DNA of 64,000 bases, the filler included, from Circinaria calcarea (lineage: Eukaryota): the NCBI GenBank assembly GCA_051942165.1. It is 11 parts of 11 records of this genome, joined end to end, with 100 filler letters (N's around TTAATTAATTAA, not from the genome) between each part and the next. Parts side by side here need not be neighbours in the genome. Positions count along the whole stretch, not along the records: positions 52,521 to 58,245 come from JAVECS010001810.1; 10 more parts are not named here. One strand, written 5' to 3'. The position numbers were made by a program, and so were the translations under genes. The notes below the pieces were generated by a model. That model was not told the origin of the DNA, did no database searches, and saw only the letters and a program-made list of their open reading frames with translations. Each line of letters begins with the position of its first letter. Position 1 is the stretch's first letter. This document shows positions 1 through 64,000 of this stretch, piece by piece.

Positions 1-2254
1 CCCCACAAACTCCATAAAGGCGTTGAATAACTGAAGATCACGGCCAGCACGTTTCCGAGCGACGTCCAGGGCAGTGAGACCGTCAGACCTCTTGTGGTAG
101 ATGTCGCGGGTTGCTAAGCGGGCCTTGGTGAGTAGTCGAAGGGACTCGAGGTCCGCATTCTCCGCGACTAGATGGAGAAATGAGCCATAATCCTGAATTT
201 CTCCTGAGTGGTCGGCACCACGTTGTAGAAGTAGTTTTAGAACTGAATGACTATTACTTTCTACAGCGTATGAAATCGCGGTAGTACCATCTACTGCTTT
301 GATGTGGATATCAGCGCCTAATTCAATGAGTCTAATAGCAATTGTGTGATTGTCAAAACCAATGGCATACATCAAAGGTGATACCTCATCACCTGTGATA
401 GCATTGATGTCGGCATGATAAGAGGCCAGTAAATAAAGCAATCCCAAATCGTCCCATCCTCCGGCTATCCAATGCAATGGACTCCTGCCTTGCGTGTTGG
501 TGGTGTTAACATTGGCTCCATGATCGAGAAGAAGTTGCACACATGATCGAGATCCAGACCGTACTGCATAAGATAAGGGGGTGTTTCCAAGTCTGTCAGC
601 TTTGTGTACATCAGCTCCATGGTGAAGTAACACCTCAAGTGCCCAGAGATCCCCCCTATGTGAGCTCCAGGAAATGGCCGTTCGACCATCAACATCGACG
701 TCATCTATCATTGTAGAACATCGCGGGAGCACCTCTTCAAGACTGACAGAGTTAAGCCTGAGCACTGCCTTATGTAACAAACCAAACCTATGACTCTCGA
801 AATCCGGATCGGGAAACATTTTTCGGAATGCATCCGTGATTGCTAAGCTAAAGGCTCTAACAAGTACGCAAACCCATGCCACACCATGAGGGGTCCTATA
901 ATCGAGAAATATCGTAAGCATTTGCAAGGTGACTCTCAAATAGTCAAAATATTGTGGGGAGACCAACATTTGCTGAATATTTTCACTATGAGGATCCGCA
1001 CCTGACTTAAGCAACACCTTACAAATTTCCACTTTGCCCGCTTTGACGGCTTGCTAAACACGGCACTTATTCAGCACAGGCATTGTATTGGGTGAAATTG
1101 ATCGTACTTACGTCAAGAGGTGTACTATATTGAATACTATCAATAACATGTGCAGAGAATTCACGTGAGGACAGCAATGACTTTAAACCCTCGACATCCC
1201 CACTCCTGCAATGTCTAAATATTTTGGCGTCGCCCCAAACGATCTGTGATACCCGTAAACCTTGAGTAAGGCCATCAGGCTTTGATAAATGCGCGAACAG
1301 TTCTAGTGCACGGGCCATAAACCATCCTGGGAAGTAGTATTTGATGTAGATAACTGGCCCCGACCTTTCGAGGCATTCTTGATTGTTGCACTTGGGACTG
1401 AGTAACGGCAGTCCGGTATAACCAACAAAGAGAAGCCCAAGGAAGGCTTTTAAACTCCGTGGGCTATTACAAGTAGCATGATGGTGGCAGCAGCATGTGC
1501 AACCGGACATGCACGTTACGTTACGTCTCTGACGGATACTTAAAGGCTGCAGGCCCCATCTTCCACTATATCCTCTTTCGGGGCCGGAAGTATTCCTGGT
1601 TGTCGAGATAGGCGCCGGAAGTACCTGTCTTGCGTTGTATGTTGTAAGGAGCCTGTTAAGGTTTACTTCCATTCGTCTTTGACCTTGAATGATTTCAGAC
1701 ATGGCTCTTTCGGTATTGTCCTGCCTTATAATCGCCTGGGCCGTCCCTTGCTGATTATGAAACTGGTCGTTGATAAGGCACAGCTCCGCAACCTGGAATT
1801 CGATCCTGAGGGTAGTCTTGGCAGCAAAAATTCCTACCATAGCTGCAAGACTCACTCGTATTGAGCGGATCTCTTCTCGGGTGTGTTGTACCTGTTTCTG
1901 TTCCCGTAGCCATGCTCGTCGACTGAGTTTAGCTTCACCACTTGGCCCAGCTGAAGTCAGTTTGTATTCAAGTAGAGATTCCAATTCCAGCAACTTCTCT
2001 CTTGCTCGATCCAGCATGAGTCCAAGGCCCGTGAGCAGACGGTCTGTTCTCAAATGCGCCGAGGTACTCTCATGATGTTCTTGGAGTAGCTGACTGATCT
2101 CAAGGACTATGAGATGAAGGTCTGACACCTCGTTGTTGAGTGCTAGTAATGCATCTGACGCATCCTTCGAAGTGACCTGTCTCAAGACACTTGCAAGACT
2201 CCCGCCGGAACCTAGAATTGTGAGAATAGCGACTGCTACAGACAAAGGATCCAT
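1..2254 (-). CDS. Fungal HeLo-like/STAND N-terminal domain + Cys-rich region + ankyrin-repeat protein (multi-exon, 3' end runs off the window)
   Basis: N-terminus MDPLSVAVAILTIL...LLALNNEVSDL is typical of fungal HeLo-like N-terminal domains, followed by a CxxxCxCxCH motif. After introns (~1110-1054, ~966-896) the minus strand reads as multiple ankyrin repeats (GRTAISWSSHRGDLWALEVLLHHGADV, GNTPLSYAVRSGSRSCVQLLLDHGANVN, GRSPLHWIA), open to position 1. Confidence 0.85.
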
Positions 2255-5025
2255 TTCTTCGATTCAGAAGATCCGAGTGGGGGTGGATAGGTGACTTTGG
2301 AATGGCACGAATAATTGTCGTCGTGCAATATCAAACCTTCAGATGCGGAATAACTTTATGCTTCATCGATACCTAGAGCTGTTGAAACTATTGCCAATAG
2401 GCAATTGCAAGAAAAAGGCGGTTTCGCAGAGATGCCAAAGGGTCTTATGAGGCGCCCGGAGAGTTCAGCCTGCGCTCTTATCGGACTTGCCACATAGTGG
2501 CAGGAGCCACGACATACTTCCCTGTGCCCGACTTAAGGGAAGGGTCCTCGGAGATGTGGTCCAGCGTAGCCTTGTCATCTAAGCCAGGCCAATTTGAGGT
2601 TGTACAACGATGTGCACTTCGCTGGCTCCTCTGACCGAAAGCCATTATGCTGATCGACAGACTCCTGTGGTAGCAGAGCTTGGTTCGTCCATTTTATAAG
2701 GGTCCTATAGACTTGCACACTGCAATGCAGACACTTACCCGCTCCGCTCAATTAAAACATATCTAGAGTGTCGCCGTAGGATTGCATCTCTCGTACTTTG
2801 AATGAACTCACTTTCGTAATAGAACCATTAGTAGCATTGCTTGCCCTTGAGCCGTTGTAAGAAACCAATTTTAGAATCAGTCATAGCAGCGCTTGTTGCA
2901 GGGTCGGCTAATCACTTTTACCATCGTTTCCTTTCTCGCAAACCTCGCCTGGGCTTCATATGAATTTGCTGAAAATATAGGAAGTCGCCTTCAACCATAG
3001 ATTCCAGCAACCTTCTTTTCATGGCCAGCAAGACTCTTTATAAGCCTTCGCCGGTGTTTTTGCGACATGGCAAGAAAAGCAATGGGACTTTTAAGGTAGA
3101 ATTTTAAAACTTCGAAGGCGATCCGAGGCCGCTGTACGGAGTGACCTGAACGATTACGATCTGAGCAGCTGGACCTTAGGTGTAACATGCAAGGCTGCTG
3201 CTGTAATTGTCCCGGCTTTCTGGTTGATTGGTGGTCATCAATGCATTAGGCTACAGAGACTCTCCATCCGCGCCATGCGTTCCCCTTAACGTTCACGCTA
3301 GTTCTGAAAACGCCTTCTGCATTGGTTGCGACAAAATACGCAGAGCAGTTATTTCCGTATACTACCTTGCCGTGCGCATTTTCCACAAAGCCCTGTATCG
3401 GCAAAAATGCGTTGGTTGCTGAAGTGATCGCCATAAGAGCAACGGTAAGTGCGGTAACCCATGTCGAGGGGTCTGGTGGTGCAGATCTATTCCTGATATC
3501 TGGGGATAGGTGAACGACGGAAGAACCAGGTGGGAATGCTGTCGTGGCGGAGCTTTATCGCATAGAACTATACTCGGATCTTTGAAGAAGTACCGTGAAT
3601 TGGGGAAAGGATAACGGCTCGCGCCACCACCATTATTTCTCATGCTCGACTATACATATCGTCGTAAACGTGAACTCCACAGCTAGCGTTGCTATTCGTC
3701 CCTTAAAGATAGTCAGCTGTCATGACCTTGCTAAGCCCCCTTCCTTTTGGCATTGATCTTACAGCCGACGTTATATGGAAAGGCATTTGATTTCCTGATG
3801 CTGCAGCGCTGACAGCCTTCCCAAAATCAATCTCCGGTATCTTGGGCCAATTGGCAGGACCCGTCAGCCGTAGTGCAGGCCAAGCCGCGCAATAATATGA
3901 CGTATGGAGGAGATCAATATAAGCAGACAGTCGTTGTTTAGGTTTTTGGACTCTATACGGACAGATTTGCTGCCAGTACTTGCAACAGTCTCTGATGTGT
4001 CAATCCCGAGAACAGCAGACGTCGGGGATACTTGAGTGACATTATCTGCGCAAAGCTAGCTTTCTCCACATAATTGGACAAGTAGGGGCCACATACTCAT
4101 CTAGACCCCTTGGTGTCTTACTGCGTAAAGCCGATACATCGGTTACTAACTCTGAAGTAGTAATAGTGTCAAACGAACAAGGTTACTCCATCTGCAGAAA
4201 TGTAGTCACATATTATACTATGCTGCAAGTGATCACCTACCTCCAGGAATCTTCGAGTTGGTAGCTGGTATGACAGATATCGATTCTCTTGCTCCCCCGA
4301 CGGCCACTACAACGAAACTCAACAACAGTGATCTCCGCCTACCAGGTTCGATTCATTGGAGACCATTTACCTCCCCTAATGATTGACTACCAGAGTAACG
4401 GGGCGAAAGGGCGTCCAACTAGGAGACGAGAGCGCCAACATCGCCATAGGTTGACCATGTCTCATGAACGCGAGCAGCATTTCGACACTAGAAACGCGGA
4501 TCTGACAGCGTAGGGATGGACGATAGGTTTTCGAAATTAAATAGTGGTAAGCGTGGAAGTCTGGACTTGGCAAGACACTGATAGGAGGAGAAAGGCTCCC
4601 AGTTATTGGAAGACGAGAGGTGTCAGATACTCGTACTAGCGTATTTCATACTAGTGCGCCAAAGCATTCTGTACGGATGCGTTTGATGCAGTTCGGTGAG
4701 ATGCTCATCGCTGCTAGCCCTGAGCATTGCGACTGACGACGATGTTTGGGTCGATACAACGAGACCCTCTCAGCTCCAACTAATCACATGCAAACGGAGC
4801 CTCCCTTTCTAGCCCATCCGCATCCGGACTACGGTGGCAGCTACCCCTGAGCTAGATAAGCACTTTAAACGGACGTTCAGCGCCCCACGTTTCGACCTCG
4901 CGCCAATAAAGGCTCCCGGCTCCCGGCGCCCGGCTCCTGTACCTGACTTCGTTCAAGCTGCCCTCGAAGAAGCTCAACATTGCCCAGCCTTACTGAGCAG
5001 CTTGGACATACATACTTACGCAAAC

Positions 5026-5744
5026 ATGAAAATCTTTGGACATATACGATCGCGCTCCAAGGCGAAGAATGGAATTGAATCGCAAGTTTACGAACAACAT
5101 GCGCCTATGCCAGCGAGAACAAACGGCAAGGGAGGGAGAGGATCAATGCTAGCCTCAAGGTTGCCGGTGCACTTATTGAGAAAAATATTCATATACATTT
5201 GTCCACACACGCAGGATGAGGCCTACACAACATCGGAGGACTCGATGATAGAGGATGGCTGCATGCTGTGTGATATGCGAGACCTGGCGCAATGCGCTTT
5301 GGTTTGCCGGCACTGGGGGGAGGTGGCCCAGAATACTTTGTATGTGCTGTGATCAGGACTTCCTGGTGTGTTCTTTGATTTCGCTGATGTCTTTTTTTGC
5401 GCAGATATCATAGCGTCCGCCTCGACGCGGTTCATTATTGTCAGCGTGAAATTGATCTGTCCGCAAAGCGGAAGCGCCGATCGTTCTTCGAGCGTAATGG
5501 AGAACCCAAGGACGCAACACAGCAGCGGCTACAGCTCTTCTCGAGGACGGTCAGAGACAGGGAGTACCTGGCCGTTCTTGTGCAGAATCTGAAAATGCCA
5601 TACATGACGAGGGAGACCTGCAAGGCAGATCTGGCCCGTACCGTCTCCGTGTTACCAAATCTGCAATATGTGGATCTACCCGAAGGATTCTACAGCGACG
5701 ATCCATCTTCAAGCACCCTGAAGCAAGAACTGCTGCATCGGTGT
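5026..5744 (+). CDS. F-box domain protein (partial, 3' truncated by contig end)
   Basis: RLPVHLLRKIF...MRDLAQCALVCRHW is F-box-like. A GT..AG intron at ~5340-5404 joins ORFs 4834-5352 and 5397-5792. Confidence 0.8.
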
Positions 5745-5844
5745 NNNNNNNNNNNNNNNNNNNNNNNNNNNNNNNNNNNNNNNNNNNNTTAATTAATTAA
5801 NNNNNNNNNNNNNNNNNNNNNNNNNNNNNNNNNNNNNNNNNNNN
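5745..5844. other. Artificial contig-joining linker (N44-TTAATTAATTAA-N44)
   Basis: Identical 100-bp linkers with stops in all six frames also occur at 11585-11684, 17425-17524, 23262-23361, 29099-29198, 34932-35031, 40763-40862, 46592-46691, 52421-52520 and 58246-58345. Confidence 0.98.
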
Positions 5845-5877
5845 ATTCTCCACCGTCCTCTAACCCCCCTCCTCCAG

Positions 5878-6299
5878 CTCCAATGCCGCATCTTCTCCAC
5901 AACCTACAACCCCTCACGCCTCCGCACCGGTAACAAGATCTTGCGCCAGCGCCTCAAAGGCCCCTCCGTTGCATCCTACTATCCGCGCAGAACCGTCACC
6001 ATGCGGGATTTGATGAATGCGTACCCGGACTTGGAGACGTGGGATGATGACGAGGAGGACCGGCTCGAGGGGCTGCAGATGTAAGGGGCGATGATTCTAT
6101 TTGAAGAATTGTTGTTTTAGAGGGATTGGTTGGCTGATTAGAGCGTACAGAGCGAAGCAGAGAGGCAAAGGCGCGCCGAAGAAGAAGAGGACCAAGGAGG
6201 GTAAGAAGGCATCGTAAATCCGCTTGAGTGTGCTTCCGTTGACGCTTTTCTACAGAATCAAAGAAGTTTGCGAGTAGGAAGAAGAAACCTGGGGCATGA
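5878..6299 (+). CDS. RSM27: Mitochondrial ribosomal protein mS33/Rsm27 (5' exon missing)
   Basis: Manual translation gives LQCRIFSTTYNPSRLRTGNKILRQRLKGPSVASYYPRR...DEEDRLE, intron 6081-6150, AKQRGKGAPKKKRTKE, intron 6201-6255, SKKFASRKKKPGA*. It is absent from the ORF track. Confidence 0.9.
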
Positions 6300-6572
6300 G
6301 TACTGTTCCGGAATCCTGGATCTATCGGTCTTTATACTGCATAGCGTGGGCGCTGAAGGGGTTGAACTACTCAAACCCTGACTTTTTATTATATACTTGA
6401 GTTCTGGTCATTATGGGACAGCTGGATTGGCATGCTATGGCTACTCAAGTCTAACCATGAAAGTTCTTCCATGCGCCACAATTAAACTAATATGTTGAGT
6501 TCTTGACGCGTCCCGCAACATCATTAGTTAAGTCTTTGTTACCAACAGTATTGCCTAACTATAGTGTCCCGC

Positions 6573-6880
6573 TTAACTTCCGTATACCCAGGATCCTCTG
6601 GTCCAGCCCACCGAATTTAGCCACTCGAGGAACTCTGAGTCATCCATGGGCCCCGTGACAGACAACATGTCAATATCGGGCAAAACTTGTTGTCCTGCTA
6701 CCGAAGGTGCTTCTAAAGCAGAGTTCAGGGCTATGACTGGGCCCAGTACTTGATTGAGAATGCATTTGACTCCTTTCCTCATGCGAGCACATAGCGTATA
6801 GTCATCCGCTATCGGACGGACCTAGTTGAGACAGCCGATTAATATACTCAGGTTCTGTATGATTCCCTCGAGACTCAGCC
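6573..6880 (-). pseudogene. 3' fragment of a fungal-specific (Zn2Cys6-type) transcription factor with an in-frame stop
   Basis: Reads IIQNLSILIGCLN*VRPIADDYTLCARMRKGVKCILNQVL...DDSEFLEWLNSVGWTRG. The TAG at 6822-6824 sits where homologous TF tails usually have Trp (W-V-R-P). No upstream part is present. Confidence 0.55.
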
Positions 6881-6923
6881 ACGTAACTTGGGAGCATATC
6901 GGCGATGACCTTGAGTGTTGCTT

Positions 6924-7896
6924 TCAAGGGTCAATAAGGTTGCTCTGACTTTGAACAGCCAGACGACTGAACAACTCAAACTCCATTCGTTCGGCAGGTT
7001 TGGGTCCCTCGAGAATCTCCCCCATCATGTCGGAACCTGGTGGGAAGTCACTCTCGAATATAGGCTCGCCATTGCCCTTCATGTTCGCAAGAACGGCCTG
7101 CCTAAAATGCCATCGTAATAGTTCGTCGGCAGGTCGCTCGGGATGACCGAGCAGTTCCTGGTCGAGATGGGTGACTGCAATTCCTTTCGCATCATGCGCG
7201 AAATGCATAATCTTGTGGTTGTCCTAAGTGCGTCAGTCATAATGACTTAAGAGACACGACAAGAGGTACGTACGTCGGGGTTGATTGAGAATAAATAATT
7301 AGTGAATAGTGCGTGTATGGAAGTGTCTAGAAGTAACCCGTTCTGTACGGAGTTTATCGAGCTACCAAAAGCAGAGGGAATTGTGATCCAACGTGAGAAA
7401 TCGTTGGCTAACCAATGTTGCTCATAGGCTAGTGGGAAGATATGCGCTGCTTCGAAACCTGTCCAATCCCCACGGAATGCTCCCAGTGCTCTTTCTTTGG
7501 TCACCACGCATCGTCTGTCCCTAGCACGGACGGCATCCCGGAAGGCCTGGTAACATGTCCCCGTGCCCATCGAGTTCGTACGCACCAACCATTCCTCGCT
7601 ATTGATGGCAAAGGTTCATATATAACTTAAAAGTTGATCACGATCAAGGTAGGATTATGAAACCTACCGACAACATAGTAATTCCTCGGTTGGAGCTGAT
7701 CTTCACTTCTCGGAACAACAATCCCAGCCTCATCTTGCAAGACGTATAAAGTTCGAAAGATTAGCAGAATTTCAACCATCTGATAAAGGTTGTTATTAGT
7801 CACGCCCCTGGTCAGGAGCAGGCCGCCGAACGGCGTAGTTCGATCCTTTGAATCGAAAAGGTGAACATCACGCCCGACCCCTCGACCCACAGCCAT
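6924..7896 (-). CDS. Fungal HNH-nuclease domain protein (HNH_2-like) with N-terminal beta-rich header domain; 3 exons
   Basis: Motifs FRDAVRARDRRCVVT, FEAAHIFP, INSVQNGLLL..IHALF..YLFSINPD and LLRWHFRQAVLANMKG are spread over ORFs 7627-7896, 7247-7588 and 6924-7208 and joined by GT-AG introns. Confidence 0.85.
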
Positions 7897-10864
7897 ATTC
7901 TAGCTCAATTGCACAAATAGGTAGTAGGTAGCTTGCAGATATAGATATATGCAAAACGAAGTACTCAAAGGGCGATTGCTTGCGTGTTTTCTGCGTGTTA
8001 GCTAAGGTTAGTAATGGTGAACAAATGAATCGTGAGCATTGGTGAGTTAGACTCACTACCTACCTTTCATCAGCTGATGAAGGTGGTTTGCTTGACGAAG
8101 GAAGTCCGAGGTGAATATAGTAGATCTTGGCTTCCGCTCGCCTATTCCATTCCGGCGCTACGGACAGAAACCCCAAGGCTGAAGTGGGCAATCTATATCG
8201 CGGCCCGAGTTAATGCGAGCGAAATTTAGGCATCGACATGATATCCCAAGGTAAGCGTGGCGCTGTCGTAACATGTGTTGCTGTGGGTAGGTTTTCCAAT
8301 TATATGTAAACCCCACCGGATACCATGGAGAGGCCCATTGTAAACACCGGGTCTGGAACGCTGACTCGGATCGTTTACGCCAACTGACTCACTTTTGGGA
8401 TACCCACCTCCCCCACCGTAAGAATTCTGACTCCAGAGTCTATATGAGACTTGGAGCGCTCGATCGAGCCTTGACAGTATCAAGTCATTGAATACCGATT
8501 ACTACCCACACCAACACGAGGCGTTCTCTCCACCCACTACGTACTACTCTACTCCTCTGTTGATACCAGGATCCTTTACTATCTCCATCAACATGCCTTC
8601 CGTCGATTTCGGCAACTCCCACTCGGACCCATCGGGTCTAAATCCATCTGCATCTCGGTCCAAGCCGAAGTCCGGCAGCCCACCACGTGACCAAGGACGA
8701 TCCTCGGCGTCCTCGATAAGTGAATCCAGTGTGGATGAGAAGGAGAGAAAGCGGGAAGGTATGTCAAACCCACCCAGTCGATGAACATATCGAGCTAATG
8801 TCTTTTAGCATCCTCTAGGAACGCTTCCGAGCCCCTGACCCTGTGGAAGATAGCAACACGGGGCTTTGACAGGCAGTATCCAAAAGCGAAATAGCGCTAT
8901 CGATGAACGATGTGGAAGTTGGCCTTGATCGTGTACAGCTTATGGTCCTGTACAGGACGTTGCTGGCGGGTTAGAAGGAGAGGAAAGCCGTGGATGCGGC
9001 CTGGCCTGGAATAAATCTGCAGGAGCCTTGAACATTGCTTTCAAGAGCCAGTAAGGCTGCTCAGTCAAAGGATGATGACAGCGATCCTTCAAACGAATTC
9101 AATCCCCATATGATTCTTCCATTAACCTTTCTTGCCGGAATGCAAGACAGATTTGCGCATTGATTTGGCCCGTTTTACATATCTCGCCGTCTCCTGCTAC
9201 CTCTTGGCATTCCCTATCGTTTAATGTGCGTAGGTCTCGGTTCGGCAAGCTAAGATCTGTTTCATGAACGAATCGACCACACTCCGAACAGAATGTCTGA
9301 GGAGTCATTGTCCATGGAACCGGGGGAACTTTCAATATTAAATGGGAACCGAGAAGTGGGAAGGAAAACACCGGCATTTAGAAAAGATAATTGGAGAATT
9401 GATAGGCCTGAACTCGATAGGGTAAAACTCGCGAATCAACACTACTAGAGTATCACGATAGTAGAAACGTCTATGTCAATCGGTAGCGACTGGCTCAACT
9501 GAAATCTCTCTAGTTGCCAGCGTGCTGTTGTAAACATGAATGCATTCAAGGCCGAGATGTGAAAGCCCTCATGGCAGGAGACGACTGGTAGATTGTCTCA
9601 CGCTTTATTCATGAATCTCGCATAGGGAGTTCTCCGACGCCGGCATAAGAAATGTTACCTTCCCTTTTTCTAAGGGTTCATAAAGGTTTTGCTAAGGCAT
9701 ACACGTGTGGGACGAAAACCGCGCTTGGCATCAACGGATCAATTTTTGCTCGCGTGCTCGATTGCCCAATGGAGATCCATTACGGTAAAGCCCGCGCGAT
9801 AGACCAATCACTTGCTGGCAGCTTATCTCTTGGAACACCGGCTATCGGGCTGGTCGCACTAAATAGAAGGGAAAAACGGGGGTAAGGTCGACGAGGGATA
9901 GGGAGAATTGGACAAAGGGCAGTTTGGGAGATGAACGCAGCTGGTACTCTGCTGACGCTTTTGGCGCATACCCTCATGAAGGCCAACTGTCAGAAAGGGA
10001 TTACGAGTCATTTCTGCAGTAGCAAGGAAGACACTGTAGTACCCGAATGACTCCACTCGACTCATCTGCCACGAATAGGTTCACTACGGAGGTAAAGCGG
10101 AACTACTACCCTTCCCTTACTCCGTAGTGCCCCGGCCTCACCGCTAATGCACGCCACATGTACCCTTTGTGCCTTCCTCCAGCCGAGTTGACCGGGTAGG
10201 GGAATAATTTCAAGATGCAGCGTTTTTCAGATGCACAGAGCGATGTAATTCGTGGGCCATAACCCCAATTCAAAGGTCATTGGAGACTTGAAGCACTACA
10301 CTCCAGCTCTCGGCTCCTGGTATTGCCGTGAGAATGCATAAGAGCGGATAAATCTGTGCGTGCGTGACTCGTCATGCCAACCCAAGATGACATAATACCA
10401 TGGGATGGATTGCCCTGTGAGATTTGCAAGCAAACAAAAAATGGGGTAGCAAACGGTTCAGGTGCCAAGAATGTGGGAATGGGCCACGCGACTTCCTTCC
10501 TCTCTCGATCCAGCCGAATTTTCTTTCTTAATTGATTAATCAGTCAATCAACAGACGGCTATTATGCACGTCTACACGTTGCTGTTGCAGTGTGTCTGGC
10601 AGGTCTTCCTGCGGGATGTATAACCGGCCTGGGCATCAGCATACTCTCAATCTTGTTCCTATTCAACCCTCCGACCTGGCTTTCGTCTTTCCGTGTGAAA
10701 TGCTCCCACTCTTACTGTGTGCTGCACACCTGATACCCGTCCGCACGGATAACGATTCGACCAGACCCTAACCTGCATCTCTCAGGACCCAAGTCACTTG
10801 AGCCCTGGTCCATAACTGCTTCAACTCCTCGCAGAGCAGGGCGAAAACTTGGCTTGAAAACAGA

Positions 10865-11584
10865 ATGAGACTGCTTCTACCAACAATAACATTTGCCATC
10901 GGATGCGGCATCCTCACGCAAACGATTGCGGCCCCTCATGTCGTGAACGATGAGGCTAAACTGCCACCCAAGGAGGCCGACGAAGCTGCCGAGTTGGCGA
11001 AGCTAAAGGTCTACGAAGACTCCATGAAGTACTTCCATGAGCCAGGCAATACGGACTTGTTGGGCCATTATGATACCCGATTTTACAAGGGCATGTTGAG
11101 CTATGAGGATAAGCGAGACACTCAAGTCCACATGATTCGAGCGTATCTGGAAAAATGTAGATCCCTCGGATTGGAGACTTGGATTGCCCACGGCACGTTA
11201 TTGGGGTGGTGGTGGAATGGAAAGGTATGTCGGTTGACTCGATGTGGTGTGCTTGATTCAAATTCTGACAAAATCTGCTCGAATTAGATGCTCCCTTGGG
11301 ACTGGGACATTGACACGCAAATGTCATCATCGACGCTTGAATACATTGCAATACATATGAACCATACCTTCCATACCTACACTGCAGCCTCCTCCGAGTC
11401 CCATAACAGATCTGTCACGCGCACATATCTCCTCGATGTCAACCCGCATGCGGTAGAACGCGAGCGCGGCGATGGATTCAACATCATTGACGCTCGCTGG
11501 ATAGATGTACACAACGGTTTGTACATTGATATCACTGGTCTAAGCGAAACACATCCGGATGTGCAGCCCGGAATCTGGAGCTGC
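10865..11584 (+). CDS. LicD/fukutin-family, MNN4-like phosphotransferase (partial)
   Basis: Signal peptide, KYFHEPG, HYDTRFY, TWIAHGTLLGWWWNGK-intron-MLPWDWDID and NIIDARWID..NGLYIDITGL. Confidence 0.9.
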
Positions 11585-11684
11585 NNNNNNNNNNNNNNNN
11601 NNNNNNNNNNNNNNNNNNNNNNNNNNNNTTAATTAATTAANNNNNNNNNNNNNNNNNNNNNNNNNNNNNNNNNNNNNNNNNNNN

Positions 11685-14489
11685 TGCATACCTGTTTAAA
11701 AGAATCATACAACTCCTTTTCACGAAACTTGTTTCGCGGAAAGGCAGCAGTCGCCTGGAAGTATTCAAGCAGACAATCTTCCATCGCTTGCGGGTTGTTC
11801 ACGATCGTGCGATTGAGACCGAGAAAAGCCTGGCCTTTCTCGTCGGTATTATCGACGGGTTCTATGATCTGTAAGAAGCGCTTTGCAAAGTCGGCCAGGT
11901 GCAGCGCAAGACCTTGCGAGCAATAGAGACCCAATCGACCTAGAGCAATGGCGGCGTTTTCGTTGACAGAACTAGGAATTTCGGGATTTCGAATGATGCT
12001 ATACAGACGCTCATAGAGCTTTTCGACGTATGGCGCCATGCCTTCCCGCTCTTGTAGCGCGATTTCTCCACAGGACCAACACGCATTATTAATAACACTG
12101 AACGCTGCGTCGGCCTCCTCGTCAGGCATGGCATCGATGTCGAGTTGTTGGATGAGGATTGGCATTAGCACTGGAAGAACAGGCTGGAGATGGGGGAAGA
12201 TATGGATGGCACAGTCTCCAAGGAGGGCGTATGCTGACTGTCGGACGTCATTGGCAGGATCCTCCAAGCAAAACCGGAGTAGGTCGAACATTCTTGGTTG
12301 GGAGTTCGAAACAAGTTCTCCGCTTTTCTCCTTTGGCAGAGCCTGGATAATCGCACTTAGAAGATCTAGACTTGTGACCAGTATATCCGTTTGGGGCATG
12401 TCCAACGCTTCATTATTTGCCGCAAGGATATACTCCTCAAGCTTCTGGTGGACAATCTTAATGCACCTCGTGAAGATTGGACCAGCGTACGGCGAGAAGA
12501 AATCACCCAAAGCTGTAGCGACGTAAGAAAGACACTCGAGAAGGGAGAATAACTCTCGCGAGTCGTCCGATATTTTGCTCCATCGTTGTATTAGGGCAGG
12601 CATCAGGAGGTCGATAAGCTCTGGGTTTTTGAGTTTTGGGCCCACATGTTCTGCCAACGTCTGCACACAGCCGTATAAGAGGAACATGTTGCGGTCCTTG
12701 TAGACATCGAAACAACGGACAAACTGGTAGATGATTGGTTTGCAGTAAGGCTCCAAGTTATTCTTGGCCGTTTCTTCGAGATTGGAAAACGCCGATGCAG
12801 CAGCCTCTTGTACCGCTTTCTTACGGTCAAGCATTCTCATCAAGATGCCATCCATCATGGGCTCGAAGTAACGTTCCTTCGCCACCGGGTCCTTTAGGTT
12901 TGCAGCCCATTTTGAGTATCGTCCTAATGCCCAGCATGTTATTTGCCGTACCACTGACTCAGGGTCCTGCAGCAGAGTTATCATGTAAGGCACCAACTCG
13001 GGTAAATGTGGCGAGACAACGTCCAGACAGCCATCCGCTACCGCCCCGATAGCAAGCACGGCGGCTTCTCGGTTGGGCCAGTCATGGTGGTTTAAATTCT
13101 CCTTTAAATACGGAAGTGTGATATCAAACACAGGTTGGTGGAAATACGATGCCAACACATCAAGCGCTGCAGCTGAGCACTTCCGTAAATTCCACTCGTC
13201 TTCTGGGTTACCGCCCACGTGTTCATCCTCATACTCTTCGATTTCGCCATCACTTAATTCGCTTTCCTCCTCCGCGAAGCCGCTGTTTCCGTTCAACCCG
13301 GATATTGTAGAGTGACCGTTGGGCGCTACACGAGCCGTTCTAGACTTGGCAAACTGCGGTTTTAGATTTTCCGCCTTGTCCTCTTCATTGGCATCCTCTG
13401 CTTCTCCTTCTAAACGCATGATGTCTTCCTCCCCGAAAACCATACTCTCCAGCAATGTGGGTATGATCTTGTCAAGATATGGTCCTAGACTAGCACACAA
13501 ACTCTTGTGCTCGCCAATTGAAAGCCAGAACTCAGCAGCATCTAAGGCCAGCTCAGGGTCGTCGATGTTTCTCTGTTGCGATACCATGTAATTCACTAAG
13601 CCCTCCATGTGAGGGATGATCTTATCCGGCCGCACGTCAACCAATTGAACAAAGGAGCGACATACATAGCGACGCACGTCGTCACTAGGATCGTGGGCGA
13701 GTTGAAAGAGTCGTGCAAGTAACGGGTCTATCAGTAGCAATAGAGCTTGAGGCCTTTGTGGGAGAAACACATTTATACTCTCCAACGCAAGCGCTCGGAC
13801 CTTTGGAAGCGGGCTCGCAGTGATCTCAAGGAGTTTAGGAATGATGACGTCCAGTGGACGCTGGCCATGATATTCTCTGTCAAGGGACTTTTTGCTGTCT
13901 TCACAGATTTTGGCTAGGGCGCCCATTGCACCTTCCTGTGCGTATGAAGACACACTGCCTTTGTCATTTCCAGCCAAAGATAAAAGCTCTGGGAAGATCT
14001 CTGGCCAACCAAGGATACCTCCTTGCTTCACGATCTCGGTTATCACGTTCCCTGCAAAGCCTCTGATTTGGGAATTGGAGTCGTCCAAACACTGGATTAC
14101 CGAAGCACGGATATACTCCTGATTTGGTGGAGGGATGTTCCTATATCTTGACTTCACGGTGTTCTTGAGAGTCATTGCCGCAGCGCTTCGTACAAGATGG
14201 ATCGTTTCGGGTCCAAGACCTAGACTCGGAGGTAGGCTGCAAAGTATGTAGGTTAGATAATTGGTGATATCGGGTGAGGATTTGGCTTGGGAAAGCATCT
14301 ATCGTATCGTAACCCCAGTCAGCGGCCAGCTACAGGTAGACATAACAGTTGGACGTAAAAAACATCCCGCTCCGTTGCCATGCGTACCATTGTTGCATAT
14401 TTCTGGGCGTTCTGATCATGACCACTCAAGGAGTCCCGCAAGTAGCCCACGAGCTGCCTTAGCTGCTCCTGATCTGGTTGCCACACCAT
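11685..14489 (-). CDS. KAP104: Importin beta-2 / transportin (3' truncated)
   Basis: HEAT-repeat protein with the acidic loop and WNLRKCSAAALDVLA motif. First exon MVWQPDQEQLRQL starts at 14489, with an intron at ~14384-14299. Confidence 0.95.
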
Positions 14490-15511
14490 GACTGCAGAAC
14501 GAGAGCTGGCGCGAATTGATCAGGTAGCCGAAACAGACGACGTTGGCTCTCTGTATGAGCAGGCCCAAGCGGCGAGGTGTAACTGCACGAAGTAGATTGG
14601 AGGAAGATTCAGAATCTCTCGGCTGGGCCCGCAGTTGAGGATTATGACGGTTGCCAGTCTCCGGAGCGCAAATGCCCTACTTCATTCAACCCTCGGCTTT
14701 CGGTGGGCGGGGTCTGTCAAACCTTGCGCATCACCAAGCACCGAAGACGGATTGTCAGTGGTATAGGCAGACTGACCAAGCCCACTTCTCTCAGGATTCT
14801 GTAGCCACGATCGATGTTTGAGTCTGGAGGGATAGCCGTTGGAGGTTGCGGCAGCGTGCAGAGGCGTAAGCTACCGGCTCTCCTCACTGAGTGGTGTCAA
14901 AAGAGGTAGGATGAACTTGGAAAGGTATGGGATCGGACTGGGCTATGAATGCTGCGTGGCGCCATAATTGGGAAGGGTGGATAGATACGATTTCCGACTG
15001 CTTATGTATTTTCCGCGTTCTAGTGTGGTTGCCGTAAGAAGGCTAAGGCAGCCCGCTTTCGTTCATTGTCCATGAATGGTGATTGCACCACAACGAATTC
15101 TGGCATATTACAGAAGTACAAGTAAAGTCATCGCATATCTTCTCTAGCACCCTTACCGACACTGAGCATCTTGTATCGATAACTTTACCCAAGTTAAATG
15201 GACTTGCTATAAACTATCTCGTCACCTCTATCTACCAGCAAGCCCGGTTCGACGCCGCCCATTGGTCTAGCAAGAGTACCGTGTGATGGCTGCTCTTGTC
15301 GCTGGCTAAATCCAGATGCCCTAAATTATCGAAACCGTTCCGAATGGTCTACGACATCAAAGTGAGCCCCCTTGCTTGCTGCATTTAGAGCGTGATGTCG
15401 GTGACAAACGGCTTTCAACCTCAGTAGACGTTCCCTGGCAAGACAACGAGCCTGAACGCTCTGCTGCTTTGGGGCATTTTTTTTTTGGTCTTACCTATAG
15501 ATATTATGCTT

Positions 15512-17332
15512 TTAGGTCCTTCTGCTCCTTGGATCCGTCGCATCCTGCCTCCTCCACTCCCTTGTTTCTCTTGTTCCTATACTGCCGACGCCGCCTTCAG
15601 ACCTTCTTTCCCATCCGCCCAGCCTGACAACCAGGCACGTCGCATTATCTCCTTCGCTACTAACTTCTGTAGCAAATGTGACCACGTCCCTGGCGCCTTG
15701 CTCTGGCGTTCGGGCTTCCTTCACCACGTCAACAATCTCCTGGTCGCTTAATGTCCCACTAACCCCGTCGCTGACCAAGACCAGAAATGAATATTCCGCC
15801 GGGGCTAGCTCGATCCTCCGTATTTCGGGCTCGGCACTGACGCCCAATCTTTTTGATTGCATGTCTCCAAAGGCCCGTGTGTTTGCCAGTCCACTCATCC
15901 TCTCTTCCCCGAAAGAATCCGTCACGAAGCTAGCCGCATACTTTCGTAGGCGCTCGCCCTCTCCAGCACTGCCAGGATGGTGATCTGTAGTCGCCGCCAC
16001 TGCAACCCCATCCGCTGTCCTGCATAGTAGTATCCTTGTATCGCCCACATGCGCCACAACCAGCGTAGACGGACTGGCTGGATGCCAGAAAGGCGTAGGC
16101 GAAGGTGTAGAGATCAAGGCTGTAGAGCAGGTGCTTCCTCCTTTAAAGCGTTTAGGGCCACCAATCTGGCGGGAAGGCGAGTCGAGTATATCGGATGCAT
16201 TCAGAGGCGCATCAGAAAGCACAGAGTCGGATTCGAAGTCAGATTTGCGGGCCTGGGCACTGACAAAGTCAAGATCTGCACGAAGAAAAGCATATGTGAG
16301 AGTTGTTGCGATACTGATGCCATTGCTTGGGGGCCTTAGGAACGCGCTGGGCTGAAAACGTCGGAAGTATCCGCCCACTGTGTCACGCCATCCCTTTAAG
16401 AGCGAGGCCTGGAGCTGCAGGGCATGTTCCACGTTGGCTTCTTGGGGGACAGCGGGCTCACTAGAAATCGGTGGTCCGGAATGTGTTTTCTCTGACTTGA
16501 AGGCCTCTGCTTGTATTTCCTGTGACCTCATGGATGATGGTACCGTCCGCTCCCGCTTTGTTATCGGAGATTGATCACCCCCCCTTTGGCCACCACTAGT
16601 ACTAACGTTGGCCCCGCTCTCCCCACCGCCCTTTCCATCCTTGCCTTGCTCTTCTTGCGGAACTCTTAAGCTGGACTTCAGTTCATATTTCCTCGCTGCA
16701 TCCTCAATGTAATCATGAAGACTTTCCCTCAAGAAGCCGCTACACTCCGTTCCTCCATGCCCATCGAACACCCCGAAATAGAAGACTTGTGGATCTCCGT
16801 ATGCTCCTTCGGCCGAAGTACCTTCTCCGTTGGGCTCTGAGTTTTGCTGCTCCTGCTGCCGCTGCCGCTCCCGTTGCTTTCTCTGACCTTCTCGGAAGGC
16901 CTGAAGTGGGCTTGACGCCGAAGCTCTTATGAGACTAATCGGCGTTGGTTTGGCGAAGGCAGGAAGCTCTATCACACCTGCTTGATAGGTGTCTTCGTTG
17001 TACGGTCGTGTACCCCGCGACACGGAGACACCAAAGTGATGTTTTGCGCTTCGCAATGGGATGCGAACGACGGTTGTATCTCTTGAGACGCCTATCAAAG
17101 GAGCCGGAGAAGGATCGCTGGAGGAAGTTGGAGTATGTGGTTTAGAAGCAGACCGAGGAAGCTGATGATGGATCCCAGTTGATGAGCGGGAATCGGGATG
17201 TAGCGAGGACGATGGTAGGTGGGTCACGAAGTAATCGTGAAAGGTACGGCGCGAGGAGTAAGGGCATATGCTGTGCCTGAGGCGATAAGGCGCTCGCACG
17301 AAGTGACACGCGTTGAGCGTACGACCATCCAT
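15512..17332 (-). CDS. Protein phosphatase 2C, likely mitochondrial (Ptc6-like)
   Basis: PP2C motifs RPYNED, FGVFDGHGG, AHVGDTR, LANTRAFGD, LVSDG and GDNAT, plus an Arg/Ser-rich presequence-like N-terminus. Confidence 0.9.
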   Translation of the reverse strand: MDGRTLNACHFVRAPYRLRHSICPYSSRRTFHDYFVTHLPSSSLHPDSRSSTGIHHQLPRSASKPHTPTSSSDPSPAPLIGVSRDTTVVRIPLRSAKHHFGVSVSRGTRPYNEDTYQAGVIELPAFAKPTPISLIRASASSPLQAFREGQRKQRERQRQQEQQNSEPNGEGTSAEGAYGDPQVFYFGVFDGHGGTECSGFLRESLHDYIEDAARKYELKSSLRVPQEEQGKDGKGGGESGANVSTSGGQRGGDQSPITKRERTVPSSMRSQEIQAEAFKSEKTHSGPPISSEPAVPQEANVEHALQLQASLLKGWRDTVGGYFRRFQPSAFLRPPSNGISIATTLTYAFLRADLDFVSAQARKSDFESDSVLSDAPLNASDILDSPSRQIGGPKRFKGGSTCSTALISTPSPTPFWHPASPSTLVVAHVGDTRILLCRTADGVAVAATTDHHPGSAGEGERLRKYAASFVTDSFGEERMSGLANTRAFGDMQSKRLGVSAEPEIRRIELAPAEYSFLVLVSDGVSGTLSDQEIVDVVKEARTPEQGARDVVTFATEVSSEGDNATCLVVRLGGWERRSEGGVGSIGTRETREWRRQDATDPRSRRT

Positions 17333-17526
17333 AGTTCCTCTCCATTACTGAACTGGCGGTGTTGGCCATTTCCCCCTTTGCACCAGCACGCGCAGCATTA
17401 TTGTTGAGCGATCTGAAGTCCAAANNNNNNNNNNNNNNNNNNNNNNNNNNNNNNNNNNNNNNNNNNNNTTAATTAATTAANNNNNNNNNNNNNNNNNNNN
17501 NNNNNNNNNNNNNNNNNNNNNNNNAG

Positions 17527-18936
17527 ATCACTGTCCTGGACGAGAGTGACCAGCGGAGGTCGTCAAGTCCAGTCAGTCCTACCGGCTTTACTCTAAACCC
17601 AAACGATAAGTACATAACGCCTACGCCACCCAAGGAAAAATCATTCGATCGATGTTCAAACTCGATAGCGCACAGAAGAGACTCTACTACGACCCCTATG
17701 ACAGATGTACGGAACACCATTTCAAATGGTGAGGCGAAATGCGAACAGACACAGGCTCCATCAGAGTGCTCGTTTCCTAGCCTCTGGGATGCAGTACGAC
17801 TACGACATTCCGACCCTTTCCCGATACGCTCAGAACCCTGTACTAGGCCACCATCCCGCTGGGCAATGTGTACTGGAGGACGAAAACTTCATTCCGCGAG
17901 CGCGTGCGCGGGACACTCAAATGATCAGCTTCATATGAAACAGGGCGATGCTACTAAATGTCGTCACCCGTCACAGTCCTGTGAGCCAGAGGTTGCTAGA
18001 TTTTTTTCGGAATTTGCTACGAAAACTTTTACCCGCAGTAGTGTTATGGATACCGACAGCATGACAGCTTCGAATGACCCAACGGCTGAATATTCTACAA
18101 TGTTCGATGCCAAGGATTATGGCACGGCAGGTTCATGCAAATTTCCGTTCCCGTTCGCGGAGTCGAGCATATCGGGTACAGAGGGACTCGTGGACTCCAC
18201 ATCCTCCAACCAGGTTATGGACGCTAACGAGTGGTGTACTCCCATGAACGAACTGCAATTTGGCGTTCTGGCCGCTACGTTCGATCAAGGTTCCCAGACG
18301 GCCGACACCGTGATACCACAGTCTACCGATCCAATCTCTATCACCGCATTTGTCTCAAGAAGTCCTGGGAACATTGGAGATGCCAAAGGTACCAATAAAA
18401 TCAGCCCATCGCAAAGTCCTGGCAGCTTAGGACGGCCCTTTGATGATTCGAACCAGAAGATTGATAGGACCCCTATTTCAGTATCATCTTCATACTGTCA
18501 AAGCCACGTTCCCTCACCCGCTCTGAGCTCTGCTGCTTTGCCCGGATTTATGTCTCCGTACCATTCAAGTCAGCCAGAGACACCCACCATGAGCGATTTT
18601 GAGGACAACATGTATGGCCTACACCATGCAGCCAAGCCATCCCAGGGTTTGAAAAGTGCTAGCAACCAACATGATCAAGCTTTCCCGCTGAATACGAAAC
18701 CTGAAGGATGCGGCAGCTTTGACGGATACAGTCTATCTGAAGAACATCACGCATGTGCATTAGCATCAAAAAGCCTACCACCAACCCATACCGCGTCACC
18801 TGATTCCGAATCAGCATACGACCGGAGGAGCGAAAAGGAGTTCATAGAGTCATGGAATGGTGGCGCCGAGCTTCGCAAATCTATTACTGAAGATCTCTTC
18901 GATGACCTGGGCTACCTGGGAGGAATGATTATATGA
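17527..18936 (+). CDS. Hypothetical Ser/Pro-rich protein, C-terminal part (5' truncated)
   Basis: The frame is open from the contig start through the 412-aa ORF. The sequence is low-complexity with a structured-looking tail (EDLFDDLGYLGGMII). Confidence 0.6.
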   Translation: MTVLDESDQRRSSSPVSPTGFTLNPNDKYITPTPPKEKSFDRCSNSIAHRRDSTTTPMTDVRNTISNGEAKCEQTQAPSECSFPSLWDAVRLRHSDPFPIRSEPCTRPPSRWAMCTGGRKLHSASACAGHSNDQLHMKQGDATKCRHPSQSCEPEVARFFSEFATKTFTRSSVMDTDSMTASNDPTAEYSTMFDAKDYGTAGSCKFPFPFAESSISGTEGLVDSTSSNQVMDANEWCTPMNELQFGVLAATFDQGSQTADTVIPQSTDPISITAFVSRSPGNIGDAKGTNKISPSQSPGSLGRPFDDSNQKIDRTPISVSSSYCQSHVPSPALSSAALPGFMSPYHSSQPETPTMSDFEDNMYGLHHAAKPSQGLKSASNQHDQAFPLNTKPEGCGSFDGYSLSEEHHACALASKSLPPTHTASPDSESAYDRRSEKEFIESWNGGAELRKSITEDLFDDLGYLGGMII

Positions 18937-20077
18937 GATGGAAAGACTTTTCCTATACGATTAGCTCACTTTTTCCGTTGGCGTTCAGATTCCGTATACC
19001 CCAATGGCGTGTTTGCTTTATACGGTGTCTAGAAGGTGGGTTGGTTTCATGGCCTTTTGATAGTTGTCGGCACATTAGATTTTAGCTATTAGATATTCTG
19101 TGCTATCACATCGCACAAGCTCTATTGTTAACGTTCCAGATCCCGTCCAAGATGGAACATGGGGTTTTACAAAGGGCGATGGAGATACACGATGCCTTTG
19201 TTCCTTCGAATCGTCTTTGCTGGCACCGATGAGCTTCCCTGATCGGTATGTAGTAAGATGACGAAATCCCAAATACATTCTTCTCTTCTCTTCGACTGGA
19301 GTGCCTATACCGATATACTCGGCCCCCCCCCCCTTTCTTGATCGTCCATCCATACATGTTACGAAAAACGATCCCCCTTCATAATCTCAAATTTCACTTT
19401 TGCCCCGTTCGTTCCATCCGGACTCCCCATCCTATTATAGGTATATATAATATTTGGGGGGTTCAGTTTTCCTCTGTTATGCTCGGAGTATGTTAGGTAG
19501 GCCCGGAATAACAGTGCTCCCAGCCAATCAATACTCGTCTGCCAGGCCACCCCCGCTTGGCTTTACATAGCTCCATTATACATCCATAACGGAGCTATAT
19601 TATGCTAGTGGGCCAATACGAATGCACAGTTTCTGCTAGCTTACCCCTCGTGCTTTACAGTATCGGGCTTAGCCCATCGGTGCCGTGCTCCCGAGCATAA
19701 TAAATTTCTAGCAAAGGAAAACTGAATTCCCTAATTATATATTAATTTTTACAAGGGCTCTACCCGAGAACCCCTACGAACCCTACGGGTGAACTATACA
19801 CCGAGGTCACGAGGTGTTAGCTTAACGAGAAAGGTTTTCTTTGCGGAGTGTTACACCAGAATTCTTTAGCAATAATCCATACGCTTACGCGAACCTATTG
19901 AGCTCATTATCACACAATTTACCGACCCTTATCGTAAGATCATTATACTATTCGTAAAGGATCCTTACACCATTAGTCGCCTTGGCTCCACCACACTAGC
20001 GCCTTCGCTTAACCCTTGCGGAGATCGTAAAAAAAAGAAAACGAAAACGAAAAAGCGCCCACACTTCCCCCCCAGCT

Positions 20078-22646
20078 CTATTTCGGGCTAGAAACGCAGC
20101 GGTGATATATAGGTCCTAAATAATGCTGTTTAGACTGGGGAGGCCGCTGCAAGTTAATATCTGTTGAAAAAACTAACTTCCCTGCGCAATTATATAATTT
20201 GCTGGTATCATCACTAATGACTCCAATGCTGATTGGAAATAGATATGCGTCTTTATCGCCCTCTGGCCGCTTACATAGGGTCATAATAGCGCTGCTATTG
20301 AACGCCATTAGTTGAAAACCTTTTGGAATGTCGTGGTAATGTCTCAAAACCGCGTTGAGACAGAGGGCTGCTATTAACATTAAGCCAAGCGAGATAGCTA
20401 GTATTGCCCCGAGAGGTGAATAGCCGCGGGCAGAGCGGTCGTAGATCGGTAATCGAGCTCCTTCGGGACCGGGTCCAAAAACGCTGGACTGGACGAGAAA
20501 AATGCTTTGCGATATCAACCAGTGGAGTAGTGTCCAAAGACCTATAAGTGGACCAGAGTATTTCCAAGGAAGGGACAGGAAATAAGATGAACGTTGCATC
20601 CCGACGGGAGATGACACACGCAATGGTTTCTTCCCGTCTGGGCGCAGAAATCTCACCCATTCGTCCGCCACCAGCTGCCTCGTTATAATATTGTTGAAAA
20701 AGATGTATAGAGTGCTGACCATTAATTGGGGACTATTAGCGATAAGAATGTTTCCAAAAAATGCCTTGACAGTACCAGTACCAGCGGTAGTGAATTGGCC
20801 CAGGGAATCGGTCACTGCTGCGGGCTGCATCTTAAAGCCCTGTTTCCATATAGCAGAAGGGCTCACATCGACTCCTATCCTTCGGAGACTCATGATGGAT
20901 ATGGATATAAATGAGGTGGTGATTATCAAGCCCAATGTGAATCTAACTTATATTATTAGATTGTACTGATGATTTTACCATGTTTACTCACAACAGCACC
21001 GACAGAGCCCAAGCCCAGCCGCTCAAGGCTTTCGACCAAGGAATACGGTGCTCAGTTTTCCAGAACATCTTTCCTATTTCGACAAAACCGGACATGCGTG
21101 ACGTCGAGTGCTTTTGATCTGTGCTATCCATATCTGACTCGCTTGGCGATTCCAGGAAGCTGTGTATCGCATCTCCCATAGTGACGACTGTCCTCTTATA
21201 GCTTTTGCCTTTCGGATGATTATCATCATGGCGAATCTGCAACCAGGTCCAAAAGATAACGAAGCTTGCTAATATTGCGCAAGCGCACACAATTTTGAGT
21301 ATGTCCCAGCTGTAATGAAGACCACACCTTTCTTGGTTATTTCCCTCTTCACCAACCAAGCAATAGTCGACGGCGACGGCCCAAGCCCCCGGCTGCCCTA
21401 GGCTCCAGTGATCTGCGAATGACTCGGCGAATTTGGCATTGCAATACTTCCATTTTGAAGGGTCCGTAGATTGGTGGAGGCGGCATATCCACTCAGACGA
21501 GACCCTCCATGATTCCCATGCCGATACCCAGCCATCGATCAACGACGAGTTGTTGTTCTGTACCAATGACACATTGCGGGCGACAACAATAACGCTACTG
21601 GTGGACGTTAGTGGGTTTACATATCTCTGCACACATGCTCTCCGGTCAAGGCGTGTCATATTGACTGCGGAGGCTTGTAAACCATATATAAGCGATTTGT
21701 TAAGTGCCGCATCTCCATAACCAGGTGCAGGCTTCCACCACTGATAATGTCCCAGTGGATCAGAAGCTGTCCAATTGTTTTCCCCAGCAATCAGGAAGTC
21801 GTTGGTAACGACTGCTCGAGGAACTGCCGCGAAGGGAAGAGATGTAAAGATAACCGAGTTCCAGCTTTGTCCGGATTGTCAGCTCGTTTCTGCCATAATG
21901 GAAGCGGCGACTTACAACAAGTGCATCAGCATTGAAACAATTCCGATTAGAAACCAAGCTATCACCCTTTTTCGCTCATATGCCACATGTTCTTGACACT
22001 TAAAACACCGATCTCCAATGAAGTCTTCTTCGCGTGTGCTTGTTCAATCTCTTCTCGTGACGGCGCAGCCAGGATCTGCATACAATAGTTTCCAGCCCCT
22101 AAGAACAATGAGGACACGATGTTGAGTGCAATATGTAAAACACTGTTGTTATAGCTTGCATTTTTGCAGCTGCCGTAGGTAAAAGTACCAACGCCTAGAG
22201 AATTGGGGGGATAGGCAATGGGCAGCCATATCGTAGCGCCAATATTAGAACCAGCTACTAATATAGCTATCGCCAGCTGAATCCTGAGCATCGTCGTTCT
22301 CTTGGACACTTTGACACTTAGTGTCATTGCCCGGTCGTTCTCTGGGTCCACTTCTGGGATGTATTGTTTTAACACATCTCTTCTGGCATAAGGATCGGGC
22401 CTTGGAATGATTAGCAATTACTCGATATATCGATGAATACCTAGGTATCAGATACATATCGTCTTGTCTTGAAGCTATTAGAGGACTCGTCTCCTCCGTT
22501 CGTTCTTCGCGTAGCCTTTCCGGCACTTCTGCATCTTCTGATCCATGTGCAGTATCGGATGATAGAGATAGTCTGCTAGTTTCTATAGATGGTATCAAGT
22601 CTTCTGATATATCGCCATGATCTGCTTCTGCCAGAGCAACAGACAT
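20078..22646 (-). CDS. Multi-pass membrane protein, DUF6536-like (multi-exon; apparent 1-bp frameshift near 21968)
   Basis: LHIALNIVSSLFLGAGNYCMQILAAPSREEIEQAH..LEIGVLSVKN, ANSPQL and QRSSYFLSLPWKYS motifs. The frame breaks at MSEK and resumes as RVIAWFLIG. Confidence 0.75.
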
Positions 22647-23965
22647 ATTTAAAGAATAATAGTTCTGGTTAAATTACTAAAAGGCTGGCACGAGGCAGGA
22701 TGTAGAGTTCAGGCGATGGTTACTGTATATAGGCAACAAGCTCAAGTCACACAAGACAAGCCACCGATTTCTGATAACTGAAGCTAAATATGCTGGTTGG
22801 TGGCAGTGCTTGCCCGATCTGATCCTGGTGTAATAATATTAATAGAGCTAGTTAGATATCGTATTCCGTGATATGAAAAGCGGGGCTACGATGCGAGCGC
22901 TTAGCTATATTTATTAAGGTGAGGCTGTCCTATACTGCTGGACAGGAGCAATCATGCCGATATTTAATTATTTGCCTCGAAACCTGATAATTATTTGGAT
23001 CGCTAGCCCAGTTTATTCTATCTGGAATCCCAACACAGTAATAGCCAGTGACTCAAACGGTAATTAGCTAATAAAGGAATATTAAGGGGTTGAGGACGAG
23101 CAAAAAGGAAATATAAGGGAGTAAAAGAGCGGAGGGGAGAGCACGAGGGAGCAACGGGCGAGCAGGTGGTCGGAATAGTCACTAGCGCGGGAGCAAAGCA
23201 GCGACACCTTAATCAGCCCAACATCACGTGTTGCCCCAAGTTCGGGGCATCTATATATACCNNNNNNNNNNNNNNNNNNNNNNNNNNNNNNNNNNNNNNN
23301 NNNNNTTAATTAATTAANNNNNNNNNNNNNNNNNNNNNNNNNNNNNNNNNNNNNNNNNNNNAGAGTAGAGTTAAAATCGTAAAAACTCCTAGCCCACCGC
23401 GTTTCCCCCCATTAAAAACGTTGGGGGGGGGAGTAAGTTAGAGAAAAGGGATGGGAAGAGTCAAGGAGAATGTGGATGCGATTTGGGGGGAAAAAAAGGG
23501 CAAAAGGGGGGGCGAGCGAAAGAAAGAAAGGCAAAGTAGAGAGTAACTAGGGGACTAGGGGACTATGGTAGGGGACCGTGATTACAAGTTTTTTTTTCCA
23601 TTTTTTAGTTTTTTTTTAGAAAAAGGGATTCCATATAACATCTAAAAGCGACCAACCCCAAGGGACTAGGCCACGCCACGCCACGCGCCCATTCTTATAA
23701 GTAAATCATGTAATCTTACCAAGAACAGTCAAGAGCAAGAGCCAACAGCAATTGCTAAAAATAAAGCTATTTCAAAACCCCCCCTCCAACTCCCTCGTTC
23801 ACACCAAACCCATTTATTTCTATTGACAATGGAAGACATCCCCGAACCCATCCAAACCCACATCGCGCCATTCCCGTTCTACCAAAAACTCCTCCCTTTT
23901 CAACTCCCTCATTCCACCTCAGTTCAAACAAACAACTCACCGCACTCCCCTCCATTTACACTTCC

Positions 23966-26900
23966 CTAAACCTTCCCAATCCCACTCCTACTCCCGCTGT
24001 CGCTACTACCGCTCCCTCCCTCACCATCCCCCTTCCCCATAATAATCTCCTCCAACCTCTCCTTCTCCCCACTCTGCCCCACCATCTCCCAAAATACCCC
24101 TTTCTTCTCCAACAGTCGCCTCGGACTGTCATACTCAACCGCCTTGCCATCGCTCATGACCAAGATGCGGTCGAAATCCGCAATGGTGCTCAGTCGATGC
24201 GCAATGACCAGTAATGTGCTATCGCCGAACTCTTCCCGGATACTCCGCTGGATGAGAACGTCGGTTGCCATGTCGACGGCGGAGGTGGCTTCGTCCAAGA
24301 CCATGATCTTGGGTCGGGAAACGATTGCGCGAGCCAGGCAGAGAAGTTGGCGTTGGCCTTGGGAGAGGTTAAGGCCGCCTTCGCTGATACGCGAGGAGAG
24401 GGAGTTGAAGATGTTGGTGTTGGTATCCAAAGAAGTGGACAGTTCCTGGGCTGGGCTCCCTCGCCCACTTCCCTTGCCCGAGGAAGGCTCGTCACGGGAG
24501 GCAAGGCCGGTGGCACGGATGAGATGTACACGTTCCAAAGCATCCCGTAATTCGGCGTCTGAATGTTCGTCAAAGGCGTCAAGGTTCGAACGGACAGTAC
24601 CAGAGAAGAGGACAGGATCCTGTGGAATGATTGCGAGCCGCCCTCGCAAATCCTGAAGGTTGATCTTCGATATATCAAGACCGTCAATATAAATGCTGCC
24701 CTCTCGAGCTTCAAGGAAGCGAAACAAAGCCAACGTCAGAGATGACTTTCCAGCACCAGTCCGCCCCACGACACCGACTCTTTGATTCTTCGTAATCTTG
24801 AATGAAAGCCCCTTGAGAACAGGTGGAAGATCACTGGCATAACCGGCCACCACTCCATTCACTTCGAGGTTTCCTTCCGTGGGCCAGCCTGCCGGAGGAC
24901 TCATCCCTCCTTGGTCCTCGGTATCAAGTTGTGTATACTCCACGATGCGTTCGGCTGCATTCATGTCCATCTCTACGTTCGAGTATGAACGTAGAGTCCA
25001 GATTATAGACCCTGTATATTGTAAGGAAAAGGCTAGAGCAAAACCTGCCAAGGATGCATCGATATTTCTGGCAGATACTATGATGGCTGCCACAAAAATG
25101 GCAAAACAGGCTCCGACAACGTTCAACCGAAAGCCCATCCAGCGGTTAAAAAGCCAGACATGCCAGAGCGCCAAAGCATGATCATCAATTTTCTTGAACA
25201 TCCTAGGGTCGTTCTGTTAGTCTAACGAAGGGCAACATCGAGTACGTCAATAGCAGACCGCACGCGAGGCGTAACAGATAAGGTCAGAAAAGGATGAGCA
25301 CGTACCTATCAATGTACTCATCTGCCTTGTCAAAGGCTCTGATGGTACCTACACCTGCCAAAGCGGACCCAAATTGCTCGAAGATTGGACTCTTCGAATT
25401 ACTTTCCAGGCGTTTTACCTCCCGCGCTCCGTAAAGGTAGCGGAGAGCAATGTACAGCGCGATACTCATTAGCGCGGTAGCAAATATAATCATAAAGTAT
25501 GATACAAGAAAACCGGCAATGGTGATACCTAGTACTTCCAGAACCATGTAAAAAGCAAAGCCAAGATTGTGAGCGATCCGCGAATCGAGAATATTGAGAT
25601 CGGCAGTGAAGCGGTTCAAAACACGACCAACTGGGACCGTGTCAAGCCACCTTAATGGTGTTCGGAGGACTGTATATGACAGCTTTTCGAATAGAATTCG
25701 TGATGCTCTGATGGACGCACAAAAGGTAATAAAGTACCTTACTGTGCCGATAACAACGATTGCGATCGAAAACCCAATATAAATGCCAAGGTAATACCAT
25801 AGGCTACGGTTACTGCGCGATTCGATGGTATATTGAGTTGAATGATCAAGGTGTAGGTACTGAACCGTCGATGGCTGGGTAACAAAGAACGTTGATTCGG
25901 TTTCGTAAGACCTTGTCCAGATATTGACCCACCAAGACTGATCCAAGTTAGAATTTAATATTCCTAGAGATACTCGACAATTTGACCATAGGAGACGGAA
26001 TTGGTATAAATCATCAAGGAACGTGACTTACCCTGCCTAGCACCAATACCATGTAGCCAATGTAAAAGCATACCAGCGGGAGCCAGAGTTTCAATCCACC
26101 ACTTGTCGTAAGATACTCCTTGTAGATACCCAGCTTAATCGAACCCGTTTCCCTCGTCTCGTCCTCGGTAAACTTTTTCGGCTGAGTCTTGGCTTTGATA
26201 TCAATCTCACCCTCATCAACCCTGACTGAACGCTCACTGTGGCGACTAAAAACCTTCTGGAGCGTATTTCCATGTCCTTCATCATTTTCGGGAAACAACG
26301 TTTGATCTTCCTGCTTATCGTTTCCCTCTTCTTGCTTCAGGATATCTGCTAAGCTACCAGTCCGTTTCAAGTCTTCCACAAATCCGGCATGTGCTACAGT
26401 TCCTTCCCCGAGTAAGACGCTGTACTTGGTCCTGGGCAGACACAGTTGAACATGATGGGTGACCAAGATGCGGGTTCTTCCGACCCCAAGCTCGCCGGTC
26501 AATGCCTCTTCGAAGAGCTGCCGACCCACGTGTGCGTCTACCGCACTGAATATGTCGTCGAGTATTAGAATACCAGCTCGCGAATACATGGCGCGTGCAA
26601 AAGATACTCGCCACCTCTGGCCGCCACTCAGATTGATGCCATTGGCTCCAATATCAGTAAGCTCACCATCGGGCAGCATATCCAGGTCTTTTTCCAGCGC
26701 ACAAACGGAGAGAACTTTCCTGTAGCGACCAGCATCAAACGGTAGGCCAAAGAGGATATTGTCCTTGATTGTTGCGTTTTCTATGAAAGGAATCTGCGCC
26801 ACACTGAATGGATTATATCAGTATACCGCACCAGACCATGGCGATAGGTAGTACTTAAGCGGGCTGAACTTACAAAGCAATAGCGGAATCAACGATCCAG

Positions 26901-29078
26901 TTTCCCCTTGTGGCTTTATTATCATACCTTTCCTTCAGAGGAGGTGCTTTCGGCACTTTGATGGTCCCTGAAATCTTATCCACCTCACCCAAAATTGCGG
27001 CTAGCATCAGACTCTTGCCAGATCCTGTTTTCCCAGAGATCACACTTAGTTCTTTATTTGGGAACCTTACGTTGACATCCCTGAGGACAAACCTGTCAAG
27101 ATCATCATCTTGGCTATCGGATGGCCATGCTATGGAGCACTTTTCCAATGCGATCGACTCTGCCGGAGTAGTACAATCCGTTTTCTCTGGGGCGTTGAGA
27201 TATTCTTCAATCCTGTTGATACTTACCCATGCATCCACGGCATCGGTGGTCAGTTCCGGTATTATGGCTAGCGTGCCTTCAATTTGGGATAATATTGCTA
27301 TTGTAGTGAAAGCTATGGACGGCGATAAGCTGCCGTGCAGAATAGCATAAACAGTCAGGGAAACAGCGGAAAGCATGACAGGTCCAAGAATCCAGATGGC
27401 TACTAAAAAAGTATCATATTTGAAGACACTCCATTGCGTGTCGAGCTCCTGCTTCCTCTTCTCACCGATCTTGGCCTGCCACTGTCGCTCCAATGCCGAA
27501 AATTTTATCTGACGAATCCCTTGTAAAGCTTCGGTGACAACCGCCATCTTTTGATCTCGTAATTTCATCAGTTGTCCCTGCGCATTGTTGTACCTTCTGG
27601 AAATAAAGATATTGAAAGGTGTCGACAGTGCAAAGGTAACGAGGCCTGCTAACAAGCTTCTCCACCCAATAAGGCGCTGGAGGAACCACATACTGACGAC
27701 TAGCTTGGTGGCGACACCCGGGAAGACATAGGCAAAGGTGCAAAAGTCGGAGACTCTTTTGGAATCTACTGCAACAAGATTGATCGTGCTTTGCCGGGAT
27801 TTCTGAAGGTTTTCCTCTGCATTGCCTTCTTTACCGGGTATGGTATCTTCGCCGTTGGCTCCAGAGGACGCGTTGACTACTACGCCAGTGGTGGTGTTCG
27901 CCTCGCCTTCGGTTTCAGCTTCAGCACTTTTTACTCCTTTGACATCTTTCCGGCGGGTAGATTTCATGAAAACGAGGATAGATAACAGCGCCCGGACGGG
28001 TATCCCTAGATCACCGTAAATAACAAAGAACAGCCACGATTCGATCCACGATGTTGCGAGGATTGCTAGGCCCAAACCGACGACCCATGCCCATGCAATC
28101 GTCGCGACTGCGGCACCTTCTGGTCGTTGCTCGAGTAGTCGTAGGATGTGGAACATGGCGTACTGCGGTGCAAACTGGGTGACACTCACCAGCACCACAA
28201 GTGTAAGTTGTTGAAGGAACACCCATCTGAAGTTAGAAATCACGCCTTTCCAAAGACGGTCCTTCTTCGTTTCGTGATTGTATCGATATTGTAAGTAGTC
28301 GGAACGGATGTACTGCGCCAAAGTGGGCAACGAGTCCAGGTTCAAACCCCTGTTACGCCTAGCAATTGCAAGCACGGGCGAGGCCCATGAAAAGGTATAA
28401 CGACCAAAGGCCGAGACGGTAAATTGTGCGTCAACAGGCCTGCCATTGCGAAATACAGCAGGTCGCCGTGGCAGGCAAAGAAGGGTGAGGGTTAAAACCG
28501 CTGCCACGCCCAGCTGGACCGCAGTCAATGCAACATGAGAGGGATATAACTCAATGCTAGATTGTCGAGATCCCAAAAACCAATTCTCAACGCCGATCAC
28601 AGTAGCAATTATCAAGGAAGCAACAGCGCCAAAGATTCCAAGATTGTATCTTTCCCGCGGTTCATGAGTAAAGAGTAGGTTCAGCGCTTGAACCACGACT
28701 AAAGCCTGAAGATTATCAATAGCCGTCCTTGCACGGAAAGCTGGGATCCCTTACCCATGATCCGAAAGTAATCCAATTCTCTATGAAAAGTGATCCCTCT
28801 GGATGTCGAGTACTGATCACCGACGCTGCAAGCGAGAGAAGGAATCCGATAACGGATCCCACGAGGCCAATGGTCCTGGGGATGATTGTGGAATACTCTT
28901 TCTGTGACTTCTCGGTGGCGACGCCATCGCCATCTTCGTAGAGAGTGTGGGAGATCTGGTAGCCACTGCTTTTCCGGGGCACCAACTTCTTGTAGATTGT
29001 CAGGAATGCTGGAATGGTCGTAGCGGCTACAAGGCCAAGACCGACAGATCCTACGATAATAGACGAGGATTTGGACAT
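23966..29078 (-). CDS. ABCC/MRP-type ABC transporter (Ybt1/bile-acid transporter-like), 5 exons
   Basis: Two TMD-NBD halves with Walker A motifs GKTGSGKS and GRTGAGKS, signatures LSGGQ and LSQGQ, and DEATSAVD. Confidence 0.93.
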
Positions 29079-29198
29079 TCTTTTCAAGGACGCACACCNN
29101 NNNNNNNNNNNNNNNNNNNNNNNNNNNNNNNNNNNNNNNNNNTTAATTAATTAANNNNNNNNNNNNNNNNNNNNNNNNNNNNNNNNNNNNNNNNNNNN

Positions 29199-30455
29199 TT
29201 GGTGTCGGCATGCTCAGCATGGTAGCTCCGCTGTACATTTCAGAAATCAGTCCTCCGGAAATTCGAGGAGCACTCTTGGTCCTCGAGGAGTTCAGCATCG
29301 TGTCTGGTATCGTAGTGGCTTTCTGGATCACATATGGAACCCAATATATGACCGGGGAATGGTCTTGGAGATTGCCTTTCCTGCTTCAACTGATACCAGG
29401 TATCGCCCTTGGCTTAGGGATTTTGTTCCTTCCATTTTCCCCGCGGTGGTTAGTGTCCCGAGGTCGAGATGACGAGGCTTTATCTAGTTTAGCAAAGTTG
29501 CGTCAACTACCTTCATCAGACAGCCGAGTGAAGCAGGAATGGTACGACATAAGGGCCGAAGTTGCCTTCCACCAAGAAGTTGGCGCTCTTCGATATCCAA
29601 ATCTGCAAGATAGGTCAGCCATGAGCCGTATCAAGCTCGAAATCGCTTCTTGGGCAGATTGTTTCAGACGGGGTTGTTGGCGAAGGACTCACGTTGGAGT
29701 CGGTCTGATGTTTTTCCAGCAATTCGTCGGTATCAACGCACTGGTAAGAATTTTTCATTTTCAAAGTACGATAGCGAAACTGACAACAGTTCCCCTCTCC
29801 TGATCAGATATATTATTCGCCAACTCTATTCCAGACAATGGGCCTGGACTATAGAATGCAGCTCATTATGTCTGGAGTCCTCAATATCACGCAGCTTGTT
29901 GGAGTTAGCAGCAGTATCTGGACAATGGACCGATTTGGCAGACGACCTTTATTGCTGTGGGGCAGCCTCTGTATGACAATATCGCACGTTGTCATTGCTG
30001 CGTTGGTAGGCCGATTCTCAAGCAACTGGCCTGCTCATAGGGCCGAAAGCTTCGTCAGCGTAGCTTTTTTGCTATTCTACATGCTGAGTTTCGGTGCATC
30101 GTGGGGCCCAGTCCCGTGGGCGATGCCTTCCGAAGTTTTCCCTTCCTCTCTCCGAGCAAAAGGTGTAGCATTATCAACGTGTTCGAATTGGCTAAACAAT
30201 TTCATAATCGGCATAGCAACTCCTCCGATGCTCCAGAACATTGGTTACGGTACCTACATATTTTTTGCTGTATTCTGTCTGTTGTCTTTCATCTGGGCTT
30301 ACTTCTGCGTCCCTGAAACAAACGGACGTACCTTAGAGGAGATGGATCATGTCTTCAAGGATGCTGGAGGTGAGCGGGAGGAGGCAAGGAGAGCAGCTAT
30401 CGAAAGAGAAATCATGCTTGGCGAAAGAAGGACAGTTACATCAAGCGACTTGTGA
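29199..30455 (+). CDS. MFS sugar porter (5' truncated)
   Basis: APLYISEISPPEIRG, PFSPRWL, FFQQFVGINA, DRFGRR and VPETNGRTLEEMD motifs. Intron at ~29743-29807. Confidence 0.93.
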
Positions 30456-33400
30456 TGCTTCGGCGGTTGGCTTGGCTGGAAGTGGCCGTGGGGCTGTACA
30501 CCCTCGGAGTGCAAAAGTCAAACCGAATCTCCGGAGCCGAGCTCACATGGTGTGGGCTTTCTACCTAAACCGGCAGCCAGTGAACGTTTTGTATATTAGA
30601 CTTTTTCCAATTTGCGCGTACCGAGCCTGCAATCTCCACCTGCATCAGTTCCACGCAGACCACGTACTCTTGAGGGACCGCAGATCTCCTGTGACTGGGC
30701 CAATAATGACGAAGCAGTATTATAGGTATTGCCCATAATCTACCACTCACACCGACAAGTGATCTACTTGCCCAAGCAGGATCTGGATCGGTTTTCAGCT
30801 GGAACGCGATCCGTCCGTACTTTGGCGGAGATTTCCGTCGCTTAGCGGAGCGGAGGCAAGAGTATCCATTAAACTGTCGCTCAGCCCACGGCTCACAGGT
30901 GGGGAGGACGTGAAGCGCCAATTAAAGTGCGTGGATACACTCCTTGGCGCGGCTGCTCGGTCACTCTTAAGCATGTTTCCGTAGGGCTCCGGTAGCGACT
31001 CGGACACGCGACGAAGGATTTTCGACAAGGGCAAGCTCCCGCTGTCACGGACAACATCAGGAGCATAACCTACTGTGGGTGGTCCCCCCACCGGCTGGAG
31101 TCTCTTTAGTAATCAAGCCGACGCCCTGTCAGTAGGGGCCTTATTCTCCTAGCCGGGAATGGTGGCCACGTGGGTAAGAGGAGAGGGGGGGGGGGGAAAC
31201 TCGAGATACAGGCATGAAACATGGCGGTGATCTTCTGGGGAGTGTAACACTGCCATCCATGGCAGAAGGGTGACCATTTGACCGGACAGCCTTGGTCACG
31301 GGTCCTGATGGGTGTCCGTGCGATGTCATCTCTTTTTCGCCTCTTGTCGCACTTACGAAGTGGCACAGCAACGTTGACAAATTCTCGGATCAGAGTTCAG
31401 AAAGGGCAACGTCGAATGGATTAGAAATGGTGTTAGGCATCCCTGTCCCAGCCTGGCTCTTTCATGCTGACGGGGGCGATAGTGGACACGATTACACTTC
31501 GGCAGCCGATTCAATCCGTGTGGTTGGTGCCTGCATGAGAAGGATTGGCCTTCTCTCCCATTGTTCGAATTAACCATTCATTAATTATTCAGCAGCCAGT
31601 GTAGCGGGTTCGGGGCTCGAAGATGGATAGTACACGGATTTATTAGCTTTGGTGAATCAGAGAGATCGTCCGTCCTTGAATCCCGGCTCTGGTGCCACTG
31701 TAAAACGTTGCAGCTATGAGGGTATCGTGGGAGAGATTATCCCTGGCGCCTCTGCTCGTCAACGCCTTTGATATCCTTCTGCTTCGGGGCTCAATCGAAA
31801 GCAACTCCCGTGATCCGGCTTGGCGTTACGCCTGAAAAGGAAAAGCTTGCGATGGCATGGTACGTGCGCATGGAATGAGTATCGCGGACTGACCTGTAGT
31901 GGTATAGTATGGGATGGTATGGGAGAGCTTGAGCCTCGATTCTGTCGATCACCCTCAAAGCTCTAGGGTATGCTGGCGAGGTACCACTCTTTGTGTCCCA
32001 GAATAGAGACTGGAGTGGCTTGAATGGGAGCTATGTCAGCCTTCCCACCCCTCCTTGTTAGACCATTCCTTCCCGCACTCACCGCCCACTTCCTACAACC
32101 ACTCAAGCATGGCATTTCTCATTTCTCGTTCGAATTCTGGAACGCGGTGAGGGTATGCGATGATAATCCCGCCGATCACACCGTCGCTGCCAGGCCACCC
32201 ATTGAGCCTCTCTTGTTCTGCTGCTCGTTACTGTTCTCGAAGACAGTCGACAACCCTGTCCTATTTGGTCTCACCGACAGAACCGACTTTATACCAATTA
32301 CCGCCCATTGCGGTTCGTCAGCACATGGCGCTCAGCCTTGACGATAACAGAACAAACCCTCGGATGGTTAGCCCAACGTCTAATTTGCGATTGGAAGCCA
32401 GTAAGAATAGAGCCAGGTGGAGTCGAGGTGATGGCCCCAGGCTCCCGGTGCCGTATCACTACTGGCACCCATGTTGGATCTATTTGCTTTTAGCCTCTTC
32501 CACCTCAGCCCCGTAATCGACCGGCAGAGCACTCGCTCCAACAGAGTCAACGTGACTCCCCAGTTATGTATGTCAGCCGCACACCATCGATGACGAGGGT
32601 TTCCTCCGCTTCTAGCGTTTGGACGGAATACCCTCAAATTGAGAAAGCTAGAGTGCTCGGTCTTTCAAGCAGACCAATGACGGCGGCCGGGTGCAACCTC
32701 ATACGCCGCAATTCTAGGCTGTGGTGTGTTTGAAGAAGCGGTATGGCAAGTGTGCAGACAAGATGGACCCAGAACATCGCGCTCTATCGACCAACTCGGG
32801 ATTGGTCCAATCGTTAAGGCTCACGCGGCCGACGTCCACGTACCACTCCCTATCTGACGAGGGTCAACCGGTATTAGGTGCGAACGTCCAGACGATCGGG
32901 TGGGGGTGGTATTGATGTCTGTGCTGGGAGTAAAACCGGATCGGACTTGGTGATGCTTATGGCCCTACGGACTTACGATAGTTCCGACCGACCGCTGTCT
33001 TAATTACACGAGCTGCCAATACAACGTTGACCGTCCTGAAGTTGATTTCACCGTTCTGCAATCTTTCCACCATCACTATCACCTTCTCTGCCGTCTTTAG
33101 GTGTTTCAAAGTTTCGTCGCAGGGTTCAAGGTCTTGATACTTACTCAGCCATCCGCAAGCGGTCCCTATCCATTTCGGCATCCGGCGGGTATCTCCTCAG
33201 AAGTACCAAGTTTAGCCGAGGAAGCCGCCATCAAACTAGCTGACTGCTTGCCCTCGAACCTCTCTTGCATATTTTCCAACGTCAACTACTACTGGTGCCT
33301 TATCCAGCTCAACGACCAGACCGGGGATCGAATCCTCCCGCCATTTCAGGTTCTCGCGCCTTTGAAGGCTGACCAGCACCCAATAAGGTTGGACAGGCAT

Positions 33401-33610
33401 GGTGTTCCTTGGTATATTTATTTGAAGCTCGCCTTGCCCCTTCCCAATCGTGGCGGAGAGCGATCCTTTGTTAGCTACCGCAATAGAAGAGATTATAGTG
33501 AAGTTATATACCGTTAGCCCCGTTGAAGAGTAAAGTGAAGCGCACCAAGAGCATCACGACCTTCTACATTGTATGTCAGATGTTTATTTGTCTCGTCATC
33601 CCGTTCTATC

Positions 33611-34186
33611 ATGACAGGCTCTTCACGTCGCACATCGCCGAGTCGCTCACGCCGGCATAGGTACCAAAGCGATCTTGATCTTGCTGTGGCCGAAGGCAGT
33701 CCTCAAAGCCTTGCACTAACGCCTAGTGTTGGCAGCCCGAGCATTCCTGTCCCGAGTTTGCCATATCAAGCTCCGGACCCTCAATATCGTCAACCATCTT
33801 ACGGGGGAGTCGAGTCCGACGCAACCCCTTTTCACCCTGCCTACAGCGCAAGCAACTATTCGGTGTCACCCACGGGGTCTTTTACGAGGAGTTCGCACTC
33901 ATATCAAACAGTTGGAGCGTCTCAATTCTCTAGCTGTTCTTCCTGGACGAGCTCCTATACTGCGGACCTGCTGCCTTCAGAAGTTCAGGTGATTCCAGGA
34001 GCCGATATGAGGTATTCGAGTTCAGAAACAAGCCATCTCGTTCATATTTACTTATGCCGTATAGTTTCGCATATTCCATGCAAGCTCCATTGCCAGGTAG
34101 TCACCAGGGTCAGCGCTATGATCCGACTATGGCAACAGCGCCAGGGGGTACGCTACCACTCTACCATTTTTAGAGCAGAAGTTTGA
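33611..34186 (+). CDS. Hypothetical Ser/Pro-rich ORF
   Basis: About 190 codons of open frame with low-complexity composition and no recognisable domain. Confidence 0.3.
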   Translation: MTGSSRRTSPSRSRRHRYQSDLDLAVAEGSPQSLALTPSVGSPSIPVPSLPYQAPDPQYRQPSYGGVESDATPFHPAYSASNYSVSPTGSFTRSSHSYQTVGASQFSSCSSWTSSYTADLLPSEVQVIPGADMRYSSSETSHLVHIYLCRIVSHIPCKLHCQVVTRVSAMIRLWQQRQGVRYHSTIFRAEV

Positions 34187-35719
34187 CAGCCATCAGGTTA
34201 TTTTCCAGAGGCTCAGCCACGTAGTAAGTCTGGCCCTTGCTTTCCTAATCTCCTATCAAGTTTGGCTTTGGGTATTTGTGAGATTGAACGACGTAAGATG
34301 CTGGGCGGCCGCGGCGGGTAGCGCGAGGCGCCTGCTATGAATCCAAAGTGCGGGTTCGCAGGTTCAGAATGCCGAACATCTTGGTTCAAGGGTAGGGGAT
34401 CAGAAGATTGTGAATGGTCTTGTTAACTCTTCTTGTAGCTCCTTCCTTACCATCTTCGTATGTCGACCCTGGCGAGAGACAATATCCGCATTCGCGTCAG
34501 GACTACGCAATTCCCGGGTAGATTGACCCCCTGAATAGCCATTGTGCCGTACAAATGGCTGACTTGATTATTGAAGCCCCCCTGCCTACAATAGCCGGTC
34601 TTACCAGCCGGTCTATAGCATGAGCACGGTTAGCCCAACTGTATACAGCGGGTATGCCCCCTGATTGGCGCATTCGTGTATTGTTCTAATTGTTTTCCAG
34701 ACCATCTCCCCTTGCAACGCAGATAGCACCAAGTATACCAGTGTATCCCCGTCATTATCAGAGTGGCCCGCAAAGTCCTCCCAACCAGTCAATTTCTTCA
34801 CACTCTGAGCAAGATTCAAGAGCAGAGTCATCAAGGGCTTTGCCTGGCCCCGGAGGTGCGCGCGAAAGACCGCAATGCTGGGAGCATGGCTGCAATGGAC
34901 GGGAATTTTCCACCTTTAGCAACTTGCTTCGNNNNNNNNNNNNNNNNNNNNNNNNNNNNNNNNNNNNNNNNNNNNTTAATTAATTAANNNNNNNNNNNNN
35001 NNNNNNNNNNNNNNNNNNNNNNNNNNNNNNNCTTCGAAGCTTAGCTATCTTATCTATTACTTTGGTTCTTTCTTTCGCCGTTCGTTGGCATATCGTCCAT
35101 TAGTTTAGCTACGATTTATCCCAGTTAAAGGACTTTTTCCTTATTGGTCTATTAATTTCTCTTATAATGAAATAGTCCAATAGTTATTGATTTATTTGAT
35201 TTGCTGTTAAATAATGAGCTAGTTATTGGTGAAGTAAGTGACATCCCTTCGTCCAATAGGCGTTGTGGTAATGACAGTAGAGTTTATAAATATAAAATTG
35301 ACAACAGTCGAGATCAATTAAGATTTGATCACGGTAATCTTGGTATTAGCGGTAATGATATTGGTAATCAGGGTAATTCTACTAATAAGGGTAGCTTATA
35401 CGAAAAAATTAAGGATAAAACTAGACGGAGAGTAACATGAGTTATATGAAAGCAACATACGGACACACATGTCAATTATGAAGAATTTAAAAAGTCTTTA
35501 AAGGGGGGGTATACAACAAAAATTTAAAATATTATTTGCCTTTCTATGGAGGAGGAAACCTAATTTTTAGAAATAATTTGAAAATTTAAAGTTTCTTAGA
35601 TGATTATCTTCCTGCCAGATTACGCTTTTTTCTCACTTTAATTACGCTTAGAATAAAAGACTAGATACTAGTTTATACTTATTTTTATAGTATATAGAGT
35701 GCAAATATCTAATAGTCTT

Positions 35720-37408
35720 ATGAAGTCAAATAATTTAATTAATAAAGGGAATGTTAACCTTTCGACCCGAGGAATGAAAGGTATTGCGCGTGTTTGAGTT
35801 CCAGTTGGAGTTGGTGTTGGTGTTGCAGTTGGTGTTGGTGTTCCAGTTGGTTTAAATAATTTTTATCGGCTACAGCTACACGAGGGAGATAAAAAAAAAA
35901 TGATATTATAGTGGTGGAGAAAGAGCTAAGAATAGTTTAGGTAATATTTTAAATAGTTTATTTACTAATCATATTAATAAACAATATTTATCTAACGAAC
36001 GAACAATCTCAAAAGGCTATTGAAGAGTTAGTATTTGATCAGTATGAATTATTCTTTAAAAATTATAAAGGATATTCTGTAGGTGGTATTAATACTGATC
36101 TTATATCTCCAAAACTAAAATCATATATTTTATAAAAAAAATGATGGTTTAATTAGGAGAATTAAAGAATTTAAAGAGTTTTATTTAAACTCTAACAAAA
36201 GAAAAAGACAGTATTCAGATATAGCTCCTATTATTAATGAATTAGATATAGATTCTCTATTATAATCTATGTTTACTTCATTTTATTATAATAAGTAGTT
36301 ATCAAAATTCAGAAGATAAAGAAAAATTTTATTCTATAAATGTAGCTATGGATATAGGTAGAAAGATGATAAGAAAATATTTATTTATTATGAAATCTAG
36401 TGATAATTATTTCAAAGATGTTAATTATTCTGATTGGTATACTAATAAGATAAAGAGTAATAAACTTTTAGTAAATAAAATAGAAAATGATGAAGTTATA
36501 GCATACTTAGGATTCTCTCTAATACAAATATTAGAGTCTTGTGATATGATTACTAGTAAATTAATTGTTCAATCTAAAGACGAAAAATATTATATATTAA
36601 CAGTAGATAAAAATCTATTAGATATACGAGAGAAATCTATAATAGATCTTCCTTTGAAATTACCTATGATTGTTAAACCTAAACCTTATAATAGTCGTAG
36701 CTTAGGTGGGTATTTATTAAATGATGTAAGGTATTGTGAAAAGTTAATTATAAAAAAAAATATTCTTAAAGATATATCAATAGTAAAAGATGATAATATT
36801 ATTTATGATATGGTTAATAATATTAGTAGTACACCATTTAAAATTAGTACAGAATTATTAGATTATATATTAACAAATAAACATGGTTTATTAATAGATT
36901 CTAGTAAGTCTAGCATATATGAAAATATAGAAAAGAAAAATAAATATCCACAAGCTAAATATAGTTCCCACATAAGCAAACTTAATTTACAGGAAACAAT
37001 ATTAGGAATAGTAGAATTTTATAGAAACTTTTCTCAAATTTACTTTCCAGTTAGAATGGATTAACGAGGAAGAATGTATTGTTCAAGCACTTATCTAAAT
37101 TATCAATCCACTGAATTAGCTAAAGCTCTTCTATTATTTGCCAATCCTGGTATAATTAATAAAAAAAAAATTAAATATTGTTAAATATTTAGAATTTTAT
37201 GGAGTTAATTGTTTTGGTAAAGATAAATTATCGGATATTACTAAGATAAAATGAATTAAAGATAATAGAGAAGATATTATAAATTATAACAACGGTAAAT
37301 TATTGAAGAAAGCTAAAGACAAATTATTATTTTTAGCATTTTGTATGGAATATAAGCGTTATATGCAATTTTTAGATGATGAAAATACATTTGAATTTTA
37401 TATTTAAT
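35720..37408 (+). pseudogene. rpo: Single-subunit (T7-like) RNA polymerase of a linear mitochondrial plasmid, degenerate and truncated
   Basis: LPLKLPMIVKPKPY, GGYLLND and [34 protein letters not shown] motifs. There is a premature TAA at 37062-37064, frameshifts in A-runs, and the C-terminal catalytic half is absent. The 5' limit is approximate. Confidence 0.88.
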
Positions 37409-37948
37409 CTTTAAAGATAAAATAACATCATCTCTAGTCATTAAATTTAATATATATTTTTCATTAGCTAAGTTAGCTTTTATTAATATATTTAATATAA
37501 ATACTACGTCATATCCAGCAAAATTATGTACATAAAATGTAAAACCATTATATTTACTCTCTAACATAGGATCTATACAATTTAATACCAATGTATCTGA
37601 GTCTAGATCTTTGTTAATATAAAAAGTATTTAAACCAAATTTGTGAGTATAAAACCCTCTAGCATAAACTAAAGGAATATTATTTTTATTAATACATGTT
37701 TCTATATCTAAAGTACCTATATGAGGATTAGAGATCCTTAAGTTTTTTAAAGCATAAACACCTTTAGGTTCTTTAATTACATCTAGATCTACTTTAATAC
37801 TAGTGGAAACTGTAAAGTTTTTATGATCTATAGTTCTAGTTACATTACCCATAGTTCTAGAAAACATAGTGTTAGAAATTAGATTATCCAAACATTTAAA
37901 TACAAACTTACCATCCACTGTGAAAATATAAATTATATTTTGTCTCAT
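37400..37948 (-). pseudogene. dpo: Protein-primed family-B DNA polymerase fragment (3'-5' exonuclease region) of a linear plasmid
   Basis: ExoI GTLDIET and ExoII FYVHNFAGYDVVFIL are present. The polymerase domain is missing. Confidence 0.85.
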
Positions 37949-38525
37949 TATACCTACAAATACAGGTTTAATGATAATAAAAATATTTATTATTAAAATC
38001 TGTAAAAGACTCTTTAGAATAATGTGTAGAATGTTTATAATACATTATTAATATAATTTTCCCTTTTTTATAAAAAAAAAAATTTATTGAATAAGATAAT
38101 TTATCTTCTACTACGACTTACATAAGTTTTATCCCCTCTATAATGTCTATGATGTCTGTGATCTCTGTTACTTCTATTACTTTCAGTAGTTGAAGTTTTA
38201 TGACTTTTATTACCCGCATCGCCTATGTTATAGGCGATGTTTCTAGAATGTTTTTAACTTCACTGTTAGATCTGTAATCTATATTATAATTATGGTTATG
38301 GTTACTATGTTTTAATTTATCATCAATGTTAGTTCTATTGTGATTCATTTTACTAAAAAAAAAAAAAATTGTGTTTTACTTAATCATGAATATTACTTTT
38401 ATTATTTCTTTCACTTATATAATTAGATCTTAGATCTAAGTTCTAAAAAGGCTTATCCAAAGGACATTTTGGATCTAGAGCACTTGTAACCTTATTTTTA
38501 TATAAAAAACTGAGAGGTAAAACTA

Positions 38526-38598
38526 AGCCGGGAGAGAAACTCGAATTCTCATTATTAATGCATGAAATTAATGTTCTAACCAATTGAACTATCCTGGC
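38526..38598 (-). tRNA. trnM: tRNA-Met (CAU), mitochondrial type
   Basis: The reverse complement folds as a cloverleaf: GCCAGGA/TCCCGGC acceptor, TTAAT-TTCATGC-ATTAA anticodon arm and GAGAA-TTCGAGT-TTCTC T arm. Confidence 0.92.
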
Positions 38599-39431
38599 TA
38601 TAAATTATATTATTTAATTAATTTTAAATGTAAAGTAAAAAGTACTTTATATTTTTATTATAAATTATAAGTATAACTTATTTGTCTTCTATTTTTTCAT
38701 TTTATCAATCTCTCGATTTTCAGAGACAAATAGAGAGAGAACACAAAGATAGCTACGAATAAAGCCGTTAACTGCCTCTGATACTAAATGACACCCGAAG
38801 AAGATTGAGGTCGAAAGTGTAAACTGGTCGGCGAGATAAATTAGACATGTTACTTATCATCGCTTTATCTACAAACTATGTATATTGAGTGCTAAACGAC
38901 GGCATTTGACGATACACCAACGAACGGAGAAAGAAAGAACCAAAGTTCCAGGCAAAATAGAGAGGCTTCTGATAGTAAATAAATTGCATCTGTAAATAAA
39001 AAAGAGATAGAAGAAACTAAAGAAAAAAACCAAATCTAAAAAAAAAATTCTGTGCAATACTAAACCCGCGTATAGTTAAAATACCTGTAAGAGTAAGAGT
39101 TAAAAGAGAGAGAGATGTATAAAGAGGTCATGGTGAAGGAGAAACTAAGTACAAGGCTGATCTTTTAGTGAAGAATTAAAATTTGCTCTCTAAAATAATT
39201 ACAAGATTAAAGTCATAAAAGGTTATGAATTTAATAAAAATTATGATACATTCAAGCCATATATTACAGATTTATATAGTACACAAATATGATAACCTAC
39301 TGATCATGGCATTGTTTAAATTGTTATTATTTGTATCCATTTAAATTTACTAGATAAATTTTGTTTAACTGTAAACAGAATACTGGTTTTAGAATATTAA
39401 ACTTAAAGATACTAGCTAGACTTTTTTTAGT

Positions 39432-40265
39432 TTAAAGGTCTGGATCAAAATAATCCATTGGCTCCAATTCTGACTGTTCTTGAACAAACTCAGTAGGACT
39501 ACTGGGTTTAGATTTTTCTGCAGAGACATTTTCATCTCTATTCTTTTTTTCTAAACTTATAGCCTTAGAATCAGAACCAGAAGCTTCTGGTTCTACTCAT
39601 TTAACAGTGTCAGCTACTTCTGTATAACTTTTCAGTTTTTCTCTATATTCAGATGAAAGTTTATCTGATTCACTATATGTAGCTTTACTTTCTTCTAACC
39701 TTTTTTCTCTATCTTCGAGATAATCTTTCCATTCTTGGCAGTTTTTATTTAATCCTCTTTTTTTCATAGCATTATGAATTAAATCTACGATATTTCTACT
39801 AACAACCCTTCGAGAATTATCTGCTTTTTCACGAGCTCTAAGTCAATCCAATAAGTATTCAGGTGTAGATGTATCTTCCTGTGTATCTTTATATTTAGAC
39901 TGTATATCGTCTCTTGTATCTTCGTCATATTTTATTTCCTTACCAATCTTACTTATGACTTTTTTATCTTTAGATAGTCTTTTCATATATTTATATGCAT
40001 AATTGGACATTTTTTCGTATTCTTCACCTAATATTTCGTCTTTACTTTTAGATATTTTATCTTTATTTAGATTACTAAGATCTTTAACCTCTTCAACAAC
40101 TTCTTTGTTGATTTTTAAAAGTTTATCTATTCGCGATAGATCGTAGTCATCCTCATTACTAGTTTTTAATATTACACTAATAGAAAAAAATCTCTTGGAG
40201 TCTGTATTTTTTTCGGTTATATTAAATAAATAATTATTAATTTTATTTTTTGTTAAGTTTGTCAT
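39432..40265 (-). CDS. Hypothetical charged (K/E/D-rich) mitochondrial ORF, read with genetic code 4
   Basis: The 140-aa ORF continues through TGA (Trp) at 39843 as WLRAREKADNSRR... for about 270 codons. The tail may be frameshifted (PTEFVQEQSELEPMDYFDPDL*). Confidence 0.55.
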
Positions 40266-40402
40266 TAGATTGTTTATTGTTTTATTTTATTTAACGTGTG
40301 CATGTTACCTATTTTTATATCTTAAACCACTCTCTTAGAGTGGTTTTTATAAAGTATTTAAAAAGTAGACATTTAAATATTTAATTAATCTTTCTTATAG
40401 TC

Positions 40403-40474
40403 TAAGGAATAGGCGATTTGAACACCTAACCCACCGTGTGTAAAACGGTAGCTCTACCATTGAGCTAATTCCTC
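40403..40474 (-). tRNA. trnV: tRNA-Val (UAC), mitochondrial type
   Basis: The reverse complement has a GAGGAAT/ATTCCTT acceptor stem, an ACCGT-TTTACAC-ACGGT anticodon arm and a GTTCAAAT T-loop. Confidence 0.93.
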
Positions 40475-40557
40475 TAAAGCTAAAGATTAGCCTTAATATT
40501 ATTTAAACTTTAATCACCGACCTATACCAGATTAATAAATGAAAGCTAATTATTAGC

Positions 40558-40601
40558 AATCTAATCTAATCTAATCTAATCTAATCTAATTTAATCCAAT
40601 C
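40558..40601. repeat. (CTAAT)n microsatellite
   Basis: About 8 tandem pentamers. Confidence 0.85.
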
Positions 40602-40862
40602 TAGTAAGGTGTATAATTATAATAATAGACCTCTTTTTAGTTTGAATATGATCTTACGGATCTATCTGTGAAGATAGGTAACTTTTGTTGATTAAAAGAT
40701 CTGCTTATTATTTAAAGAAAAGGTTAAAAGGTTCTTTCTCTTCCCGCGAAGAAGTTTTCTTANNNNNNNNNNNNNNNNNNNNNNNNNNNNNNNNNNNNNN
40801 NNNNNNTTAATTAATTAANNNNNNNNNNNNNNNNNNNNNNNNNNNNNNNNNNNNNNNNNNNN

Positions 40863-42478
40863 CTCTCATCCCCACCATCCTTCCCACCAGGACCAACTGC
40901 AGGGGCTTCCACCCACCCCCTGATCCTTCCATCTCTCCAATCCCCCAGCACCGTCATCGCCGCTCCCCACAGATTCGGCACCCCGCCCTTTCCTAACCGG
41001 CCACGCTTCCGTGCAACTTGCACAAGGAAATCCGTCGTCGGGTCGCCGGAGGCAGAGACCATGAGGGGAGGGAGGTCGTAGACTGCGAGGAGTGAAGAGA
41101 GGAGGTCTGCCGAAGTGGACAGACGAGAGAGGAGCAGCGTTACAGCGGGAATGGGGTCGGTGATTGATTTGGGAGGGAGAGCGGAGAGGAGGGTTAGGTG
41201 AGCTTGTTCTTGGGATTTGGAAAGGCGGGTTTCCGCAGCCGAGGAAGTGGAAGAAAAGGAAGAAGCAGAGGGGAAGACGATACCGGGAGAATCGAGGAGT
41301 TTGAGTTTATTATCGATTTTGACTTCGCGTAGAGAGGTGGTTATACCTGCTTCTGCGCCGATGGGGCATGCGGTGCTTTGGCTGCGACTGAGACGGGTCG
41401 TTAGAGCGTTGATGACGGAGGATTTACCGACGTTGGGGTAGCCGATAACGCCCACGGTGATGGAGCGCTTGAGCTGTTTGCCGCTGGCGTAGGTTTTCAG
41501 AGCGCGAAGGAGGGTTTCCGACGTTCCCTTTACCGTCAAGGCTTTGTGGTCGAATATTCGAGCATTTGGGGCTGGGTTATTGGCTCGAAGCGGGAGAGTA
41601 GGGAAATAGCGGCGCAGATGAATCAGCCAGGCTTTTAACACGGTAGGGGGGACAAGGTCGATTTTGTTAAGAATAAGGATTAGGCGTTTGGACCCCCCGT
41701 CGGCGGCGATGATTTGGCGTTCTATGTCTCGCGAGCGGGTGCCGTTGGGATCTCGGGCATCAAGGACATATAGGAGGATGTCTGCAGAGGAGAGAACAGT
41801 TTTGAAGACTTTGTCAAAGGCACGCCGGGAGGTTTCGAGGGAGCGGGGGTGGGAAGATACAGACGGAAAGGAGGTGGCGCCATTGATGCCTGTAAGGTCA
41901 TCCTCGTCCATCGACGGGCCTTCTTCGTCAGATAATTCTTCGTACTCGGCTGCTCTTGCTTTTGCAGAGGCGAGGAGCGCAGCCATGGGATTTTCTGCGT
42001 CTTCAGGCACGTCATCTCCCATATCTTCGTCGTCGACTAAATCCTCTTCTCCCTCCGAACCCATTTCATTTGAATTCTCCTCGTTCACCGAAGTCGCCAC
42101 AGTACCTATCCTGGCCGCCTTGGCCTCCTCTCGTTTTCTTGTGAGCTCTTCTTCCTTCAGCCGCTTCTTCTCCTCGATCTCGTGAAGTAGTCGATCTTTG
42201 TAGGGAAAGAGATTGGGAATTCCCGGATCCTTTTTCAAGCGCGAGCGCCATTCCGGATTCTACGTCAAAAGCGGTCAGAGTAATACTTGGGTTTTCTGTA
42301 TAAAGATTGACTAGTCATACAGCTTTGGCAAGCTTTCGCTGCTTCCGTCCTTTGGCGGCACTGGCCTTTTCAATTTTATGTCGCAACCGCACAGGCGTAC
42401 GCTTCGACTTTGGCTCTGCTTCTGCATCAGTCTGGTTCATTTGGAGAACAACCTGACCGCCTTACTTGGTCTGACCAT
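40863..42478 (-). CDS. NUG1: Nucleolar circularly permuted GTPase Nug1/Grn1 (GNL3-like), 3' truncated
   Basis: Exons MVRP / KPKSKRTPVRLRHKIEKASAAK / NPEWRSRLKKDPGIPN, with motifs VLDARDP, LNKIDL, GYPNVGKSS and DSPG. Confidence 0.93.
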
Positions 42479-42884
42479 GTTGGTTCCGAACAGCTCCCCA
42501 CGACAGGTATATGGATTCTACACCCGAGTTCTCTGTGGTGAAATTGGTGCCAAGACTTCGCACTCGCTAAAGTGAGGTCCTTGGACGGGGGCAAGTAGGC
42601 CGAAAAGGGCCATCGACGTGCACATGCACTCCGAATTAAGGTACAGCATACTCGGTGACACAACAACCCTCACTGTTCCGTGACAATAATAGCAACCAAG
42701 GTCGACTGGCACCTGCATCTTACGATAAAGTATACCAGGGTGTGTGCAGGATCTCATCTATATTAAATAGCGGTGCGGAGGGATTTTATGGTTTGCGCCA
42801 CTCCACCTGCAGCGTTCCTACATCTTACATTCGCTACCACCTTGACTACCTCCCTTTGACTTCAGGCTATTCCAACTTTTCAGC

Positions 42885-43707
42885 ATGTCAGGTGCCGCCG
42901 AGCCTTCCAAGGGCCTGCCGGAAACTCACGCCTTTGCAGGAATTCTGTTTGATCTAGATGGCACTCTCATCGATTCTACGGATGCAATCGTCAAGCATTG
43001 GCACAAGTCCGCATTCCTGTACCTGTCTTACTAAGAAATCACCCGACCCTAATCAAATGAAAATGCAGACTGGGGAACGAAATGGGTGTGGATCCGGAAG
43101 TCATCCTGGCAACTGCTCACGGTCGAAGATCGATAGATACTCTGAGGTTGTACGATCCAAGCAAGGCAAATTGGGAATGTCAGTGGAGATTTCACACCCC
43201 GGGGGTGGCGTAGCTGAGATGTCCGCAGATGTCAGTCACGTCGAAGGTCTTATCCCCAAAGAGTTCGGAGCGGACGCGGTGGAGGTGCCTGGCGCCAGGG
43301 CTTTGCTAGCTTCTTTGGAGGAAGCGAATGTGCCGTGGGCTATCGTAACTTCAGGAACCCGCCCCCTCATGACTGGCTGGCTGGGCGTAATGCAACTTGC
43401 GCATCCCAAGGTTAACGTGGTGGCAGAGGATGTTGAGGAAGGAAAACCGGACCCAGCTTGCTATGCACTTGGGAAAGAACGACTGGGTCTGACAAAGGAT
43501 GAGCCAGTCCTCGTGGTGGAAGATGCACCCGCTGGTGTTCGAGCTGGTAAAGCAGCCGGCTGTGCTGTGATCGGATTGGCGACGACGCACAGCATTTGGC
43601 AAATAAGGGAAGCGGGGGCAGACTGGATAGTGAAGGATATCCGTAGTGTCCGATACACCGGTGGGAATGGAAGATTAGTCAAGGTCGAAATCTCTAATGC
43701 ATTGTAG
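42885..43707 (+). CDS. HAD-superfamily phosphatase (glycerol-3-phosphate phosphatase GPP1-like), 3 exons
   Basis: First exon contains LFDLDGTLIDST (motif I). Later exons give IVTSG, GKPDP and VVEDAPAG. Confidence 0.9.
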
Positions 43708-46691
43708 ACATAGAGAGCTCCGAAGGAGGCTTGCTGGTGGAAATGAGTTCATAGGCTGACCTGGGAACACTTCGGCAGAGTCCCAGATTGTTAATACCAA
43801 TTGATAACCGGACTGTCCGGTGTACGTCCGTACGGATAACGGGGACCACCACCGCCCAGGAGCCTGAGCTCTGATCTCATATCCTTTACCATTGTAGAAT
43901 GATTGTCTGCAGTTGTTGCCTCGGCTTCCTAAAAGATTCTTCCGGACCGTTTTCCCATGATCGAGACAACATGCATGGTTTGAGGGAAGCCGATCATGAT
44001 GGTGCGACGGTGAAGAAACCAGTTCCGGGACGACTCCATGACGGTATGACCCGACATCCGTCTGACTGATACGAGCGCTGGACCCGATGAAACTCATTCA
44101 AGCGAGCATGTCCATTGCCTGGATCGCTCTGGATAGCTTAAAACAAACAAAGTGTGGCGCGGTCTTGTAAGAGCTGAGGCCGGACGATCGCATCTGCTTT
44201 CTGTGTCTCGCGGAAACCGGATAAGGAAGACTGCTCAACCTGGTTGCCGCATCCAGCCAGGATCTTCGAATTACCCACACCGTGCCCATCCGGATCGGTA
44301 GGCCCTGTCTTTCTTTCTTCTCCCAGCTATCCCGCTGTCGGTCAGCCAGCGCGGATGCTCCTAGGCTGATCCAGGCCACGCCACGCTCTACCGTACCTTT
44401 CCAGATTCTAAGTCATCCAATGAGAAGGTGGCGGGAAAAGTCTAATGCGACGACTCCAGCAGACACTTTCATCCGCGCAATGATGATGCCAAATCAGCGT
44501 CGTGCTGGACCTTTCTAGGCAACGAAACAACAGCGCTTCCGCCGGAACAGTGTCCACGGAGCCAGCACCGCCTCCGTCGGCTCCTCTGGGGATAATCGTC
44601 AACGGTAAACTAGAGTAGCGAGGCTTTCTTCGTGTAGGCCACTGATCACAGAGATGCGGGGCTTTGCCTTGGAATTCGCTCCACCCACAAGGTGACTGAC
44701 TGCTGCAATGCAGGTACACGCCTACGCCTACGCCTACGCCTGACAAGAAACAAGAATCTCAGTGGCTTGAACAAGAAAAAGGGCGGAATCCGACAGCGTG
44801 GTCCAACTCGAATTCTCATGCATGTCTCGCTGCTACTCCACAGCTCGCTACCGCCCTTTGACGGTGCCCAGGCAGGGCGCCATTGCAGCGTGCATAAGAT
44901 GTCTTCGTATTCGACTTTTCCCTATTCCCTAGTTTCCACCACCTAACGTGCCGTTCTTCGGCATGAATCATCTACCGCCAATGCTTTGAGTAGGTAATCG
45001 TGCAACTTTGTCTGCTGCCAGCGCAGCATCGGGTGTGGCGCGGGCGAGCTAAACTAAGGCAACCGCATAACATTAATTTAGGAAACCCTCGTGCGATTGA
45101 TTATGCAGCATCAAGGGTGTTGTGGGTTATCAGCAGAGGTGCGATCTATTCTGAGACCTTTTCATCCCACACACACGTGGTTCGACGTGGCATCCGACAC
45201 GACCAGGAGATTGTCAGGACCCTAACAGGATACGGGAGACCTGGACTTGTTACACGCAATGTTGTGCTGCCATCATACTCGTTGCCTCAACCTCGGGTGG
45301 TCTTTGTTGATCCCACACTTTGTTAGGATACTTTGTCGGGAGGGTAGCCTTACTGAAGACTCTTTGTGACTACCTTTACATCACACCTACAGTAACAAGG
45401 CAGCAGACCATTAGAACAAGATCGACGACGGTGGGGAACGCGACACGACCATGACAAGCACTGAGCCAATGGTGATGGCATGATCGCCCGAATGGGATGA
45501 TCGTTGACAGGCAGATAGCGCAAGATCCACGAGATGAGAGTAGATGGAAGGCTAAAGGGGGGGTTCTTAGGCCAGGGGTCGATTGACCATCAAGCAGCGC
45601 CAGTAGTCTCGACGCTACCATAACTCAAATTGATTAAACTTCGATCCTGAGATTTCAGGTGTTTTGCTATCAATCTTCCTCAAACTCTCTTGGGGCGTTT
45701 TCGTCAAGAGCAAGGACTCGAAGGGCAGGAGTGGGGCTAGGTCAGGAGGCTAAATCTCGATCTTGGCGACGAGAGGGGTGGGTTGAAGTTGTTCGTGCCT
45801 GGCTGCAAACCCAAACGTCCTGTGTGAAGAACCTAGCCTAGACTGCACATTCTCGAAGGATCATAAATGACCGAGATCGTGCTCGGGGGCTCTGCGACAG
45901 GATTATTTCCTTTGCCTCCGCGGCTCCGCGATTAATGAGACGGACGGCCCAGCGCAGTTGATAATGGAGAAACAAGGGGAAGTCCGAGGACCCCATACGA
46001 CGCGCCTTTTACAGATCTTCTGGGTTCCAACCTCATAAGCGCTGGCTCTGTCGCGTTGTCGCAAGGCCCGTCCGGGGCGCTTGATGACCGGGCAGGTGGC
46101 TCTCTGTCGTCCTTGGCAGTCGCGGTGGGGCTCGTATCGAGAAGGAGGTGGGTGTGGCATCGATTGACTCGCGCGACGCCGGGTGTGGCTCGTGACTGAG
46201 TGGAAGGAGGGTGATATGGCAACAGGAACAGGAACAGGACAGGAACAGGAAGTCGGGAGGTGATCGCTTCGGCAGCTCATCGTTGGCCAGGCTGCTTTCT
46301 AGGTTAAGGGCGAAGCTAGAATCTGCAAGACTTCGGGAAAGGGTGTGATGACTGTCATCCCAATCATTTCCCTTCTGCCCATGTACGCCTCTCACAACTT
46401 TCCCCCCTCCTCCTTCCCAGCTGCCACCCCGAAAGTGGTTGGCGTAGCAGGACGAAAAGCGGAAGACGAATCGGGCTAGGAGGCAGAGGGGCTAGTGGGT
46501 ACCATGCCAGGCTAAAGCACCGCTAGACCCCAGCAAGTGGACTGTTCGGCAGTCAAGCTCAGCTCATCCCCCTACCAAACCCCTACAGACCNNNNNNNNN
46601 NNNNNNNNNNNNNNNNNNNNNNNNNNNNNNNNNNNTTAATTAATTAANNNNNNNNNNNNNNNNNNNNNNNNNNNNNNNNNNNNNNNNNNNN

Positions 46692-48781
46692 CTCAATCTC
46701 TTTTGGTCCAAGTAATGGGCGATCAAGCCGATACTCCTCCCTAGCACGAAAAGCCCATTGAGTACCCCCATGTTAAGATAATCCTCTGCTTCTTCAGGAC
46801 TGAATGCTCCACAATTTCGCATCAGGTCGACAAAGCAAACAGCTACGCAACCATCGACATTGAGAATCAAGTTGTCCTTCTTAGACGTCGTGACGGTCTC
46901 AACCGCAATGGCATAATCGAGCATCTTACAGGACGGGAAACGCTTCTTGACAAACTCTTTGACTAGCTCCACACGAAGATCGGGGTTGTTACGTGATTTG
47001 ACCTTGTGTCCGATACCGGGAACTATAGTACTTGGTTAGTGTCAAGCTCCAGATAAAAAGACACAAACCTACTCAGCTTGTTTTCCTTCCTCATAGTATC
47101 TACAAAGTCACGAGGGCTAAGCCCTTTGTCGAAAGCCTTTGTAAATTCCTCTGCCGCTCCATCCAGAGCGCCGCCAAACCTTGAACCAATCGTCAAGAGG
47201 CCAGAGACCAATGCACTTATAAGGTCTTTCCCTGCTCTCGTCGTGATGATGGTATTCATCGCACCTGAAACAGCAGGTCCATGGTCGGCAGTCAGCATCA
47301 AAACCATCTCAAGAAACTTGCTCGCGTAATCGGGCAGACGACGACGGAACCAGAGCAGCGACATGACGCCGCCAATACCAATGTCTTCCCTAAACACATC
47401 TGATATTGGCATACCAGCATAGAGAAGTTCTTGGCCACGATCGTCGGAGATGGTGGAAATGAAGGCAGCTGGTTTCCGAATGAGTCCAAGTTCTTGTGCC
47501 CATGAATAATCGATGGGAATTTTAGGGGGAACGGGTTCTGGCTGTGGCTTGATGACGCCGTCCTTGACGAGACCTTGGTAGACCTTGCTCAGGAGCTGAG
47601 GCATCTCCTCAAACGTGTCTGGGACGTAGAAGCCGGCTTCCTTCATCGACTGGTTTTTCATAGCTGCTGTCTCTAATTGCGAATTGGCAAACGAACCGGC
47701 GTGGCCAAATTGTACCTCTGTTTTGAACATGCTCGCACAAGTACCGATAGCCCATGCAACTACAGGTTTTGTTATCGTGCCGTTCTTCACCGCCTCGATA
47801 ACGCGATATTCTTCCACGCCTCCAACTTCCCCAAGTAGAAGCAACAGCTTGCATTCGGGGTCGGCTTGATACCGAAGCATATGATCAATAAAAGTCGTTC
47901 CAGGGTATTTGTCACCGCCGATGGCAACTCCCTCATAAACGCCGTCTGTAGTATTCGAGATGATGTTGTTTAGCTCGTTCGACATACCACCAGACTTGGA
48001 TACATAACCCACAGAGCCTTTACGATACAGCTTAGAGGCAACGATATTGTCCATCATCCCACCAGTATTACCAATCTTGAAAGCTCCAGGTTTGATGCCA
48101 CCTACTGTTGCCGGCCCAATGATTGTGATGCCCTTCTTCTTGGCCAGGTGCAATATCTCGCGAGCGCGTCGTTCGGGAACACCTTCGGCGATTATGGCGA
48201 TGCACTTGATTTGGCCGTATTCCATGAGCTCAAGAGTTGAGCTGTAGACACTTCGGGAGGAAGCAAAGTTTACGACGGTGTCCACATCATTATGCTTGGC
48301 CATGGCTTTGTTGACATCCTGATATACGGGAAGTAACGTCTCGCTTGTGCCCCAGTACCTAAGAAGAAGCATATCAGTATGGTATAAGATGGACAAGTAA
48401 GCTTGGGACCTACATTTTGCTCACGAATTGCCCACCGAATGGATAGATGATGCCGGCAACAGATGGGGTAGATCGCTTGCAGATAAAGTCAAAATCGAGC
48501 ATGCCTTGCACGGCTCGAGGCTGAAGACCACTGCCGAGGTGGATCAGCAAAACACTACGACCAAGTTCTGCTCGAATCGTAACCTACTAGACGAAACAGC
48601 GCGTTTTACTGTGGAAGAGAGTGTGTTCGGCGTGTGCACTCAACGGCCGACTTGGAGCCACAAAACGGCGAATGTTGTCGTTCGCAGAGGCGCCGCCAGT
48701 TGCATTGCTGATTCCATTTGTTTTTGGTGTCGAATCGGTCCCATTCGGGGTACCGTTGGTGAGGGGAACAGCTGAAGGCAT
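46692..48781 (-). CDS. acl1: ATP-citrate lyase subunit 1 (large/catalytic), 3' truncated
   Basis: [19 protein letters not shown] (phospho-His) and ADHGPAVSG motifs. The start is MPSAVP at 48781, with several introns. Confidence 0.96.
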
Positions 48782-49888
48782 TCTGGAACAAGTCGAGAGG
48801 GAACTGTCGAGGGAAGCTGTTGAACACAATCAGCACCGGACGCTCCAAGGTGACCTGACAATCTGGTGTCCCGCCGCAGCAGAGTCGAGCCAGTGAGGGG
48901 TTTGATAGAGCTCCTGTCAGCTTCAGCTTACCTCCGGAATGTGTAGCGTGGGCACCCGGATGATGGAGGTTGCGGACGAGTTATACAGGCAGCCGGCAAT
49001 TGACGGCGGTGTGTTGTTGGCGTGGGAGTGATGGTTGATGGACGATGGGAATTGCCTGATGACGGTGTTCCTTTTCACTTGACGGGCTGCACGAGAGCTC
49101 TTGACTGTTTCCCCCAATTCCGACCGACAGGGATCTTTCTCTCACCCAAACCACGAAGCTGGGGAAGCGCTATCCCAACAGGGTTAGGGTGTGCAAGGGG
49201 GCGAAAGTCAAACATGGGCATTCCCTTTCGTGGCGACATTGTCATCTACGGAGACCGATATGGAGACTACTCTGTACTGTACAGCTGCATGAGATTCCAC
49301 CGCCACCCGGGCTGCATTGGCATCGCATACTCCGGGACTTGATTGCTCGAGAGATGTTCTACCATATCATCCTGATCTTGACATCTCTCCAACAGTATTC
49401 CATCATCAGTCATTGAAAAAGGACTCGCCGTCGGCGTTCGCTTATTCGTTTGGCGGGAAATTAGTGGTGGGCGGCGGGTCGAAAGTTGAGCTCAACAGGC
49501 CAGAGCGGTCACGCTAGCGGGGAATTGGGGAAGAATGTATGTAGGAAAGCTCGATAGAAGAACGGAGCCGAGTATTGTAGTGTATCATCATCATCATCAT
49601 CATCATCCTCCACCCCCCAAAAAGTACAGACGGCATCCTCAGCTCTGGCACGCTCTTGCCATCTTGACCCGGCACCATTGATTTGATTACCCACTCAACA
49701 ACCTTCAACGCCAGACCCCGATAAATCACTTCTACAACTCTCGAGGCCCGTCCAGAGTAAAACTCCCCAAAGACCTTTCTGCTGTAAGCTGCTCCCTCTC
49801 CTCAGCTCTAGGTGACTCGGTGTCAGCGGTAAGGCTCTTGCTTACCCATGTCACAGCTTCCTGAACCTCCAAGGCTCTCGACCTCGCC

Positions 49889-51848
49889 ATGGCCGCCAAA
49901 TCGATCCTCGAAGCCGACGGTAAAGCCATCCTCAACTACCATCTAACCCGAGCGCCAGTTATCAAGCCGACCCCTCTGCCAGCAACCGCAACTCACAATC
50001 CAGCCCCTAGGTTGGCCTCCCTCTACTTCCCCAAAGATGCTGCTGTTTCCTCCGTCCTGGACCAAGCGGAAACCACCTATCCATGGCTCCTCGTCAGCGG
50101 GTCCAAATTTGTTGCGAAGCCCGACCAATTGATCAAGCGACGAGGAAAGAGCGGACTGTTGGCCCTGAACAAAACTTGGCCGGAAGCACGGGCATGGATT
50201 GAGGGCAAGGCCGGCAAGACCCAACAGGTGGAAACGGTTCAGGGCGTGCTGAGGCAGTTCCTGGTGGAACCATTCATCCCGCATCCCTCGAACACCGAAT
50301 ACTACATCAACATCAACTCTGCTCGTGAGGTAAGGGCCCTTTTTTTCTTCTCTTTTTTTCTGGCACGATTGAATATTGCGCGAAGCACATTTTCGGGACA
50401 GTTTTTCGGTCTCCGAAAGTCTTCATCATTCGGAGACCTGGTTCTGCGTTTCCCAATCAACACGACCATAGGTTATGTACCGTCGTCCAGCAATAGGATG
50501 GAGCATCTACGAACACGGACGTTGTCGTATGGTTGTTGGACTATCGCCTCCTGTCCCCCACTTCGGGCGGCCGGGGACTAGCGGCAATGCCCGTCCTTCG
50601 TCCTAGCTGCACGTTCTCGACGGCATCCAGGTTTCTCTGGCTCGCCATGTCACTTTGCCCTGATGACCGCTGTTCCTGCATTAGCTTTAGTGTCTCCATG
50701 GCCTTTGAAGTCCAACCTTACGGGCACATGTGAATGAAGCTAACGTTTCAAAACTTGAATAGGGTGATTGGATCCTTTTCACACACGAGGGTGGTGTAGA
50801 TGTCGGTGACGTGGACACCAAAGCTAAGAAACTCTTGGTTCCCGTCGATCTGTCACAGTACCCATCCAACGAGCAGATTGCCACCACGCTGCTAGAAGAT
50901 GTACCAAAAGGCGTGCATAATGTCCTCATTGACTTCATCTCCCGCCTATACGCTGTCTACGTCGACTGTCAATTCACATATCTCGAGATCAACCCTCTTG
51001 TTGTCATTCCCAACGAAGACGCCAGCTCCGCAGAGGTACACTTCCTTGACCTTGCCGCTAAGCTCGACCAGACTGCCGAGTTTGAATGCGGTGTCAAATG
51101 GGCTGTGGCACGGAGTCCCGCCGCTCTAGGTCTCTCTGCTATCAAGGCGGACGGAAAGGTGAGCATCGATGCGGGTCCGCCAATGGAATTCCCGGCTCCC
51201 TTCGGACGGGAACTGAGTAAGGAGGAAGCATATATTGCGGAATTGGATGCCAAGACTGGCGCTTCGCTCAAGCTCACCATCTTAAATGCCAATGGTCGCG
51301 TGTGGACTTTGGTGGCGGGTGGAGGTGCATCGGTGGTCTACGCTGATGCTATCGCCTCGTCTGGATTTGCGGATGAGCTTGCCAACTACGGAGAGTATTC
51401 CGGTGCCCCCACAGAGACGCAGACATTCCATTATGCTCGGACTGTCCTGGATCTTATGCTACGCGCACCGATCCATCCCGAAGGCAAGGTCCTATTCATC
51501 GGTGGTGGTATCGCAAATTTCACCAATGTATGTCTCAATGATACCAAGTCACGGTTCTCTTGATGCAAACATGTTGCTGACTCTCTGTTCTAGGTTGCCT
51601 CGACGTTCAAAGGGGTTATTCGAGCTCTTCGAGAAGTTGCTAGTACTCTTATCGAGCATAAAGTCCAGATTTGGGTGCGCCGTGCTGGACCTAATTACCA
51701 AGAGGGTCTCCGAAACATCAAGTCGGTCGGCGCAGAACTTAAGCTGGATATGCACGTCTATGGTCCAGAGATGCATGTCAGTGGGATAGTCCCCTTGGCG
51801 TTGGTGCCCGGCAAGAACAAGGGAGAAGTGAAGGAGTTCGGTGCTTAG
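49889..51848 (+). CDS. acl2: ATP-citrate lyase subunit 2
   Basis: [34 protein letters not shown] and [10 protein letters not shown] motifs. Introns at ~50329-50762 and ~51528-51592. Confidence 0.96.
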
Positions 51849-52699
51849 AACGGCATATGAATTCGCTGCCTTGAAGGTTTTAGAGCTTTGGAGTTTTACA
51901 ACTGGGGCTTCTTTACAGGTGGCTGTTTGTTAGTGGTATTGGCGCCTGTTGATTGAGCAGTCAATCAGGCTTGCTACCTTATCCATGTCTTGATAGACTT
52001 CACCGACGCTGGCATCTTGTTGCTTTGCTGAATGGTGGCATACAAATCCAGTTCTCTTGCTTGCAACACGCAAGGGTTTCAAATCATGACCATGGACATG
52101 CTTGTCAATCCAAGGGCCCCTTGCCTAGAAAACTCACACACTGCACCGGGAATTTCAGCAATGACTCAAGAACAACCCAGATTCACCAAGTTTAACTATT
52201 CTCATCTCCCAATAGAGCCCATTGCTCCGACCCATTCCCCCTTCGATCAGCAAATAAACCCCATTCACAACGCTTCTGTAATAATTTCCTCTCCGCAACC
52301 ATCACACCTCTGGGCGCTGGCAACCAAGACTAATACTTTCCTAACTGTAGCGGTCCTTGTATCTTATCCCGTAAATGTTTCGTTTAGAAGATGCTAGAGC
52401 TAGCTTCCTCTCCCCCCCCCNNNNNNNNNNNNNNNNNNNNNNNNNNNNNNNNNNNNNNNNNNNNTTAATTAATTAANNNNNNNNNNNNNNNNNNNNNNNN
52501 NNNNNNNNNNNNNNNNNNNNGAGGTGGGCCGTTGATTATGTACACTGGAGTAGGGAAGATTGGGGAAGATGTAATAGTAGAATATGTGCAAAAAAGGCAC
52601 AAAACCCCCCCCTTTTTGGTCCCTATCTTAATCAATTTCCTCCCTAACCTCCCCAAGCATATGCGAGCCCAGCCCAGCCTGCACACAAGCCCCCTCTCC

Positions 52700-55080
52700 T
52701 CACAACTCCCCCTGCAACCTAATATCCCTCGAACTCGCGCCCACAAACACACCAAAACCCCCCGAGGGCACCACCCACTTCTGGGCTCCTACATCCCAAT
52801 AACTCAGATCTTTCCGGCGCAAATTGAACGTCACCGTCGTCTTCGCGGCCCCACCCAGATAAACCTTCTGGAAGCCTCGGAGTTGTTTGGGCGGACTGGC
52901 GGGTGCGGATGAGGGCAGACCGATGTACAATTGGGCGACCTCGGCGCCGGCGACGCTGCCGGTGTTTTCGATGGTGGCGGTGACTGTGGCGACAGTGTCG
53001 TAGAGACCTGAGATGCCACCGGGAGCATTATTGGTGGAGCCAGCGGATCGGTCAAAGTAGTTTGTTGCGAGGCCGGAGTAGGCAAAGTTGGTGTAGGCTG
53101 TTGAAGGGGGAGAATTAGAAGATGTATGACTAGTTGAAAGAATCGAGGAGGGAGGACTTACAAAGACCGAAACCGAACTCGTAGCGGGGTTGGATGTTGT
53201 ATTTATCAAAGTGTCTGTAGTCGATATAGAGACCTTCTGGGAAATTGTCGTCTCCCCCGACGGGGCCCATGCCGTAATCGCCGACTGACTTGGCAATGGT
53301 ATATGGGAGTTTACCACTCGGTGATACCGAACCGTAGAGTACGTCTACCAACCCGTTTCCGGATTCCTGGCCTGGGATGCCAGCCCAGATCACGCCAATA
53401 ACATTAGGTAGGTTCACAATGGGTTCTAGGATTAGCGGGCCGACACTATGAATCACCACAATCGTTTTCTGGTTCACATTTGCAACCGCCTGCACCAGCT
53501 GATTTCCGTTATGCCACGGGTCAAGAGTGGCTCTGTCCCCACCATTCCCTTCGACAGTAATATATCCTTCACCGGCATCGGAATTGATAAAGACAATGGC
53601 CGTTTCAGCGGTTTTTGCAGCAGATGCGCCAGAGCTGGCGTCGTCGGTTGTCGACGTTGTCAGTGTTGTTCCGTCCGCGGCGGCGCGGGTTTTGATGGCG
53701 TCTATTGGGGCAATCAAGTACTAGGGCAGAATATAAGCAGATGAAGTGAAGACCTACTTGACAGATGGCTTACTGGGAAATCTGCTGTTCCAGAACCCCA
53801 GCCCTGTGAGATTATAAGCACACGATCTGAAGAGTTGGAGTGGCTGAGCCCCTGAATTCTATGTCCGCGGCATATCTTACCATGGCCAAAGTCCCAACAT
53901 TGCAACCCCTATCCCAGCACGCATTCGGCCCATCCGGATTGACGATTGCATCGGAGCCAATGATTGCCAGACTTGCAGGCCTTTTCAACGGCAGAGCAGA
54001 ATTGGAGTTTTTGAGGAGTACTATGCCATCCCGTGCAATAGCTCTTGCAACAGTAGCGTGGTTCCCCTGTACATTAGGGCCACCTTTACCGCCATTCCAG
54101 GATACGAACAAAGTCGGTGGATATCCGCTGTCTTGTTTGGTAAAGTACCAAGCAGCAAGGATCCGTGTAACCATGTTATCAATGCGGGATTGGGGTACTT
54201 GACCGGCATTCACGGCATTCACGAGATTCTGGCCCCACCAGAATTGATTGTTCCCAAAATTATCCCCAGGCATCGACATATCCAATCCCGCATTTGCAGC
54301 TGGGGCAGTAGTCTGCTGTGCAGTCCAATCGCTAACGACATAGCCCTGGAAATCCAACTCGTCCTTCAGTAGGTTGTTCAAGATAGTTGGATTTTCACAG
54401 GCATATGTGCCATTGAGCCTGTTATATGAGCACATGATTGATGCAACATCCGCCCTGACAGAATCCGCAAATGGCCAAAGGTACAGCTCGTGTAGTGTTC
54501 GATCGTCAATGTTGCTGCTCATGGTAGCACGGTTGAGCTCCTGTTCGTTCCCAATGTAGTGCTTTGCACATGCCTGAACGCCAGCACCTTGCATGCCTTG
54601 AATGGTCTGAGCCATTGCAACACCCGTCAAGTATGGATCAGGAGAGAATCCTTCCCAATTGCGGCCTCCTTGAGGAATCTTTCCAAGCGGTCCAGCGACC
54701 GGTCCCAGCTGGACATTGATACCTAATCCTTTGGCCTCTGCACCAAGAGCTGCCCCTCTTTGATTTATCAAGCCGATATCCCAGGTCGATGCGGCGTGCA
54801 CTCCTGCCGGAAATGCGGTAATTCCTTGGGCATAACGCACCCCGAGAGGTCCGTCCTGAAGACAAAGGGATGGATACCCAATTGATGGTATGGCCTTGGT
54901 ATTCCCTACACAAGGACCCTTGGCCCAACCACCCCCAGTCACCATGTCGACCTTATCCTGAAGAGAGAGCTTGGCCAGCGCTGCGGTAGCTTTGGAGTAC
55001 GCTGCTTCCCAGTTGCCATCTCCAGGAGCGGCACAGATTGGCGCAGCCAAAGCCACAAAGGCAAGTAAAAGGAAGAGCAT
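52700..55080 (-). CDS. Secreted GH3 beta-glucosidase (BglL/Cel3A-like), multi-exon
   Basis: Signal peptide, LCLQDGPLG, GGRNWEGF, AKHYIGNEQE, catalytic VVSDW and a C-terminal FnIII-like region (PPKQLRGFQK). Confidence 0.95.
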
Positions 55081-56099
55081 TTCTGCTGTAGGGAACTGGG
55101 ATGAAACCAAAAGAAGACGCAGTTCCAAAAGGCTGGAGAAGGGTTCTCACTGCTTCCTTTAAGCAGAAACTCTGGTAATTTGCCATCTACGCAAGGAACA
55201 GCGATCCAAGCTGTTACTGCTTCTGAATGGCCTTCGTTGTGGTACACGTCAAGGGCTCTGAGGCCCCGGTGACTCTTGTGCATTTTATCCATTTCATCCA
55301 CATTACCCATTTTATCCGGAGCGGGTATGACAAGTCGATATCGAATCGAACCTACCGGCTATTCAAGATGCATGCCTAAATTTGCGGTAACACCGTTAGC
55401 TTTACAGTAAGCTGCTGACAGCCTTCGAAGTTAGTAGTCAGTCTCTGGATGTGTCCGGTTCCGCCACTGATAGGTTCGCTTACCGCCCATCGCGCCGAAT
55501 ATCGTCAACCCCGCAAAGGCGGATTACTTGCTCCGCTGGGTAACCATTGGTACTAGGAAGCTAATGATACTCTTTTCGACGTCTATATGCAGTCAAGGTC
55601 ATACGACAGGCCAGGACAAAAGATTCGGGAGTGATTTATGGTACAATATAGCATGGGAGAAACGTGGGGTTTTACTGAGGGCACTGGGTGACCAGCCGAG
55701 ATCCGGTCTGGATAAAAATCATGTTCGAACGGAAATATCGATACTAGGGAAATCCTAGGGACAGCAAACAGCCATTGAGACAGGCGACCCAAACGCATAC
55801 TTCTTCCACTGTTCTGAACAGGTACTCTCCTTTCAAGCTGTCACGAAAAGGCCAGTTTCGCAATGAAGAAGTCCGAGCGGTGCCATCAAACAGGTCAAGT
55901 ACCTATAACACAAAGACTATAGCTCATCTTCGAATGTAGAGAAAGAGGCTTATAGAGAGCCACGAGGGCGAAGTGTGAGATGCCAGAAATGGGCGGCACG
56001 GTGCTTAAACACATAGATAGCCCGGTAGGGCTGTATCGGGCCGACTATTCAGCCGTCCAGGGGTGACCCGGGGCCAAGCCGACAAACTGGTACGAATGG

Positions 56100-58155
56100 A
56101 GGCGACGGCATGAAAACACGAGTGATAAAGCGGGGCTTTGGGGGGATTATATTGAGTACCCTGTTTAAGCTCCTTGCAAAAGCCCCCGGTAAAAGAAGCT
56201 GTTTTGGGTGCAGGGGCTGAAATTCGCTTAAATAGGGGTGACGAAAACTTTAATTCAAGCCGACAGCATGAAAAAAGGAGCGATAAAGCAGGGCTCTGGA
56301 ATTATTATTGAGAATACCTTAGTTAAGCTCCATGCAAAAGCCCCAGCCAGAAGAAGCTGTTTTGAAGGCAGCGGCTGAGATTTTGCTTAAATAGGGGTAA
56401 ACAAAAACTTTAAATTAAGCCGCCAGCATGAAAAACGAAGGATAAAGCAGGGCTCCGGGAACATGATAATTATTAACCTACTTAAGCTGTATGCAAAAGC
56501 CCCCGGCAGCAGAAGCCATTCTGGAGCCAGCGGCTTAAAAAAACAATGTAGCCCTAGCTAGTTATATATTACGCGATCAGCCGACGGTGTGAATACGCGT
56601 TGTTAAGCAAGGGGCTCTGGGTCCATCATAGCTACTTATGCCAGCAGTGTATATGCCAGAGCCCTCGGCAGGAGAAGCCTTTTTGGAGGCAGCGGCTCAA
56701 ATTTAGTTAGATAGGGGTAAATAAAATTTTAAATTCAGCCGGCAGCATGAAAACACGAGCCATAAAGTAGGGCTCTGGGGGTAATCATAGTAAATACTAT
56801 GTTTAAGCTGCGTGCAAGAGCCCCCGTCAGGAGAAGCTGTTTTGGAGGCAGTGGCTCAAAAAAACTCGATTAGCCCTAAATAACTTTATATTACGCGATC
56901 AGCCGACGTTGCGAGTACAGGGAATTCAGCAGGGGGCTTTCAGGACATAATAAATGTTTATATTCTTAGTCTATATACTAAAGCCCCCGGTAGGAGAAGC
57001 TGTTCTGGAGCCAGCGGCTTGAAATATTCGATTAGCCCTAACCAGCATTAAGCGAGAAGCCGACGGTGCGAATACGCGTTATTAAACACGGTGCTTTTGG
57101 AACATCATAGCTCCTTATAACCTCGGTGTATATGCTAGAGCCCCAGGTAGATGAAGCTATATCGAAGCCAGCGGCTTGGAAAATCCGATTAGCCCTAATT
57201 AAGTATTAAGCGAGGAGCCGACGCTGCGAGTATAAGGAACTAAGCAAGGGGCTTTGGGATTATCATAGCAATCAGCATTCTCAACTTGTGTGCCAAAGCC
57301 CTAGGTAAAAGGGGTTATATTGAAGCAAGCGGCTTGAAAAATTCGATTAGCCCTAGCCAAGCAATACGCGATCAGCCGACGTCGCGAATATAAAGAATTA
57401 GACAAGGGGCTTTTGGGACGCAATAGCTACTTATACCATCAACCTGTATATCAAAGCCCCAGGTATAAAAAGCTGTTTTGGAACCAGCGGCTCGAAAAAC
57501 TCGATTAGCCCTAATTTGAATCCTATATTCAGCCGACACTGCGAGTATGGGGAATTAAACAGAGGGCTTTTGAAACGTAATAACTGCTTATATTCCTAGT
57601 CTGTATGCCAAAGCCCCCGGCAGGAGGAGCTATATCGGAGCCGTCGGCTTGAAAACCTCGAGTAGCCCTAACTAGAATTATGTGATCAGCCGACTCTCCG
57701 AGTATGAGGCATTAGGCCGGGGGCTTTGGGGATATAATAGCTACTTATGTCACCAGTCTGCTCGCAAAAGCCCCTGGTAGGAGAAGCTATATCGGAGCCG
57801 TCGGCTTGAAAAACTCGATTAGCCCTAACCTGGCATTAAGCGAGAAGCTGTCCCGGTTTGGCTTAGCGACTCGCTTCCCAGGGCCGGATCACGTGACCCA
57901 CAATGTATTTTAGTTTCGCAGTCGTGTGGAGATTCCATCTCCAAACTTAAAATTCTAGGTTAAACACTGCAACCAGAATTCAGTCCCTGACAGAAGCCGA
58001 CGTTGGAGGTACGTGGGCTCAAACGGGAAGGCTTTGGAGAGAAGAAGATGATACAGAGCTCAAGCAATTACTATATTCTGCTGAAGCCGAAACCCATAGA
58101 AAAGCCATCCTGGAGCCAACGGCCTGGAAATTATGCGCTTAGCCCTAACCAAGCC
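56100..58155. repeat. Divergent tandem array of ~158-bp internally palindromic units (11 contiguous + 1 detached)
   Basis: Unit starts (AGCCG-like) are at 56100, 56258, 56418, 56579, 56737, 56901, 57058, 57216, 57374, 57531 and 57688, ending at ~57848. A twelfth, degenerate unit starts at ~57995. No long ORF is present. Confidence 0.92.
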
Positions 58156-58891
58156 GGTACGCGAAACAAAAGCACATTTCTTATCATACCCCCAACATCT
58201 ACAAAATATCCTACCCCTATTTGGGAGTAGGGGGCGATTTTGGGGNNNNNNNNNNNNNNNNNNNNNNNNNNNNNNNNNNNNNNNNNNNNTTAATTAATTA
58301 ANNNNNNNNNNNNNNNNNNNNNNNNNNNNNNNNNNNNNNNNNNNNCCACCTACCCCTACCACCTACCCCTACCACTTAACCTGATGAATTTTAGTATTCC
58401 AACAACGGCCAAGGATAGCCCCCTATCTCACTTTACAATTTTTTTCTGTCTTATCGAATAAAATTTATACATTTTTGATTTTTGGCTGGCTTGCTTGCTA
58501 AGATTTAGTGCGGAAAATATACATTCTCGGTCCTAACGGCCCCTCGGGGATTCCCTGTCGTCAAAAAGATACCGCAGAATCAAATGGTCTTTCTGTTTAG
58601 AGGGAGTTGGAAACTATGGAATTGGAGACTGGGAGTGGGGGTTGGGATTTAGGAGTACTGGTTTGCGGGGACTCGGATCTTTTTGGGAAGTGATGTCATT
58701 GGAATACCCCAAGGTCAGTGGCTCGGCTTCAGTATCAGGAAACGGCTTACTGTTGCAAAGGGGAGGCTGGCGCAAACGTGTCATTGCCGTGGTGTTGCTG
58801 TCGTCGAAAGGCCGTTCGTGGTAAATGCTAATACCTTGAATTGAGACGCCATCGCCTTTGTCTCTCTTTTAACAGTAAGATCGTACAATCG

Positions 58892-60782
58892 CTATAACCC
58901 GTCAATATTCAGTTTTTTGACCTTTTCCTCGACCTCTTCCAGAGGACTTATCACGCTGCAGTGGAATGCAGCTTGCAATTCCGGCTTGCTCAAATCGTCA
59001 CCTTGGCCGAGATCGCATTCAATCAACTTTTGTAAAACGTCATGGTACTGTTCAGGCATTCCTGAAGAACCCCTCAATTTCGCTAGCCTTCTCGCCTGGA
59101 AAAACTCTTTATATTGGCTGTCGTCTGCGGCATTTGCACTATTCCGTCGTTTCAACGTCTCCCAGTCTGCGGAATAAGCAATTTTAAGGAGCAAAACACC
59201 GAGATTGAACAGCAATGTATTCCGGGATCCTAGTGCATTGGCTCTCTGAGCAGCTAAAACGTTCTCACTTGAGCCAGATATTCGAGCGTTGAGATATGGA
59301 GAGCTGAGACGTATAGGCTTGTCCTTATCGGTTTCATTCTCACTGATGTCAAAAAAGTATATACTGTCGCTCTCCCAGCACGAACGCCCCCAATATGTGC
59401 TATGAAGACGTAGAAAAGCGATTGAGATAACCTTTGCCAGGTGCAGACGCTGGTAAATGGTAAAGATTCCGGGATTGTGCTTGCTTGAAATCAATGATAT
59501 GAGACCTCGCAGGGTTATTGGTCGAAGGTGCTGAGTTTTGGCTCCGTGTTCGAAAGGATAAACCAAGCTTTTCCACCTAGCCTGAGCTGGTAGGATGCCA
59601 ATGTTGCTCTTATACTGACTGGAGCGGCGGCAGCCGTGACGAAGAAAATCACAGAAATCTCCATTGATATGGTTTTGTGGGGCACAACTCTGATCGACTG
59701 GAGGCACTTGAACCATCCCAAGAGCAATGGTCTGAGGCAATAGGATCCTGACAGTTTTCTCGTTCTTTCTTTTTTTCTTTTCTGCTGGTCCTGGAATATC
59801 TTCTGGACCATGAAATTGACGCTTCAATGCTCTTGTAACGTCTTCGGGACATGAGCTACTGTCTTGCTTCTTGCTCAGGACTATCTCATGCATTATCGTC
59901 TCGATGGCGAACCATGAAAGCTCAGAATAGACAGCTGTGCTGGCAAAGGCCAAACTGAACTTAAACTGAGGTGTTGAAGCTCCATTGCCAATGATCTGCT
60001 CTACCTCTACACAAAGATGGGCGTGGTGGTCAATATGCTTATTGCAAGCATCCTTAAGTGCTTTATAGACTTCTTGTGAGGCCTCACCAATGGTGTTATG
60101 GATTTTGAGAATTTTGGCTTCGTTTCCGTGCCCAAAGCTAGTAAGGGACTTGGCTAACATGGCCTTGATCTCGGGCGAACAAATATCCTTGAAGTCCTGC
60201 ACCAAATCTTTTAATAAGCTGAGATTTTGTGAAAGTCGAGTCTCAGAAAAGGCGAATTTCAACTTTTTCTTGACATGCCGTTTCCAATCCTTCGGGGCTA
60301 ACTTAGCCCTCATTTGCTGCTGATAAACTATATTAGATATCCGGCCAATTAGCCAAAGAGCCTGAAGACTTGCGCACCTCATCCCCCCCGTCCAGCGCTT
60401 GGCTGAAATCCAATCGCTCATCCTCGGAATCATCAAGAATCCTCTCTATTTGCCGGAGAGTGCGGATACACTGCTTTCTTGATTCGCCCAGAAGGATAGC
60501 TAACTGATGCTCCAAGTCCTTATCAAACCAGCAATCGTGGCTCAAGTTCGCCAGCATCAGGTCTGCATTGTCGGTTTCGATAACGTCAGACAAAAGGTGG
60601 AAGCAAGTACCGCGAAATATTACTCGCTGGTTATCTAGTCGAGTCAAATAGCACTCCACCTCCCTGGAAAAGGACGAATATCGTGAGAATGGTCTTGAGC
60701 AAAGGTTCTGATAACCCTTAAATGTAGAGAGGATAACAGGAAGAAGGCTAACGGCCAAGCCGGCAACCTCTATGCCTGACAT
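58892..60782 (-). CDS. HeLo-like N-terminal domain + DUF7580-like (kinase-like fold) fungal protein, 2 exons
   Basis: N-terminus MSGIEVAGLAVSLLPVIL. C-terminal motifs QRLHLAKVISIAFLRLHSTYW, W.SDSIYFF, LFNLGVLLLKIAY and LIECDLG..DL...LQAAFH.SVISPLE. Intron at ~60377-60320. Confidence 0.75.
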
Positions 60783-61262
60783 TCTTAATGCAAGTGGTAG
60801 TGATCAACTATGGTCCATTCCGCATTGGCTTTGATGCGCCTTTATATTCTGGCTACTGGAGCTGTAAGAGCTTTGAGTTAAGATGAGAAAACGTTTCTTT
60901 GGTCATGTGGGCTGGCAAGATGATATGCTAACGCCTCACCAGGCTGAATCCGACCGACGAGGCTAGCGGTCAGCATATCCATGGTAGAAAAGCCCGCTGG
61001 CCCCCCACTTCAAAGGAAAGCCCACATTGCAACGTCAAAGGGCTGGAAAAACTCAAAACTGAACAGACTACAGCGAATAATACTCAGACTATTCGAAACT
61101 GCTCGTGGCATAGAACAGGTTATTCTAACAGTATCTTTTCGCCGGAGCATTATCTACTCTGCCACTTCTCGCCGTACACTATTGAAGCCGCCCAAGACTG
61201 AGGATTGAGAAGTGATATTAACGAGCACCTTGGGTTGGCTTACACATACCATCATTACTTAA

Positions 61263-63519
61263 ATGGCTCCGACCTCTCAATTTAGTGCCGTGCATGGCCT
61301 GCGCCCGGAGTGTAAACATACTTACACGGAAAACTGGGCCCACACAGTCTCGATAACTGATGGGCGGGATACCAGAGATGAGCAGGAGACTATTCCGTAC
61401 AACCTGGCGGTCTCTACGTTATACGATCTGTGTCTTCAAATCTTCCGATCGGCCTGTTGCGACCAGTTGGACTCATGCCTACGCCCATGTATATCTACAA
61501 TCTCCATGAAAAACGAAATTGCCAGATTCTATCTCTGGGGCGACGACCTTCAGATGGATCTTGTCGATCGGTCATTAGAACAGCAGGCTTCCTCAAGAAG
61601 AAAATTGTGCAACATCTTCTGCAAATTGGACGATTGCTCTTGCGCGGTGAGATAGACCCAATTCCCTTCTGCCATTCGATTAATTTCTGCTGGGCTGATG
61701 AAATTGTCTGACATAAGGTCTTAGGTTTCAAGAACGAGGCTAGTCTCTGCCACAGCGATATGTCATTTAGGAAGCTGCGTGATATTTTACAAAGCCATTC
61801 TAAATCCGCTTTCCAAAATCTCGAATCTACGAAACCACATGACGACGCTTTCACAGAATGTCAATTGCTTAATAATGAAAGCGACGAAGAGTCTGAAGAC
61901 GATGTAGCTGATATCCCCACCGATATCAGCTTCAGGACTGGATGCCTCCAGGAATTGACTCCTTTGATAAAAAGCTGCATAGTACGTGCTGAAAAGCCAA
62001 AGTCGCCTGCTGCAGCAAATGCCACCTTCACGGTTTCAGGTCCTGCATATTATTATGTTCAAAACGTCCGAGAAAAATATGAAAAAGCACCGGTTCAACT
62101 TGTGGAACGATTAGGTGAAGCCAACTGGCAACGGCATATGCGGCTACGCCAGTTAGCAAACGGCTGTGAAAGCAGCCAGGCTGATACGTTGAGCGCCGTT
62201 CAGCCCCAGTCTAATTTTCACGACTCTGGCATTGGGACTATGGAAACAGGCAGCATAAATTATACTCCCTCTGCTAAATCACACTCCTCGTTCATGTCCA
62301 GTAATGCAATAGAGAACGTGACTGGTTTACGAGTGCCCCCTGCACCTGTCGAGGTAAAAAATGGTGAACCGTTTTTCTGCAACTTCTGCGGATTAATGCA
62401 ATATAAAATCAATAACCTTATAGCCTGGAAGTAAGTTTTGCTCATTCTGTTAGATTGCTCCTATTAATATATGCGTAGGATACATGTTTTCTCGGACCTT
62501 CAACCCTATATTTGCACATTTGAGAATTGTCCGGAACATTTACTACAATTCAAAACTCGCGCGGCATGGGGAGACCATGAGTTCTCGAAACATCGGTTCC
62601 ATCATAAATGGCAATGCTCGTTTTGCAGCCAACTATATCCAGACATTGGAGTCTGCAGGGCACATTTAATAGAAACACACAAAATCAACAGCGAAAGACT
62701 TCTAGACGAGGAAGTACATTTTATCCAAGATAAAATTCAACCACTACCAATTGAGCAAGAAATGTGCCATATTTGCGGAGAAAAGCCTGCCGCAACGAAG
62801 AGAGCTTTCTTGAAACATGTCGGACGACATATGGAGAAGATTGCGCTCATGGCACTACCTGGCATAGACGATGGCAGCGAGGACGATGACTCCGTTCAAT
62901 CTGAAGAAAACCTTGCCACACATGGTGATGATACTGCGAAAACACAGTTACCTGTACTGGCAGCACTTTCGGTGCCGCTGGTCCCATCCCCGTCACCTGA
63001 AGACTCCTTAGGTACCCCAAGATCCACTAGCCTTATTTCCCATCTAAAGACGGAATCAGAGAACGAGGAGATGCTTCCTCTCCAATCTCCAGATGGGGAT
63101 CCGAGGGTACCTGCGTTTGTTCAAGCTGATATGAAGGAAAGACGTGCCAGAGCTGCTTCCCCAGGACGATGCAGCAGCTGTAATAGAGGCTTTAGTGTCC
63201 GTTGGCGACACGGTCCTGACGGAGCGAGACCTTTGTGCAATGCTTGTGGCTTGCGTATGGCCATCTTCGATACAGTTAAAGAGCGCGTTTGCTGACAGTT
63301 GAGATAGACTATGCAAAACTTACGAGGAAGCTTAAGAATAAACCGGCTGGAGATCCACCAGATCCAAGGCCAAAGGAACTCAATGATACTGAGCAGGGAA
63401 GATTCGGGGAAACAGAGAAGAGGGCGGAAAGTCAAAGCGTTTTGAAAACTTTTAAACTCAAAGATGTTGAAAGTAATCTGCACTCAGCTAAACCTCATAG
63501 AGACCCTTTAGGCCCTTGA
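61263..63519 (+). CDS. Fungal C2H2 zinc-finger protein with C-terminal GATA finger (4 exons; apparent 1-bp frameshift near 61583)
   Basis: RFYLWG, VERLGEANWQRH, FHDSGIGT, RVPPAP..FFCNFCG, WK-IHVFSDLQPYICTFENC, WQCSFC and CHICG..HVGRHME motifs, then CSSC-x18-CNACGL/HYAKLTRKL across intron 63255-63307. Confidence 0.8.
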
Positions 63520-64000
63520 TGTCCTTCACCGAGGACCTAACGACATACTTCAACATAGAAGAAATTCTAGGGACGCTTCAAGCCCTTTAATGAGTGCGGG
63601 ACCACAAAGAAGAGGTGCAATCTCTCTCAAATAGTCCAGAAAACAGGTCCAGGGTGCGGAGAGCAACAATTTGCATCAGCAGGTTTCTTCATTGGGCTTA
63701 TAAGTCGGGACTCATCACCGATTTCTTTACTTTGTTTAACCAAGACTAACATTGCGTTTCTCTTAATTTCGTTGATAACACCAACTCTCCCAGAATGGCT
63801 CTAACGGGAATGAATATACCACTCTCCATGAATACAGACACCCAGGCACATGAGCTATGGAATCGTATGGTTGGCCAATACAGAATGGCTCGTCGTCACC
63901 ATCATACTCAGATCATTGACGGAGATGTTGTTCATCATGATGATATTGAAGAATCGAGCCCAGGAGTTTCCGATATCATTGCACGCCCATCCACTGATCC

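Follow-up and report, generated by a model that had tools for sequence, protein, structure and literature searches.

The locus described here raises the question of why a tandem array whose units have diverged widely in sequence should have kept its period, its inverted motifs and the spacing between them. The array lies in a window of 64,000 nucleotides (the whole stretch of Circinaria calcarea DNA that was analysed), which is a chain of unrelated contigs of ~5.7 kb with 100-base spacers between them, and the DNA to the right of position 58245 belongs to another, unrelated contig beyond such a 100-N spacer. A protein encoded in the window is 100% identical to an entry labelled Circinaria calcarea, a lichen fungus assembled from a metagenome. 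The sole gene on the array's own contig encodes a GH3 beta-glucosidase, whose best relatives are 71-76% identical (proteins of at least 742 aa), and the array stands 1020 bp from its start codon, on the upstream side. An extension of the contig past its end was looked for and none was found, and its end (58215-58245) differs in the last bases from a second copy of the locus on contig C561. Beyond the array, C561 continues into the 3' end of an F-box-like ORF, a Pfam match under the cut-off (E=0.028) with F-box clusters as the atlas leads; the array, ~2 kb long and 47% GC, is flanked by this ORF and the GH3 gene. The top atlas neighbours of this ORF came from large DNA viruses. A small hairpin, AGCCC-N4-GGGCT, was also observed to the left of the array at 56015-56029.

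52521-58245: the array's contig (G000:C1810)
52700..55080, minus strand: GH3 beta-glucosidase gene (GH3 N, GH3 C and Fn3-like domains; Cel3A/BglL-like), start codon at 55080
58246..58345, unstranded: artificial 100-base spacer joining unrelated contigs
3456-4403 of L017 (G000:C561), minus strand: F-box-like ORF of 315 aa with many Cys pairs and a weak F-box

Units were found to start at 56100, 56258, 56418, 56579, 56737, 56901, 57058, 57216, 57374, 57531 and 57688, from which the periods given in the sequence-only reading (158, 160, 161, 158, 164, 157, 158, 158, 157 and 157 bp) were reproduced exactly. Its count of about 12 units was correct in so far as 11 intact units (56100-57848) and one decayed unit are present, but the 144-bp solo LTR that interrupts them had been missed. 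Each unit is composed of a 42-bp arm, a 35-bp centre, an inverted 42-bp arm and a linker of 38-44 bp; the 119-bp core was exact in 15 of 17 units, with one of 118 and one of 120 bp. The word AGCC occurs at core positions 1 and 82, GGCT at 35 and 116, and every linker holds a TAGGG/CCCTA word, with an inverted linker class (TAGGGG) in units 1, 2 and 4 after which the 'GCATGAAAA' arm class always comes.

56077..56099, plus strand: AGCCGAC...GGTACGAAT, the incomplete beginning of a unit at the left edge, recognised by eye and missed by the profile
56100..57848, unstranded: main array, 11 intact units of 157-164 bp
56100..56900, unstranded: left block, units 1-5, a mosaic by comparison with the C561 copy
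57058..57848, unstranded: units 7-11, present in the window copy only, with no close counterpart in C561

The large divergence between units that had been noted was borne out, with pairwise identities of 48-78% (mean 63%) among the 11 window units, and units 7-11, 65-78% identical to one another, still keep both the motifs and the 119-bp core length. The nested inverted motifs are likewise real, as the geometry pattern gave 13 matches in the window versus 0.00 expected (100 shuffles), and the described dyad symmetry was recovered around the centre of the 119-bp core, with a profile score of 0.397 against a shuffled maximum of 0.358 (300 shuffles). This symmetry persists once the terminal 4-mers are taken out, and over the inner 30 arm columns it was reached in 0 of 5000 permutations. 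The two 42-bp arms are ~52% alike in inverted orientation, making the core an imperfect palindrome. A direct dimer of an 80-bp monomer is marginal, with a sub-period of 76-81 bp at P=0.06, and the inverted relation is much stronger. The part of the unit that had been called variable fill does differ between units, but it is homologous and hence not independent sequence: the 35-bp centres are identical at a mean of 19.2 of 35 positions (minimum 11) versus 8.2 when inverted, and are therefore not captured spacers.

How the array has changed can be read from the copy on C561, in which 6 units before the LTR and 1 orphan unit beyond it are present, 7 in total versus 12 in the window. The flanks of the two copies are 94-99% identical, with values of 98.8% in the GH3 coding part, 94-95% in the upstream spacer, 93% in the LTR and 97% in the orphan. 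The first 140 bases of C561 match the window exactly and a further contig, C3076, has the gene's other end at 96%, so that the three contigs have the pattern of an assembly-graph branch, putatively between two haplotypes, the alternative being a paralogue. A full-length second copy was found for none of 8 other window contigs (C1802-C1809), in searches of which one scored 40 of 338 candidates.

Individual units are mosaics when the two copies are compared (a, C561; w, window): a1 corresponds to w1 and then carries a w4-like linker, a3 ends in the w2 linker, a4 corresponds to w3 and a6 to w6, and w7-w11 are without counterpart. These mosaics indicate array turnover by in-register unequal exchange, and because the mosaic segments are 84-94% identical between copies and the longest exact repeat within the array is 28 bp, they are not the product of assembly artefact or chimerism. 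In a PHI-type test, a statistic sensitive to rate heterogeneity and open to inflation by it, the observed value was reached in 0 of 1000 permutations for each of three window sizes. Exchange points often fell near core positions 103-112, inside a conserved arm. The linkers comprise a class A of five and a class B of the other twelve, and class A aligned with inverted class B at a score of 13.7 (shuffled 4.4) and with direct class B at 7.2 (shuffled 5.4). This is explained by one ancestral inversion between inverted arms, followed by spread together with the adjoining arm; since the class A linkers are closely related, the inversion is one inherited event. No inversion of centres was found on comparing them among units. 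Turnover at this single locus, comprising a copy-number difference, in-register exchange and one inversion, is demonstrated by comparison of the two copies. As in a VNTR, the units are tandem, head-to-tail and at one locus, with 12 versus 7 copies between the putative haplotypes. Minisatellite units are usually ~10-100 bp, and the units here are longer, at 157-164 bp.

Further arrays in the assembly, for which a search had been recommended, were not recovered: three geometry patterns gave 28, 40 and 32 matches, all on C1810 and C561. As the search used patterns on a fragmented assembly of 31.5 Mb, absence is a lower bound and single, very diverged units could be missed. Metagenome collections yielded 6 matches, all in DNA of 66-71% GC without a profile hit and judged to be chance, and viral collections yielded 0 matches to the array. 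Among the papers listed in a mostly non-subscription literature, none described a comparable array from lichen fungi or other ascomycetes.

The array is interrupted near its right end by a 144-bp piece which, from its TG...CA termini, 5-bp duplication and dispersed family, is identified as a solo LTR.

57849..57992, plus strand: solo LTR, TG...CA, 144 bp, of a dispersed retrotransposon family
57844..57848 (left, plus strand) and 57993-57997 (right): target-site duplication GAAGC, 5 bp
57995..~58150, unstranded: orphan unit beyond the LTR, 41-57% identical to the other units

The insertion is old, fell on a unit boundary and has its counterpart, 93% identical, at the corresponding position of C561. 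The element is 23% diverged from the majority sequence of the other family copies, which occupy 13 other genomic places; of the 12 whose two ends were called, 6 show a 5-bp duplication. Beyond the LTR, the orphan unit has an arm-profile score under threshold and a lengthened centre; against its C561 counterpart it is 97% identical, with 3 indel events. Its decay ~150 bp further out could reflect either lost homogenisation or lost selection. Across the LTR family (57849-57992 and L004-L016) there is a conserved CACGTGAC palindrome together with GC-rich hairpins, two copies on contig C493 run on into common downstream sequence, and some copies have the 21-bp 5' end duplicated. C-to-T changes also dominate the differences in some copies (25 of 31; 25 of 35), the outcome expected of RIP; a RIP-type dinucleotide skew was looked for in the array and none was found, unlike in some of these LTR copies.

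The retention of motifs within such a mobile array was assessed column by column. Across 17 units, 30 of 157 columns are invariant, versus 7.9 +/- 2.6 (maximum 17) in 500 uniform-rate neutral runs on the ML tree and means of 7.6-11.5 (maximum 17, n=200) in forward simulations with gene conversion, both sets assuming uniform mutation rates. The invariant columns are clustered (P=0.003). Changes numbered 0.25 per column over 16 motif columns versus 2.76 elsewhere, a difference of ~elevenfold for columns picked after seeing the alignment, and 0.06 versus 1.12 over the same post hoc columns when units 6-11 were taken alone. Changes per column are mirror-symmetric about the dyad (rho 0.52, P=2.5e-5, the best of the axes tried), with a second mirror axis nearly equal at rho 0.49. 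AGCC/GGCT words in the flanks differ at 10 of 129 sites inside the words versus 111 of 2792 outside, a count biased upward by their definition, and these words are thus not intrinsically slow-mutating. Length is conserved as well: the core carries 2 indel events per at least 288 substitutions versus 10-27 expected at flank ratios (P <=0.002), and the pairwise ratio of indels to substitutions is 0.006 in the core, 0.11 in the linker and 0.12 among LTR copies.

It had been proposed that selection acts on the geometry of the units, unlike in a young satellite. The excess of invariant columns, the mirror-symmetric conservation and the depletion of core indels uphold this proposal, but part of the steady period does not belong to it, since in-register recombination simply accounts for that part. 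Short symmetric words and their spacing are retained non-randomly, and the constraint looks real; because the motifs are invariant rather than covarying, it would act at the level of DNA and not of RNA.

Several identities that had been suggested for the array did not withstand comparison. Hairpin RNA genes with variable loops could be drawn, as the nested inverted motifs allow two short helices, but this interpretation is now scarcely credible: the inverted arms are present and yet pair at only ~20 of 38 positions per unit, so that single units fold no better than shuffles (mean folding z of -0.23 on the plus and -0.36 on the minus strand over 19 units, none below -2). The check for arm covariation that had been recommended gave values at or above the observed in 461 of 500 shuffles, with the proposed helices covarying less than controls, and there were no Rfam matches in the array up to E=1 and no tRNA by ARAGORN. 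A 5S origin was rejected, with a local score of 25.1 against 23.0 +/- 3.8 shuffled and no resemblance to the 5S genes of this genome; among 30 listed genome-wide (G000), at least 27 dispersed 5S rRNA genes lie over the Rfam cut-off. The description of the array as non-coding holds, with no codon signal (conservation by codon position 0.75/0.79/0.74) and with every one of the six frames interrupted by stops; minus frame 1 has the fewest, and there it is the third positions that are best conserved. A hidden repeat-protein gene with one intron per repeat was also rejected, there being no open frame, codon signal or invariant splice sites, with neither AG nor GT invariant among units. A centromeric or subtelomeric satellite is not supported, the array being a single locus of 2 kb between two genes at 47% GC.

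The neighbouring gene is transcribed in a relative, and the array lies upstream of it. RNA contigs from 2 biocrust runs of one study, the only sequencing runs in which words of the array's contig were found (6%), and which represent a relative ~93% identical, cover the GH3 gene with three introns and a 5' reach to 55376, together with a small part of the LTR. The distance from the 5' end seen in this RNA to the array is 0.7-2.8 kb. The array itself is uncovered by these contigs, and as the relative may lack it or have diverged, the gap is weak evidence only against its transcription.

From this evidence, the array is a well-characterised but local repeat, constrained and real, and the explanation tentatively preferred, at somewhat less than an even chance, is a variable-number repeat beside the promoter, in which a putative symmetric DNA-binding protein would preserve the AGCC/GGCT sites and through which the GH3 gene would be tuned. 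Its origin would lie in a palindrome of two inverted 42-bp arms, as the anatomy suggests, amplified head to tail into what is now an old single-locus VNTR at the promoter end of a beta-glucosidase gene of secreted type. As comparison of the sequences shows, copy number has changed and pieces have been shuffled by in-register unequal exchange or conversion between units 60-80% identical, often inside the best-conserved arm, and one linker was inverted once between its flanking inverted arms. Retention of four AGCC/GGCT sites per unit and of their spacing would follow from binding by a two-fold symmetric protein complex reading the words on double-stranded DNA. The constraint is established statistically, protein binding is what it may signify, and from its position the array would most likely serve the GH3 gene as a regulatory or chromatin platform of variable dose. 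Among the possibilities raised from the sequence, phased symmetric protein sites survive as the best reading. Counted against it are the decay of the orphan, the 0.7-2.8 kb from the RNA 5' end, the second axis at rho 0.49 and the fact that one copy manages with 7 units.

A functionless old minisatellite, in which in-register exchange keeps the period while uneven mutation and template-switch correction mimic motif conservation, is unlikely, though with an appreciable chance of being right. It is compatible with the recombination and copy-number change demonstrated here and with the decay of the unit isolated by the LTR, and in units 10-11 an arm end has come to complement the unit start exactly, which is what template switching would produce; a single locus with no transcript seen in the relative's RNA contigs also suits it. 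However, neutral simulations with or without conversion never exceeded 17 invariant columns versus 30 observed, highly variable columns adjoin invariant words of 4-5 bp at a grain too fine for conversion tracts, the arm covariation that template switching should leave is absent, and indel depletion is confined to the core. More doubtful is a selfish or relic recombination substrate, made either of lost mobile-element ends (tandem MITE-like palindromes) or of recombinase or transposase sites of which intact ones are preferentially copied. The palindromic 119-bp core with inverted termini, the linker inversion bounded by inverted arms, the frequent exchange points near core positions 103-112 and the decay of the orphan after separation could all be so explained, but no dispersed copy or second array was found in 31.5 Mb (a lower bound in this fragmented assembly), the inversion is one inherited event with none in the centres, and no target-site duplication was found around units. 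Subterminal repeats of a large transposon, one of the original candidates, are not supported on similar grounds: neither a partner end nor dispersed copies were found in this assembly, and the Pfam scan of 28 window ORFs and 7 C561 ORFs (to 8.6 kb) gave no transposase or recombinase.

Fungal nucleosome repeat length is roughly 155-170 bp, and each symmetric 158-bp unit might accordingly position one nucleosome. The period and two-fold symmetry do fit a nucleosome plus short linker, and AA/TT/TA steps show an apparent peak at a period of 10.5, but a comparable peak lies at 13.25-13.5, positioning does not require invariant words of 4-5 bp, and the fixed part is the 119 bp while the period ranges over 157-164; nucleosome phasing is accordingly held to be quite improbable. 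Slightly less probable again is a recombination cassette read by a protein, with a dedicated symmetric protein at the fixed-spaced AGCC/GGCT sites driving in-register exchange and inversion. Were it true, a lichen fungus would keep reshuffling its regulatory units, in both number and type, upstream of an enzyme of carbon acquisition.

If the preferred explanation of protein binding to promoter-side repeats is followed, candidate proteins can be compared with the retained words. The linker word AGCCCTAA has 6 matches and resembles a Tbf1/telobox site. According to PMC6323846, XlnR binds GGCT(A/G)A, reads the two bases after GGCT and controls cellulolytic genes in Aspergillus. The window array contains 14 GGCT(A/G)A words and the 1-kb spacer to GH3 contains 1; the invariant part, however, is GGCT alone, and because the next two bases vary at invariant sites (TT, TC, TG, GA, TA, CA), no known motif fits all of them and XlnR is a lead only. 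The yeast Crz1 word, given as GAGGCT in PMC11868491, has 0 occurrences in the array.

Promoter tandem repeats can vary the number of transcription-factor sites, an example in PMC3899988 being a 61-bp RFC repeat that binds Sp1/AP2. Like those described there, the array is upstream, non-coding and copy-number polymorphic with repeated short motifs; unlike them, it has units of 158 bp that are 37% diverged and palindromic with fixed inter-site spacing. In PMC6896093, the RPS subunits of the Candida albicans MRS are 80-170-bp segments sharing the 29-bp COM29, and the array is similarly fungal and non-coding, with diverged segments, a conserved, partly palindromic motif and size change by intrachromosomal recombination. 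The MRS spans ~50 kb on seven chromosomes, whereas the array is 2 kb at a single locus with a different motif. The array resembles MRS subunits in build without being an MRS member. Minisatellites with variant-repeat mosaics also combine a single locus, variable number, interleaved variant units and exchange between alleles, but the unit here is longer and has diverged much further, and it combines dyad symmetry with selective retention of motifs. Bacterial REP/BIME mosaics alternate inverted short motifs with linkers of conserved length; unlike these, the array is eukaryotic and at one locus, with no associated transposase found and no stable hairpin.

Almost no cis-elements are known in lichen fungi. 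If the constraint does reflect protein binding, the locus would be a natural copy-number-variable regulatory platform, and its 17 diverged units a built-in mutational scan of site and spacing, with two putative haplotypes and the LTR-isolated unit as internal controls. Exchange is in any case seen between repeats just 60-80% identical.

Other contigs of the window gave observations of their own. Some ends of C1805-C1807 have 141-bp exact overlaps with two alternative contigs, which suggests a branching graph from mixed genotypes. C1807 (35032-40762) is AT-rich, at 21-30% GC, and has weak Pfam matches to a phage-type RNA polymerase N-terminus and an organellar DNA polymerase B; on these weak matches it may be a linear mitochondrial plasmid or a degenerate nuclear copy, with related pieces on C992, C956, C239 and C1378. 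At 19449-19972 there are two adjacent dispersed repeats with at least 40 matches elsewhere at 76-96% identity, probably another LTR family, and several members of the solo-LTR family have similar sequence beside them. Finally, the ATP-citrate lyase subunit genes at 47023-51563 are divergently arranged, the usual layout in filamentous ascomycetes.
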